Counted from the first letter of the stretch, positions 1 through 47,004 are shown. The stretch: DNA of 47,004 nucleotides from a virus (IMGVR_UViG_3300025324_000003:1-47004), one strand, 5' to 3'. Numbers and translations are program-made. Notes: a model not told the origin generated them from the letters alone.

Positions 1-99
1 GTCCTGCTCTAACTGCATATCAGGAACATCTCAATGCAATGCCTACTCGGGAACAGACTAAGCCTTCGATACTACGTCGAATTGGTGCTGCTCTATCTG
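1..99. repeat. 99-bp terminal overlap, identical to 46906..47004 (circular-assembly overlap)
   Basis: Bases 1-99 (gtcctgctctaactgcat...ctctatctg) are repeated exactly at 46906-47004. A coding frame runs through the junction. Confidence 0.95.
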
Positions 100-866
100 G
101 AGGCGCGGTTGGACTTCAACATGGGTTTGGAGCAGGAGCTGAGTTTGCTAGTGATTTTGTTGAGTCTCCCTACACGAGCGCTCTTAGTGATTGGAGTGCT
201 AAAGCTCAACCCCTTGGAGAATCCGCTAATCTAGAGAGGGAAGAAGCTGAAAGTCAACTTCAAGCTCTCACATCAGCCCGTGCCCTTGGTCTGAAATATA
301 ATGAGTACGAACTAAAGAGACTCCAAAACGAGCGGGATTATGGTTTGGGTCAGAAACGAGAGTCTACTCGTGCTCGTATAGCTGATCTTACGCAGTGGAG
401 GGATGAGGCAGTCAATGAAAGAGAGCGTAAGAGGATCGATGCCGAGATCGAGAGAGCGCAAGGTCAGCTTGATATTAATGAGACAATAGCTCAGACTGGT
501 CAGAAAAATGCTGAGACTTATCGTAGAAGTCAAGTCTCTTTATCTAATTGGAGAACGTCCAGATTAGAGCAATTAGCCAAGAGTAGTGGAGCTAGTCCTA
601 ATGAATTGTCTCAGGCTATGGAAAATGCTCTACAGCTTTTAGCTAGAGATCCAGACTATGCACCTTTCATCGATACTAGTAGTTATCCATACGTCGTTAA
701 AGACCCAAGGGGCTATTTTGGAGGTCCGGAGCAAGAGCAATATCAAGCCTTTAATCGTAAACTCAGGGAGTATATAGAATCTCAGATCAATGAGGGGAAA
801 CTCATCACTGGCGATGAGGGAGCTGAGGGAGAAGAAGACTTCGATATCGGAAACCCGGAGTTCTAA
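39..866 (+). CDS. C-terminal part of the wrap-around virion protein gene (true start probably 46695)
   Basis: The ATG at 39 equals position 46944 of the repeat and is in frame (249 nt) with the ATG at 46695. The product is charged and coiled-coil-like (Q/E/R rich). No family recognised. Confidence 0.7.
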   Translation: MPTREQTKPSILRRIGAALSGGAVGLQHGFGAGAEFASDFVESPYTSALSDWSAKAQPLGESANLEREEAESQLQALTSARALGLKYNEYELKRLQNERDYGLGQKRESTRARIADLTQWRDEAVNERERKRIDAEIERAQGQLDINETIAQTGQKNAETYRRSQVSLSNWRTSRLEQLAKSSGASPNELSQAMENALQLLARDPDYAPFIDTSSYPYVVKDPRGYFGGPEQEQYQAFNRKLREYIESQINEGKLITGDEGAEGEEDFDIGNPEF

Positions 867-3800
867 ATGCCATTTTATCCAATCTTTGATAGGAGAACTG
901 GTAAACGCTATCGGATGGCTTGGGATGGACCTGACAAGCCTGACTCTGAGTCTATCAAGAAGTTCATTTACGATGAGGAGAATAGGTCTACTTGGAATAA
1001 GATTAACAAACCTCTAAGTGATCTCCCATCACGAATTGCTAAGCCTATCTCTGAGAGGCTCTATAAGTATGGTGAGGCAGAACCAGGTGGACCTCTTTCT
1101 AGTCGAGGATTAGCACGAGGAGCCGGCGCTCTTACTGAGTCTCTAGGCAATGTCGCATCCTCTTTAACTTCTCCTCTTTCGTTGGGATTATTTGGTCTAA
1201 CCGGAGGAACAGGAGCTGCCGCTCGTCTTGGTTTTGGCAGGACTAGTCAAGCCTTAGTCGGAGCGCAAAGAGCTGCTGGTGCTGGTCTTGCTGGTCATGG
1301 GGCTTACAACGTGGCAACTGGTGAGACTCTTGCAGAAAAATTAGGAGGAGCAGTAGAAGCTCTTGGAGGAGCAGCAGGAGTAGCCTTTCCCTATAAGGGT
1401 CGTCCTGTTGCTCCTAGACCTATCTCTACCCCCAAGCCAATCCCACGCGCTCCGAAACAGATAGGACCAGGAAGAACAATTACTGGACCAGGAGATATAA
1501 ATGCAGAGTTTTCTGTCCTTCCTGACATGGAGTTACCTCCAGGTCCATCTCCAGCTCAGCTTCCAGGATTAAAAGAGCCACTAGCTCTACCTCCTGGTAG
1601 ACCTCCTTACTACGCTGGTAGAAGAGGAGTTAGCCAAAATCTGGAAGATGTTGGTGAGATTATCGGTCATGGAGAAAGGGCTGCTCCACCATATGGAACT
1701 ATTGGTATTATTCCAAATCGTTACGAAAACTTAAGGGGTCCAGGGATAAATATTAGAGGTAAAGGACTAGAAAATTTTGAGCTTCCATCTTCTCCAGTCA
1801 AGCGTAAACTTCCAGTCGAACGTAAGCTTCCAACTCCTAAGGGAGCAGAGGATGTAAGTAAGCGTCCCTTCACTGAGACTCCTATAGCCAAGGCCATAGA
1901 AGAAAAACGAATAATGGACTTTGGCGCTCCTAAAGGTATCTCAGAGCGTCGTCAATCTGAACTCTTGAAGAAATTTGGAGGAACTAAAGCTGAGCTAGAA
2001 ACTAGAGATACAATAATCTCAAGGCTCAATAATTTGCTCAAGGACGAAAAAGGATTTGTCAAACTCCCCTCTAAAGAAAGCAGAAAGTCTATAGCTAAAG
2101 TCTACGATGATCTAGCCACCTCAGGTCTAACCGTTATAAGAAAGCTTGGTGGTAAGGATCTGGAAAGGCTCATCCTAAAAAATAGGTTAGACTCTGAGCA
2201 ACTCGCAGGTCGGATCAACTCAAAGCTCAAGACTATTACTAAAGACCTTACCCAAGAGGAGCTAGCTAACTATATCGATGTCAGAGATATTGGTGCGCGT
2301 CCACTCAATCAGAAAGTAGCTGATGCTTTCTCACAATTTAAGGATGTAGATTCTGATGTCACTAGGATGGCTCAGATGTCGGGGATGGGGCTTAGGAGAG
2401 GGAAGAAAACTGTTCCATTTGAGCCTCTAGGTGAGGAGGGTAGATACTTCGCTCACATTTATGGTCCTGAATTTTTTAAGGATAAGCCTAGGGCTCTCGA
2501 ATCCATTATGAACGAGGGCTATACTCTGGACCAAGCCGAGAGAATCCTCAAAAGGGCCTCAGAGTATGGCGAGCGTCTGATTGACCCCCAGCATGGTAGA
2601 GTTGTAAATGCTCCCGGCTATCGTAAGGACATAAATGTCGACTATCAACATATAGACGACATGTCCAGGAGGATTAAACAAGCCGTTGACTTTGGTCCAA
2701 TGGATACCGCAGATAAAGGAAGTCCAATCTCAAGAATGATAGCTGCGACCGACGACCCAATCAGAGTTGGTAAAATAGTCAAGCGTTATTTGGGCCGTGA
2801 AGAACCGATGGACCCTAATTGGGCTAGGTTTAATGCCGGTGCTGTCAAATTTCAGTCTGCGACTAAACTGTCTAAATTCTTAATCAATAATACTGCTCAG
2901 CTAGGTATGATTCCAGTTAGAGCAGGATTTAAGAATACAGGAAAAGCACTCGGGAGGATACTCTTTGACTATCCAGGAGCAAGAAGTGAGGCCGAGATAA
3001 CAGGCGCGCTCCAACCCATTCATAGGGAGTTAATAAGAGAAGCTGGAGGTCCAAGTGGAATTGCAAAGTGGTTTGGTATCTCTAAAGGGGAAGAATGGAT
3101 TAGATCGACTGCTGCTATAGCTGGTAAGCATTCTGCTAAGGACTTGTTCCAAAAGCTGGTCAAGAATCCAGAAAATGCTCGCATTAGAGCTCAAATAGAA
3201 GACCTCCTCTTAGAGGATGCAAATAAACTTCTTGGTCAAACTAAGCTCACAGACTGGCAGATAAATAGGGCCGGAGCGCGGATGAGTGAGGTTACTCAAG
3301 GACGTGCATCAAGTATTGATCTACCTAAGCTCTGGACCGACTTCCCTGCCGCTCGTCTAGTCATGCTCTATAAGAGATACGCTTTCCAGCAAAGTAAAAA
3401 CATCAAAGAAGCCTTCAGGATAATGGGTCCAGTAAAGACTGCTGCTATTCTTACTGGAACTTCTGCTATTCTTGGCGAGGGGATTGGAGATGTCAACGCG
3501 GTCCTGAGAGGAACTGGTAGAGCTATAGGTGGAGCAGGAGATATCGAGAATGAGATAGCTCAGGCCATTTCAGATAGAGGAGAGGGATATGATAGACTTA
3601 TAAATAATCTTGCTCAGGCATGGGCTCTTGGTTATGTTGGGGACGTCCTTGAAAGCGCAGGTAGGGGTCGAGGAGGAATAGCATCTAATGTTGCTGGACC
3701 TATGATTGGTGATATAGATGAGGCTTCTGCTGCCCTATTCGCTGGTGGAGAGCAGGATGATTTCAAGACGTCAATGGGAAAGAAAACTAGAGCAGTTACA

Positions 3801-3917
3801 GCTATGGGAGCGCGTATGGTTCCTCTCTTTGGGACGGGCCTAGCCTCTGCTATTCGTGAGTCCGATTCGAGTAGAAATAGGCGCCAACGACGAGGTAGAG
3901 CACGAAGAGGAAGGTAA
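867..3917 (+). CDS. Large virion-associated protein (1016 aa), possibly an internal/ejection protein
   Basis: Long ORF abutting the upstream stop (TAA-ATG). It has a Gly/Ala-rich N-terminal region, a Pro-rich linker and a very basic C-terminus (RNRRQRRGRARRGR). It is the last gene of the rightward late arm. Function is inferred from size and position only. Confidence 0.6.
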   Translation: MPFYPIFDRRTGKRYRMAWDGPDKPDSESIKKFIYDEENRSTWNKINKPLSDLPSRIAKPISERLYKYGEAEPGGPLSSRGLARGAGALTESLGNVASSLTSPLSLGLFGLTGGTGAAARLGFGRTSQALVGAQRAAGAGLAGHGAYNVATGETLAEKLGGAVEALGGAAGVAFPYKGRPVAPRPISTPKPIPRAPKQIGPGRTITGPGDINAEFSVLPDMELPPGPSPAQLPGLKEPLALPPGRPPYYAGRRGVSQNLEDVGEIIGHGERAAPPYGTIGIIPNRYENLRGPGINIRGKGLENFELPSSPVKRKLPVERKLPTPKGAEDVSKRPFTETPIAKAIEEKRIMDFGAPKGISERRQSELLKKFGGTKAELETRDTIISRLNNLLKDEKGFVKLPSKESRKSIAKVYDDLATSGLTVIRKLGGKDLERLILKNRLDSEQLAGRINSKLKTITKDLTQEELANYIDVRDIGARPLNQKVADAFSQFKDVDSDVTRMAQMSGMGLRRGKKTVPFEPLGEEGRYFAHIYGPEFFKDKPRALESIMNEGYTLDQAERILKRASEYGERLIDPQHGRVVNAPGYRKDINVDYQHIDDMSRRIKQAVDFGPMDTADKGSPISRMIAATDDPIRVGKIVKRYLGREEPMDPNWARFNAGAVKFQSATKLSKFLINNTAQLGMIPVRAGFKNTGKALGRILFDYPGARSEAEITGALQPIHRELIREAGGPSGIAKWFGISKGEEWIRSTAAIAGKHSAKDLFQKLVKNPENARIRAQIEDLLLEDANKLLGQTKLTDWQINRAGARMSEVTQGRASSIDLPKLWTDFPAARLVMLYKRYAFQQSKNIKEAFRIMGPVKTAAILTGTSAILGEGIGDVNAVLRGTGRAIGGAGDIENEIAQAISDRGEGYDRLINNLAQAWALGYVGDVLESAGRGRGGIASNVAGPMIGDIDEASAALFAGGEQDDFKTSMGKKTRAVTAMGARMVPLFGTGLASAIRESDSSRNRRQRRGRARRGR

Positions 3918-3994
3918 AGGTTAATAGTCCACTTGTCCCTATCATCCACCAGAGCATGAACAACTGAAAAATCGCTAGACTTACAGATATCATA

Positions 3995-5203
3995 TCACAT
4001 CTCCTTATTCCTCTGTCTATATCTGTCTAATACGACTGGATTAAGTATATACCACATCTCCTGCTTTCCAGACTCATCCCTCCTCATTTTTATTTCTATA
4101 GCCTTCTGAGCAAACAAGCTCTCAGCAATCCTATCTAGCTCAAAAGCATCAAAATGTGACCAATGCTTTTGGAGTGCGTGTGTTCTACTAATCTCGTGGG
4201 AGGGAGTGGTAAGTAACTCACGTAAAAGCACAGCGGTCCCAGGAGCTGAAATGGATTTCCCAACTTGACCAAGAGCAACACGTTTAGCACCAGGAACGAA
4301 ATCTTGACAAGCACGAATAGCCTCATCTATATCGGAAAGCTCTAGCCTTAAATCAGTCGACCTAGATAGAGAAATAAGCATGGCTGTCTTTAGGATATGG
4401 TCATGGATGCGTTCCATTGTGCCCGTCGAATCTTCTTCTGCTTGATCTTGCTCCTGGAACTTTCCATACCAGTCGTTGTATAACTCCTTACCCAAGATCG
4501 ACCATATAAACTCTCCTTTGAGACGGGAGATTTCTCTAAGGTGCTGTGTAAGTAAGTCGATAGAGATAGTATCTGTCGGCTTTTCAGTGAGAGGATTAAT
4601 ACCGCTCTTCTTATCCGCGTAAATGATGAAGGTTCTTGCAACGAAACCTCCACCAATAGCGTTGTCTGGAACGGCATCTTTAAGATGAGCCTCATTTGTT
4701 GCTCCAAGTAAAGTCAAGCATGGACTTTTGAGTTTTTCTGTTGGACTATTTCTCAACATATATGACCACTCTGGATTATAGTGTCCATCATATAAATCAG
4801 TTAAAATCGTCAGGGCAGCAGGATCTTGAATGATAAAACTTGCAAACTCAGACGCCAGAAAGAAACCAGATGCATCCATTAAAGGAGGGCCACCTTCTTT
4901 CCTCGTTATAGCCTTAGATAGCTCAGATATGACTCCCTGTATTGATACGCGCCCCGCAAATACCTTCGTATTATTAATTGTCTGGACTAAGGATCGAGCT
5001 AAGTTTATAGGTAGTCCCTTTCTCAGTCCAGATCGTCCTACTAATAAGACATATATATTAGGATAGAGCTTATAGAGATGCTTGTCAAGATAGACATTAC
5101 TTTTCGCGACTGCACTAATAGCTGCAAGCGCGCTCCAATAAAAATATTTTTTTGGACTCTCGCTGTCCTTTGTGTATCTTAAGACTTTTTCTACGAAGGT
5201 CAA
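3995..5203 (-). CDS. Replication-associated protein, possibly primase/helicase-like (DUF3987-like); function tentative
   Basis: 402-aa ORF with a TTG start 2 nt after the polymerase stop. It has a degenerate P-loop-like VGRSGLRKG and lies in the replication module. Confidence 0.55.
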   Translation of the reverse strand: MTFVEKVLRYTKDSESPKKYFYWSALAAISAVAKSNVYLDKHLYKLYPNIYVLLVGRSGLRKGLPINLARSLVQTINNTKVFAGRVSIQGVISELSKAITRKEGGPPLMDASGFFLASEFASFIIQDPAALTILTDLYDGHYNPEWSYMLRNSPTEKLKSPCLTLLGATNEAHLKDAVPDNAIGGGFVARTFIIYADKKSGINPLTEKPTDTISIDLLTQHLREISRLKGEFIWSILGKELYNDWYGKFQEQDQAEEDSTGTMERIHDHILKTAMLISLSRSTDLRLELSDIDEAIRACQDFVPGAKRVALGQVGKSISAPGTAVLLRELLTTPSHEISRTHALQKHWSHFDAFELDRIAESLFAQKAIEIKMRRDESGKQEMWYILNPVVLDRYRQRNKEM

Positions 5204-5205
5204 GA

Positions 5206-7647
5206 TTACGCCGCTTTTCGTAATTTATAATCATGAAGTTGACTGCATCCGACACAACTCTTGTCCTCACAAGTCTTATAATTCCTCCCAATCTTGCTTT
5301 CTGCTGGTATGATTAACAGACCTCGTGAGATTGTGCAGCGAGAGAAGTCTATGGGAACCTCTATCTCCTGGTGCATGATTTGGATGTAAGAGTCCACGTC
5401 CTGCTCCCTTACCAAGCCGACAAGAGCGTCATGACCTTCGACCACAAACCTCGCGTCGATGTTAGATGACTTGAATCTGTCCTTGGCTCTCATACCGGCG
5501 CACCTCAGAGCGTCCGGAACTGTCGACTGGGGAATTTGTGCATAAGCCTCTTTGAAGAGTTCAAGACCCCACCTGTCGTAGAATTGTCTGTAACGTCCAA
5601 ATGGATTGACAAGGATACGGTTATTATCCTGGAGGGCTTGTTGAACTTCTTTATGAAAGACTCCACGTATGTTAGGACTGAAGTTGTGGAAGGCATCTAA
5701 AATTTTCCCCGCTTTCCATTCAGATAGATTTACATCCATGTGATATCGTTTGGCTTCGGTGTTGACAAGCTCCATGAGCCTATGCTTGCCCATATCGTAA
5801 TTTCCTGCATGTCTACACATCTTACCAATAAACCTCGACTCTCTAGTAACCTGCGCTGGTTTGAGGCCGAAGATCCAAGCGGCTGTGAGTTGGTGGACAT
5901 CCTCTTTCTGCTCAAACAGGTCAAGAACATTCTTATCCCTAGCAAGCAGAGCAACAACGCGAGCCTCAGCCTGCGACATATCAGTTTCAACGATAACGTA
6001 TCCATCATCAGCCTCAAACATTTCTCTGACTTCAGTCCCGATGTCTCCGTGCTTGGTTAGAGTGTGAAACTCGCATCCCATCTTTTCCGGACGGACGGGA
6101 GGCTTTTGAATCTTGGTTGATGATCGTCCAGTCTCGGTCCCACATATTGTAAAGACCGTCCTCATTCGATCATCGTAGTCTGTCCTTCGCCCGATTTTGA
6201 CTTTAGCTATCTTCAACCTTCTTATCCATAAAATCAACTCAAGGATTCTCCTCATATCGTATGATTGTTTCTTAGTATTAGCCATGAGAGCGACTAGAAC
6301 ATCCTCTGAGCAGCCCTTTCTTTGTGGATATCTAAGCTGATTATAGACGAGGACCGCAACAGCCTTGTGTGAGTTCGTATTAACTTGCCATCCTGCGAGC
6401 TTATCTAGTTCAGATTGAGAGTCCTCAATCTTTTTATCATATAACTCGACAAGTTCTTGTTGTTTAACTTTATTAGTCTTGAAACCAACATTCTCCATGT
6501 CATAATAGAATGAGTGTAGCTTCATTTGATGACCAAAGACGAACTCATCGACCCAATTTGGAAATCCAGGGACGTTCATCTCTTTAGCATCAATCATCAT
6601 CTGCTCGAAGACCTCAAACTGAACTACCGCATCACGAGCATTATAGGTCAAGAATCGTTGAATCTTATCTCGTTTCCAGTCAAACTCCTTTCCTTCTTCT
6701 TTATAGTATGGTTCCTCAGTATATATTGATGTAGTAAACTCAAGAGCTTTAGGAAATTCGGGATGAAGTGCATGAGCAAGTAAGGAAGTATCGCAATAGA
6801 AGTTCCTAACACTAATACCGCAGAGGTCAGCCAATTGTCTTTGATCGAACTTGAAATTCTGTCCAATCACCCGAATATTAGAGTCTAGTAATTCTGCAAC
6901 CAATCTCCACATCACAGCAAGCTCGTGATCGTGGATTCCTTCTTGTCTCTGCCATGTGAAAACATCAAGAAGTGGAACAGAGATCGCGTGCCACGAGTTG
7001 AATGCAAGAGCAATGCAGAAAGGGATTGACTTGGCAACTTCGATATCCACTGATACGAGGTCTTTCCCCTTATATAAATCAAGGAATCGTCCGAGTTGAA
7101 CTGAATCTCGAGCGATTTCGAGAACTCTCTCAGGTGGTTGATATAGTCTTGACTCAGACTGCCTGACCGCACGAGCAAGATCCAATTTAAGTATGTGTCT
7201 GTAGGAATATTTGAGTGGTCCTTTCCTCTTTCCGCCTTCATATTCGTTCTCCTGTTCTGAGTGCAAGAGCGCGGCTGGGTGGATCGTAGCGAGGACTTTA
7301 TAGTCTAGATTGGATGAGTGAAGAACGGACCCGCGCCATTTGAGGATTTTATCTTTACCAGTTAAAATCTTTAGTGGAGTATTACCAAGTGCCACTATTA
7401 TATTGGGATTAATCGTCATGATTTCATCCCATAGTTGACTTATCGCTTCATCCTTGTCACAGACCTCACTAATTCTCCTTATCTGGTTGTCCGGTGGACG
7501 ATATTTATAGACATTAGTAGTGTAGACCTCGCGTCTATCTACATTTAATTCTCGACAGACTTCCCATAAAAGATCGCCACTGTCGCCAGAGAACGGAATA
7601 CGAGAGAAATCTTCTACTCGGCCTGGGGCCTCTCCGACGAACATCAT
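5206..7647 (-). CDS. Family A DNA polymerase with N-terminal family-4 UDG-like domain and 3'-5' exonuclease domain
   Basis: UDG4 motif: MMFVGEAPGRVEDFSRIPFSGDSGDLL. Exo motifs: VSVDIEV and YNARDAV. Pol A motif A: DMSQAEARV; motif B: RFIGKMCRHAGNYDMG; motif C: VEGHDAL. Confidence 0.9.
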   Translation of the reverse strand: MMFVGEAPGRVEDFSRIPFSGDSGDLLWEVCRELNVDRREVYTTNVYKYRPPDNQIRRISEVCDKDEAISQLWDEIMTINPNIIVALGNTPLKILTGKDKILKWRGSVLHSSNLDYKVLATIHPAALLHSEQENEYEGGKRKGPLKYSYRHILKLDLARAVRQSESRLYQPPERVLEIARDSVQLGRFLDLYKGKDLVSVDIEVAKSIPFCIALAFNSWHAISVPLLDVFTWQRQEGIHDHELAVMWRLVAELLDSNIRVIGQNFKFDQRQLADLCGISVRNFYCDTSLLAHALHPEFPKALEFTTSIYTEEPYYKEEGKEFDWKRDKIQRFLTYNARDAVVQFEVFEQMMIDAKEMNVPGFPNWVDEFVFGHQMKLHSFYYDMENVGFKTNKVKQQELVELYDKKIEDSQSELDKLAGWQVNTNSHKAVAVLVYNQLRYPQRKGCSEDVLVALMANTKKQSYDMRRILELILWIRRLKIAKVKIGRRTDYDDRMRTVFTICGTETGRSSTKIQKPPVRPEKMGCEFHTLTKHGDIGTEVREMFEADDGYVIVETDMSQAEARVVALLARDKNVLDLFEQKEDVHQLTAAWIFGLKPAQVTRESRFIGKMCRHAGNYDMGKHRLMELVNTEAKRYHMDVNLSEWKAGKILDAFHNFSPNIRGVFHKEVQQALQDNNRILVNPFGRYRQFYDRWGLELFKEAYAQIPQSTVPDALRCAGMRAKDRFKSSNIDARFVVEGHDALVGLVREQDVDSYIQIMHQEIEVPIDFSRCTISRGLLIIPAESKIGRNYKTCEDKSCVGCSQLHDYKLRKAA

Positions 7648-7681
7648 TTTAGCTTCAGGATTTCCTATCCCTGGAACGTAG

Positions 7682-7822
7682 TTAGACAGTGACCCTCCTA
7701 ATCGAAAATACTTTGGAGCAAACTAGACAGAGATATATTTTATAGAAGACGGTTTCATATCTGAATTCTATCATGCTTGGGTCGGAGTTTTTGCAGTGTG
7801 GACAAGCAAAGTCAATGGTCAT
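7682..7822 (-). CDS. Small zinc-ribbon ORF (46 aa), possibly the frameshifted N-terminus of the polymerase
   Basis: Own translation: MTIDFACPHCKNSDPSMIEFRYETVFYKIYLCLVCSKVFSIRRVTV. It has two CxxC pairs and is below the 60-aa cutoff of the ORF track. Confidence 0.45.
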   Translation of the reverse strand: MTIDFACPHCKNSDPSMIEFRYETVFYKIYLCLVCSKVFSIRRVTV

Positions 7823-7976
7823 ATAAAAACGTCACAGTCATAGTTATAGCTAGAGCAGACATCCAGTAACAGACGTCAGCTATCTTGCCTTCAAAGGCCC
7901 ATCGGATAGCATTTAGTCCATAAAGAATCATGATGACGAAGTTGAAGATTCTAGGATCAAGAAGTAGATTTATCAT
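7812..7976 (-). CDS. Small hydrophobic protein (54 aa)
   Basis: Own translation: MINLLLDPRIFNFVIMILYGLNAIRWAFEGKIADVCYWMSALAITMTVTFLYDH. Its ATG overlaps the ParB-MTase stop (ATGA). Confidence 0.4.
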   Translation of the reverse strand: MINLLLDPRIFNFVIMILYGLNAIRWAFEGKIADVCYWMSALAITMTVTFLYDH

Positions 7977-9280
7977 TCCTTCCCCATCCTCCTACAAATT
8001 GCCACGTAAAACTCTCGATCACGCTCGATCAAAATATAATTTCTTTTTTGATTTTTACAAGCTACTCCTAATATTCCAGAGCCAGCGAAAGGATCTATGA
8101 TAATATTTCCCTCATAGGAACAATCAGTAACTATATCTTCGATTAAAGCTAAGGGCTTCTCATTGGGATGAATCATCTTCATCGGTGGGACTATCGCATA
8201 GGACTTAATACCAGATAAACGTCGTGCTGTTGTAAGTGCAGGATTTCCTTTGACTGCTACGACTATAAACTCAAAATCCCTATCATATTCCCATGCTCTA
8301 ACCCCACGTCTAGACAAGGTATTTTCCTTTTTCCATATAACTGGAGTATTTGACACACTAAATCCTATCTTCTCAAGCTCTCCTCTAGCATGGATAGTCT
8401 CGTTTGGGTTGTTTGGATCTGGAACTGTTGTCCCAACGTAATAGGCGTAGTCGTCCAATCCTACAAAGACATACAGAAACGAACTTGGCTTTAAGACACG
8501 ATAAAGCTCCTTAAAGACCGGAAGTGTTCTATCATCTATAGTTAAAGCCGGATCAAAAAACTTAATCCACGGTGGATCAGTGATACATTGGTCTATCGAG
8601 TTCGCTGGAAGCTGAGCAAGAATAGCCGCTGAGTCTCCAAAATAAATCTCGTTGGCTTCCAATTTAGTCGGTAACTTAGCCTCAAGCTCGGCTTGATATC
8701 TTACTGCTGCATTTCTTACTAGTTTAATTGCCGTCTTTTTGTCTTTGACTTTGGCTAGTAAGGGGTCATTTCTGAGCGCGCGAGCGAGGCTGAGGTTTTC
8801 ACTAAGGGAACCAACTCCTATACCAAGTTCCTCGGCTGTGTCTCTAATAGACCACCCCACTTTTTCCTCGTCTCTTACTGGTCTGCCCCTTGTTGCTATT
8901 CCGTGCTCTTCCTGACGTAATCTATGCAGCTCTTCAACTAAGATAACTTGCTCCCACCAGGGCAAATTATGTCTACGCAGATTTTCGTGGGCACGGATGA
9001 TCCTCCCACCTCTCTCGTCTATATTTTTAATCTCGGCCTCGATCTCAGTCCATCCAAGGAGCCTAGCAGCTTGTAGTCTCTTAGCTCCAGCGACTAAAGC
9101 GTATGGGATACTAGAATTGTTCGCTAAGCGAAGTATTATCGGGTGAAACTGGCCGTTCTCAGACATAGATTCAGACAGATCCTTTATAGCTTGATCTGTA
9201 TCTATTACATTGCCAGCTCTGTTTAGTCCTCCTTCACTTTGAGTTTCTAGTTCCTCGATCTGATCGATGGAGATCTTCAT
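7973..9280 (-). CDS. ParB-like nuclease domain fused to an N6-adenine/N4-cytosine DNA methyltransferase
   Basis: ParB box: HPIILR...YALVAGAKRLQAARLLG. MTase motif IV: TDPPW. Motif I: IIIDPFAGSGILG. This is the beta-class motif order. Confidence 0.85.
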   Translation of the reverse strand: MKISIDQIEELETQSEGGLNRAGNVIDTDQAIKDLSESMSENGQFHPIILRLANNSSIPYALVAGAKRLQAARLLGWTEIEAEIKNIDERGGRIIRAHENLRRHNLPWWEQVILVEELHRLRQEEHGIATRGRPVRDEEKVGWSIRDTAEELGIGVGSLSENLSLARALRNDPLLAKVKDKKTAIKLVRNAAVRYQAELEAKLPTKLEANEIYFGDSAAILAQLPANSIDQCITDPPWIKFFDPALTIDDRTLPVFKELYRVLKPSSFLYVFVGLDDYAYYVGTTVPDPNNPNETIHARGELEKIGFSVSNTPVIWKKENTLSRRGVRAWEYDRDFEFIVVAVKGNPALTTARRLSGIKSYAIVPPMKMIHPNEKPLALIEDIVTDCSYEGNIIIDPFAGSGILGVACKNQKRNYILIERDREFYVAICRRMGKE

Positions 9281-9477
9281 TTAGTTTTCTCCGCGTAAAT
9301 TTTCTCTAAGGTTCCCGCTTGTCCCTGAGTTAAATTGCGGTCTTCTCGGAGTCTCCTGTCTATTGACTCCATAAAACCCTCCTCCCACTCACTGAGATCA
9401 TCCGAAGCCTCAAAGAGTATAGCCTCTACCCAGGACTTATAGGTTTGGATATCCAATGGTCGCCAGATAGAGGCCAT
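9277..9477 (-). CDS. Hypothetical protein (66 aa)
   Basis: ORF whose stop overlaps the start of the downstream ParB-MTase gene by 4 nt. No motif recognised. Confidence 0.55.
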   Translation of the reverse strand: MASIWRPLDIQTYKSWVEAILFEASDDLSEWEEGFMESIDRRLREDRNLTQGQAGTLEKIYAEKTK

Positions 9478-9490
9478 ACATTACTCCTTC

Positions 9491-9640
9491 CTAGTCTATC
9501 GTAGGCTCATCTTCCTCGTCATCATCAGGCTCACCCTCATTGTAGTCGTCCTCATCTTTTTTATCATCCTCAGACGACTCGTCAGCCTCGATTATTTCTG
9601 GATCTTTTGGTAGGTCTACTACGCTCATGAATTGAAACAT
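9491..9640 (-). CDS. Highly acidic small protein (49 aa)
   Basis: Own translation: MFQFMSVVDLPKDPEIIEADESSEDDKKDEDDYNEGEPDDDEEDEPTID. A GAGGA Shine-Dalgarno lies 4 nt upstream of the ATG. Confidence 0.5.
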   Translation of the reverse strand: MFQFMSVVDLPKDPEIIEADESSEDDKKDEDDYNEGEPDDDEEDEPTID

Positions 9641-9808
9641 ATGATCCTCACTTTCGAGTTAGAGATTAGATTCAAAGTGGAGTTCATTTCATTTATACTT
9701 TCAGGTTAAAAAGAACCCCCAAGAAAAACCCTCTGAGCTACTTGGACCTTACGGAATTTCACCGTCTAGAAGATATTGCCTTCTAGTGGCCTCCGTGCTC
9801 ATACTTGA

Positions 9809-10267
9809 CTATCTATCAAAACCAGGCACACCAGACGTCGCTGACGAAAGAGCATTGACCTCAGCGAGATGAGACCAATTCTTCGGGAGAGGAGCCCAGT
9901 CCTCGACAGAATTTCGTGGAGGGTCATTGCCATCCCTACCACGATTGGTCGTCCACTTGGCATAGATATAGCGTCCCTTGTATTCGGCAAACTCGACATC
10001 AGCGATTGCCGCCTCGCTCATAGCTGGATTGAACGCCTTTGAGAACGAGACTGCGCCCTGTGGAAATTTCTCGGTGAACCAACACTTAGCCGGAACTCCA
10101 ACGAACTCGGATTTGTTGTCTGCGTTCTCGATGTCAAGGACGATGTTCATTCCGTCCTTTTTCGCGTTGAGTTCCTCCGATACTTCCTTGATTAGAGTCG
10201 GATACCAGCCAGGTTTTACCAACTTGGCCCTCTTGAAATCATCTGGGGTGATTTGCATTCTTGGCAT
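9809..10267 (-). CDS. Putative ssDNA-binding/recombination accessory protein (DUF669-like, tentative)
   Basis: 152-aa ORF immediately downstream of the Sak4-like ATPase. The KPGWYPTLIKEV...KKDGMNIVLDI pattern resembles DUF669 proteins, which usually pair with such ATPases. Confidence 0.5.
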   Translation of the reverse strand: MPRMQITPDDFKRAKLVKPGWYPTLIKEVSEELNAKKDGMNIVLDIENADNKSEFVGVPAKCWFTEKFPQGAVSFSKAFNPAMSEAAIADVEFAEYKGRYIYAKWTTNRGRDGNDPPRNSVEDWAPLPKNWSHLAEVNALSSATSGVPGFDR

Positions 10268-10381
10268 TGTCTTATTTCCTTTGTCCTTTGTTCGTTGACT
10301 TGTTTCGCTTACGTCCTGGAGAGTTTTAGGTTGGTTTTACATCATCTTTTCTTATTCCTCCTTCGAGATACTCTATTTCAC

Positions 10382-11251
10382 TCATACTTTAACCTCCTGT
10401 TGTTTTATTTTTTCTTGAAGCTTAATCTCATACTGTTGTAAATGAAACTGCATGACGTCATAGAGAGGCTTATTGGTAATGTCCATAATTGCTGGAAGGG
10501 GAAGAGCTGTCTTACAAACAATCTCACCCGCGCTCACAGTTTGAACCTTGTATCCTACATCTATCCCAGCAGAACGAGGAGCGTCGGCCCAGAAATAATA
10601 CATCTCATTGAAGTAGTTAGGAAGTAAGGAGACTGTCTTCCAACCATACGTTGCTAGAGACGAGCCCTTAATCATAGAAGCAAGAACCTCATTAGTGGAA
10701 CCCCCTTGCTTTGTGGTCTTCGCAGAATAGACAGGATGAGCTGTGATGATGACATTGCATGGTAATATCTTAAGAATCTCCAGCATCTGTAACATGACCC
10801 CAGTCTCTCCCTTATACTCATCCCAGTCGGGAATCGGCAACCCACCTTTTGTTCTCTTGACGTCATTGGCATGTAACCCCATTTGATGTAGGACTGCGAC
10901 TGCTGAGTATGATGTATAGCTATCGAATGCTATCCAATCATATGGACAACGGTCTTGCAAATCCTCGATCTTCTTACAGCCATCAGTAAAGCCTATGACA
11001 TCCGAACGAACGTCACCATCTAGACCAATGGTCCAATATTCTATGTCTGTTCTCTTAGGATAGAAGAATCTAACTGGAGCAACACGACCATCCCAATCCA
11101 ATATTAGTCCACTACCAGGGAACGAGGCAGCAGCTATAGTCTTTCCTGAACCATTTGCTCCGACAAATAGTCCCATGAAGCGACCACCTAGAATGATATT
11201 TGAAGTCATTGGGCTCATAGATATTTCTCTTTTATTTCGTCGATTAAACAT
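10382..11251 (-). CDS. Sak4-like/AAA_24 RecA-fold ATPase
   Basis: Walker A GANGSGKT followed by LILDWDG. Walker B-like WIAFDSY. The start is uncertain (internal Met residues precede the P-loop). Confidence 0.7.
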   Translation of the reverse strand: MFNRRNKREISMSPMTSNIILGGRFMGLFVGANGSGKTIAAASFPGSGLILDWDGRVAPVRFFYPKRTDIEYWTIGLDGDVRSDVIGFTDGCKKIEDLQDRCPYDWIAFDSYTSYSAVAVLHQMGLHANDVKRTKGGLPIPDWDEYKGETGVMLQMLEILKILPCNVIITAHPVYSAKTTKQGGSTNEVLASMIKGSSLATYGWKTVSLLPNYFNEMYYFWADAPRSAGIDVGYKVQTVSAGEIVCKTALPLPAIMDITNKPLYDVMQFHLQQYEIKLQEKIKQQEVKV

Positions 11252-11330
11252 ACATCAACTAATCTACGATCAGATGCTTCTGTTAGATACCTTCCAATAT
11301 TTCCAATCATGGTCCAAAAGAGTAAACGCA

Positions 11331-11600
11331 TCATAAATTCTCCAGCAAGGAGTCTAAACTCCTAATGATTGGGTCATTTCTATGCTGACAAGAATCACAC
11401 TTGGGTTTTACATAGCGCATCTTCTCTGGGGCCATCACGAAAACCGCGTTACATCTATTACAAATAGACTTACGGCCTCTAATCATCTCATTGTGGACGT
11501 AATGAGGACAGCCTGAGAGAAAGCAGCGCCAGATGATAGTCTTTTTCTTCCCCCACTTGACCTTTCTATACTTATGGACGTGATTATGTTTTTTGCTCAT
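11331..11600 (-). CDS. Cys-rich zinc-finger protein (89 aa)
   Basis: Contains CFLSGCPH, CNRC and CDSC pairs. Basic N-terminus. Confidence 0.6.
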   Translation of the reverse strand: MSKKHNHVHKYRKVKWGKKKTIIWRCFLSGCPHYVHNEMIRGRKSICNRCNAVFVMAPEKMRYVKPKCDSCQHRNDPIIRSLDSLLENL

Positions 11601-11817
11601 TTTTAGATGGTTTCCAGCCCCTAGATACAGCTATTTGTTTCAGTTTGACTATATACCTCTCGACCCAGGCGTCGTGTTCTGGTTCTTCCCCCACGTATGG
11701 GCATCTTTCTATGTCCTTAATGAGTATGTAGTTCATGTAGCTCGTATCTTCTTCTGGTGGTAGTGCTGGCATTCCCCACATCTCTCTAGCAGTATTTCTC
11801 CAATCCCCGTCTTTCAT
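11584..11817 (-). CDS. Hypothetical protein (77 aa)
   Basis: ORF overlapping both neighbours by a few nt, consistent with operon packing. Confidence 0.55.
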   Translation of the reverse strand: MKDGDWRNTAREMWGMPALPPEEDTSYMNYILIKDIERCPYVGEEPEHDAWVERYIVKLKQIAVSRGWKPSKNEQKT

Positions 11818-12779
11818 GTTTCAAGCTCCTCTTCCACCTCATCTCTAGAGTAGGGGTCCCAGGGTTGATCCTTGAAGAAGAATGCCTGAAGTTTATACTC
11901 CCTTATTTCTATTGGAACCTTGCAAACCATCTGGAAGATACAACCAGAGTATTTATCACAAGAAGTTCGATTCTTAGGTAGACTTATAACCTCATTGGAC
12001 TCTAGCTTCCTATGCCACTCGACCGCTTCTTTGACCCTATTTACTGTATCCTTTATCCACTCATCTATTGCAAACTGACCAGAATCATGGACGAGCCTAC
12101 GAAATTTTGACTTGTCTCTACCCTGATCATCAGGCTCATTGTCTTGAGCTTTAACTGTAGTCTGATAACCAATCTTGTCTACTATGACTGGAATTCCGAA
12201 CGCCCACTCGTAGCCCTGAAACTGATTGGAAAGAATGTAGGGATAGGACCGTCTAGACTCTGTCTTCGTATCGACGACTGCTATGCCAATCTTTGGATCT
12301 CTCACACGCGCGTCGATTACACCCTCATAGATGATAATGAGACCATCGTAAATCTTATCGCGTTCTTCACCAACACCCTCAATTGGAGTGCTATCTTCGT
12401 AGAGAATCTTAGAGAATGGCTGTTCTAAATCGAGAATCTCCCAGCCATCATATTGCCAGCGGAGGACATACTCTTTGAATACTCTAATGTCATCTTCAAA
12501 CTCTTCGACTGTGAGATGATAGGTATTTGCCGATGCTACCTTTCCCACGAGAATACACTCATTGACAAGATTACCATGATTCTCTTTGTCAGTATGGCCC
12601 GCTTTCTTACCCTCTCTATATCTCTTGAGCATGGTGTGCATGACTGAGCCACGCTCTAAAGCTAGGGCTTTCCTTAGAGGTCGCCAGTGTCCAATGTGTT
12701 CTAGTCTATATCTCTCCCAACATAAGTCCATAGAGTTTAGAACTTGGGAATCGATTTTGACAGTTAGTTTATCCGACAT
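11814..12779 (-). CDS. PD-(D/E)XK exonuclease, Cas4/RecB-like, with Cys cluster
   Basis: Nuclease core: GVIDARV...VVDTKTE. Also QFQGY, an N-terminal Cys (DLCWERY) and a C-terminal CDKYSGCIFQMVC, typical of Fe-S Cas4-like nucleases. Confidence 0.75.
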   Translation of the reverse strand: MSDKLTVKIDSQVLNSMDLCWERYRLEHIGHWRPLRKALALERGSVMHTMLKRYREGKKAGHTDKENHGNLVNECILVGKVASANTYHLTVEEFEDDIRVFKEYVLRWQYDGWEILDLEQPFSKILYEDSTPIEGVGEERDKIYDGLIIIYEGVIDARVRDPKIGIAVVDTKTESRRSYPYILSNQFQGYEWAFGIPVIVDKIGYQTTVKAQDNEPDDQGRDKSKFRRLVHDSGQFAIDEWIKDTVNRVKEAVEWHRKLESNEVISLPKNRTSCDKYSGCIFQMVCKVPIEIREYKLQAFFFKDQPWDPYSRDEVEEELET

Positions 12780-13071
12780 TTATATTCCTACTTATCCTTT
12801 TGATGAGTTCGTGGATTTTCGTGTTTGTCTGATCTATATACTCATGACTTAAATGCTCATATAGCTCACGCGCTGTATCTATGTCTATCTCGATATACTT
12901 AGCGCGTTCCTTAATCTCTAAATCTCGGCCTTTCTTATAGCCGAAATCATAACACTCAATGTATTTCTTCTTTCGAGCTAAGCCTTTTCTCCTTGACCCA
13001 CTCTTCGAGGATTGTGAGGGTTTCTTCTTGGTTGATCGACGTCGCGGCGAAGACGATAAACGGCTTACCAT
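12769..13071 (-). CDS. Hypothetical protein; start uncertain
   Basis: ORF with a basic, low-complexity N-terminus that overlaps 12956..13204 by 116 nt. There is no internal ATG/GTG/TTG near the upstream stop. Confidence 0.4.
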   Translation of the reverse strand: MVSRLSSSPRRRSTKKKPSQSSKSGSRRKGLARKKKYIECYDFGYKKGRDLEIKERAKYIEIDIDTARELYEHLSHEYIDQTNTKIHELIKRISRNINVG

Positions 13072-13204
13072 ATTTCACCATCATGAAAATGAAACCACAA
13101 TCTTCAGGTATGACCCTTTGTATCCCATATCCTATACCTTGCAGGATTTTCTCGTAGTAAAATGGATCGTCCTTGTCTATCTTATTTATCGGTTCTTCAG
13201 CCAT
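12956..13204 (-). CDS. Hypothetical protein (82 aa)
   Basis: ORF in the operon. No motif recognised. Confidence 0.5.
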   Translation of the reverse strand: MAEEPINKIDKDDPFYYEKILQGIGYGIQRVIPEDCGFIFMMVKYGKPFIVFAATSINQEETLTILEEWVKEKRLSSKEEIH

Positions 13205-13683
13205 GAGTTTAATCCTTCGGTCTCATCTTCTTTCTCTAGCTCTAGTTTCTTACTGATACGACTAGCTACACGACGCCGATTAGTGTTATGAGAAGGAGAA
13301 TCGGAGTAAATATAACCTTTATCATCGTCTCGCTCTACCCCGGCCTCTCTAGCCTTCTGAACCCACCAATCTCTTGGAATGGCTCGGACCTTATCATACA
13401 AAGCACAACAAATTATGCCTTCTATGCAAAGGTTCCAGTCTGTGTTTCCAACCTCACCTAATGCTCCCTCTCTAAATGGTCTGACGTATATCTTGTTGCG
13501 ATCATTCTCGTGGCATTTATCACAACAAATTAGACCTATGCCTACCATTCTTGGCTTGGCATAGTCTGGGAGGAGCTGAGCCTCTAACTTCTCCTGCTCG
13601 ATGAAATATTCAATAAAAGTCTTACACTCGACAAAAAGCGTGCTCATATCTCTCAGCTTAATTTGAGGATTGTGACTGCTCAC
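13186..13683 (-). CDS. Hypothetical Cys-rich protein (165 aa)
   Basis: ORF with CCDKCH and CIEGIICC motifs. Function unknown. Confidence 0.6.
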   Translation of the reverse strand: MSSHNPQIKLRDMSTLFVECKTFIEYFIEQEKLEAQLLPDYAKPRMVGIGLICCDKCHENDRNKIYVRPFREGALGEVGNTDWNLCIEGIICCALYDKVRAIPRDWWVQKAREAGVERDDDKGYIYSDSPSHNTNRRRVASRISKKLELEKEDETEGLNSWLKNR

Positions 13684-13867
13684 CTTCTATCTTTCCTAGG
13701 ATTAAAGTTAGAGCTCTTCGGTTTTCATAGCATGTAGCTTCTACACAATATTTCCAGTAGTGAGACTTGTGAGCGTCACTGTTAATCATGTTCGCTAGGA
13801 CGTGATAAGCCTGAGACGTCTCATTATGCAGACTAACTAAATCGTGAAAGAGAGCTTCACATATCAT
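13658..13867 (-). CDS. Hypothetical protein (69 aa)
   Basis: ORF abutting the upstream gene (ATG overlaps the stop). Confidence 0.5.
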   Translation of the reverse strand: MICEALFHDLVSLHNETSQAYHVLANMINSDAHKSHYWKYCVEATCYENRRALTLILGKIEGEQSQSSN

Positions 13868-14082
13868 TACTTGACCCTCCTTAACTTCTTCTCGGTCTCG
13901 TAATAACTCTCATGCTTTTTGATACCAAAGGCGTCAGCTAGGACGGTAGCTATAACCCAGCTCCTACTGACACCATAGCTTCTACCTAATCTCTCTACTT
14001 CTATCTTTATTTCATGTAGGACACAAGATGGAAGTGGGTCTCTACCGCCCTTGACTGGACTTTGCCTCCTGATTTTCGTCAT
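13867..14082 (-). CDS. Putative ribbon-helix-helix DNA-binding protein
   Basis: The segment CVLHEIKIEVERLGRSYGVSRSWVIATVLADAFG resembles the CopG/Arc RHH pattern (beta strand, then GxSRS helix). Confidence 0.5.
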   Translation of the reverse strand: MTKIRRQSPVKGGRDPLPSCVLHEIKIEVERLGRSYGVSRSWVIATVLADAFGIKKHESYYETEKKLRRVK

Positions 14083-14318
14083 TAGATACTCCTTATGAGC
14101 TTGGAGACTAATTGGACGAGGTCAGCCTGAGAAAGTCTGAGGAGAATGCTTTTATCCTCCCTCTTAGAGTATCTTCTAACGATGCGCTCAGCTCGATTCA
14201 TCTTTTTCCCTTTCCTCTTCGTCCGCGCACCCTTAATGATAGCTAGTCTTAGCTTCTCCTTGTTCTTAGGATCTTGCACCCAGCGGTGATATTTCTTATC
14301 CAGTCCATACTTAGCCAT
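14082..14318 (-). CDS. Small basic protein (78 aa)
   Basis: Lys/Arg-rich ORF. Its stop overlaps the next start. Confidence 0.5.
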   Translation of the reverse strand: MAKYGLDKKYHRWVQDPKNKEKLRLAIIKGARTKRKGKKMNRAERIVRRYSKREDKSILLRLSQADLVQLVSKLIRSI

Positions 14319-14446
14319 GAGTTATAGACTCCAGATGAAAGTTAAAAAATGCAGTCGAGTCGGACTTCGTAGTCCGTGATGGGTAACGGAGACCAAGCCT
14401 TACGACTTAGTCAATCCGACCCGACCACCTTGTTGGGGATATCTAT

Positions 14447-15100
14447 TCATCCCTCATCTTTATCTACCCTTCTTAAGACTATCGTTGGCCAGCCTGAGCT
14501 CTTTAGAGGATCATTCTGTCGAGCTTTGATTACATCTAACTTCTCTTGCTGTCCGATAGCATGACCTAGAAGGAGCTTAACCCCTGCTTCGATTCTAGCA
14601 CAGTCTGCTCTCGTTGTAGCTATAACTTTACGAAGCTCGTCCATCATCTTATCGTTAAATACTTCCCAGGCAATTTTTTCAGCATCGTCATCATCTCTTG
14701 GAGATGGAGTAGTTGGAGATGGAGTAGAAGGAGAGTCAGTAGGAAGAGGCAGACCACTCCTGAGCCAGTCAAGTGGAAATACCTTAATGAAAAATTGGCC
14801 GGCCACATCTGGATAAGTTGGTGGAGAACTAGGATAGACCTGGACGCTTCTATCCGTCCCATTCTGCCAGTCCCATATATCCATACTGCGAGTGGTTTTG
14901 AGATACGCTATAGAATCCTTAGACTGAGGATGATGGGAGGACTGTGATTTGGTCCCCCATAGAGGTCCAAGCCGCGCACAAATGGTCTGAGCTATCTTAT
15001 AAGTTAACTGACGCCTCTCAACATCACCACCGACTGCGAGCTTGTCATACTTTTCTCTCATCTCGACTATGATGTTGAAGGCTACTTGTGGTAGGTTCAT
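14447..15100 (-). CDS. Hypothetical protein with Pro/Ser/Thr-rich linker
   Basis: The longest ORF starts at 15124. The ATG at 15100 (MNLPQ) has a GAGGGG Shine-Dalgarno. The linker reads PTDSPSTPSPTTPSPRDDDD. Confidence 0.55.
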   Translation of the reverse strand: MNLPQVAFNIIVEMREKYDKLAVGGDVERRQLTYKIAQTICARLGPLWGTKSQSSHHPQSKDSIAYLKTTRSMDIWDWQNGTDRSVQVYPSSPPTYPDVAGQFFIKVFPLDWLRSGLPLPTDSPSTPSPTTPSPRDDDDAEKIAWEVFNDKMMDELRKVIATTRADCARIEAGVKLLLGHAIGQQEKLDVIKARQNDPLKSSGWPTIVLRRVDKDEG

Positions 15101-15326
15101 TTTGATTATCCCCTCTCTCTCCATTAAAGTCGTATGAAGCTAGATATTCACTTTTCCAGTGATAGAAACAGAGAAACCTTGGTCTGCTACCACCCAATCT
15201 TATAGCACACCACGGACTCCCACATAGCACACATTTCTTATTTGCTGGTTTGACTAGCATCGGCTTGCTTCCTGCTCCGCCGACTTTCTCAAATGGTCTG
15301 CGAAGGGCTAGGATAGTCTTTCTCAA
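15045..15326 (-). CDS. Possible small zinc-ribbon protein; boundaries uncertain
   Basis: TTG start at 15326, or ATG at 15260 with an AGGAAG Shine-Dalgarno. Contains CVLCGSPWC...CFYH. It overlaps the downstream gene by more than 50 nt. Confidence 0.35.
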   Translation of the reverse strand: MRKTILALRRPFEKVGGAGSKPMLVKPANKKCVLCGSPWCAIRLGGSRPRFLCFYHWKSEYLASYDFNGERGDNQNEPTTSSLQHHSRDERKV

Positions 15327-15443
15327 GGACCATCCTAGCTTGAGAGTCAGCCACTGTATTGTAACCTCATCGTAACCTTTAGCTTTCTAGTTTATTCCAT
15401 CCTTCATCTTACGTCTCTCTATGAGGGACAGAGGATAGTTACA

Positions 15444-15851
15444 CTAGATCGCTTCGAGATACGTGTCGAGTAGGCTAGCTCGACATTCAATAATTTTATT
15501 CATTTTCAAAATTATATCATCAATTTTCAATCTATTACCATAGACACGGTCTATGACGAGTCTACCCTTCTCGTCCAGGTGAACAAAACAACGACCCATG
15601 AAGTTCCCATGCTTGTCTGGTGTGTAGATGATTGCCCAATCCTGATCCAAGCATCGTCGATGTAATTGGTCATTCACAAGACCACCTCTCCGAAAACAAC
15701 TAATAAAGTGACAGGTTTTACCATTGAACTCAGACGCGCGTAGGATGTCCTTAAAGCGACAGGAGAGCTTGAATTTGTAGGGTCCGACATCATACCAGCC
15801 CTCTAAGGCAAGTAGCTCTCTGCGACGCCTGACTAGACCTGTCTTATACAT
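15444..15851 (-). CDS. Hypothetical protein (135 aa)
   Basis: ORF whose start overlaps the stop of the tiny upstream ORF (TAATG). Confidence 0.6.
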   Translation of the reverse strand: MYKTGLVRRRRELLALEGWYDVGPYKFKLSCRFKDILRASEFNGKTCHFISCFRRGGLVNDQLHRRCLDQDWAIIYTPDKHGNFMGRCFVHLDEKGRLVIDRVYGNRLKIDDIILKMNKIIECRASLLDTYLEAI

Positions 15852-15943
15852 TAGAGCCGACTGATGATGGCATAGAGTAAGAGGGAGAAAACCGCTGCTG
15901 CTAGTAATTCCACATCATGACGATTGAATGGCCAGAGCCTCAT
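15851..15943 (-). CDS. Tiny membrane ORF (30 aa)
   Basis: Own translation: MRLWPFNRHDVELLAAAVFSLLLYAIISRL. It is coupled by ATGA to the SNF2 stop and by TAATG to the next start. Confidence 0.4.
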   Translation of the reverse strand: MRLWPFNRHDVELLAAAVFSLLLYAIISRL

Positions 15944-17589
15944 GCTATCTTCCACTTCTTTAAGCCCTTAGTCTGGAGAACCTTAACTAACTCCATGATG
16001 AGAGACCCCTCGTCCCATTGGATCTCAACGCCGTCTAAAGTCTGAGACATGTTTCGACGCTTAGACTCTACGATATCCGTGAGAAAATCGTCTATGGTTC
16101 CAGCGGCGATTAAATAGTGAGCATTAATCTTATCTGCTGTTGATCCTGGTCTAGGAAAGCGACCCTCGGCTTGTTCCTCAGCGGAAGGATTCCATTGCCG
16201 TTCCATGATAAGACAATCGGAGCAAAATTGCAGGTTTAGTCCTTCTCCTGCGACCATTGTCGATGCTACCATGAGACGATTTTTGGGCTCCTTAAACTCC
16301 TCGACCATCGCTACACGTTGTTCCATGTTTAGGGCAGAGTGTAATTGTAAAGGAGGAGCAAATGCACCATCCTTGCAAAGCTGGTCTAACTTCTTCATGA
16401 GAATAGTGCCGGCCATCTGATGATGTAAGAAAACTACGAGTTTTCTTTCGCTTTCTAACAAAAACTCCTCTATAAACTCGAGAGCTGCGTTGACCTTCGC
16501 TATACCAGTGATATGACGCATCTTAGAGAGATAGCCAAGAATATCAGTCGGAAGCATAGGAGTTTCTGCCTCCATAGCTTCCTGGAACTCTTGGACTATC
16601 TTAATATATGCGTCTAGCTCACCACCTTCGATCTCAGCGAGTCTGAATTGCCTAAAGACCTTCGGTAAGTCAGGAAGAACATCTTCTCGTTTATATCGAA
16701 TGATAAAATCTTTGGTTAACTCTTTGAAACGTGTAGGATTCCTCAATCCCATGATTTTACCAGACATGGGATTAATCTCACAGTGTTGGACCTGAAATGT
16801 AGATTGATGAGGAAATAGCTCAGGTCGAGTCAAATTGAGAGTTACAAAGAACTCGCCAGCGTGCTTCTCTATGTTCGTCCCCGACATGCAGATGACGCGA
16901 GCCTTGCTTCCATTGTTAGCAGATGATACAATTTTACGGAGAGCCTGAGTTCTTGATGCTCCTGGATTTTTAATCTTCTGAGACTCGTCAACGATAATAC
17001 ACTTGAACCGCGCGCAGATATCGTCGGTCCAGATGATTGGTCTGTCTTTTTTCGGAGCTTTGCGGCCAGACATCTCAGCCTTCATCACATCCCAATCACT
17101 GACTACTTTCACGTCGGGACGCAGTAATCTTAAAGTGTCAACACTGACAATCACTACGTCAAAATAGTCGAAATAGGGAATTTCCTTAGACGATGTTATA
17201 ACCTGAGCACCCATACCAGCCCATCTGATTAGCTCAGCAAACCATTGTGAGCGTAGACCGCTCTTCACTACAATCAGAGCAGGTAGTAAATCCTTGTTTC
17301 TTTTTAGTAAAGCACAGGCTATGACCGTCTTACCTAGTCCTTGCTCGTGCAGGACCATCCCATTACAGTCAGCATCTTCCATGAACGTGATAGTCTCTTT
17401 TTGGAAAGGGAATAGGCTACGACCATCACTTGAGACTATGTCTATCTTGTCTGGAGCAAGTGCAGCATGAATGAGAGTATGACCACATTCGAGACTGACC
17501 CAGATTTCATTGTCAAAGGTCTCGCGAGATTGCTCGACTGCGAGCTTTCCGCAGAACTCGCATTTCGTCTGGAGGATTGTCTTAGGCAC
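15940..17589 (-). CDS. SNF2-family helicase with N-terminal zinc ribbon
   Basis: Motif I: HEQGLGKTV. Motif II: VDESQKIKN. C-terminal motifs: AGEGLNLQ and WNPSAEEQAEGR. The GTG at 17589 has a perfect AGGAGG 6 nt upstream; the longest ORF extends to the ATG at 17640. Confidence 0.85.
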   Translation of the reverse strand: MPKTILQTKCEFCGKLAVEQSRETFDNEIWVSLECGHTLIHAALAPDKIDIVSSDGRSLFPFQKETITFMEDADCNGMVLHEQGLGKTVIACALLKRNKDLLPALIVVKSGLRSQWFAELIRWAGMGAQVITSSKEIPYFDYFDVVIVSVDTLRLLRPDVKVVSDWDVMKAEMSGRKAPKKDRPIIWTDDICARFKCIIVDESQKIKNPGASRTQALRKIVSSANNGSKARVICMSGTNIEKHAGEFFVTLNLTRPELFPHQSTFQVQHCEINPMSGKIMGLRNPTRFKELTKDFIIRYKREDVLPDLPKVFRQFRLAEIEGGELDAYIKIVQEFQEAMEAETPMLPTDILGYLSKMRHITGIAKVNAALEFIEEFLLESERKLVVFLHHQMAGTILMKKLDQLCKDGAFAPPLQLHSALNMEQRVAMVEEFKEPKNRLMVASTMVAGEGLNLQFCSDCLIMERQWNPSAEEQAEGRFPRPGSTADKINAHYLIAAGTIDDFLTDIVESKRRNMSQTLDGVEIQWDEGSLIMELVKVLQTKGLKKWKIA

Positions 17590-17767
17590 GAGTATCCTCC
17601 TGGCTCGGGTGGATGTGAACTCTAATCTGACTGGTCGCATTAAAGGCTTGCTCTAGTTCGAGCAGCCTCTCAACGACTAGTGTATTCCATTCCTTCTCGG
17701 ATATAGAATGAGACGTGAAGAATTCGAGCCTGAAGATTTTCGTCCTTTTTGGATTTATCTCACACAT
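17582..17767 (-). CDS. Hypothetical protein (61 aa)
   Basis: ORF ending 7 nt inside the GTG-started helicase gene. Confidence 0.45.
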   Translation of the reverse strand: MCEINPKRTKIFRLEFFTSHSISEKEWNTLVVERLLELEQAFNATSQIRVHIHPSQEDTRA

Positions 17768-17803
17768 TATTCAGCTCCTAGTAAGACTCCTGGAAAATGC
17801 TCG

Positions 17804-18661
17804 CTAAGCGAACAATTTTTCCACATATGCCAGTGTAGTCGAGTCTAGAAGTTCCATCGTTCTAAGCTTGTCGAGAATCATGTCCTTTGACGCGCTGAGA
17901 GATATGAGTGTATCAATAGCTTTTCTCTGTTTTGCGTTTAGTCCCGTGGCCTGTGTGACCGTTGATTTGGCTGACTTAGCAGATGCCTTGCGGGACGACT
18001 TAATCTTAAACTTGCTGTCTAGCTCTAACAGCTCTGCGCGTCTCTCGGCTGTCTCAGCTTGCAATAGGTCGAATAAACGTGTTCGGTGTCCCTGTTGCAT
18101 CATCCGTATCAGAGGGACTACTCTATCCAGACTGTGATAGTGTGTGATTATTTGCTCTGGTAAGGCTGTAAGAACGTCGAAGCGTGTAGTGAAGACCTTC
18201 TTCAGGACTTCCTCCACTAATATCTCGACCGTCTTTTCGGGATGGTCATAAGTCATTTGCATGACTTTGATAGATTCCGGGTCTATTTCTGCTGGTTTGG
18301 TTTTTTCTGTGAGGTATTTATGTCCTTCGACTCCACGTATTACTAGTTCAGTTTGCCTTTCGTCCACATTTTGAGCAGACGGCAATCCGTGTTGAGATAC
18401 GATTTCGGGAGTCTGAGATTCTACTACGCACGACGACCTGTCCTCCACATCTTCGGCACGCGGCGTGCTTTGTAGGAGAGAAAAGCTCTCGCTCGTCTCT
18501 ACTGGAATCTCGTCTACTGGAATCTCGACAATCTCGACCTCGTTCATTTCTGAAACTGGCCTGGATATGCATTCTTCCACCTTCTTAGAGAGATAAGACT
18601 CAAAGTCCATCTCCGGGTCAGACGAGCTATCGTCTCGTCTTAGGAATCCGTCATGTTCCAT
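17804..18661 (-). CDS. Hypothetical protein with acidic N-terminus (285 aa); first gene of the leftward arm
   Basis: Long ORF next to the control region. No motif recognised. Confidence 0.65.
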   Translation of the reverse strand: MEHDGFLRRDDSSSDPEMDFESYLSKKVEECISRPVSEMNEVEIVEIPVDEIPVETSESFSLLQSTPRAEDVEDRSSCVVESQTPEIVSQHGLPSAQNVDERQTELVIRGVEGHKYLTEKTKPAEIDPESIKVMQMTYDHPEKTVEILVEEVLKKVFTTRFDVLTALPEQIITHYHSLDRVVPLIRMMQQGHRTRLFDLLQAETAERRAELLELDSKFKIKSSRKASAKSAKSTVTQATGLNAKQRKAIDTLISLSASKDMILDKLRTMELLDSTTLAYVEKLFA

Positions 18662-18814
18662 ATGCTCCTCCCATCCTATATCTACGGTTTGTTATTGACT
18701 AGTGATACCAGCTTTCAGCCGCTCCGGACCGGCCTTATGTGCGGAAAGGGCACCACCCTGATCAAGTGTAACATGGGTGTCAAGCACTACATATAGGGGC
18801 GAAAGGAAAGCGAA

Positions 18815-18828
18815 TACTACATGTAGTA
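18815..18828. promoter_or_regulatory. Perfect 14-bp palindrome TACTACATGTAGTA (candidate operator)
   Basis: The sequence is self-complementary. The core CATGTAG recurs at 19652 and 19685, the latter just before the ATG at 19693. Confidence 0.35.
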
Positions 18829-18860
18829 GTTTTGCGAAAAACGTAAAACTTAAATTCTAT

Positions 18861-19220
18861 CAGGTTTCCTACAACTCCCTACCCCTTTTCCTACAGGATT
18901 CTAGCAGAAATTTCTACAGTTAAACCCTTTAAAACCATAGGCTTCGCAGATCAGGGTAAGGGTAGGTCCCCCCCTCTCCCCCCTGACCCTACCTGCCTAG
19001 AACCTGCGAGCTCTGTCTTGTATCTGTATTATATATATATATATATAAGACTAAAGACCTAAGAGCCGGAGTGTGGCTAAAAAGCTACAGGGGAGAGGGG
19101 GGTCCACCTACCTACCCGATCCGGGTAAGCTGCTGATCTGGTTTGGTTTAGCTTGGAAAAAACTGTAAGAAACCTGATGGGGAATTGTAAGAAAAGGGAT
19201 AGGGAGTTGTAAAAAACCTG
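18861..19220. repeat. ~360-bp imperfect inverted repeat centred on (TA)9; candidate origin or bidirectional control element
   Basis: Left arm caggtttcctacaactccctaccccttttcctaca... matches the reverse complement of the right arm, caggttttttacaactccctatcccttttcttaca.... Each arm has 3 TYYTACAR boxes about 22 nt apart and a CCCCCTCTCCCC tract. The centre is the TA run at 19029-19047. Confidence 0.8.
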
Positions 19221-19483
19221 CTTTTGGAAAGTCGAAAATCTAATTATTCGCCGGTATAGGTATTGCGCTATTAGTCGGATCTTGGCATACTTATATGTTC
19301 GCTTCGGATTATGTTAACCAAATTCGCTAAACTTTCGCCTTAGTCTTATGTATTTATTATAGTCTAAGTTGGCTGCCCTCCTTTCTCTATCTAAGACCTA
19401 ATTAAATGTTCGCCCGAACCGATTAGAACAATTTCGGCGGATCGGTTCATAGCGAAGTGGCCTGCCTGGCTAGATCGCTGCAC

Positions 19484-19519
19484 CCTGGGGGATCGTAGTG
19501 CGAGCCTGGGGGATCGTAG
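19484..19519. repeat. Direct repeat CCTGGGGGATCGTAG x2, 21-nt period
   Basis: Exact 15-mers at 19484-19498 and 19505-19519. Confidence 0.8.
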
Positions 19520-19620
19520 GTAACCATACTATATACAGCGCGCGCCGGGTAGGGGGGCGATCAAAAAGCAAAACTAGACGTACAGGTGGAAATATATTTT
19601 ATCATTCGCTTTTTATTCGC

Positions 19621-19648
19621 TTGTATTAGTCCGAAAGAAGCGTATAAT
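19621..19648 (+). promoter_or_regulatory. Sigma70-like promoter (TTGTAT-16 nt-TATAAT)
   Basis: TTGTAT at 19621-19626 and TATAAT at 19643-19648, 45 nt upstream of the ATG at 19693. Confidence 0.45.
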
Positions 19649-19692
19649 AGGCATGTAGGGTAATTCAATCCTACACAGAAAGGACATGTAGT

Positions 19693-20202
19693 ATGGCAGC
19701 AGAAACAGCAGCGGCGGTTGTGGAGGGAAGGGCACTGGTGAATCTTCTCGACAAGCTAACGCCCGAACACGCGGACGCGATCCGCAAGGCGGTAGCCGAG
19801 AAGCACATCGCGGCAGTTCAGAGCAAGGTCACGATTCGGGCGAAGAGTTCACCTACGAAAAAGGATGAATCACAGCCCTACATCGCATACTTCGCAAACG
19901 ACGCGCGCGGTATGTCGGTCTTGTGCGGGGGCAAGATCGAACCTGCGATGGTGAAACCGGAAGAGGGTAAGGACGAGCGCACAGGAGCGCAAAGGGCGCC
20001 GGGCGCTTGTGACTACTTCAACTACGGTTTCGACCTGGACGTGAGGCAGCCGATCCGGATTATGCTGGAGGATTCGCTGGCCGGTCCCGAGAGGGCAATC
20101 GAGAAGGTGGTCAAGTCTCTCGTGGACGGTGGGCTGTTCGGCGAGAAGGACGCCCGCGAATTTGTGGTCTCACAGCGCACGGCAAGAGGATTGCCGGTCT
20201 AG
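19693..20202 (+). CDS. Hypothetical protein (169 aa) in a high-GC cassette
   Basis: ORF of ~60% GC against a genome background of ~45%. Codon use is GC3-rich. No motif recognised. Confidence 0.7.
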   Translation: MAAETAAAVVEGRALVNLLDKLTPEHADAIRKAVAEKHIAAVQSKVTIRAKSSPTKKDESQPYIAYFANDARGMSVLCGGKIEPAMVKPEEGKDERTGAQRAPGACDYFNYGFDLDVRQPIRIMLEDSLAGPERAIEKVVKSLVDGGLFGEKDAREFVVSQRTARGLPV

Positions 20203-20218
20203 GCAGTTCGCTTCACTT

Positions 20219-20257
20219 GTGCGTGGGAGGGTTTGTAGCCTTCCCACGCACTCTTTA
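20219..20257 (+). terminator. Hairpin terminator after the GC-rich gene
   Basis: GTGCGTGGGAGG-gtttgtag-CCTTCCCACGCAC forms a 12-bp stem with one bulge, followed by TCTTT. Confidence 0.5.
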
Positions 20258-20272
20258 GATGGGAGGAAGGAA

Positions 20273-20464
20273 ATGAATTACGTTCACGTTTATTTTTATT
20301 GCCCGCTGTTGATCTACGCCATTCCGGCTTCACAAATGGAAAGATTGATTCGCGCGCGGTTTGTGAAATGGGAGGAGAGCTGCCATGAATGGCGGAGTAT
20401 GACGAGTGAGTATAGCCTGCTACAGGTGCCTGGTGTATTTGTGGTGAGGAAGGATATTAAGTAG
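20273..20464 (+). CDS. Hypothetical small protein (63 aa)
   Basis: The ATG at 20273 is preceded by GGGAGGAAGG. It is the in-frame internal start of ORF 20129..20464. Confidence 0.55.
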   Translation: MNYVHVYFYCPLLIYAIPASQMERLIRARFVKWEESCHEWRSMTSEYSLLQVPGVFVVRKDIK

Positions 20465-20481
20465 GAACCGGGCGACGACGT

Positions 20482-20518
20482 AAAATAGGGTAAGGGACTG
20501 CAAACCTTACCCTATTTT
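20482..20518. terminator. Perfect 14-bp stem-loop with A-tract/T-tract flanks (possibly a bidirectional terminator)
   Basis: AAAATAGGGTAAGG-gactgcaaa-CCTTACCCTATTTT, 18 nt after the stop at 20464. Confidence 0.55.
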
Positions 20519-20907
20519 TATGTCTCTTAGATCAGATACGCGCGCGTTTTGCACAGCCTAAATGAGGCAAAAGAGCTAGTTTTCAACAGGCCCGTAATCG
20601 CGCTAGGCTGCCCAGGCCGCCGCGGCACCTCGATCCGGATACCCACCTATTACCTGCCCCCTCTGATCGTTGAACCTAGAACCCGCTTCGCTATGTCTAT
20701 GCCATCACTTACGGGCATGTATAGTCATATGCCCTAAAGACTAAGACATATCAATAGCTACGCTTGTATGACGTCCAGGTGAGCTAATCATCCTACTCCA
20801 CAGACGAGCAACCCCCCATCTGCCAATGAATGGGTCCCATATGCCCCACAGGGGGGAAAGGTTCATCTCACGCGAAATTGGACCCTGTATCGATGGACCC
20901 TTACTTT

Positions 20908-20937
20908 TAGACATTGATTAGATAGACATTGATTAGA
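20908..20937. repeat. Tandem repeat TAGACATTGATTAGA x2
   Basis: Exact adjacent 15-mers at 20908-20922 and 20923-20937 in non-coding DNA. Confidence 0.85.
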
Positions 20938-21097
20938 ATAAGTCTAGGTTTTGTTCAGCTAAATCATCGCTCAGCGAACAATTAAATGCTAATGTTTTAC
21001 CCACTTGACACGTATGCTATGCTTGATCAGTAGGGCTTCGCCCTCCTTCCTCCTATCTCAATCTAGACTCTAGTTACTGTTTTATCTGGAGAAATTA

Positions 21098-21168
21098 AAT
21101 GTTTATCTCATCGGATCATTTTTTGTTTAGATAGGTGTGAGGTGTAGAATGTTTATCTCATCGGATCA
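21098..21168 (+). repeat. 21-nt direct repeat AATGTTTATCTCATCGGATCA x2 (50-nt period), creating an 11-codon uORF
   Basis: Copies at 21098-21118 and 21148-21168. The first gives MFISSDHFLFR-stop with a GGAG Shine-Dalgarno. The second is the start of the 21149 gene (MFISSDQ...). Confidence 0.85.
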
Positions 21169-21802
21169 AGCGAGAGCAAGACTAGGCTCCAGGCGTAATG
21201 TCTTTTCGGATGGGCATGATCGAGGAGGTGATCGAACCTACGTCATCGAACCTGAGGTGATCGAGGATGCGATCGAGGATGTGATCAAACCGGACCCTCT
21301 CATAGACCTATCAAAGCTAGACGAGCTTATCAATCGTGATCCTTTACGATCCAAGCAACCATATAGAGGAAGGACAGAAGCACAAGTAGCAATAGGTGAG
21401 ACGGCTTTAGTAGTAGGTCAGTCCCAAGCCGGTCGCTTGTTTGGTCTATCTAACGAACAGTCTCTAGCCTACGAGCGCGCGCTTTCCTCTACAGCAGACA
21501 TCACTAATCATACCCCACCTAATCCTTCCCGCAAGAAACAAATCGACGAGTTCAGAGAAGTTCTTGCAGCAAAAGCGGCTGAGCGTTTAGGGGATACTCT
21601 AGAGCTTCTTGATACTCCTAAGCTAAAAGCCGTCAAGCGTGCGACGAATCTTTCTCGCATTGCAAAGGACATGGCGACGATCGTCGAAAAGGTCTCTCCA
21701 AAGGAAACAGTAGACCAAGGTGGTGTTCATTTCCATATATATAAGCCAGAGATTAGTGTCGAGCAAAATTATAAGGTCGTTACTGTCGGTTCCAAGGTTT
21801 GA
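21149..21802 (+). CDS. Hypothetical protein, possible DNA-binding/small-terminase-like (speculative)
   Basis: The ATG at 21149 has a GAGGTG Shine-Dalgarno; the ORF track starts at the GTG at 21137. An HTH-like segment (VVGQSQAGRLFGLSNEQSLAYERA) is present. The gene lies upstream of TerL. Confidence 0.6.
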   Translation: MFISSDQARARLGSRRNVFSDGHDRGGDRTYVIEPEVIEDAIEDVIKPDPLIDLSKLDELINRDPLRSKQPYRGRTEAQVAIGETALVVGQSQAGRLFGLSNEQSLAYERALSSTADITNHTPPNPSRKKQIDEFREVLAAKAAERLGDTLELLDTPKLKAVKRATNLSRIAKDMATIVEKVSPKETVDQGGVHFHIYKPEISVEQNYKVVTVGSKV

Positions 21803-21833
21803 CTCTAATGGCTAAGGTTTGACTCTAATGGCT
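21794..21833 (+). repeat. Perfect 20-nt tandem duplication AAGGTTTGACTCTAATGGCT x2 at a gene junction
   Basis: Copy 1 (21794-21813) contains the TGA stop of the upstream gene and a mini-ORF ATGGCTAAGGTTTGA. Copy 2 (21814-21833) contains the ATG at 21828 of the next gene. Confidence 0.9.
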
Positions 21834-22082
21834 GAACCTCAAGAGAATTATTCTCTCCTATCACAAGTTGTTAACACTCGACTAACTGGCGCTATAAGAA
21901 AATTGAAGGATTCCTTCGGTTTCATTGCTGGTGATGATGGTAGAGATTATTTCTTCCATTGGTCAACTATGGAGAGGACTGGTAAAAACTTTCGAGAGCT
22001 CGTTATTCAGGAAAGAGTTTCATTTCTACTCGCTGAATCAGATCGTGGTCCGCGCGCGGTTCAAGTGAGGGTGATTGATTAG
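21828..22082 (+). CDS. Cold-shock domain (CspA-like) protein
   Basis: GAIRKLKDSFGFIAGDDGRDYFFHWSTM matches the CSD RNP1/RNP2 pattern (GxVKWFxxxKGFGFIxxxxGxDxFVHxS). Confidence 0.65.
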   Translation: MAEPQENYSLLSQVVNTRLTGAIRKLKDSFGFIAGDDGRDYFFHWSTMERTGKNFRELVIQERVSFLLAESDRGPRAVQVRVID

Positions 22083-22292
22083 ATGCTTACTATCCCTCAC
22101 TCTAAGATAACAGGAGAGAAAGGAACATGGTGGCGATTCGGAGAATCTGTAGTTCTCTCCTGTCCAAAGTGTGGGATTAGTTTTAGATTGAATCATACTA
22201 TAACAGAAGATGGAATAGTAACACCTTCTGTCGTATGTCCTATAAGCTCGTGTAAGTTTCACGATTACATCAAACTAGGAGAATTTTCCTAA
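22083..22292 (+). CDS. Small zinc-ribbon protein (69 aa)
   Basis: Contains CPKC...CPISSC. The start abuts the upstream stop. Confidence 0.55.
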   Translation: MLTIPHSKITGEKGTWWRFGESVVLSCPKCGISFRLNHTITEDGIVTPSVVCPISSCKFHDYIKLGEFS

Positions 22293-22444
22293 TGGCTTGG
22301 TGGAAACCTTTGGTTAACATAGGAGTTTCATTCCTCTCTAACTGGTGGACTAAGAGGCAGAAGAAAAACGCGGAGAAGGTAAATGCCGAAAGCTCTCGAG
22401 AGAAAGCTGAGAAGGAGAGCAAAGAAGAAAGGTCTCAAGGGTAA
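22292..22444 (+). CDS. Possible small protein (50 aa) with hydrophobic N-terminus
   Basis: Own translation: MAWWKPLVNIGVSFLSNWWTKRQKKNAEKVNAESSREKAEKESKEERSQG. It has a TAATG overlap with the upstream stop and overlaps the next ORF in another frame. Confidence 0.35.
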   Translation: MAWWKPLVNIGVSFLSNWWTKRQKKNAEKVNAESSREKAEKESKEERSQG

Positions 22445-22517
22445 GCAGAAAGACGCCTATATCTACGGCTCTCTCAGAGCGACCGGTTGGATTCCATCTA
22501 CTCAGAGAAAAGGATAG
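22383..22517 (+). CDS. Possible small basic protein (44 aa)
   Basis: Own translation: MPKALERKLRRRAKKKGLKGKQKDAYIYGSLRATGWIPSTQRKG. It resembles small basic phage proteins ending in YxYGxLRxTGW, from memory only. Confidence 0.4.
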   Translation: MPKALERKLRRRAKKKGLKGKQKDAYIYGSLRATGWIPSTQRKG

Positions 22518-22525
22518 GAGTAAAA

Positions 22526-22753
22526 ATGCTAGGCATGAGAAAAGGTTTTGGAAATACTGGCATTGTGAAAAGGCTCCCGACCAGAGGAGAAAAGAGTCCC
22601 CTGGGGAAGTCCCCAGAAGGTCTATCATCCCTACGCGCGCCCGGGGGGTTTTCAAAAGGACCAGATAGTCTGGGGGATAGGCTCAAAAAGCGCCGAGTGA
22701 CTGGTCGTGGTATCCTTGGCTTTGGGAAGAAAATGCTTGCTCCATCTGACTAA
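22526..22753 (+). CDS. Hypothetical Gly/Lys/Arg-rich protein (75 aa)
   Basis: The ATG at 22526 is preceded by an AGGAG Shine-Dalgarno (5-nt spacer). It lies directly upstream of TerL. Confidence 0.45.
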   Translation: MLGMRKGFGNTGIVKRLPTRGEKSPLGKSPEGLSSLRAPGGFSKGPDSLGDRLKKRRVTGRGILGFGKKMLAPSD

Positions 22754-22781
22754 CGACTTACACCGGATTAGAACGGGATAA

Positions 22782-24470
22782 ATGCCAGTCGTAGAGTCTA
22801 GAAACGAGATAGGTAGATATGATAAAATCTGGAAGCCTCATGCAAAGCAGGTTGAGTTCATCCAGATTCCATTTTCTGTCTTCGAGGCCCTGTATGGAGG
22901 AGCGGTCGGAGGTGGCAAGTCTGAGCTCCTCTACATGCTACCAATCGTATATGGTTTCCACAAGGTTCCACATTTCCATGGGGTTCTTTTTAGGGAGACT
23001 TATCCCCAGCTCGAAGCTTCTCTCATACTCAGAGCTGTTCCGATCTACAACGCTATCGGTGGTCGCTATGACGCTCAGAAGCATACATTTACCTTCGATG
23101 GCTCGGGGGCAATCATCCGATTTAGTTACTTAGAAAACGACAAAGACGCGCGCGATCATGATACAAACGAATATCAATACGTCGGATTTGACGAGCTTAC
23201 GGCTATTCCAGGGACTTCGCTCTTCAATAGGTATATCTATCTCAGTTCTAGGGTTCGTAGTGTTATTCCTGATGTTCCTCCTATTATCAGGTCTGCTACG
23301 AATCCTGGTAATGTTGGACATCTTTGGGTTAGAAAGAGATTTATAGAGCCTGCACCGAATGGTGGAGTTCTCATACATGATTTAGATAGCGATACAAAGC
23401 GGATTTTCATTAAGGCGCTTTTAATAGATAATCCATATCTTCTCAAGAAAGATCCAGGCTACCTCAAGAGACTCAGACTTCTACCGCTAGCTGAGCAGAG
23501 AGCAAAGATTTATGGAGACTGGTGGGTATTTAGTGGGCAGGTCTTTACTGAATGGAGAGACCCCTTCTTTGGGTCCAAGTTTCCTGACGAGCCTGACAAC
23601 GCTTGTCACGTCATTGCAGACTATACTCCTCCTATCTGGATGCCCAGAATCCTCGGATGCGATTGGGGATATTATCCTGGACAGGCTTGGGTTGGATGGG
23701 CTGCTGCAACTTCCGATAGGCGAGCCATTCTTTATCGTGAACGTGTTTGGTCTAGAACAAATATCTCAGTCTGGGGAGCCGATGTTGCCAGGATTACTGA
23801 ACCTGAGCGAGAGTCAGTCGTCTCGTGTAAGTTAGATCCAAGTGCGTGGGGGAAGCGCGGTGAGGAAAAAACCCTTGCCGAGCAAATTATCGATGCAACC
23901 GGATTACCGTGGGAGAAAGCTGACAATGATAGACTGGGTGGGAAAGCCCTCCTACACGAGTTTCTCCGATGGTCGCCCAAGCCCACATCTTTTACTCCGG
24001 CCGAAGGCTATGACGATCAACTTGGTCTTAAGATCCTCAGAAATAATGGCCCCAAAGCCTATAGGGAATATATCGAGTTATTCGAGCCCGAGCCTGATGA
24101 GAAAAACCTCCCAAAGCTACTTTGCACTGAGTCCTGTGAGGAATTCCGTAAGGTCATTCCAGCTTGTGTTTATGCAGAGACAGACAACTCAAAGAAAGCT
24201 GAGGACGTTGCCGAGTTCATTGGCGATGACGCTTATGATGGCGCTCGCTACCTTCTGAAAGCTATCGATGAATACTTTAATCTCTCTTCGGGCTTGGCTA
24301 AGAAATATGGTAAGCTGGGTGAAATCGTTCAGAATTTTGAGAGGACTCAAGATTGGAATATCTACCACAGACAAATGGCCGCCTACGACAAAGAGTTTCG
24401 ACGTAACACTACCTCAGTCCAGCGACATAAGGGGAGATTCTCGGGTCGACTACGTTTTAGACCTCAGTAA
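22782..24470 (+). CDS. terL: Terminase large subunit
   Basis: Walker A: GGAVGGGKSE. Walker B: YVGFDELT. The C-terminal nuclease-like region has conserved acidic residues. Size is 562 aa, and the portal gene lies two ORFs further downstream. Confidence 0.85.
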   Translation: MPVVESRNEIGRYDKIWKPHAKQVEFIQIPFSVFEALYGGAVGGGKSELLYMLPIVYGFHKVPHFHGVLFRETYPQLEASLILRAVPIYNAIGGRYDAQKHTFTFDGSGAIIRFSYLENDKDARDHDTNEYQYVGFDELTAIPGTSLFNRYIYLSSRVRSVIPDVPPIIRSATNPGNVGHLWVRKRFIEPAPNGGVLIHDLDSDTKRIFIKALLIDNPYLLKKDPGYLKRLRLLPLAEQRAKIYGDWWVFSGQVFTEWRDPFFGSKFPDEPDNACHVIADYTPPIWMPRILGCDWGYYPGQAWVGWAAATSDRRAILYRERVWSRTNISVWGADVARITEPERESVVSCKLDPSAWGKRGEEKTLAEQIIDATGLPWEKADNDRLGGKALLHEFLRWSPKPTSFTPAEGYDDQLGLKILRNNGPKAYREYIELFEPEPDEKNLPKLLCTESCEEFRKVIPACVYAETDNSKKAEDVAEFIGDDAYDGARYLLKAIDEYFNLSSGLAKKYGKLGEIVQNFERTQDWNIYHRQMAAYDKEFRRNTTSVQRHKGRFSGRLRFRPQ

Positions 24471-24831
24471 GAAACAGCTGATTTTTGAGGTTTATCGTCT
24501 TAGGGCGGAGATTGAGAAATTTCGAGCCTTGAAAGAGCTTAGTGATCAAGGATTGCAAGATGCGCTCGGAGCATATCAGAGATTATCGGAGAGGAACGAG
24601 GAGAGGCTTGATAAATATTTGGAGCATCAAGCAGTCATTCTCGATCAAAAGCTAGGGCTCAATCAGACTAATCCTAGCATGCACTCCGAGATGAAGTCTA
24701 TACAGATAAGAAAACCCTGGAATCAGGTCGCAGCAAAATTTGAGGCCGATAAGCGTCAGGAATATTGGAAGCAGAGGAATAAGCAGACAGAGGAACTAGA
24801 TAAAAAAGTCATCCAGCCAGAAAAGAAATGA
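24268..24831 (+). CDS. Coiled-coil protein; start codon unresolved
   Basis: The frame is open from 24268 and overlaps the TerL 3' end by about 200 nt. The region after the TerL stop is clearly coding-like (LIFEVYRLRAEIEKFRALKEL...), but no ATG/GTG with a Shine-Dalgarno lies near 24470. Confidence 0.5.
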   Translation: MNTLISLRAWLRNMVSWVKSFRILRGLKIGISTTDKWPPTTKSFDVTLPQSSDIRGDSRVDYVLDLSKKQLIFEVYRLRAEIEKFRALKELSDQGLQDALGAYQRLSERNEERLDKYLEHQAVILDQKLGLNQTNPSMHSEMKSIQIRKPWNQVAAKFEADKRQEYWKQRNKQTEELDKKVIQPEKK

Positions 24832-25286
24832 CCTATACTCGACTAATGGTTGAACCTGGTGATATTTTACTCTATAGAAGCGAGGGATTTATTCCTTGGT
24901 TAATCAGAGTGAAAACTTGGTCAGATATAAGCCACGTAGAGACTTATATTGGCGCCGACCAATCTTTTTCTGCTCGAAATGAAGGCGTAGGTATTTTTCC
25001 GTTCAGACTCGATGGACTCAAGTTTGTTCTCAGGCCGAAACTAAAATACGATCCGTTTACCGCCGGTCTTTGGCGGAAAAAGGTAGTCGGTCAAAAATAT
25101 GACTGGCTAGGTTTTCTAGTTTTTTATCTAGCAGCAAAGCAGGGAGCTAGAGACCGCATGTTTTGCTCTGAGGCTTGCACTAGAGACGCACGCGCGGGTG
25201 GAATTGAACCATTTCAGTCTGATTATGACGCTGACAGAGTAGCTCCCGTTCATTTTTTGACATCTAGTTCTTACTATAAGATTTAG
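24828..25286 (+). CDS. Permuted papain-fold (YiiX/YaeF, C92-like NlpC/P60 superfamily) amidase
   Basis: PGDILLYRSEGFIPWLIRVKTWSDISHVETYIG (His before Cys) followed by MFCSEAC resembles the YiiX family arrangement. Confidence 0.55.
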   Translation: MTYTRLMVEPGDILLYRSEGFIPWLIRVKTWSDISHVETYIGADQSFSARNEGVGIFPFRLDGLKFVLRPKLKYDPFTAGLWRKKVVGQKYDWLGFLVFYLAAKQGARDRMFCSEACTRDARAGGIEPFQSDYDADRVAPVHFLTSSSYYKI

Positions 25287-25300
25287 GTGGGTTCGTAAAA

Positions 25301-27607
25301 ATGCCTGATCTACTTACTCCAGAACTAATCACTCCACTCAGTCAGGAAACAACTGATGTGGACGTGATTGATGGGAAGATAGAGAAGCCTCAACTTCTAC
25401 ATGAGACAGAAGAAGCTAAGATTTTGCTCACAATCGTCCAAGATTACGACAGAGAGGAAGAATTTGCTCGATTAAATCTAGTAAGAAAATGTAGGAAGCA
25501 ACTTCACTACTGGAATAATTATCAATATCTAGCTTGGGATGAAATAGCTCACGATTGGATGACACCAGATGAAGTTGTAGAGCAAGATCCACAGGCAGAT
25601 ATTGATCCGGCTCTCTACGCTAAAGTAATTAACGTCTACAAAGCTCATGGTGAGATCCTCATCGGTGCTTTAACAAGTGGTTTACCAGTCGTCCGCTTCA
25701 TGCCGAAGGACGCCGATGACCAAGAAGATATAACGTCTGCCAAAGCTCACAGTAAGTTAGCGGAGTTAGTCCAAAAGCAAAATCACGCCAAATTGCTTCT
25801 GATGAAGTCTCTTTTCATCCTCTATAATCAATCCTTCGTTGCGGCCTATAATGAGAATAAAGCTGATTATCGCTTCGGCTCGATCAAAGTTCCAGATTAT
25901 GTTGAGACGGAGATAACAAATCGGGATTCTTACTGTCCGTCCTGTGGAGATAGGATTGGTTTCGACCGATTTAGTCCTGAATCTCCCCAGACTCCACCAA
26001 TGGAGCAAAATTGTCCTGCTTGTGGAAACATGGTCATGCCTGAGACAGAAGATGTTCCGGGAATGATGCAGCAGCAGGTTGGATCTCATACTGAGCCTAA
26101 GAATAGAGAGTGTATTGAGGTCTATGGACCAATTAACGTAAAGGTTCCAATCTGGGCGCGTGACCAGTTTAGTATTCCATATCTGATTCTTGAGACAGAG
26201 GAGCACGTTGCCCTCATAAAAGAGATTTATACTGAGATTGCCGACAAGATCCAAGCTACAGCCTATCCCGACGTTTATGATAAGGAAGCTAGAATCCCAA
26301 CCCATTATCGGTCAGACTTTCCAAAAAATCTCTGCACGGTTCAGCGAGTTTGGTTACGTCCCTGGGCTTTTAATCTCTATACTAGGGATGTAGAGAAAAT
26401 TGCTGCACTTAAGGCTAAATATCCTGAAGGCTGTTATGTAGTCATCATAAACCAGGATCTTGTAGCAGAGATAGTTAGAGACAAAATTGATGATCATTGG
26501 ACGATAAGCGAGCATCCTCTCAGTGAAGTCCTTCATAATGAGCCAATCGGTGCGCCGATGGTTCCTTTGCAGGATATTACTAATGAGCTAGCTAACTTGA
26601 CATTGGAGACGATCGAATTTGGGATTCCAGAAATTTTTGCAGATGGACGAGTTATCGATTTTGAAGCATACCAGAGAAATGAAGCCCGTCCTGGTCAAGT
26701 CTCCCAAGCAACAGCTCCTGCTGGTATGAATCTTTCATCAGGTTTCCATGAAATTAAGGCCTCTACACTATCTCGAGAGGTCGAGCAATTCGCTAATAGG
26801 ATTTCGGAGGTAGCTCAGTTCGTGATGGGAAGTTATCCATCTATATATGGTGGGACATTAGAGGGAGGTTCAAGGACCGCCAAAGAATATGAGATGAGCA
26901 AGGCTTCAGCGCTCCAGAGATTATCAACGACCTGGACTATTCTCCAAGAATGGTGGGTCAAGGTTGTAGCCAAGAGCGTGAAATCGTTCGTCAAAAACAT
27001 GAGGGAGGATGAAAGGTCTGTTCAATCTAAGGGCTCTAATTTCGTGAACGTCTGGATTCGTAAGTCTGAACTGACTGGTGAAGTTGGTGATATTGAGCCA
27101 GAGATTACAGAAACCTTCCCAATCTCTTGGACTCAAAAGCGTGATGTTATCCTTAATTTGATCCAGATGGATAATGAGGATATTGCTGCTGTTATTCGTC
27201 ATCCAGAGAATGCTGGTCTGGTTGCTTCTATCATAGGAGTGCCAGAACTTTATATCCCTGGTGATGATGATAGAAATAAGCAGCTTTATGAGATTGCTCG
27301 TCTCGTTAGAGAGGAGCCCATGATATCTCCTCCAATGGGTCCAGCTATGCCTGAAGCTCATCCAATGAGCACAGTCCCCGTAGACTCAGACATAGATAAT
27401 CATTCAGTCGAGGCTGAAGTTTGCCGTGCGTGGCTCAAGTCTGAGGTTGGGCTCGACGCTAAGGAGAACAACCCAGGTGGCTATGCTAATGTCCTCGCTC
27501 ATCTTAAAGAGCACTTGATGTTTGAAGCTCAGGAGCAGATGGCCCGGATGGAGGTCGAGGGAACAACTGGAGAGGAGGAAATGACGGAAGAAGGAGTAGC
27601 AACTTAA
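25301..27607 (+). CDS. Portal protein (putative) with an inserted zinc ribbon
   Basis: 768-aa ORF downstream of TerL and upstream of the scaffold and MCP genes, with an acidic C-terminus. Contains CPSCGD...CPACGN. Called from position and size. Confidence 0.65.
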   Translation: MPDLLTPELITPLSQETTDVDVIDGKIEKPQLLHETEEAKILLTIVQDYDREEEFARLNLVRKCRKQLHYWNNYQYLAWDEIAHDWMTPDEVVEQDPQADIDPALYAKVINVYKAHGEILIGALTSGLPVVRFMPKDADDQEDITSAKAHSKLAELVQKQNHAKLLLMKSLFILYNQSFVAAYNENKADYRFGSIKVPDYVETEITNRDSYCPSCGDRIGFDRFSPESPQTPPMEQNCPACGNMVMPETEDVPGMMQQQVGSHTEPKNRECIEVYGPINVKVPIWARDQFSIPYLILETEEHVALIKEIYTEIADKIQATAYPDVYDKEARIPTHYRSDFPKNLCTVQRVWLRPWAFNLYTRDVEKIAALKAKYPEGCYVVIINQDLVAEIVRDKIDDHWTISEHPLSEVLHNEPIGAPMVPLQDITNELANLTLETIEFGIPEIFADGRVIDFEAYQRNEARPGQVSQATAPAGMNLSSGFHEIKASTLSREVEQFANRISEVAQFVMGSYPSIYGGTLEGGSRTAKEYEMSKASALQRLSTTWTILQEWWVKVVAKSVKSFVKNMREDERSVQSKGSNFVNVWIRKSELTGEVGDIEPEITETFPISWTQKRDVILNLIQMDNEDIAAVIRHPENAGLVASIIGVPELYIPGDDDRNKQLYEIARLVREEPMISPPMGPAMPEAHPMSTVPVDSDIDNHSVEAEVCRAWLKSEVGLDAKENNPGGYANVLAHLKEHLMFEAQEQMARMEVEGTTGEEEMTEEGVAT

Positions 27608-27684
27608 TCTATCAATCTAAACACTAAATCTGTATGCTGAACAGACGCGCTCGAAAAAGGCTTGCAAAGGCCGAGGTGATTAAA

Positions 27685-28344
27685 ATGGGAGAAAAGTTAC
27701 TAGGTCAGGTTTTAAGCTTGAATGACAGAGAAGCAAATGAGTCGAGCGAGGAAATTGTTGGTCTTGGTGTTCATCGTGAGATGCTCGTCAATCAAGTCTT
27801 AGGAAAATACTACGCTCTTGCTCGAAAGGGTAAAGTATTTATCCATAGCACAGTCGTTGCTGGCGTCGCATTTCCGATCAGCACATCAACAGCTCCAGTT
27901 TTTGGGGTCTGGAATAAGGCTGATAGTGGCCGTCTATTAGTTCCTCTTGCTTGGATGGGTCAATATGTCTCTGGGACGGCCATTCAGACCGGAGTGGGAC
28001 TAAGTCATGTTGGTAATACAGGTTCTGGTGTCGCAACCGCCGCTCCTCTCAGTGCAATCACAGAGGTTGTTCCTATCAATGCTTTCCTTGGAAATGGAAA
28101 CGTCGCAAAATGTCCAGGTTTCTCTACTGTAACTTTGACCACAGCGGGAACTTGGAGATATGCTCTTGGAATGAATACGTTTACTGGAGCAGCGACAGTT
28201 CCAATTGGAATCTCGAATATCAGTCGCCATGATTTCGATGGCGCTTTGCTTATCCCTCCTGGAAATCTCATTCACGTAGTCGGAAACGCTGCATCTGGTG
28301 CTCTCTATGGTCAGACTCTCATCGTTGCAGAGCTTCCCTACTAG
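27685..28344 (+). CDS. Hypothetical Gly/Ala/Thr-rich, probably beta-rich virion protein
   Basis: The ATG at 27685 has a GAGGTG Shine-Dalgarno (6-nt spacer); the longest ORF starts at 27634. It lies between the portal and scaffold genes. Confidence 0.6.
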   Translation: MGEKLLGQVLSLNDREANESSEEIVGLGVHREMLVNQVLGKYYALARKGKVFIHSTVVAGVAFPISTSTAPVFGVWNKADSGRLLVPLAWMGQYVSGTAIQTGVGLSHVGNTGSGVATAAPLSAITEVVPINAFLGNGNVAKCPGFSTVTLTTAGTWRYALGMNTFTGAATVPIGISNISRHDFDGALLIPPGNLIHVVGNAASGALYGQTLIVAELPY

Positions 28345-28369
28345 TTAGAAATGCCATAAGGAGTAAATC

Positions 28370-29704
28370 ATGTCTCTTCATCATCTACTTAATCTTGCAC
28401 TTTCTCCTCCTCTCTATTTTGATAAGCCAGATGATTCTGGAGGAGGAGATAAATCTGAACTAGAGCAGGATCTCTCTGATCTTGGTGATGAAGGGGCTTC
28501 TCCTGATGATGAGGGCGGAGAGGACGATGAGGGTGGAGAAGGTGATGAGGGTAAGGGAGACAAGTCTGAGGGGGAGGAAGAAGACGAGGGGGAAGGTGAA
28601 GGTGAGGGCGAAAAAGAAGAAAAAGAAGAAAAAGAAGAAGAAGGAGACGAGAAAAAAGAAAAGAAAGAAGAAGAGATAGAGACTGACGAGCAGGGTCGGC
28701 CGACTGTAAAAGCTTTGAAGGCAGTCTATCCTGATATTTTCAAAAAGTTCCCTGCTCTCCGTCAAGCTTTCTTTGAGCATCCAAAGTTTCTCGAGGTCTT
28801 CGCTGATCCAGAATCTGCTCAGATAGCAGCAGACAAGGCAAGAGAGTATGATCAGCTTGAGGGGTCTATAGTTGGTAATGGTGATCCTAGCCTCTTAGTT
28901 AATACTCTCGGGGAGAATAATCCTAAAGCTTTATCTAAGCTGGTTGAAAACTTTGGAGAGTCGGTTAGGAAATACGACAGTGACCTTTACGTAAAGCTCT
29001 CAACTCCTATCATCGAGGAGCTCATCTATCACGCCGCCGCCCACGCTCAGAAGATTGGGGCAAGCAAGGATCAGCCTGGGAGAAATCTCCTTTTAGCTGC
29101 GAAACACATCGCTAATTTCGCCTTCGCTAATGGTGGGGATATTCCTGACATCTCTAAGCGCGTGCCAGATAGAGAAAAAGAACCATCCGAAGCTGAGAAG
29201 TTGCTTCACGAGGAGCGTGAGGCTTATCGCTACGAAAAGTATTCTGGAGCTATAACTGAAGTCGAGGATAAAATAACGACCGAACTTAACAATATCGTTG
29301 GAAATAAACTTGATGCTCTAACATCATTTGAGAGGAAAGCGGTCATCAAGGACGTTCGTCGTGAGATTGATCAGGCTCTACTGGCTGATAAAGCCTTTCA
29401 GAGAACTCTTGGTAGTTTGTGGAAACAGGCAGGTGAGTCGGGCTATAGCGATGCTTCCAAGACCAGAATCCGGCGTGCATGGTTGGAGCGCGCACGAAGT
29501 ATCGCGCCAGGTATTCGTAATCGACTCCGTCAGGAGGCTCTTGACGCAAGGACTCCAGGCAAGAGCAGCTCAGATGAAGGGGAGGGCAAGAAGCGACAGT
29601 TTCCAAGTCAAGGTGGACGTGGTCCAAGTAAGGCGCATGGGGTGGTCGACCCTAAAAAAATCGATTGGCGCAAGACCTCGGACATGGACATCATCAACTC
29701 GTAG
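28370..29704 (+). CDS. Scaffolding protein (putative) with poly-acidic low-complexity region
   Basis: An E/D/G/K-rich tract (residues ~25-100) is followed by a helical region. The ORF precedes the capsid gene region, separated from the MCP gene only by the HNH gene. Confidence 0.6.
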   Translation: MSLHHLLNLALSPPLYFDKPDDSGGGDKSELEQDLSDLGDEGASPDDEGGEDDEGGEGDEGKGDKSEGEEEDEGEGEGEGEKEEKEEKEEEGDEKKEKKEEEIETDEQGRPTVKALKAVYPDIFKKFPALRQAFFEHPKFLEVFADPESAQIAADKAREYDQLEGSIVGNGDPSLLVNTLGENNPKALSKLVENFGESVRKYDSDLYVKLSTPIIEELIYHAAAHAQKIGASKDQPGRNLLLAAKHIANFAFANGGDIPDISKRVPDREKEPSEAEKLLHEEREAYRYEKYSGAITEVEDKITTELNNIVGNKLDALTSFERKAVIKDVRREIDQALLADKAFQRTLGSLWKQAGESGYSDASKTRIRRAWLERARSIAPGIRNRLRQEALDARTPGKSSSDEGEGKKRQFPSQGGRGPSKAHGVVDPKKIDWRKTSDMDIINS

Positions 29705-29723
29705 ACTGTTGGAGTTGGCCCTT

Positions 29724-30083
29724 ATGGGAGTTGGAATTAAAGGTAGTCGTGGGATTAAAGGCTTGAGTCTAGAAGAAAGACTTGAGAGAAATCGTGCGAT
29801 TACTGAATTCGGCTGTTGGGAGTGGACCCTAGCTAAGGACGCTCTTGGCTATGGCTTAATCCATCTTAGTCGGGAAGCAGGAACTAAGAGAGTTCATATT
29901 GTAGCATTTGAGCTTTATAATAGTGTAAAGCCAAGAAATTGTGTGTTACATAAATTGGAGTGTTCCAATAAGTCCTGCTTTAATCCAGCTCATCTCTATG
30001 ATGGAACTAAACGCGACAACTATGAAGATGCTGTCGCGGCTGGAACACACGTAAATGTGAGGAGACCTGATGGCTCAAACTGA
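29724..30083 (+). CDS. HNH homing endonuclease
   Basis: GCWEWTLAKDALGYG...HIVAF...VLHKLECSNKSCFNPAHLYDGTKRDNYED is the typical phage HNH_3 pattern. The ATG at 29724 was chosen because the longer ORF from 29328 overlaps the scaffold gene. Confidence 0.8.
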   Translation: MGVGIKGSRGIKGLSLEERLERNRAITEFGCWEWTLAKDALGYGLIHLSREAGTKRVHIVAFELYNSVKPRNCVLHKLECSNKSCFNPAHLYDGTKRDNYEDAVAAGTHVNVRRPDGSN

Positions 30084-31314
30084 AAGTCAGGTCGTTGCCG
30101 CGGAACTTGAGAGGGTTGCACCCAAAGTTCCTCTACTTTTCGAGAGGGATGCCATGTTCTATGCGAACGTGGAGAAGCGTCCAGTCGAAAAGGTCTCCTC
30201 AAGGGACATGAGAGTCCCTCTTGAGATTCGTCCTGGTGGGTTGTTTGGTTATTACGACACCGCTGGAGGCGACCTTGGACGAGGAGAAGGCCCGACCTTC
30301 GAGAAAGCGACTATTACCACGGTTAACTTCAAGTATGCCGTGGAGTGGCACAAGAAAACTCAATGGTCAACTGATGATGCTCGTAAATCGGTTGTCAACT
30401 CAGTTAAGCACCTTCTCGCCAATGCGATGAAGGAGTTTCGTCGGATGGTAGATGCAAATCTGATGACTGCTGGTGATGGGGTCGTTGGAGTAGTATCTGC
30501 GATCAGTGGAACTACGTTGACTCTTGGCACAGATGGATTTGGCACTCGCCTGATTCGTCATGGTCAGAAGATCAATATCTATAACTCGACTCTAGCAACG
30601 GACAGAACGACAGGCGATGAGCGAAAGATCACTACTGTCGATCCCGAAGCAAAGACTATCATCTATGAGGGCGCAGCAGTAGCGGGCGTTGTCGTAGGTG
30701 ATAAGATAGTCGCTTCTGGTCTATCTGGAGCGAATCCTGTTGGCATCCTTGGTGTTCCATACCATCACTCCAATGCTTCAACGGGGACATGGCTTGGTCT
30801 GGATCGCGCAACGTATCCTGAGATTCGAGCGAATCGCATCAATGCTTCTGGCGCTCTTGCCCTTCCTCATGCCCGACGCGCGCTAAACAAGATTGGTGAG
30901 CGTTTGGGACAGGAAAATGGCATGAAGCTGAAAGCCTGGCTACATCCTTGTCAAGCTCAGTCATATGAGGAACTCGGTCAGCTCGTAACCCAGATCAACA
31001 AGACGGCGAGTGCGAAGGAGAATCTCGACCTTTACTTCGACGTTCAGCAGATCGCGGGCGTCCCAGCTCGTAAGCATTTCAACTGGGACAAGAAGCGAAT
31101 CGACTTCGTGGTTGATGAGGTCTGGGGTCGTGCTGAGATGAAGCCGGCGGGATTTTACGAAGAGGAAGGCAGGCGCCTGTTCGAGGTGCGTGGTCCTTCT
31201 GGAGGTGTTGCAGCAGCGACATTGTTCTATCTTGTTGCGAGCTTCAATACTTTCGTCAACCAGCCACCTGGATTGTCTTACATTGACAATCTCGATGTCC
31301 CAACTGGCTACTAA
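30070..31314 (+). CDS. Major capsid protein (putative, HK97-fold type)
   Basis: 414-aa ORF downstream of the scaffold gene (the HNH gene intervenes). A good Shine-Dalgarno lies on the following small gene and a strong terminator lies downstream. The composition is typical of coat proteins. Confidence 0.7.
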   Translation: MAQTESQVVAAELERVAPKVPLLFERDAMFYANVEKRPVEKVSSRDMRVPLEIRPGGLFGYYDTAGGDLGRGEGPTFEKATITTVNFKYAVEWHKKTQWSTDDARKSVVNSVKHLLANAMKEFRRMVDANLMTAGDGVVGVVSAISGTTLTLGTDGFGTRLIRHGQKINIYNSTLATDRTTGDERKITTVDPEAKTIIYEGAAVAGVVVGDKIVASGLSGANPVGILGVPYHHSNASTGTWLGLDRATYPEIRANRINASGALALPHARRALNKIGERLGQENGMKLKAWLHPCQAQSYEELGQLVTQINKTASAKENLDLYFDVQQIAGVPARKHFNWDKKRIDFVVDEVWGRAEMKPAGFYEEEGRRLFEVRGPSGGVAAATLFYLVASFNTFVNQPPGLSYIDNLDVPTGY

Positions 31315-31340
31315 AGCAGTCTAGGATAAGGAGAATAAAA

Positions 31341-31658
31341 ATGTCAAGTCCAACTCCAGAACGCTGGACGCAGGGAGATGAGCACAACCAAGTAGTTGGA
31401 GCAGCTCTAGCATCGGCGGACACTATTGCTCCGACTCACTCATATCACCGTATCACAGGAACTACGGGGATTGAGACGATTACTCCACCTTGGGTTGGTT
31501 TTTCTGGTCCACTCTATCTCGTTTTTGCTGATGCTGTAACTTTCGGAGTAACTGGAAATGTCGCGTTCGCCTTTACGTCAGCAGCGGACGAGATGGCTGT
31601 GCTGTTCTACAATGCTCAGACGGGCAAGTGGAATGGTGGGATTCTCAAGAATACTTAA
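31341..31658 (+). CDS. Small virion protein (105 aa), possible capsid decoration
   Basis: An AAGGAG Shine-Dalgarno is present. The gene lies between the MCP gene and the terminator. Confidence 0.55.
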   Translation: MSSPTPERWTQGDEHNQVVGAALASADTIAPTHSYHRITGTTGIETITPPWVGFSGPLYLVFADAVTFGVTGNVAFAFTSAADEMAVLFYNAQTGKWNGGILKNT

Positions 31659-31664
31659 TCTTAT

Positions 31665-31699
31665 AGGAGAGGGGGAGAAATCTTCCTCTCCTCTCTTTT
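31665..31699 (+). terminator. Intrinsic terminator after the capsid genes
   Basis: AGGAGAGGGGGA-GAAA-TCTTCCTCTCCT forms a 12-bp stem (including 2 G-U pairs) with a GNRA loop, followed by CTCTTTT. Confidence 0.6.
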
Positions 31700-32317
31700 A
31701 TGATTACGGATAAAATATTAATCGAGTCAATAAATGAGACGTTGCTCCAAAACTTTAGGGTTTTGGATGGACGCCCGATTTATCGACTCGTTTGGTCTGA
31801 TAGCCAGCTAGAGAAGCGAGTTGGTGACTTTACTGACTGGTATGGGCATATTCTAATCCGCCAAGAACATAAAGCTCTTCGGGAGGTCAAAAAGTATTGG
31901 TATTTCGAGAAACCTTGTTGGGTCTTAGAGAAGCTAGTTTTCGTGAATGGAGTTCAAGCTCTCAAAGAGATTACACTTGAGCTAGTGGAAGCTAGAAATG
32001 GAAGCTATGAGCCAGTCTACGTTTTCAGAGATAGTGAAGGAAATCCGCTCCAAGTTAATTGGAGAGTAGTAGAAATCATTATATCGGTTCTTCATAATCC
32101 AGTCAAAAAACTCCCAAGCGATTTTGAAGCCGATAGATTGATGGAGGAGCAGGACGAGCAAAAATATTTCTTCAATAAGATCAGCGAGGATGAAAGATCA
32201 GAGCTATTCGTATGGGATAATTCAGTTTTTGTATCGACCAAGCAAAAACAATTTAGGCAAGAGTATAAAGAAAAGCTGGACCTCGTAGAAGGAGTGCAAA
32301 ATGCCAGAGTTCTCTGA
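31700..32317 (+). CDS. Hypothetical structural-module protein (205 aa)
   Basis: ORF in the late operon. No motif recognised. Confidence 0.6.
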   Translation: MITDKILIESINETLLQNFRVLDGRPIYRLVWSDSQLEKRVGDFTDWYGHILIRQEHKALREVKKYWYFEKPCWVLEKLVFVNGVQALKEITLELVEARNGSYEPVYVFRDSEGNPLQVNWRVVEIIISVLHNPVKKLPSDFEADRLMEEQDEQKYFFNKISEDERSELFVWDNSVFVSTKQKQFRQEYKEKLDLVEGVQNARVL

Positions 32318-33020
32318 AGTTAAGGACATTTCCACCGTAATCTCAATCTTACCAGTAGGCATCTGTGAGAAAAAACCTGGTCTAATCCCGGGAGAATACG
32401 TTATTCCTCCTGTGAAAGACCCAAGCAAGAATTGCAATACTCTTGTAGTCATGCGCGCGCGTTTTCCTGTTTACATTGACGAGAATCGACCTGCCCTTGT
32501 CGTTCCAGAGCCATCGGATAGAGTTTGTGCTTCTATCTGTAGAGATTTTGCGATTGGAATCATGGGCTACGAGCCAGGGCGAGCCGAGCCTGGTCTAACG
32601 TGGGTCCAGGGAGAATATGGTCCATCCGTTGTGGAAAAGATGATGGCTCCACAGATGGCTACTCTGCGTGAGCGTCAAAATGAATGGTTCAAAAATCTAG
32701 TCGTTATAGCTGATGACGATTGGTCTAAGCTCCACATGAGACGAGCGATCTCAGGTTTACAAAGGGTCGCATGTAGATGTCTTGGATTAGAACGAGAATG
32801 GAATATCGACATCGAAATAGAAAAGCAAGTCGACATCGATATGACCCCATGCAAGTTCTGCCGCGCTCCAGTTCATCATGAGGCTATCGTTTGTATGCAC
32901 TGTCAAGGTATTTTGAATATGACTAGATACAAGACTGAGTTCATATCTGCTCAGACCCTTGTTGGTCAAGCTAAGTCGCCACAAGTAAAAGATTCGCTTA
33001 GCGAACAATTCGGGCGGTGA
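32301..33020 (+). CDS. Hypothetical structural-module protein with C-terminal zinc ribbon
   Basis: An AAGGAG Shine-Dalgarno is present. Contains CKFCRAPVHHEAIVCMHCQG. Confidence 0.6.
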   Translation: MPEFSEVKDISTVISILPVGICEKKPGLIPGEYVIPPVKDPSKNCNTLVVMRARFPVYIDENRPALVVPEPSDRVCASICRDFAIGIMGYEPGRAEPGLTWVQGEYGPSVVEKMMAPQMATLRERQNEWFKNLVVIADDDWSKLHMRRAISGLQRVACRCLGLEREWNIDIEIEKQVDIDMTPCKFCRAPVHHEAIVCMHCQGILNMTRYKTEFISAQTLVGQAKSPQVKDSLSEQFGR

Positions 33021-33057
33021 GCATAAGACTTTTTGAGCGTAAGAGCAGATAGAAAAA

Positions 33058-33717
33058 ATGGCTGTCACTTTCGCGACTCCACTATCCGAAGCAAGGGCTC
33101 TTCTAAACGATGTAACGGGGGCTATCTATCAAGATGCTCCTATGATTACACTTGGTAATAAGGTTTACAAGGAGCTTCAAACTAAGCTATCTGCGAATGG
33201 GATATCGACGAATAAAGAATTATCAACAGTTATCGATGTTCCAGCTCTTACCCTAAAGCTATCAGATGGAGCACTTCTTCCAACTGATCTCCTTTATCCC
33301 ATTCATTTGGAGGAGAGAGATGATGGTTCGACATCTCTAGAGGACTTTATAGACATGGATGAGAGAGAATGGGAGCCCGATCTCGTTAAGACGGAGATAT
33401 TAAGATACTGGACATGGAGAGAGGAGGAGATAAAGTTTGTAGGATCAACTGTTGCTCGTGAGGTGAGGATTAAATATGTCAAATCTCTTGGAAGTATTAC
33501 AGCGACTACCTCACCTTTAGCAATCCTTAACTCGGAACAATGGTTAGCACAAAGGCTCGCAGCAGTTGCATCACTTGTTCTAGGATCTAATTCAAGCCGC
33601 GCTCAAGCTCTAAACGATGATCTCGTAACAATTTGGGATGACTTGAGAGCGACTCTAGTTAAAAGGCGTCAGGCCATTCCAGTGAGGAGGAGGAGGACAA
33701 GATATAGAGTTCCTTAG
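33058..33717 (+). CDS. Hypothetical structural protein (219 aa), possible head-tail adaptor
   Basis: ORF in the late operon. The function is guessed from position only. Confidence 0.55.
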   Translation: MAVTFATPLSEARALLNDVTGAIYQDAPMITLGNKVYKELQTKLSANGISTNKELSTVIDVPALTLKLSDGALLPTDLLYPIHLEERDDGSTSLEDFIDMDEREWEPDLVKTEILRYWTWREEEIKFVGSTVAREVRIKYVKSLGSITATTSPLAILNSEQWLAQRLAAVASLVLGSNSSRAQALNDDLVTIWDDLRATLVKRRQAIPVRRRRTRYRVP

Positions 33718-33764
33718 ACTTGGGAAGGCCCGCGCGATTGTGCGCAAGTTAAGGAGAAGAAAAA

Positions 33765-34751
33765 ATGGCAAGATCCCGTGGAATCAGAGGACGCGGATTG
33801 CAGAACGTTCAAGCCAATCTAAGACTCACAGACGATTTTCTAGCTCCGTTTCGTGTCTTCTATGTAGATCCAGCGAATGGAGACGATGGTGCGAGTGGAC
33901 TTACTCTAGACAATCCTCTCGATACATTGACAGAGGCTCATGCTAGGATGACAGCTGGCTTAAACGACATCTGTATCCTAGTCGGGGATGGTGGAACTAC
34001 AGGAACAGCGAGAGTCTCATCAACCCTTGTTTGGAGTAAGAATGCTTGTCACTTGATTGGAGTAGCCCCACGAACCCTCAATAATCGAGCCAGAATTGGG
34101 GTTCTTTCTGGAACCACTGCATATGCTAATTTTGTTCAAGTAACCGCGTCTGGTTGCATGTTCAAGAATTTTAGCATGTTTAACGATAATGCTATTGCTG
34201 GACAGATTACTTGGGCTGATTCTGGTGGTAGAAATAGTTATGACGATGTATGGTTTGGTGGAATGGGAGACCAGACGTCAGCAGATAGTGCTACATCTCG
34301 AATCCTCAAGCTGACTGGAACTGGTGAGCATACATTCAGGAATTGTATCATTGGTCTAGATACGATTCAACGTGGAGCAGCGAACGCAAGCGTCGAGTTC
34401 GGTGGTGGATCAAAGAGGAATCGTTTCATCGATTGTGAATTTAACATGACCTGCGACGCGACGACTCCATTGTTCATCCTATCATCTGGCACGAATCCTC
34501 TGGAAACCTTTCAGCTCTTCCGACGTTGCATCTTCCACAACCCAAATCCACAGTCCAGCGCGTCCCTCCTCGCTGCAGTCGCGACGCTTCCTATAAACGG
34601 CAATGGACGCTTGATCATGGACTTCTGTAGTCGGTATGGAGTGACTGACTGGGGAACTAATGCTGACTCTAATGCTCAAATCTATGTCAATGGTCCTGCT
34701 GTTGGAGCATCTGATGAAGTTGGAAGAGGTGTAGTCGCAATCGCTACGTAG
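33765..34751 (+). CDS. Right-handed beta-helix (pectate-lyase-fold-like) virion protein
   Basis: N-terminal GDDGASGLTLDNPLDTLTEAHARMTAGLNDICILVGDG, with later NFSMFN and NCIIG repeats, is typical of parallel beta-helix proteins. An AAGGAG Shine-Dalgarno is present. Confidence 0.55.
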   Translation: MARSRGIRGRGLQNVQANLRLTDDFLAPFRVFYVDPANGDDGASGLTLDNPLDTLTEAHARMTAGLNDICILVGDGGTTGTARVSSTLVWSKNACHLIGVAPRTLNNRARIGVLSGTTAYANFVQVTASGCMFKNFSMFNDNAIAGQITWADSGGRNSYDDVWFGGMGDQTSADSATSRILKLTGTGEHTFRNCIIGLDTIQRGAANASVEFGGGSKRNRFIDCEFNMTCDATTPLFILSSGTNPLETFQLFRRCIFHNPNPQSSASLLAAVATLPINGNGRLIMDFCSRYGVTDWGTNADSNAQIYVNGPAVGASDEVGRGVVAIAT

Positions 34752-34787
34752 TTGGTAGGAGAGTCGTAGGAGAGATCGTAGAGAAAC

Positions 34788-36638
34788 ATGCGAGATCATG
34801 AACCGCTCGTCATCGGGAGTTTCAGAGGAACCTTCGACAGAGGAGAGGATGATACTTGTCCGATTGGGTTCTTTACAGACTCCAAGAACATACGGTTCAT
34901 TAAGGGAGGAGTAAAGACTAGGTATGGGTCTGCTCAGTCCATAACTATAGCCACAGTTAAAAGAGCTGCTGTCTATAAAATAGCTGGACAGGCCCAGCGC
35001 CTTCTCATTTTAGACAATACAGGGAAGCTATATGATTCGACTAATCTTGTAACTCCTATACTCAATATAGCGGCCATGACCGATTTCTCTATGGTCTCTA
35101 TTTTTGATCGAGCATATATTACGCCCCATGATGGAGTCACTGGATTGCCTGGAGAAAAAGTTTACGTTTATACTGGAGCAGGAGTTGCTAGAACTGCGGC
35201 TGGAACTGCTCCATCGGGTTTTACACTTGGTGCTGCCGATTCTGCTGGTTCAGGATCAGTCGAAGCAGGAATACATATCTTTGGCGTAGCTTATGAGACA
35301 GCTTCCGGCTTCATAACCGCGCCAGGAGGATTTAAGGAGTTTACATCTGTTGGCTCTAAAAAAGTCGACCTGAGCCTACTTCCGATAGGTGGGTCGTCAG
35401 TTGTAGCACGTTTGATAGTTGCTACTAAAAAACTTGCTGCTACTGCTGCTGGAGATTTTGATAATCAAACGTATTTCTTAGTCCCTGGAGGTCGAGTAGG
35501 CAATAATGTTGATACTACAGTAACGGTCAACTTTTTCAATGCTGACCTCTCCGATGATGCAACATATCTGTTAGAAGAGGTCGCGGAGATACCGGCTGGA
35601 GTAGGAATAGGACTCTATCGTGGTCGCATGATAGTTTGGGGAGAGAATGCTAATCAGGCTGTCGTGCGCGTCTCGACTAAGGGAAAGCCAGAGTCTTTTA
35701 ATTCTGTAGAAGGTTTCATTACTGTTAATCCTGGAGACTCTGGAGGAGGAGTTAAAAACTGCACTGAGTATCGCAATCAGCTTCTCATGTGTAAGTCTCA
35801 GAGAACTTACTTTTCAGTAGATAATGATAATGAGGCAGCATTTTGGGAGGTAGGCTCCATTGATATGAGCGTAGGGACGGAATGTCATGGCTTTGGACGG
35901 TCTTTAGATTTTGGGGAGAATATCGAAGATCATCTATTTGTAGCTGATCGTGCAGGTCTGAGATTATTCAATGGAATATTCTCAGAGGTGAATGTTCTTA
36001 CTTATAATATAGACGATATTTGGGGTAGGATAAATGAGCCCTATTTTAATACCGTCGAGGTTGCTGTTGATCCGATTGAGGCGCTTATCTATATAGCTGT
36101 GCCTCTCGACGCTTCGACTGCTCCTAATGTGATTTTATTTGGGGACTACTCGGAAGGTCTCAGTCTGGAAGCGATAAGGTGGACTGTATGGGATTTTCCG
36201 AAGGACACTCAAACCGTCGTAGTAGATGTTGTCAGTAGCGTGACTGTTATGAAGTTCGGCGCTCCTGACGGTAATATCTACGCAATGGATACAGCCTTAA
36301 CCTTAGACTTTAACAACGCGATAGAGAGCTATACAGAGTTTCCATTCTTACCGTTCGGAGAGTTTGATGATGTAATTAATCATTTTACTGGTGTTAGATT
36401 ACGAGTTAAGGGTAGTGGAATCCTTCAAATTACTGGAAAGGGACTAGACTCTGGTGCGACTTTTACTGCTTCGTCGATTATTTTATCGGCATCTCCTGGT
36501 AAGCCTTATTTTAAGGGATTTAACTTCGTCAGTGAGAGATGCTCTGTCAAGTTGAGGATGAATCTAGTTAACGAGGAATTTATTTTGACTAGGTTTGTTC
36601 AATTCGTCACGCCTATCTGGGAGGGAAGAGCGGAGTGA
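34788..36638 (+). CDS. Large tail structural protein (616 aa)
   Basis: Long ORF in the tail region. No family recognised. Confidence 0.6.
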   Translation: MRDHEPLVIGSFRGTFDRGEDDTCPIGFFTDSKNIRFIKGGVKTRYGSAQSITIATVKRAAVYKIAGQAQRLLILDNTGKLYDSTNLVTPILNIAAMTDFSMVSIFDRAYITPHDGVTGLPGEKVYVYTGAGVARTAAGTAPSGFTLGAADSAGSGSVEAGIHIFGVAYETASGFITAPGGFKEFTSVGSKKVDLSLLPIGGSSVVARLIVATKKLAATAAGDFDNQTYFLVPGGRVGNNVDTTVTVNFFNADLSDDATYLLEEVAEIPAGVGIGLYRGRMIVWGENANQAVVRVSTKGKPESFNSVEGFITVNPGDSGGGVKNCTEYRNQLLMCKSQRTYFSVDNDNEAAFWEVGSIDMSVGTECHGFGRSLDFGENIEDHLFVADRAGLRLFNGIFSEVNVLTYNIDDIWGRINEPYFNTVEVAVDPIEALIYIAVPLDASTAPNVILFGDYSEGLSLEAIRWTVWDFPKDTQTVVVDVVSSVTVMKFGAPDGNIYAMDTALTLDFNNAIESYTEFPFLPFGEFDDVINHFTGVRLRVKGSGILQITGKGLDSGATFTASSIILSASPGKPYFKGFNFVSERCSVKLRMNLVNEEFILTRFVQFVTPIWEGRAE

Positions 36639-38041
36639 GTGGAGTCCAGCTAGAAGTCACTACGTTGATTGAGAGTCTCAAGTTTGTTGAGCCTCGAATC
36701 TATCAGGCTCTGTCTCTACTTAATAAACAACTAGAAAGTATCAGGCAAGATTTAGATCCACTAATAGTTCAGTCTGTGATCGCTGCATCTGGGGTAGCTC
36801 TTATAGATCCGCCTGGAAATTTCACAGCACTCGCGACGGGGACTATAGTTAGATTTACGTGGACCGCAGCAACAGGAGCAACGAGTTACGAAATTCGTAA
36901 GGGAGCAGACTGGAATACTGCTACTTTTCAATTAAAAACTAATAATCTTCATGCTGATATCGATCCATTACTCTATGGAAGTCATACCTACCTTATAAAG
37001 TCTATAGACTCTGCCGGGAATTATTCCCTAACTTCTTCTCAAGTCATCTTTGTTGTCAATCAGATTCCAGCTCCAACTATTACGGTAAAGACTATTGATA
37101 ATAATGTCTTACTTAATTGGACCATCCCAACTTCTCAATTCAATATCAAGCATTATATCATTAAAAAAGATGCTGTCCAAACTGGTCTCGTAACATCTAC
37201 TTTTACAGCGTTTTTCGAGCTAGTCTCTGGAACTTACGTCTATTCTGTTATAGCAGTCGACATAGCAGGAAACGTCGGAACTGAGGCAACAATAGCTGGT
37301 ATCGTAAATCAGCCACCTGACTATGCTCTACAGGATAGCCGGATTAGTGCTTTAGGTGGGACGCGCGTAAATGTGATTCTTCTGACAGGCCCAAAGCTCC
37401 TTGCTAATTGGCTGACTGAAACATTTCAGGTTCATTTTACTGGTCGAACTTGGCTAACTCCTCAGAATCAAGTCGATGCCGGTTATCCTATTTATATCCA
37501 ACCGGCAGCGACTACAGGAAGCTATGAGGAAGTAATCGACTATGGAACGATACTTAGCAACGTCATTGCTGTTATAACCTATACTAAAAATCTTATTACT
37601 TCTGCTGCTGATGTTACAGTCCTAGTCCGAATGGCAGTCTCTGATGATGGAATTAGTTACTCAGCCTTCACTAATGGAGCCGCTCAATTTTTCTCGTCGG
37701 TTCGCTTTCTCAAATTTAGATTGGAATTCACTGGAGCTAGTGATAAAGCCCTAGCCGAGTTCTATGAGGTTAAGATTGATATTAGTGTCAAGAGAGAAAA
37801 TGATGGTGGTGAGATAGCTGCTATATCTACTGATGCTAATGGGACTGAGGTGACTTTTAACAAGGCTTTTAAGGACGTTGAGACTCTAACCGCCACCGTA
37901 AAATCGACTACTGAGCCATTTGTTACAGTCATAAGATTCGTCGATATTCCTAATCCCGTTTCATTTTTCGTCTATGCTTTTGACACTACGGGAAATCGGG
38001 TGTCTAAGACCGTTGAATGGAAAGCTCGTGGTATTATTTGA
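36635..38041 (+). CDS. Tail protein with Fn3-like repeats
   Basis: GTG start overlapping the upstream stop (GTGA). FTWTAATGATSYEIRKG and LLNWTIP...IKHYIIKKD segments resemble fibronectin type III modules of host-specificity proteins. Confidence 0.6.
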   Translation: MSGVQLEVTTLIESLKFVEPRIYQALSLLNKQLESIRQDLDPLIVQSVIAASGVALIDPPGNFTALATGTIVRFTWTAATGATSYEIRKGADWNTATFQLKTNNLHADIDPLLYGSHTYLIKSIDSAGNYSLTSSQVIFVVNQIPAPTITVKTIDNNVLLNWTIPTSQFNIKHYIIKKDAVQTGLVTSTFTAFFELVSGTYVYSVIAVDIAGNVGTEATIAGIVNQPPDYALQDSRISALGGTRVNVILLTGPKLLANWLTETFQVHFTGRTWLTPQNQVDAGYPIYIQPAATTGSYEEVIDYGTILSNVIAVITYTKNLITSAADVTVLVRMAVSDDGISYSAFTNGAAQFFSSVRFLKFRLEFTGASDKALAEFYEVKIDISVKRENDGGEIAAISTDANGTEVTFNKAFKDVETLTATVKSTTEPFVTVIRFVDIPNPVSFFVYAFDTTGNRVSKTVEWKARGII

Positions 38042-38952
38042 TGTGGCAAAGATGGAACTCTACAACTAAAATTTTTGAGAAGTCAGATAATGATGGGTCA
38101 AGTTGGACTCCTCTTGGTCTAGATGCAGCTATTATTACTGAGGGAGCATTAGCTAAAGCTAGACAGCATGCGCAGACGGCGTATAAGGATGAGACGAATG
38201 TTTTCTCTGTAACCCCACAGAAGATTTCGGCAACTAGGGCAGCGTATCAAGTTAATTCTAGTGGAACTCCAATAGGTCGATTGTTTCAGCATGACGCAGA
38301 CCATGTTGGAATGGCAGTTAATCTTTCATTTGATGGAGCGGATTGGAATCTAGATGATACAGCGAAGAAAGGAATTCTACTACTTCTCAATGCTGCTTCT
38401 GGGAGCTCGTTCTTCTATGAGGCATCAGTAGGAACGAATCCAAGAACACTAGTTGAGAACTTGCGTTTTCCTGGTGGCGGCGGAATAAAATTCCCAGCTA
38501 CTCAACTTGCTTCAGCTGATGCTAATGCTCTTGACGATTATGAAGAGGGATTTGGGAGTGCATGGACTCCAGTAATTGGCGGTGATGGCGGAGAAAGTGG
38601 GCAGACCTATGCGACACAAGTAGGGACTTATCTTAAGGTTGGCCGATTAGTTATAGCAACCTTTGGTTGGGAATTTAGTGCAAAGGGTACGATTACTGGA
38701 AATTTAGCGCTGAAGGGCCTTCCCTTCACAGCGTATAACCCAGCAGGAACTCAACGACCTGTTGGGCATCTTCATTGGTCTAGCTGGGCATCCTCTTTCG
38801 TGAATCTTAGTTTGGATGTGGAAGAGAATAGCACTAGAGCATATTTTCGTGGAGCAACAGCGGCAACCCAAACACCTAGCGTATTATCTACAGCAAACGT
38901 TGATGATAATTCAGGTGGATTTGGATCAATTATTTACTTAGCAAGCGCCTAA
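38041..38952 (+). CDS. Tail fibre-like protein
   Basis: The ATG at 38041 overlaps the upstream stop (TGATG). The N-terminus WNSTTKIFEKSDNDGSSWTPLGLD is typical of fibre N-termini. Confidence 0.6.
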   Translation: MWQRWNSTTKIFEKSDNDGSSWTPLGLDAAIITEGALAKARQHAQTAYKDETNVFSVTPQKISATRAAYQVNSSGTPIGRLFQHDADHVGMAVNLSFDGADWNLDDTAKKGILLLLNAASGSSFFYEASVGTNPRTLVENLRFPGGGGIKFPATQLASADANALDDYEEGFGSAWTPVIGGDGGESGQTYATQVGTYLKVGRLVIATFGWEFSAKGTITGNLALKGLPFTAYNPAGTQRPVGHLHWSSWASSFVNLSLDVEENSTRAYFRGATAATQTPSVLSTANVDDNSGGFGSIIYLASA

Positions 38953-38957
38953 AAGTT

Positions 38958-39218
38958 ATGGCACTCACAGAACAAACTCTCATTAGTCACATCGGCATTC
39001 TCGAAGATGGTCAGATTCAGATTCGACGTTCTCGCAGGATATTTGATGGTGAGGTAATGATTGCGGAAACCTATCATCGCCATGTCGTGGAACCAGGTCA
39101 GGATACATCCACAGAAGATAGCAGAGTCCGCTCTGTCTGCTCTGTTCTGTGGACACCAGCAGTCGTTACTGAGTTCCTACGCAAGCGAGCAGAGGCAGAA
39201 GCACGTAGGCCAATATGA
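38958..39218 (+). CDS. Hypothetical protein (86 aa)
   Basis: ORF following the fibre gene. Confidence 0.5.
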   Translation: MALTEQTLISHIGILEDGQIQIRRSRRIFDGEVMIAETYHRHVVEPGQDTSTEDSRVRSVCSVLWTPAVVTEFLRKRAEAEARRPI

Positions 39219-39451
39219 ATCTCATAAAGGAACCTGACAATAGAATAGTCATAATTCTGACTACCAGTGAGCAAAAGGTGATAGATTGGATTACTCTATC
39301 TAAGCTAAAGCTGTTTCTAGAAGACTTTCTCAAGCAACGCGAGACCAACATGAATACCATGCTCAGTATGGATTTTATTCGAGATTTTGATTCGATGTCT
39401 GAGTCAAAGAAAATCGAAGTTAAGGAGATAGTTAGGAGAAATAAGACATGA
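39215..39451 (+). CDS. Hypothetical protein (78 aa), AT-rich
   Basis: ATGA overlap with the upstream gene. GC is about 35%. Confidence 0.5.
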   Translation: MNLIKEPDNRIVIILTTSEQKVIDWITLSKLKLFLEDFLKQRETNMNTMLSMDFIRDFDSMSESKKIEVKEIVRRNKT

Positions 39452-39822
39452 AAATTTCCGTGTCGGACTTTCAATTTTCTAAGTTCGAGATTGAAGATAC
39501 AACTCTTAGTTCAGACGAAGAGCACGTGAAATTGCTGAGAGACGTTGTTAAGCTAATGCACGACTCTATCCCTATCCAGAAAATTGAAGTGACTCAGATA
39601 GTCGACGGAGTTTTTTATAAGATTGTTCTAGTAGATGGTAGACAATGGAAAAATAATATCTATTGTCTTCCAAGTAGTGGTAATTTAGATCCATTTCAAA
39701 CATTTAATATAACAGACCAATGGAGGCAAAGTGAATTCTCTCTTCATCGAGTCATAAGGGACCAGGTTATTCATCTGATAGCAGATCACGGCGTTACTTC
39801 TATCAAAATCGAACTGGCCTAA
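39448..39822 (+). CDS. Hypothetical protein (124 aa), AT-rich
   Basis: ATGA overlap with the upstream gene. Confidence 0.5.
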   Translation: MKISVSDFQFSKFEIEDTTLSSDEEHVKLLRDVVKLMHDSIPIQKIEVTQIVDGVFYKIVLVDGRQWKNNIYCLPSSGNLDPFQTFNITDQWRQSEFSLHRVIRDQVIHLIADHGVTSIKIELA

Positions 39823-40031
39823 TGATTATAACAGAATCTGAACTCTATCAAGTCATTGGTGAGCTTTTCGTTGCGCGTGCTAAAACTGACGTCCTTTATA
39901 AGCAAGCTCTTGTCCAGATAGAGGAGATGAGTAGAGTAATTAGTGTATTACGTAGAGAGATTGAGCTTCAAAATCTTGAGAAGAAAGAGCTAGAAGATGG
40001 CAAACTGGTCGGAACAGAGCGTAAAATATAA
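39822..40031 (+). CDS. Hypothetical coiled-coil protein (69 aa)
   Basis: The start overlaps the upstream stop. The 3' end overlaps the HNH start. Confidence 0.45.
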   Translation: MIITESELYQVIGELFVARAKTDVLYKQALVQIEEMSRVISVLRREIELQNLEKKELEDGKLVGTERKI

Positions 40032-40419
40032 GAGAGTTGATCCTCTTACTGGCTGCTGGCTTTGGATTGGCAACCATGATAGGTATGGATATCCTATTTT
40101 TGGATCTGGTAATGATAGGGTCCATGTTAGTAGACTCATACTTGGACTAACTAATAGCTCTATTTTTGCTTGTCATAAAAATAGCTGTCCTACAGGGAAT
40201 CGATGCTGGAATCCAGACCATTTATATTCTGGAACTGCTAAGGAAAATAGTCATGATATGATAGTTAAAGGAAATCATGTGAGTGGTTACGGAGCTGCTA
40301 AAGCTAATAAAACTCACTGTCCTCAAGGTCATGAGTATACACAAGAAAACATGGTAGACCAAAGATACGGTAGAAGGTGTAAGACCTGCTATCCCAAGGG
40401 ACACAAGTTAGTTAGATAG
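39997..40419 (+). CDS. HNH homing endonuclease (paralogue of 29724..30083)
   Basis: GCWLWIGNHDRYGYP...HVSRLILG...ACHKNSCPTGNRCWNPDHLYSGTAKENSHD, plus a C-terminal CPQGH...CKTC zinc ribbon. Confidence 0.8.
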   Translation: MANWSEQSVKYKRVDPLTGCWLWIGNHDRYGYPIFGSGNDRVHVSRLILGLTNSSIFACHKNSCPTGNRCWNPDHLYSGTAKENSHDMIVKGNHVSGYGAAKANKTHCPQGHEYTQENMVDQRYGRRCKTCYPKGHKLVR

Positions 40420-40432
40420 GAAGGGTAGCCAT
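39997..40432 (+). mobile_element. Putative 436-bp HNH insertion flanked by a 14-nt direct repeat (ATGGCAAACTGGTC / ATCGCAAACTGGTC)
   Basis: The repeat copies at 39997-40010 and 40433-40446 differ by 1 nt. Each sits at the start of an ORF, in frame. Confidence 0.45.
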
Positions 40433-40897
40433 ATCGCAAACTGGTCTAATCCTACAATAACGACTAATTACGACGTCTTCGTATCTGAGGCTAAAGATAG
40501 AGACGTTGACTCTGCGACTATGTTCTTGAGTGCTCCTACAAACCAACCGACCGGAGCTATCAGATACAATAGAAGCGATGATACGTTTGAAGAGTGGAGT
40601 GGAACTGCTTGGGTAGTCATTCCGATTGCAGTCGCTGGATATGGGACTGGCGCGGCTACGGCTGCTGGTGCTCGGACTAATCTTGGTATAGGGACGATGG
40701 GAGTTCAGAACTCTAATGCTATAGCTGTCACTGGTGGGACTATTACTGGCTTGACTCAGCTTGACATGAGTGCGTCTATAACTTTTGCGACTGACGCAAC
40801 CTACGACCTAGCTACATTCGCTAAGCAGGTGAGGAAAGGTTATTTCAAGGACGCTCTTGTTCTTCCTGTTGGCGTCGATAAATTTGCTACGTCTTAA
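40433..40897 (+). CDS. Tail fibre protein (N-terminal anchor type), apparently lacking a canonical start codon
   Basis: The first ATG is at 40520, but the frame is open from 40412. It encodes IANWSNPTITTNYDVFVSEAKDRDVDSAT upstream, continuing with PTGAIRYNRSDDTFEEWSGTAW and ARTNLGIG...VTGGTITG, the conserved fibre N-terminal pattern. AGGAAGGG lies 7 nt before the ATC at 40433. Confidence 0.6.
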   Translation: MANWSNPTITTNYDVFVSEAKDRDVDSATMFLSAPTNQPTGAIRYNRSDDTFEEWSGTAWVVIPIAVAGYGTGAATAAGARTNLGIGTMGVQNSNAIAVTGGTITGLTQLDMSASITFATDATYDLATFAKQVRKGYFKDALVLPVGVDKFATS

Positions 40898-40907
40898 GAG
40901 ATAGGAT

Positions 40908-41687
40908 ATGGCGAAGCTAGCAGGATCGTCTTGGATAGAAGGAAATTACTTTCATTATATCGACAACTCTAACCGTGAGTGGAGATTTGAAGGAACTTTA
41001 GTCAATGCGGCTGGAGCAGGAGCTAAGGCTGGATCAGCATGGGTAGAAGGAGTTGACTTACACTACGTCAATGAAGCAGCAACCAACGAATATAAGGTCT
41101 ACGGACCAGATCAGGGAGCTAAAGCTGGGGCAAAATCTGGATCTGCTTGGATAGAGAATACTCTAGCTGCTTGGATTAAAGAAGGAGCGACTAATAAATA
41201 TACAGGTCATGATGATGTTGCTCATACAGATTCTCATGGTGACGTAGCCCACGTAGATTCAGCTCATGGTGACATCGCGCATTCTGACGTAGCTCACGGA
41301 GATCATAGCGACCATAATGATGAAGGGCATACTGACACTCATAGCGATTCACATTCCGATAGTGCTCACAGTGATACTCACACTGACACTCATAGCGATA
41401 CTGGTCATGCCGATCTTCACTTCGACTTTTACGATGCCTTTGATCCACATGAAGATACTCATAATGATATCCCTCATACTGACTCTCATACTGATTCCCA
41501 CTCTGATGTAGCTCATGGAGATACAGCTCATGGAGACGCTCATACTAATGAGGCTCACGAGGACGCTACCCCTCATACTGATTCCCACTCTGACATCGCT
41601 CATACGGATGCTGCTCACGCTGATACTCATACTGATAGCCATTCTGATACAGCTCACATTGATAAACCAGAACTCATCGGTGCCTAG
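40908..41687 (+). CDS. His-Xaa-Asp repeat protein (259 aa), candidate radical-SAM substrate or distal fibre component
   Basis: The N-terminal region has three ~30-aa repeats (GS[SA]W[IV]E[GN]...). The C-terminal ~160 aa hold about 30 HxD triplets (AHTDSHGDVAHVDSAHGDIAHSD...THTDSHSDTAHID). Confidence 0.75.
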   Translation: MAKLAGSSWIEGNYFHYIDNSNREWRFEGTLVNAAGAGAKAGSAWVEGVDLHYVNEAATNEYKVYGPDQGAKAGAKSGSAWIENTLAAWIKEGATNKYTGHDDVAHTDSHGDVAHVDSAHGDIAHSDVAHGDHSDHNDEGHTDTHSDSHSDSAHSDTHTDTHSDTGHADLHFDFYDAFDPHEDTHNDIPHTDSHTDSHSDVAHGDTAHGDAHTNEAHEDATPHTDSHSDIAHTDAAHADTHTDSHSDTAHIDKPELIGA

Positions 41688-41688
41688 A

Positions 41689-42120
41689 ATGGACGACGAG
41701 AGACTCCTTAGCATTCTCGGTTTGCTCTATGGAGATGATAGGCCAGCTCTTGAGAATATTCGTGTCGTGTCTAGTCAGGATTATCCAGGCTCTAAGAGTG
41801 ATACTACCCAACCTAAAGCTTGGGCTAGATCAAATGATCCTAATATCTATTTAGATAGAGGACACGACATCTATAAGCTTGCAATGTCTGGAAACAAAAA
41901 TGCACAAAAAGCCTTAGCCGGGATCTTAGGCCACGAGCAATTTCACAAAAGGGTGACTATGGACGAAGGTCCGGCCTACGAAAAAGAGCTGGAAATCCTA
42001 AAATCTTTGCGCGCGAGTGGTTCTGAGCTTTCTCGCGTTAGAATGGCACAAAGACACGTAGATCCAAACTATCGAGTTCTCAAGTCTAAACCTTTCAATT
42101 CAATGGGATATCTCAGGTGA
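41689..42120 (+). CDS. Small HExxH-motif protein (143 aa), putative metallopeptidase
   Basis: The ATG at 41689 lies 1 nt after the upstream stop. Contains ILGHEQFHKR. The N-terminal part of ORF 41515.. is a repeat artefact. Confidence 0.55.
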   Translation: MDDERLLSILGLLYGDDRPALENIRVVSSQDYPGSKSDTTQPKAWARSNDPNIYLDRGHDIYKLAMSGNKNAQKALAGILGHEQFHKRVTMDEGPAYEKELEILKSLRASGSELSRVRMAQRHVDPNYRVLKSKPFNSMGYLR

Positions 42121-43283
42121 GCATAGAATATCTGCCATCCGGCGTCAAATGTAATCTCAAATGCTCCTATTGTTATCAGGAGCCTATGAGAGAGGCTGGG
42201 AATTTCTCTTCTCATGTTGACTTTGTGCGTGTGAAGGAAACCCTTTCTAAACAAGGAGATAGTTTCACCGTCTTCGGAGGAGAACCTCTACTTACTCCTC
42301 TGTATAGACTTGAGGAGATATTTCAATTTGGCTTTGATAAGTATGGGAAGAATGGAATCCAAACGAACGGACTCCTTATAACTGATAAGCATATTGATAT
42401 CTTTAGGAAATATAATGTCCACGTCGGTTTGTCTCTTGATGGTAAGGGTAAGTTAAACTCTCCTCGTTGTTGCACAGATGATACGGATAAAATCGTAAGA
42501 AACATCGAGAATCTCTTCTCCAATCATATAGACTGGTCTATAATTACGACGATTCACAGGTTAAATGGAAGTCAGATTGACGATCTAATCGATTTTCTTA
42601 AGTCTATGGAGTCTCTCGGGGCGCTCTCAGTCAATCTCCATAATCTAGAAATCGACTTTAGGGCGGATGGGATTACTTTGACTAAAGAAGAAAACTTAGA
42701 GATTTTCTTTCGGCTATATCAACACTCAAAAGAGTCTAATATCCCATATCATCCCTTTACCGACATTAGGGATAAGCTGACTGGTAGAGATGCACATTGC
42801 GTATGGAATAATTGTGATCCAATAACTACTCCAGCCGTCCAGGGGATCTCTGCAGATGGGTATCTGTCTAATTGCGGTCGAGTAAATAAGGATGGCGTTA
42901 ATTGGTTGAAACCAGAAGGACATGGAAGTGAGAGGTATCTAGCTCTTTGGAATATTCCTCTAGAATATGGGGGATGTAAAGATTGCAACTATTTCTTCGT
43001 CTGTGGAGGCCAATGTCCTGGGACAGCCATTGACGGAGATTGGCGTAATAAAACTAGGGATTGCTGGTTTTGGTATGAGCTTATTCGCTTGATAGAGAGA
43101 GATTTGAGTTTGATTAGTAACTATAGCGATAAAAATTTAGCTCTTGTTGAACGTATGTCTAATCCTAGCACTAATGACTCTCACGGCGACGTCCCACATG
43201 GCGATGGTCATGGTGACGAGCATGGAGATCATACTGATCGAACATATAAATCTCAAGGAGTATCGGTGGTATGGAGAGACTAG
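42117..43283 (+). CDS. Radical SAM enzyme with SPASM domain and a C-terminal HGD-repeat tail
   Basis: Contains CNLKCSYC (Cx3Cx2C), FGGEPLL, IQTNG and VGLSLDG. The SPASM signature is CKDCNYFFVCGGQC (Cx2Cx5Cx3C). The tail reads DSHGDVPHGDGHGDEHGDHTD. The GTG start overlaps the upstream stop. Confidence 0.85.
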   Translation: MSIEYLPSGVKCNLKCSYCYQEPMREAGNFSSHVDFVRVKETLSKQGDSFTVFGGEPLLTPLYRLEEIFQFGFDKYGKNGIQTNGLLITDKHIDIFRKYNVHVGLSLDGKGKLNSPRCCTDDTDKIVRNIENLFSNHIDWSIITTIHRLNGSQIDDLIDFLKSMESLGALSVNLHNLEIDFRADGITLTKEENLEIFFRLYQHSKESNIPYHPFTDIRDKLTGRDAHCVWNNCDPITTPAVQGISADGYLSNCGRVNKDGVNWLKPEGHGSERYLALWNIPLEYGGCKDCNYFFVCGGQCPGTAIDGDWRNKTRDCWFWYELIRLIERDLSLISNYSDKNLALVERMSNPSTNDSHGDVPHGDGHGDEHGDHTDRTYKSQGVSVVWRD

Positions 43284-44614
43284 GCTTTGTCCTTAATGAA
43301 TTTGTTCGTTTCATTTGGGTATCTAAGAAAGCCGAGCAAGTCTGGAGTCCTGTCATCTCAAATCTGTCTAATTTTTTCTTTAAGATCGAGAGAGAATCAG
43401 TAAGAGCTGGGATTAAGCCTGTGATTATTCAGAATGTTCCTCCTGACGATGATTTTGTTAACCAGTCGCAGAGATGGCTCATGGAAGAGGGGAAAGTAAT
43501 GCTTCCTCTAGAAAGAGTCAATACTAGCCCTGGCTATAGGTCTAATTCTGGATACTTTGATTCAACAAAGCCATTCAATTTCGTTGTCGTGATAGGGAAT
43601 CGACAAGATGCTATTTCTCTTGCCAAAGCCCATGGAAAAAATAACTGGCAAACTGTAGGTAGACTTCTTGGCTACCCTGAATGCTGTATAAGGTTCTTCC
43701 AAAAGTATTGGGTCGAGGAAAAATGGATCGACACAACACTTCCGATGGCCCAAGACTGGAGAGGTGGGTATGTCCATCCAACTAACAACATTTTACTCCG
43801 ATGGGCAGGAATCAGACTTGTAAGTCATCTTCCGTGTAGCCTTACATGCCAAAAAACTAGAGAACTTGGAGATTCAAATGTTACTCTAGCTCATGACATT
43901 GGATGCGATAGTGAGATAAGTCAAATTATCGAAATTCTTAGTTGGCCGATAGAGTGGTCTTCGCTTCATGGGATTGCGATTATTACGACTCCAGTCTTCA
44001 GGATCATTACTAGCTCAGACGCGCTCCTAGAGAAGAAAATAATCCGATTACAGGGAGATAAATACCCAAGAGAAGCAGCATCTGGAAAGGTCTTTCCCTT
44101 TAGGAGCACTAAGATGTGGACTGATAATGGATTTTCAAGTCTAAAAGCGATGGAGGAGGCTCATAATAAGATCATCGATTTTATCAAACCGCTATTTCCA
44201 AAATCAATCATCGACTTCGGATGTGGAAACATGAGATTAGTCAATATCTGTGCGCGTCTGTTTGGGGCTCGTGTGGTAGGCGTGGACTCGGATTCGACTA
44301 AAGATCCTACAATTCTTTCAGATATTTTTGATGTGAGGGTTGGAGAGTCTTTCGACCTTGCTCTTATCTCTGTCAACCGTGTTAACGAGCAGCCAGAGAA
44401 GGCGAAAGCATGGTTGGAAGAGCTTAGAGTAAACGTTAAATATCTTCTGGTCTATACTTACGATGATGGACCATTCAAGTTCTCTATTCCCGAGTCTTGG
44501 ACCGACGGAGTAGAGATAGTTCGTTCAGTGGATAGTATGGTTCTTTTGAGGTTGCAGCATGACTTTAAGACAGACGCAATCCCTCTTTGCGAGACTAATT
44601 CCTCGGTTAATTGA
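43271..44614 (+). CDS. Cys-rich N-terminal domain fused to a class I SAM-dependent methyltransferase
   Basis: N-domain: LLGYPECCIRFF and SHLPCSLTC. C-domain motif I: IIDFGCGNMRLV, then VVGVDSD and FDLALIS. It overlaps the rSAM stop by 13 nt. Confidence 0.65.
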   Translation: MERLGFVLNEFVRFIWVSKKAEQVWSPVISNLSNFFFKIERESVRAGIKPVIIQNVPPDDDFVNQSQRWLMEEGKVMLPLERVNTSPGYRSNSGYFDSTKPFNFVVVIGNRQDAISLAKAHGKNNWQTVGRLLGYPECCIRFFQKYWVEEKWIDTTLPMAQDWRGGYVHPTNNILLRWAGIRLVSHLPCSLTCQKTRELGDSNVTLAHDIGCDSEISQIIEILSWPIEWSSLHGIAIITTPVFRIITSSDALLEKKIIRLQGDKYPREAASGKVFPFRSTKMWTDNGFSSLKAMEEAHNKIIDFIKPLFPKSIIDFGCGNMRLVNICARLFGARVVGVDSDSTKDPTILSDIFDVRVGESFDLALISVNRVNEQPEKAKAWLEELRVNVKYLLVYTYDDGPFKFSIPESWTDGVEIVRSVDSMVLLRLQHDFKTDAIPLCETNSSVN

Positions 44615-44897
44615 CAAAGCCCATGAGTTAGGCTTTGAGGTTACTTTAGGAGAGGCATGGAGGTCTGAGTGGGAGGCAACTCGTCTTGCTAGAGTAGGAC
44701 TTGGCATAAAAATGTCGCTTCATCGAGACAAGCTAGCTATCGACCTTAACCTCTTTAAGGATGGCATATACCTTTCTTCTACTAAATCTCATCTACAATT
44801 AGGAGAATGGTGGGAGAGCCAACATAATCTTTGTCGGTGGGGTGGTCGTTTTAAGGATGGCAATCATTATTCTATATCATATGAAGGGAGGAAATAA
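44559..44897 (+). CDS. Peptidase M15 (VanY/L-alanyl-D-glutamate peptidase-like) endolysin
   Basis: SLHRDKLAIDL (HxxxxxxD) and DGNHY zinc-ligand motifs. 112 aa. A GAGG Shine-Dalgarno is present. Confidence 0.7.
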   Translation: MTLRQTQSLFARLIPRLIDKAHELGFEVTLGEAWRSEWEATRLARVGLGIKMSLHRDKLAIDLNLFKDGIYLSSTKSHLQLGEWWESQHNLCRWGGRFKDGNHYSISYEGRK

Positions 44898-45194
44898 GTG
44901 ACTGACTTGAATGGTTTACCGTGGTGGACAAAAACCCTTTGGGTTGCAGGCCCAATCACTCTCATAGCTCTAGGTTTAGTTTGGCTTCTAGCGACTAGAA
45001 TTGACAGCAACATGAAGAACATAGACATCAATATTAATAGCATCAAGGAAAATTTCTCCTTACATCATCAAGAATCGGAATCTCTTAACCGCAACATCGA
45101 AGAGTATATGAGGATTCAGAATCTTCTTACTCGACAGCTCTGTGTTAATGCTGCATCAACCTCTGATGAGAGAGCAGGTTGTTTCAAAAATTAA
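44898..45194 (+). CDS. Single-pass membrane protein, holin or spanin candidate
   Basis: GTG start with a GGGAGG Shine-Dalgarno. TM segment TLWVAGPITLIALGLVWLLA. Directly after the endolysin gene. Confidence 0.55.
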   Translation: MTDLNGLPWWTKTLWVAGPITLIALGLVWLLATRIDSNMKNIDININSIKENFSLHHQESESLNRNIEEYMRIQNLLTRQLCVNAASTSDERAGCFKN

Positions 45195-45195
45195 C

Positions 45196-45585
45196 ATGGT
45201 TAAGCTTCGTTCTCTAGCTTCTTCTGACATCTTAAGACTAGACGAACTTTGGCAGGAACACTGGTCTGATACCTCCTTACCTGGACTTAGGAGTCGAATC
45301 GTCGACGCGCTCGCAGTTGATGAGGACGATAAAATAATTGGGTATGGGCAGGTCAAACTTTTCGCCGAGGCTATGCTCTTTCTCGATCCGACTACTCGTA
45401 AGAAGGATAGGGTGCAGGCTTTACGTCTACTCATGCTCGAGGCATTTAGAGGGACCGAGAAGGCAAATATTGAGGACATCTATACCTTCATCAAAGATCC
45501 TGACTTTGCTCTTATCATCGAAAAGCACTTCGGGTTCGAGCGCGTCTTAGAGCCTAGAGAGCTTTTGCTAAGGAGGGTCAAATGA
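45196..45585 (+). CDS. GNAT-like acetyltransferase (tentative)
   Basis: The ATG at 45196 (MVKLRSLASSDI...) is followed by a VDEDDKIIGYGQV...RVQALRLLMLEAF...HFGFERV pattern resembling the GNAT fold order. Confidence 0.45.
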   Translation: MVKLRSLASSDILRLDELWQEHWSDTSLPGLRSRIVDALAVDEDDKIIGYGQVKLFAEAMLFLDPTTRKKDRVQALRLLMLEAFRGTEKANIEDIYTFIKDPDFALIIEKHFGFERVLEPRELLLRRVK

Positions 45586-46691
45586 GTGGTGGGAAGGAAA
45601 AGAAAGCTACCAATCGTATGATTGGTGAGCAATATCAGCAGGAAAAGGCTGCTTATGGAAAAGCTGCTGGTAGAGCTGAGACTGATTTAACTAAGTATGG
45701 TGGCAGGGGTGATGTAGGCTTTCAGGATCTAGAGCGTCGTTATCAATCTTTAGCTGACACTTCTACTCCGACTCCTAGTTCTCGGGGAGGAGCAGGTGGT
45801 GGTGGTGGAGGATTTGCTGGGACTCCATCTTCCTATGAGGCATTTCAGAAGGGTCTAACTGCTCCAGGTGGAGGTTGGGATCCTGGAAGATTGGCATCCA
45901 TTCAAGGCGATATTCGAGATGTCAGGTCGATGTCTAGCGACCCTGAAATAGCTCGTCGGATGAGAGGTGCTGGAGTCTTCGACGAGTTTGCCCAAACTGG
46001 TGGGTATTCTGAGGCTGATAAGTCTAACATTAGAGCACGAGGCACGTCTGGTGTCTCTGCTATGTTTGGAAGGATGAAGGACGAAGCTAACAGAATAGCA
46101 TCTATTCAGGGAGGCTATGGTCCTGGCAGCTCTGCTCTGATGTCTAGATTTGGTAGAGAACAAGCTGGAGCTGCCTCTGATGCCGCTCTCAATGCTGAGC
46201 TTGGTATATCAGAAGGTGTGAGAACTGGTAGAATGGGGGCCGCTCAAGCACTATCTGGAGCAGAGGAGGCATATCAGGGGGGAAGACTACAATCCCTTCA
46301 AGGTGCTTCTGGAATGGAGAGTGGGCTTGAATCTGACATCTACGGTCGTAATGTAGCAGGTCAGAATGCCCTAGAGGAAGCTAGGAGGCGCCGTTCCGCT
46401 CAAGCTTCGGCTCGATCTGCTCAGGCTCAAGCTGCAAATAGATGGGAGAGGCAGTTTGCTCGTCAGGGGCAGATGGCTGGACTAGAGGGTTTATCTTCTC
46501 TCTATGGAGCTAGTGAAAGTGGCTATGGCAGAGGACTAGACTATGAGGGTCGGAATAGAGGTATAGGAGCGGGTGTCCAGCAGGGTAATCTTGGACTAAG
46601 AATCGAGAATAATCCGCAAAGAAGCTGGATTGATGTCCTTGGCGCTGCGGGTGGAGTAGCTGGGGCATTCCGGCCGTCTTCTGGGAGATAG
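45582..46691 (+). CDS. Gly/Ala/Ser/Arg-rich virion protein (369 aa), possibly an internal protein
   Basis: ATGA overlap with the upstream gene. Contains a GGAGGGGGGF tract. It is followed by two more large ORFs of similar character. Confidence 0.6.
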   Translation: MSGGKEKKATNRMIGEQYQQEKAAYGKAAGRAETDLTKYGGRGDVGFQDLERRYQSLADTSTPTPSSRGGAGGGGGGFAGTPSSYEAFQKGLTAPGGGWDPGRLASIQGDIRDVRSMSSDPEIARRMRGAGVFDEFAQTGGYSEADKSNIRARGTSGVSAMFGRMKDEANRIASIQGGYGPGSSALMSRFGREQAGAASDAALNAELGISEGVRTGRMGAAQALSGAEEAYQGGRLQSLQGASGMESGLESDIYGRNVAGQNALEEARRRRSAQASARSAQAQAANRWERQFARQGQMAGLEGLSSLYGASESGYGRGLDYEGRNRGIGAGVQQGNLGLRIENNPQRSWIDVLGAAGGVAGAFRPSSGR

Positions 46692-46694
46692 ATT

Positions 46695-47004
46695 ATGCCA
46701 AATCCATTTGCATCCATGAGATTTCCTAACGTCTTCGGGCGAGGAGATGCTCCATACGAACCTAACTTCTTTGGGCCGACACAAAAGCGCTTCATGTCGA
46801 ACGTAATGCCTCAGCCTGAACTCGAAATTCCATCTTACCAGTCCGAGCCGATGGACGAGGGAGGACGCTATTTCGATGAGATGCAGAGAATTAGGGGTCA
46901 GCGTGGTCCTGCTCTAACTGCATATCAGGAACATCTCAATGCAATGCCTACTCGGGAACAGACTAAGCCTTCGATACTACGTCGAATTGGTGCTGCTCTA
47001 TCTG
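46695..47004 (+). CDS. N-terminal part of the wrap-around virion protein gene (continues at 100..866)
   Basis: The ATG at 46695 lies 3 nt after the upstream stop. The frame stays open to the window end and is in phase with ORF 39..866 through the 99-bp overlap. The combined product is about 359 aa. Confidence 0.7.
   Translation, partial: MPNPFASMRFPNVFGRGDAPYEPNFFGPTQKRFMSNVMPQPELEIPSYQSEPMDEGGRYFDEMQRIRGQRGPALTAYQEHLNAMPTREQTKPSILRRIGAALS
46906..47004. repeat. Second copy of the 99-bp terminal overlap
   Basis: Identical to 1-99. Confidence 0.95.

Follow-up and report, generated by a model that had tools for sequence, protein, structure and literature searches.

A candidate tail-fibre maturation cassette linking a His-x-Asp array protein, a radical SAM/SPASM enzyme and a DUF483 protein in phages

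Introduction

In a viral sequence of 47,004 nt (IMGVR_UViG_3300025324_000003:1-47004, hereafter the window), a radical SAM/SPASM enzyme is encoded close to a protein that carries a long array of His-x-Asp (HxD) triplets, which raises the question of whether this array is what the enzyme modifies and, if so, whether the product stays on the virion or is released. The original prediction had seen here a four-gene set of substrate, maturase, peptidase and tailoring enzyme, and had offered two readings, a released RiPP or a fibre module on which the enzyme acts. We therefore analysed the genes of this locus, their relatives and their neighbourhoods in phages and cells.

Results

Re-checking of the reading frames and overlaps confirmed all four genes together with the stated junctions and motifs. 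The HxD protein (40908-41687, plus strand, 259 aa) is separated by a 1-nt gap from the ORF of an HExxH protein (41689-42120, 143 aa), which overlaps by 4 nt the GTG start of the radical SAM gene (42117-43283, 388 aa); the latter overlaps by 13 nt the fourth ORF of the cassette (43271-44614, plus strand, 447 aa). The placement between a fibre gene and lysis genes was likewise borne out, with PHROG tail-fibre matches upstream and, downstream, a transmembrane ORF alongside an M15-like endolysin gene (44559-44897, plus strand; weak Pfam Peptidase_M15_4 match and PHROG endolysin match) that marks the cassette's downstream boundary.

The upstream gene encodes a 154-aa proximal fibre protein (40433-40897, plus strand) with PHROG tail-fibre matches. 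Its start is probably the ATC at 40433 rather than the ATG at 40520, as judged from a Shine-Dalgarno sequence (AGGAAGGG, 40418-40425) ahead of the ATC and from 68% full-length identity to the L285 homologue when translated from that codon; the ATG ORF (40520-40897) was set aside as a truncated reading of the fibre gene, the L285 homology extending to ATC 40433. In 17 related loci, and in four more, a homologue of this protein (153-233 aa) is encoded immediately ahead of the HxD gene. A fusion of the upstream fibre and HxD proteins in some phages was also considered, but its evidence amounted to a 10-residue motif.

The HxD protein falls into two parts. Its N-terminal domain (residues 1-100; 40908-41207, plus strand) consists of three repeats of ~36 aa with the motif GSxW(I/V)EGxxLHY(I/V)D, is present in 41 related loci and was modelled by AlphaFold2 as 12 beta-strands in three groups of four (pLDDT 91-98); a PDB fold search with this domain gave no significant match. 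The proposed substrate, the HxD array (residues 101-259; 41208-41684, plus strand), is composed of 18 triplets, an aromatic turn (LHFDFYDAFDPHED, ~41418-41459), 14 triplets and a cap, HxDxPxxIG; family-wide, the sequence is conserved in the cap and hypervariable in the central region. The last 160 residues hold 33 His, 32 of them in H-x-D and mostly spaced by 4-5 residues, in agreement with the roughly 30 triplets first counted, versus 7.2 ± 2.1 (maximum 17) in 100,000 composition-preserving shuffles. Tandem Repeats Finder detected just two weak period-12 arrays in the DNA (~3 copies, 76-78% match), and the HxD repeat is thus kept at the protein level, as had been proposed. Across the family, 88.5% of His are followed at +2 by Asp and 8% by Asn, and 82.7% of Asp have His at -2, the next substitutes there including Tyr, Phe and Trp; by these statistics, the motif behaves as aromatic-x-X3. 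With 35 Asp per 160 residues and hardly any Lys or Arg, the HxD protein of the window is strongly acidic. In the monomer model, the HxD region itself has low confidence (pLDDT 45-65), and all strands lie in the N-terminal domain apart from a C-terminal one, called as a beta-strand at residues 255-258 (mean pLDDT of the last residue block, 89); the model predicts that the C-terminus returns to dock on the N-terminal domain.

The identity of the enzyme was upheld by a Pfam Radical_SAM match (PF04055, 65 bits versus a cut-off of 29.5, E = 9e-18) and by its motifs (C12x3C16x2C19, FGGEPLL and C287x2C290x5C296x3C300). Among NCBIfam models, its top matches were AmcB, anSME and DynA, each far under its cut-off, with cyclophane families also among the next-best ones; the enzyme is equally close to anSME and to the named cyclophane families, and reaches none of the latter's cut-offs. 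It belongs to the SPASM enzymes that modify peptides or proteins. Its best match among solved structures is the sulfatase maturase anSME (PDB 4K36-4K39; TIGR03942), with a nearly full-length profile alignment to 4K36 (E = 9e-23), followed by ChlB (9GM3). Like anSME, which acts on a full-size protein by Cβ hydrogen abstraction, it has its CX3CX2C motif at the very N-terminus (residues 12-19) and no N-terminal recognition domain, and eight further invariant Cys align with both auxiliary-cluster sites of anSME, where they would bind two auxiliary clusters. A housekeeping sulfatase maturase was nevertheless rejected (76.6 bits versus a cut-off of 349): there is neither a sulfatase gene nor a C/S-x-P/A-x-R target motif near the window enzyme, whose constant neighbours are instead HxD arrays and DUF483.

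The enzyme itself ends in a substrate-like HGD tail (HGDVPHGDGHGDEHGDHTD, residues 356-374; 43182-43238, plus strand), which had gone unmentioned in the original prediction. Residues H361, D363, H365 and D367 of this tail are invariant in 30 sequences, and 109 of 110 full-length homologues carry at least two HxD after the SPASM motif; the tail is missing from cellular members that lie beside HxK or YxK tails.

The 447-aa protein was found, as expected, to be a fusion of a Cys-rich domain to a class I methyltransferase; the Cys-rich part (residues 1-285; 43271-44125, plus strand) turned out to be a DUF483-type domain (PF04467, 26-27 bits versus a cut-off of 25, residues 128-196), with motifs LLGYPxCC and SHLPCSxxC, invariant residues E40, C138, C139, D154, R182, H186, C189, C193 and H233, and a confident model (pLDDT 91) that had no PDB match by fold or by sequence. 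The SAM-dependent methyltransferase domain (44126-44614, plus strand; DFGCGN motif) begins at about residue 286; PDB profile searches matched it to BpumL and BamL, which methylate plantazolicin (E = 3e-10), and to Hen1, and Foldseek matched it to HEN1, AzeJ and BpumL. The fusion was detected in 36 related loci, and Thermus phage versions are without the methyltransferase. The first analysis had under-rated the third core gene: DUF483 is the obligate partner and the methyltransferase an optional tailoring domain.

The 143-aa protein does contain the GHEQFH motif, in a zincin-like setting (GHEQFH...E...Y): H82, E83, H86 and Y97 are invariant and E93 nearly so among 74 family representatives, placing Glu at +7 and Tyr at +11 relative to HExxH. 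Matches to M48 and M35 were weak, and an aKG-HExxH identity (TIGR04267) was rejected by NCBIfam search. The gene was found in the cassettes of the window, L050 and L285 only. With three cassettes and weak zincin hints, a peptidase identity is not supported, and the four-gene picture falls. What is conserved is a set of three genes, encoding the HxD array protein, the radical SAM/SPASM enzyme and the DUF483 protein, and the HExxH protein is an accessory outside this core.

Linkage was explored in both directions. Starting from the enzyme, and counting any ORF with at least 10 HxD inside 4.5 kb of its gene, we found an HxD array in 45 of 47 distinct phage loci and DUF483 in 46 of 47; the HxD ORFs usually end at the start of the enzyme gene, and no array was found at the 23 loci that carry distant radical SAM genes. 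Starting from the repeat, with a DNA pattern coding four HxDxx units, we recovered 20 loci in which a true array has sufficient flanking sequence, and each of them contained the enzyme. The anticipated co-occurrence is near-perfect from either side, in phages as in cellular genomes, and supports a functional pair. As to arrays standing alone, there is one exception, a collagen-stretch family with 12-13 HxD units and no radical SAM gene within ~10 kb.

Outside phages, enzyme and DUF483 were adjacent or fused in all 30 cellular loci, spanning about ten phyla including archaea, with outright fusions at six loci in six genomes; the three-gene set also occurs in haloarchaeal loci. Neighbours of cellular enzymes end in PHIKHIKAPHIK (HxK), PYIKSPYIKS (YxK) or HENVS repeats (HxN), small HxD peptides (63-110 aa) lie beside cellular enzyme-DUF483 fusions, and one locus encodes an aKG-HExxH peptide beta-hydroxylase (TIGR04267, 57.7 bits versus a cut-off of 40). 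The HxK, YxK and HxN tails and the hydroxylase neighbour indicate aromatic-x-x chemistry of the triceptide kind, which strengthens the comparison with three-residue cyclophanes drawn at the outset.

These data also bear on a reading of the array as a metal-binding trimeric fibre shaft, which we regard as unlikely. Here His and Asp would coordinate Fe, Zn, Ni or Mn with no covalent change, and the radical SAM and DUF483 proteins would serve elsewhere, for example in assembly help or in metal or cluster delivery. His and Asp every 4-5 residues would suit such a shaft, as would repeat regions rich in both and nearly devoid of Cys, Lys and Arg, and the collagen-HxD protein without a nearby radical SAM gene. 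A precedent is the T4 gp37 tip, which binds a column of seven iron ions on His-x-His motifs along an out-and-back chain; HxH motifs recur in further phage fibres (PMC11705849, citing Bartual 2010). The window protein is predicted to share the out-and-back topology of the gp37 needle, with a variable apex, but has HxD instead of HxH and 32 sites instead of 7; searches detected no similarity between the two in sequence or fold, and gp37 requires chaperones, not a radical SAM enzyme. A metal shaft would leave unexplained why the enzyme and DUF483 accompany the arrays in nearly all loci and are fused in cells; moreover, HxK and YxK tails beside enzyme relatives are poor metal sites, and Tyr, Phe or Trp can stand in for His at position 1. 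Since metal binding and covalent modification are compatible, the shaft is more a complement to modification than a full rival.

Further evidence came from HxD blocks inside much larger fibre proteins (700-1,200 aa), including a gpJ-like protein of the central tail fibre (PHROG E = 6e-57, Pfam Phage-tail_3) and Laminin_G_3 proteins of ~1,050-1,180 aa; one block is preceded by a collagen-like stretch. Arrays within gpJ-like and Laminin-G fibres point to a virion fibre as the substrate rather than a released peptide. A classical RiPP, in which an N-terminal leader would guide modification and the HExxH protein would excise one or more HxD peptides as a diffusible product (e.g. a metallophore, a toxin or a signal freed at lysis), is accordingly improbable. 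The short cellular HxD peptides do look like true precursors, the methyltransferase domain is closest to plantazolicin N-methyltransferases, and the HExxH gene sits between the substrate and enzyme genes; against this, the first 100 residues form, with high model confidence, a beta domain of three repeats and not a leader, the C-terminus is predicted to return to that domain, the HExxH gene is absent outside three cassettes, and the fibre-to-lysis position is conserved from the window phage through to Thermus phages. Of the two readings first offered, the modified fibre module thus gained support from the folded N-terminal domain and the fibre-borne arrays, and the released RiPP lost it.

DNA modification by the radical SAM and DUF483 proteins (with or without the methyltransferase), the HxD protein being an unrelated neighbour, has been suggested for the 'rSAM module' named in Thermus phages (Kolesnik et al. 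2024, Viruses 16:1410, PMC11437467). Cyanobacterial homologues do adjoin deazapurine DNA-modification genes (Kolesnik et al. 2024, PMC11437467), and many members have a fused methyltransferase domain. We nevertheless consider this very improbable: every one of the enzyme's nearest relatives is a SPASM enzyme that modifies proteins or peptides, the HxD link is specific and holds in both directions, the enzyme has an HGD tail, and the cassette lies in the tail-fibre module, outside the replication module. At the cyanobacterial locus examined (L205), the upstream protein ends in DHVDFHVDF, and the Thermus phages lack the methyltransferase domain.

Discussion

We think it fairly probable that these genes form a tail-fibre maturation cassette in which the radical SAM/SPASM enzyme, together with DUF483, covalently modifies the HxD triplets. 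The 259-aa protein would be the distal part of the fibre, with a beta-folded N-terminus from which a closed HxD loop of ~150 residues would, according to the model, run to the variable aromatic turn and back. Before or during fibre assembly, the enzyme, of sulfatase-maturase architecture, and the DUF483 protein would act on the triplets, probably on every one, most likely by abstracting the Asp Cβ hydrogen and joining this carbon to the imidazole of the preceding His, two positions upstream. The model for this bond is an established chemistry of triceptide synthases, which in HAA, HNR and HTK motifs connect His-C2 with the Cβ of the third residue (PMC11499958); dehydro-Asp, epimerisation or hydroxylation following Cβ hydrogen abstraction would be equally allowed. 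The crosslinked product would be a chain of ~30 three-residue rings, each at -2 Da, forming a stiff rod that may resist heat and proteases while keeping the ability to chelate metal ions. Optional methylation would come from the fused methyltransferase, and the HExxH protein would be an occasional helper. If true, this suggests that phages modify a virion fibre with chemistry of the peptide-antibiotic type.

The triceptide synthases (XyeB/XncB, GrrM/OscB, YhhB, HaaB, HtkB, ChlB and FxsB) are, like the window enzyme, radical SAM/SPASM proteins, and their families are among its best NCBIfam and PDB matches. Their substrates carry repeated aromatic-x-X3 triplets in which His is a known position 1, as in the HxD array, and ChlB is partnered with an aKG-HExxH hydroxylase, as is one cellular relative of the window enzyme; the characterised member of the aKG-HExxH class acts on a cyclophane that is already formed, hydroxylating its His and Asp (PMC12636437). 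The window enzyme scores 80 bits or less against triceptide families, whereas their cut-offs are 310-450; the HxD motif is repeated 20-90 times, as opposed to 1-5 times in triceptides, and the proposed substrate is a folded virion fibre protein in place of a short leader-core peptide. The obligate DUF483 partner and the enzyme's own HGD tail also set the window family apart.

The bacterial HXS defence system (HxsA-D; TIGR03976-03979) resembles the cassette in its His-x-small-residue triplets, radical SAM maturation and small partner protein, and its modification maps to an HxS-containing motif (PMC13128918). A phage-borne counterpart, whose matured repeat protein would block competitors' DNA entry in the periplasm (superinfection exclusion), is extremely improbable. 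HxsA, matured by radical SAM enzymes and with five HxS repeats, does block phage DNA entry (PMC13128918), and some phage loci have two radical SAM paralogues, as in Hxs. Yet HXS combines two radical SAM enzymes with HxsD, whereas the window has one enzyme, DUF483 and a fibre context with structural fibre genes as neighbours; and HxsA is a basic, DNA-binding, N-terminally processed protein, exported to the periplasm, with five basic repeats and a peptidoglycan-binding domain, whereas the window protein has 32 acidic repeats and no such domain by Pfam or NCBIfam. Membership was rejected, with no Hxs model among the best 25 NCBIfam matches and generic viperin-like similarity only in PADLOC.

The claim to novelty in the original prediction is tempered by the naming of the 'rSAM module' by Kolesnik et al. 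2024, who did not remark on the HxD repeats, the HGD tail or a fibre link (PMC11437467). In the Thermus phages phiMa and Cumys, three of the four cassette genes have true homologues in this module, which is without the HExxH gene and the methyltransferase domain. They are placed after baseplate and tail-collar genes and before lysis, with order and fibre-to-lysis position shared, and the enzyme is 44% identical to that of the window.

The cassette and its surroundings in the phage genome

The window is a tailed-phage genome, encoding a DNA polymerase, a primase, a helicase, a large terminase and a major head protein, and its cassette is flanked by tail and fibre genes upstream and by an M15-like endolysin gene and a transmembrane ORF downstream. 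Rechecked ORF coordinates confirmed the four packed plus-strand ORFs of the original prediction, with their gap and overlaps: a 259-aa HxD (His-x-Asp) protein (40908-41687), a 143-aa HExxH protein (41689-42120, after a 1-nt gap), a 388-aa radical SAM/SPASM enzyme with a GTG start (42117-43283, overlapping the HExxH ORF by 4 nt) and a 447-aa DUF483-methyltransferase protein (43271-44614, overlapping the enzyme ORF by 13 nt).

The fibre gene directly upstream of the HxD gene is conserved across related loci. In alignments with its homologues of 153–160 aa, similarity begins at the ATC codon at 40433 (IANWSNPTITTNY...), preceded by a strong ribosome-binding site (AGGAAGGG, 40418-40425), and the gene, which runs to 40897, probably starts at this non-canonical ATC and not at the ATG at 40520, with a 154-aa product. 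Wedged among the tail genes, a 140-aa Cys/His-rich ORF (39997-40419), with only a weak Pfam match (AWS), resembles a homing-endonuclease-type gene and stops 13 nt before this probable start. Two other proteins, one of 1,016 aa at the left end (867-3917) and a Gly/Ala/Ser/Arg-rich one of 369 aa right after the lysis genes (45582-46691), had no family match.

Linkage of the HxD array, the radical SAM enzyme and DUF483

With the cassette as query, Megablast gave no match in 50,697 phage records, and protein-level searches alone succeeded. By tblastn against phage records, the Thermus phages phiMa and Cumys proved to encode an enzyme homologue (44% identity) and a homologue of the repeat protein. 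Their gene order is the same (HxD protein, enzyme, DUF483 protein), and the block lies between the lysis genes and the preceding baseplate and tail-collar genes. Since these two phages are cultivable, fibre modification is directly testable. A search of 5.8 billion proteins yielded more than 120 enzyme homologues at 42–62% identity, all unnamed.

Viral contigs were then scanned with the enzyme-family alignment, giving 50 distinct family loci, 47 of them with enough upstream sequence. An ORF with at least 10 HxD triplets was found within 4.5 kb in 45 of these 47, usually ending exactly at the enzyme gene start, and a DUF483 gene, usually directly downstream of the enzyme, in 46; none of 23 loci holding only distantly related radical SAM genes had an HxD array. 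The reverse search used a DNA pattern for four HxDxx units, which also drew low-complexity sequence (HDDMDHDD, HQDMR, wrong-frame repeats) that we discarded by reading the sequences. The enzyme was present in all 20 loci with a true array and enough flank, so that the anticipated co-occurrence of enzyme and array was observed from both sides and was absent from the distant controls. The original prediction named HxD-repeat homologues commonly devoid of a radical SAM partner as evidence against it; a single family of true arrays of this kind was found, a viral protein of 360–365 aa (L164 934-2016, also L199 and L117) with a collagen-like GPPGPPGPAG stretch, 12–13 HxD units and a poly-Gly run, whose gene is followed by two glycosyltransferase genes and has about 10 kb around it free of radical SAM genes.

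Gene content across these loci shows a conserved unit that comprises three genes, encoding the HxD protein, the enzyme and the DUF483 protein. The four-gene operon proposed earlier was thus retained only for these three: the HExxH gene occurs in just three cassettes, that of the window and those of L050 and of L285, the locus most closely related to the window, and the methyltransferase is an optional fusion, joined to DUF483 in 36 related loci and missing from the Thermus phage versions.

The enzyme as a member of an uncurated SPASM family

With 65.4 bits for PF04055 (cut-off 29.5), the enzyme belongs to the radical SAM superfamily. Its C12x3C16x2C19 motif, located at residues 12–19, was invariant among 30 homologues, and there is no N-terminal recognition domain. 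SPASM proteins are defined by a C-terminal CX2CX5CX3C motif and further cysteines, which bind two auxiliary [4Fe-4S] clusters. Eight cysteines of the enzyme (C228, C233, C253, C287, C290, C296, C300 and C316), CX2CX5CX3C included, were invariant and aligned with both auxiliary-cluster sites of anSME, which places the enzyme in the SPASM subgroup; the Pfam SPASM model itself had no match on the enzyme.

The enzyme-family profile aligned almost end to end with anSME (4K36, E = 9e-23), followed by ChlB and SkfB, and the best NCBIfam matches (AmcB, anSME, DynA, CbpB, YhhB and GrrM/OscB) were all far under their cut-offs. A housekeeping sulfatase maturase, which had been raised as a competing identity, was not recovered: the enzyme scored 76.6 bits against a cut-off of 349.45 for the anaerobic sulfatase maturase model (TIGR03942), and no sulfatase-like protein was present among the searched cassette proteins and neighbours, 45 of 47 loci having an HxD array instead. 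Nor did it reach the NCBIfam cut-off of any named triceptide or cyclophane synthase family (AmcB, 80.4 vs 425; DynA, 74 vs 450; YhhB, 53.8 vs 445; GrrM/OscB, GrrM 53.7 vs 310; XyeB; FxsB). Because the profile aligns with anSME, ChlB and SkfB while all NCBIfam matches fall under their cut-offs, the enzyme is assigned, by sequence, to an uncurated family of predicted protein- or peptide-modifying SPASM enzymes. No curated model in Pfam or NCBIfam covers any of the three core proteins.

The motifs quoted in the original prediction for the HExxH protein, the enzyme and the fourth protein were all found, although for the enzyme the list had missed its own HGD tail (43182-43238, HGDVPHGDGHGDEHGDHTD; consensus HGDxPHGDxHGDHTD). 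This tail was invariant in the alignment; 109 of 110 full-length homologues carry it, and cellular enzymes with neighbours other than HxD arrays lack it. It resembles a stretch of substrate, and could act as a substrate mimic, in fibre docking, in active-site regulation or as a self-substrate. For Thermus phages, the three-gene module has been named before, without repeats or a fibre link, with the guess that the enzyme and DUF483 modify phage DNA (Kolesnik et al. 2024, PMC11437467). Such a role accounts neither for the linkage with HxD arrays, seen from both directions, nor for the HGD tail of the enzyme or the position in the fibre module. A literature search for a radical-SAM-modified tail fibre returned nothing beyond that report; within the literature searched, the expectation that no HxD version had been described holds for the repeats and the fibre link, and not for the three-gene module, named this once.

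The HExxH protein and the DUF483-methyltransferase protein

The HExxH protein, with its GHEQFH motif, represents a real small-protein family in which HExxH and a Tyr at +11 are invariant and a Glu at +7 is invariant or nearly so. With family models, 3 of 32 members touched M48 and 2 of 32 touched M35, at weak E values of about 2e-4, and the protein had no PDB match. Neither the window protein nor its L050 homologue matched the aKG-HExxH peptide beta-hydroxylase model (TIGR04267, cut-off 40). Occurring in three cassettes only, the protein is an occasional accessory outside the conserved unit, and the peptidase identity proposed earlier is putative.

PF04467 (DUF483) passed marginally on residues 128–196 of the fourth protein (26.0–27.2 bits, cut-off 25) and also matched 9 of 18 homologues. 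In a structure model with a pLDDT of 91, only the C-terminal half was matched by Foldseek in the PDB, to class I methyltransferases, and the sequence-profile neighbours of the protein were plantazolicin N-methyltransferases and Hen1. For the N-terminal 285 residues, the PDB held no relative by either fold or sequence; the best result of a DUF483-only profile there was a non-significant zf-CHCC hint (E = 0.055). In BFVD, the single significant match was an unnamed viral protein of 342 aa, a length that suggests the Thermus phage homologue.

Invariant residues of the DUF483 region were E40, C138, C139, D154, R182, H186, C189, C193 and H233, except that C189 is a His in the Thermus phages, a swap expected of a metal site, here putative. 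A papain- or transglutaminase-like Cys-His-Asp enzyme (CC at a helix start, H233 and D250 on strands) was considered and is not claimed. Because of its constant adjacency to the enzyme and its fusion with the enzyme in six cellular genomes, DUF483 is a predicted obligate partner of the enzyme.

The HxD protein as a tail-fibre protein

The last 160 residues of the HxD protein contain 33 His, 32 of them followed by Asp at +2, spaced mostly by 4–5 residues, compared with 7.2 ± 2.1 HxD triplets (maximum 17) in 100,000 composition-preserving shuffles. Tandem Repeats Finder detected just two weak period-12 arrays in the DNA of the gene; with DNA-level repeats so weak, it is in the protein that the repeat is maintained, as had been proposed for about 30 triplets.

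In an AlphaFold2 monomer model built with 42 homologues, residues 1–100 form three groups of four strands (pLDDT 91–98) and the HxD region is of low confidence. The final block includes a strand at residues 255–258 (mean pLDDT 89), and all other strands of the model lie in the N-domain; from these features, the HxD region would be a closed loop anchored at both ends. In the alignment, the C-terminal cap HxDxPxxIG(P) was conserved and the middle was hypervariable and aromatic-rich (LHFDFYDAFDPHED in the window), the pattern expected of a rod that runs out and back and has a variable apex.

In other phages, HxD blocks are embedded in a gpJ-like central tail fibre protein (PHROG E = 6e-57; Pfam Phage-tail_3) and in Laminin_G_3 proteins of about 1,050–1,180 aa, and in one phage protein family the block directly follows a collagen-like stretch. 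Together with the conserved fibre gene next to it, this context identifies the HxD protein as a predicted tail-fibre protein. Foldseek against the PDB returned no match for it, gp37 or any other fibre included, and Pfam and NCBIfam gave no domain of any kind, hence no peptidoglycan-binding domain. N-terminal extensions in some homologues were considered as fusions to the upstream fibre; BLAST showed only a shared 10-residue VLPVGxDKF motif, and the fusion reading was dropped. Across 53 phage HxD proteins, the position at -2 from Asp was His in 82.7%, and the substitutes that came next included Tyr, Phe and Trp.

Cellular and archaeal relatives

One species-genome scan revealed 30 enzyme-family loci, all 30 with DUF483 adjacent or fused to the enzyme (the fusion occurring in six cellular genomes), in Cyanobacteria, Firmicutes, Acidobacteria, Chloroflexi, Planctomycetes, Bacteroidota, Myxococcota, Alphaproteobacteria and Actinobacteria, as well as in one haloarchaeon and one nanohaloarchaeon. 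The archaeal genomes (L231 687-4089, a Nanohaloarchaea MAG; L232 6722-10285, Halorubellus litoreus) carry the complete three-gene cassette, with the same N-terminal three-repeat domain in the HxD protein as in phages; thus, the cassette spans bacterial and archaeal (pro)viruses.

Neighbours of the cellular enzymes include small HxD peptides of 63–110 aa. In three Bryobacterales loci of the Acidobacteriota (L210 7486-9977, L216 7761-10037, L217 7719-10061), peptides of 63–87 aa consisting almost wholly of HxD units (MPHVDTIIPHTDTKPHSDTPHADTPHSD... as an example) directly precede single proteins fusing the radical SAM enzyme to DUF483, an arrangement that resembles a genuine RiPP-type form of the system. 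Other neighbours are large: a 1,044-aa protein of Fulvivirga marina (L224 4841-10867) ends in PHLKHIKAPHIKHIKAPHIKHVKLPHVKVF, with HxK repeats (PHIKHIKAPHIK...), and its 832-aa homologue in a Spirosomataceae genome (L218 5506-10071) ends in PYIKSPYIKSPYIKSPYIKW, with YxK repeats (PYIKSPYIKS...), both lying directly before a family enzyme and DUF483. A Nannocystis neighbour ends in PHVDILPHIDHVDLPHIDDY, and a further type carries HENVS repeats (HxN). The Fulvivirga locus also encodes, between enzyme and DUF483, a 266-aa aKG-HExxH peptide beta-hydroxylase (TIGR04267, 57.7 bits, cut-off 40); the characterised member of this class hydroxylates His and Asp of a pre-formed cyclophane (PMC12636437).

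Proposed modification of the array and comparison with known systems

The window resembles triceptide-type systems in encoding repeated aromatic-x-X3 triplets (32 HxD) beside the enzyme, and the HxK, YxK and HxN variants next to its cellular relatives extend this likeness. In triceptides, His-C2-to-Cβ bonds have been proven on HAA, HNR and HTK motifs (PMC11499958). The HxK, YxK and HxN neighbours, the Tyr, Phe and Trp substitutes and the Fulvivirga hydroxylase all argue for an aromatic-x-X3 reading. Gene linkage, domain identities, motif statistics and the fibre context were established by the searches above; we infer that the triplets are the substrate, along with the bond that forms, what DUF483 does and how the fibre changes. 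The cassette would be a fibre-maturation system, in which enzyme and DUF483 together modify every triplet of a distal rod covalently, most likely by hydrogen abstraction at the Asp Cβ followed by bonding to the imidazole, and the methyltransferase would add an optional mark. A short HxD-type peptide, HSDSHSDSAHSD, is a candidate substrate of the enzyme. Overall, the cassette would perform radical SAM/SPASM maturation of repeated three-residue motifs with a new enzyme family, partner domain, motif and substrate class. We put forward only tentatively, as somewhat short of an even case, that in tailed phages of bacteria and archaea the enzyme and DUF483 convert the distal fibre into dozens of three-residue rings in a chain, each with a His-Asp crosslink. 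Two points count against the fibre-maturation reading: the enzyme is equally close to anSME and to cyclophane synthases, and the collagen-HxD family has no nearby enzyme.

His and Asp are also an ideal pair for metal binding, which alone might account for the array, with a precedent in T4 gp37, where HxH motifs coordinate iron in a trimer (PMC11705849, citing Bartual 2010). The window has HxD instead, with Asp at +2 of 32 of its 33 array His, and no fold match, which sets it apart from gp37-type HxH metal-binding fibres. We ranked covalent modification above metal binding alone mainly because the HxK and YxK tails are implausible as metal sites, and the two may well coexist.

A released RiPP, one of the two readings offered originally, is unlikely for the phage version. 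In RiPPs a leader is removed to release the core, whereas here the N-terminal 100 residues are a folded conserved domain, HxD blocks are embedded in large fibre proteins and no protease gene is conserved; the other reading, a fibre module modified by the enzyme, is preferred. Small peptide precursors do exist among the cellular relatives, for which release may hold.

An exclusion function like that of the HXS defence system does not fit either. [quoted passage not shown] There was no Hxs model among the 25 best NCBIfam matches and no PADLOC system match, and we did not assign the cassette to HXS.

If the ring-chain reading is true, no earlier case of RiPP-type radical chemistry on a structural protein of the virion would precede it, and it would define a new, very large "poly-triceptide" class with cellular cousins that modify large proteins as well as small peptides across about ten phyla. 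If the enzyme modifies the fibre at all, radical SAM peptide chemistry would reach beyond small secreted natural products to virion structural proteins. The product would be a new fibre material, a covalently stapled and possibly metal-binding rod whose length is set by repeat number, offering unusually stable phage receptor-binding modules for engineering. Moreover, DUF483, an orphan domain also present in archaea, would gain its first functional context, and a large enzyme and substrate family without a curated model, with more than 100 phage-type enzymes at 42–62% identity and cellular HxD, HxK, YxK and HxN versions, would be opened.

Variant arrangements of the cassette

Several phage loci (L007/L047 4491-7941, L053 4973-8362, L052 7001-9913) have two tandem enzyme paralogues, one of them much longer (647–673 aa) and itself HxD-rich, and in L007/L047 and L053 two HxD proteins flank the cassette. 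In the 178-kb Thermus phage phiLo, the HxD gene (L002 11807-13024, minus strand; 405 aa in the listed ORF, 72 HxD) is not adjacent to the enzyme gene, lying about 4 kb away on the opposite strand, and IS605-type transposase fragments fill the usual substrate position upstream of the enzyme.
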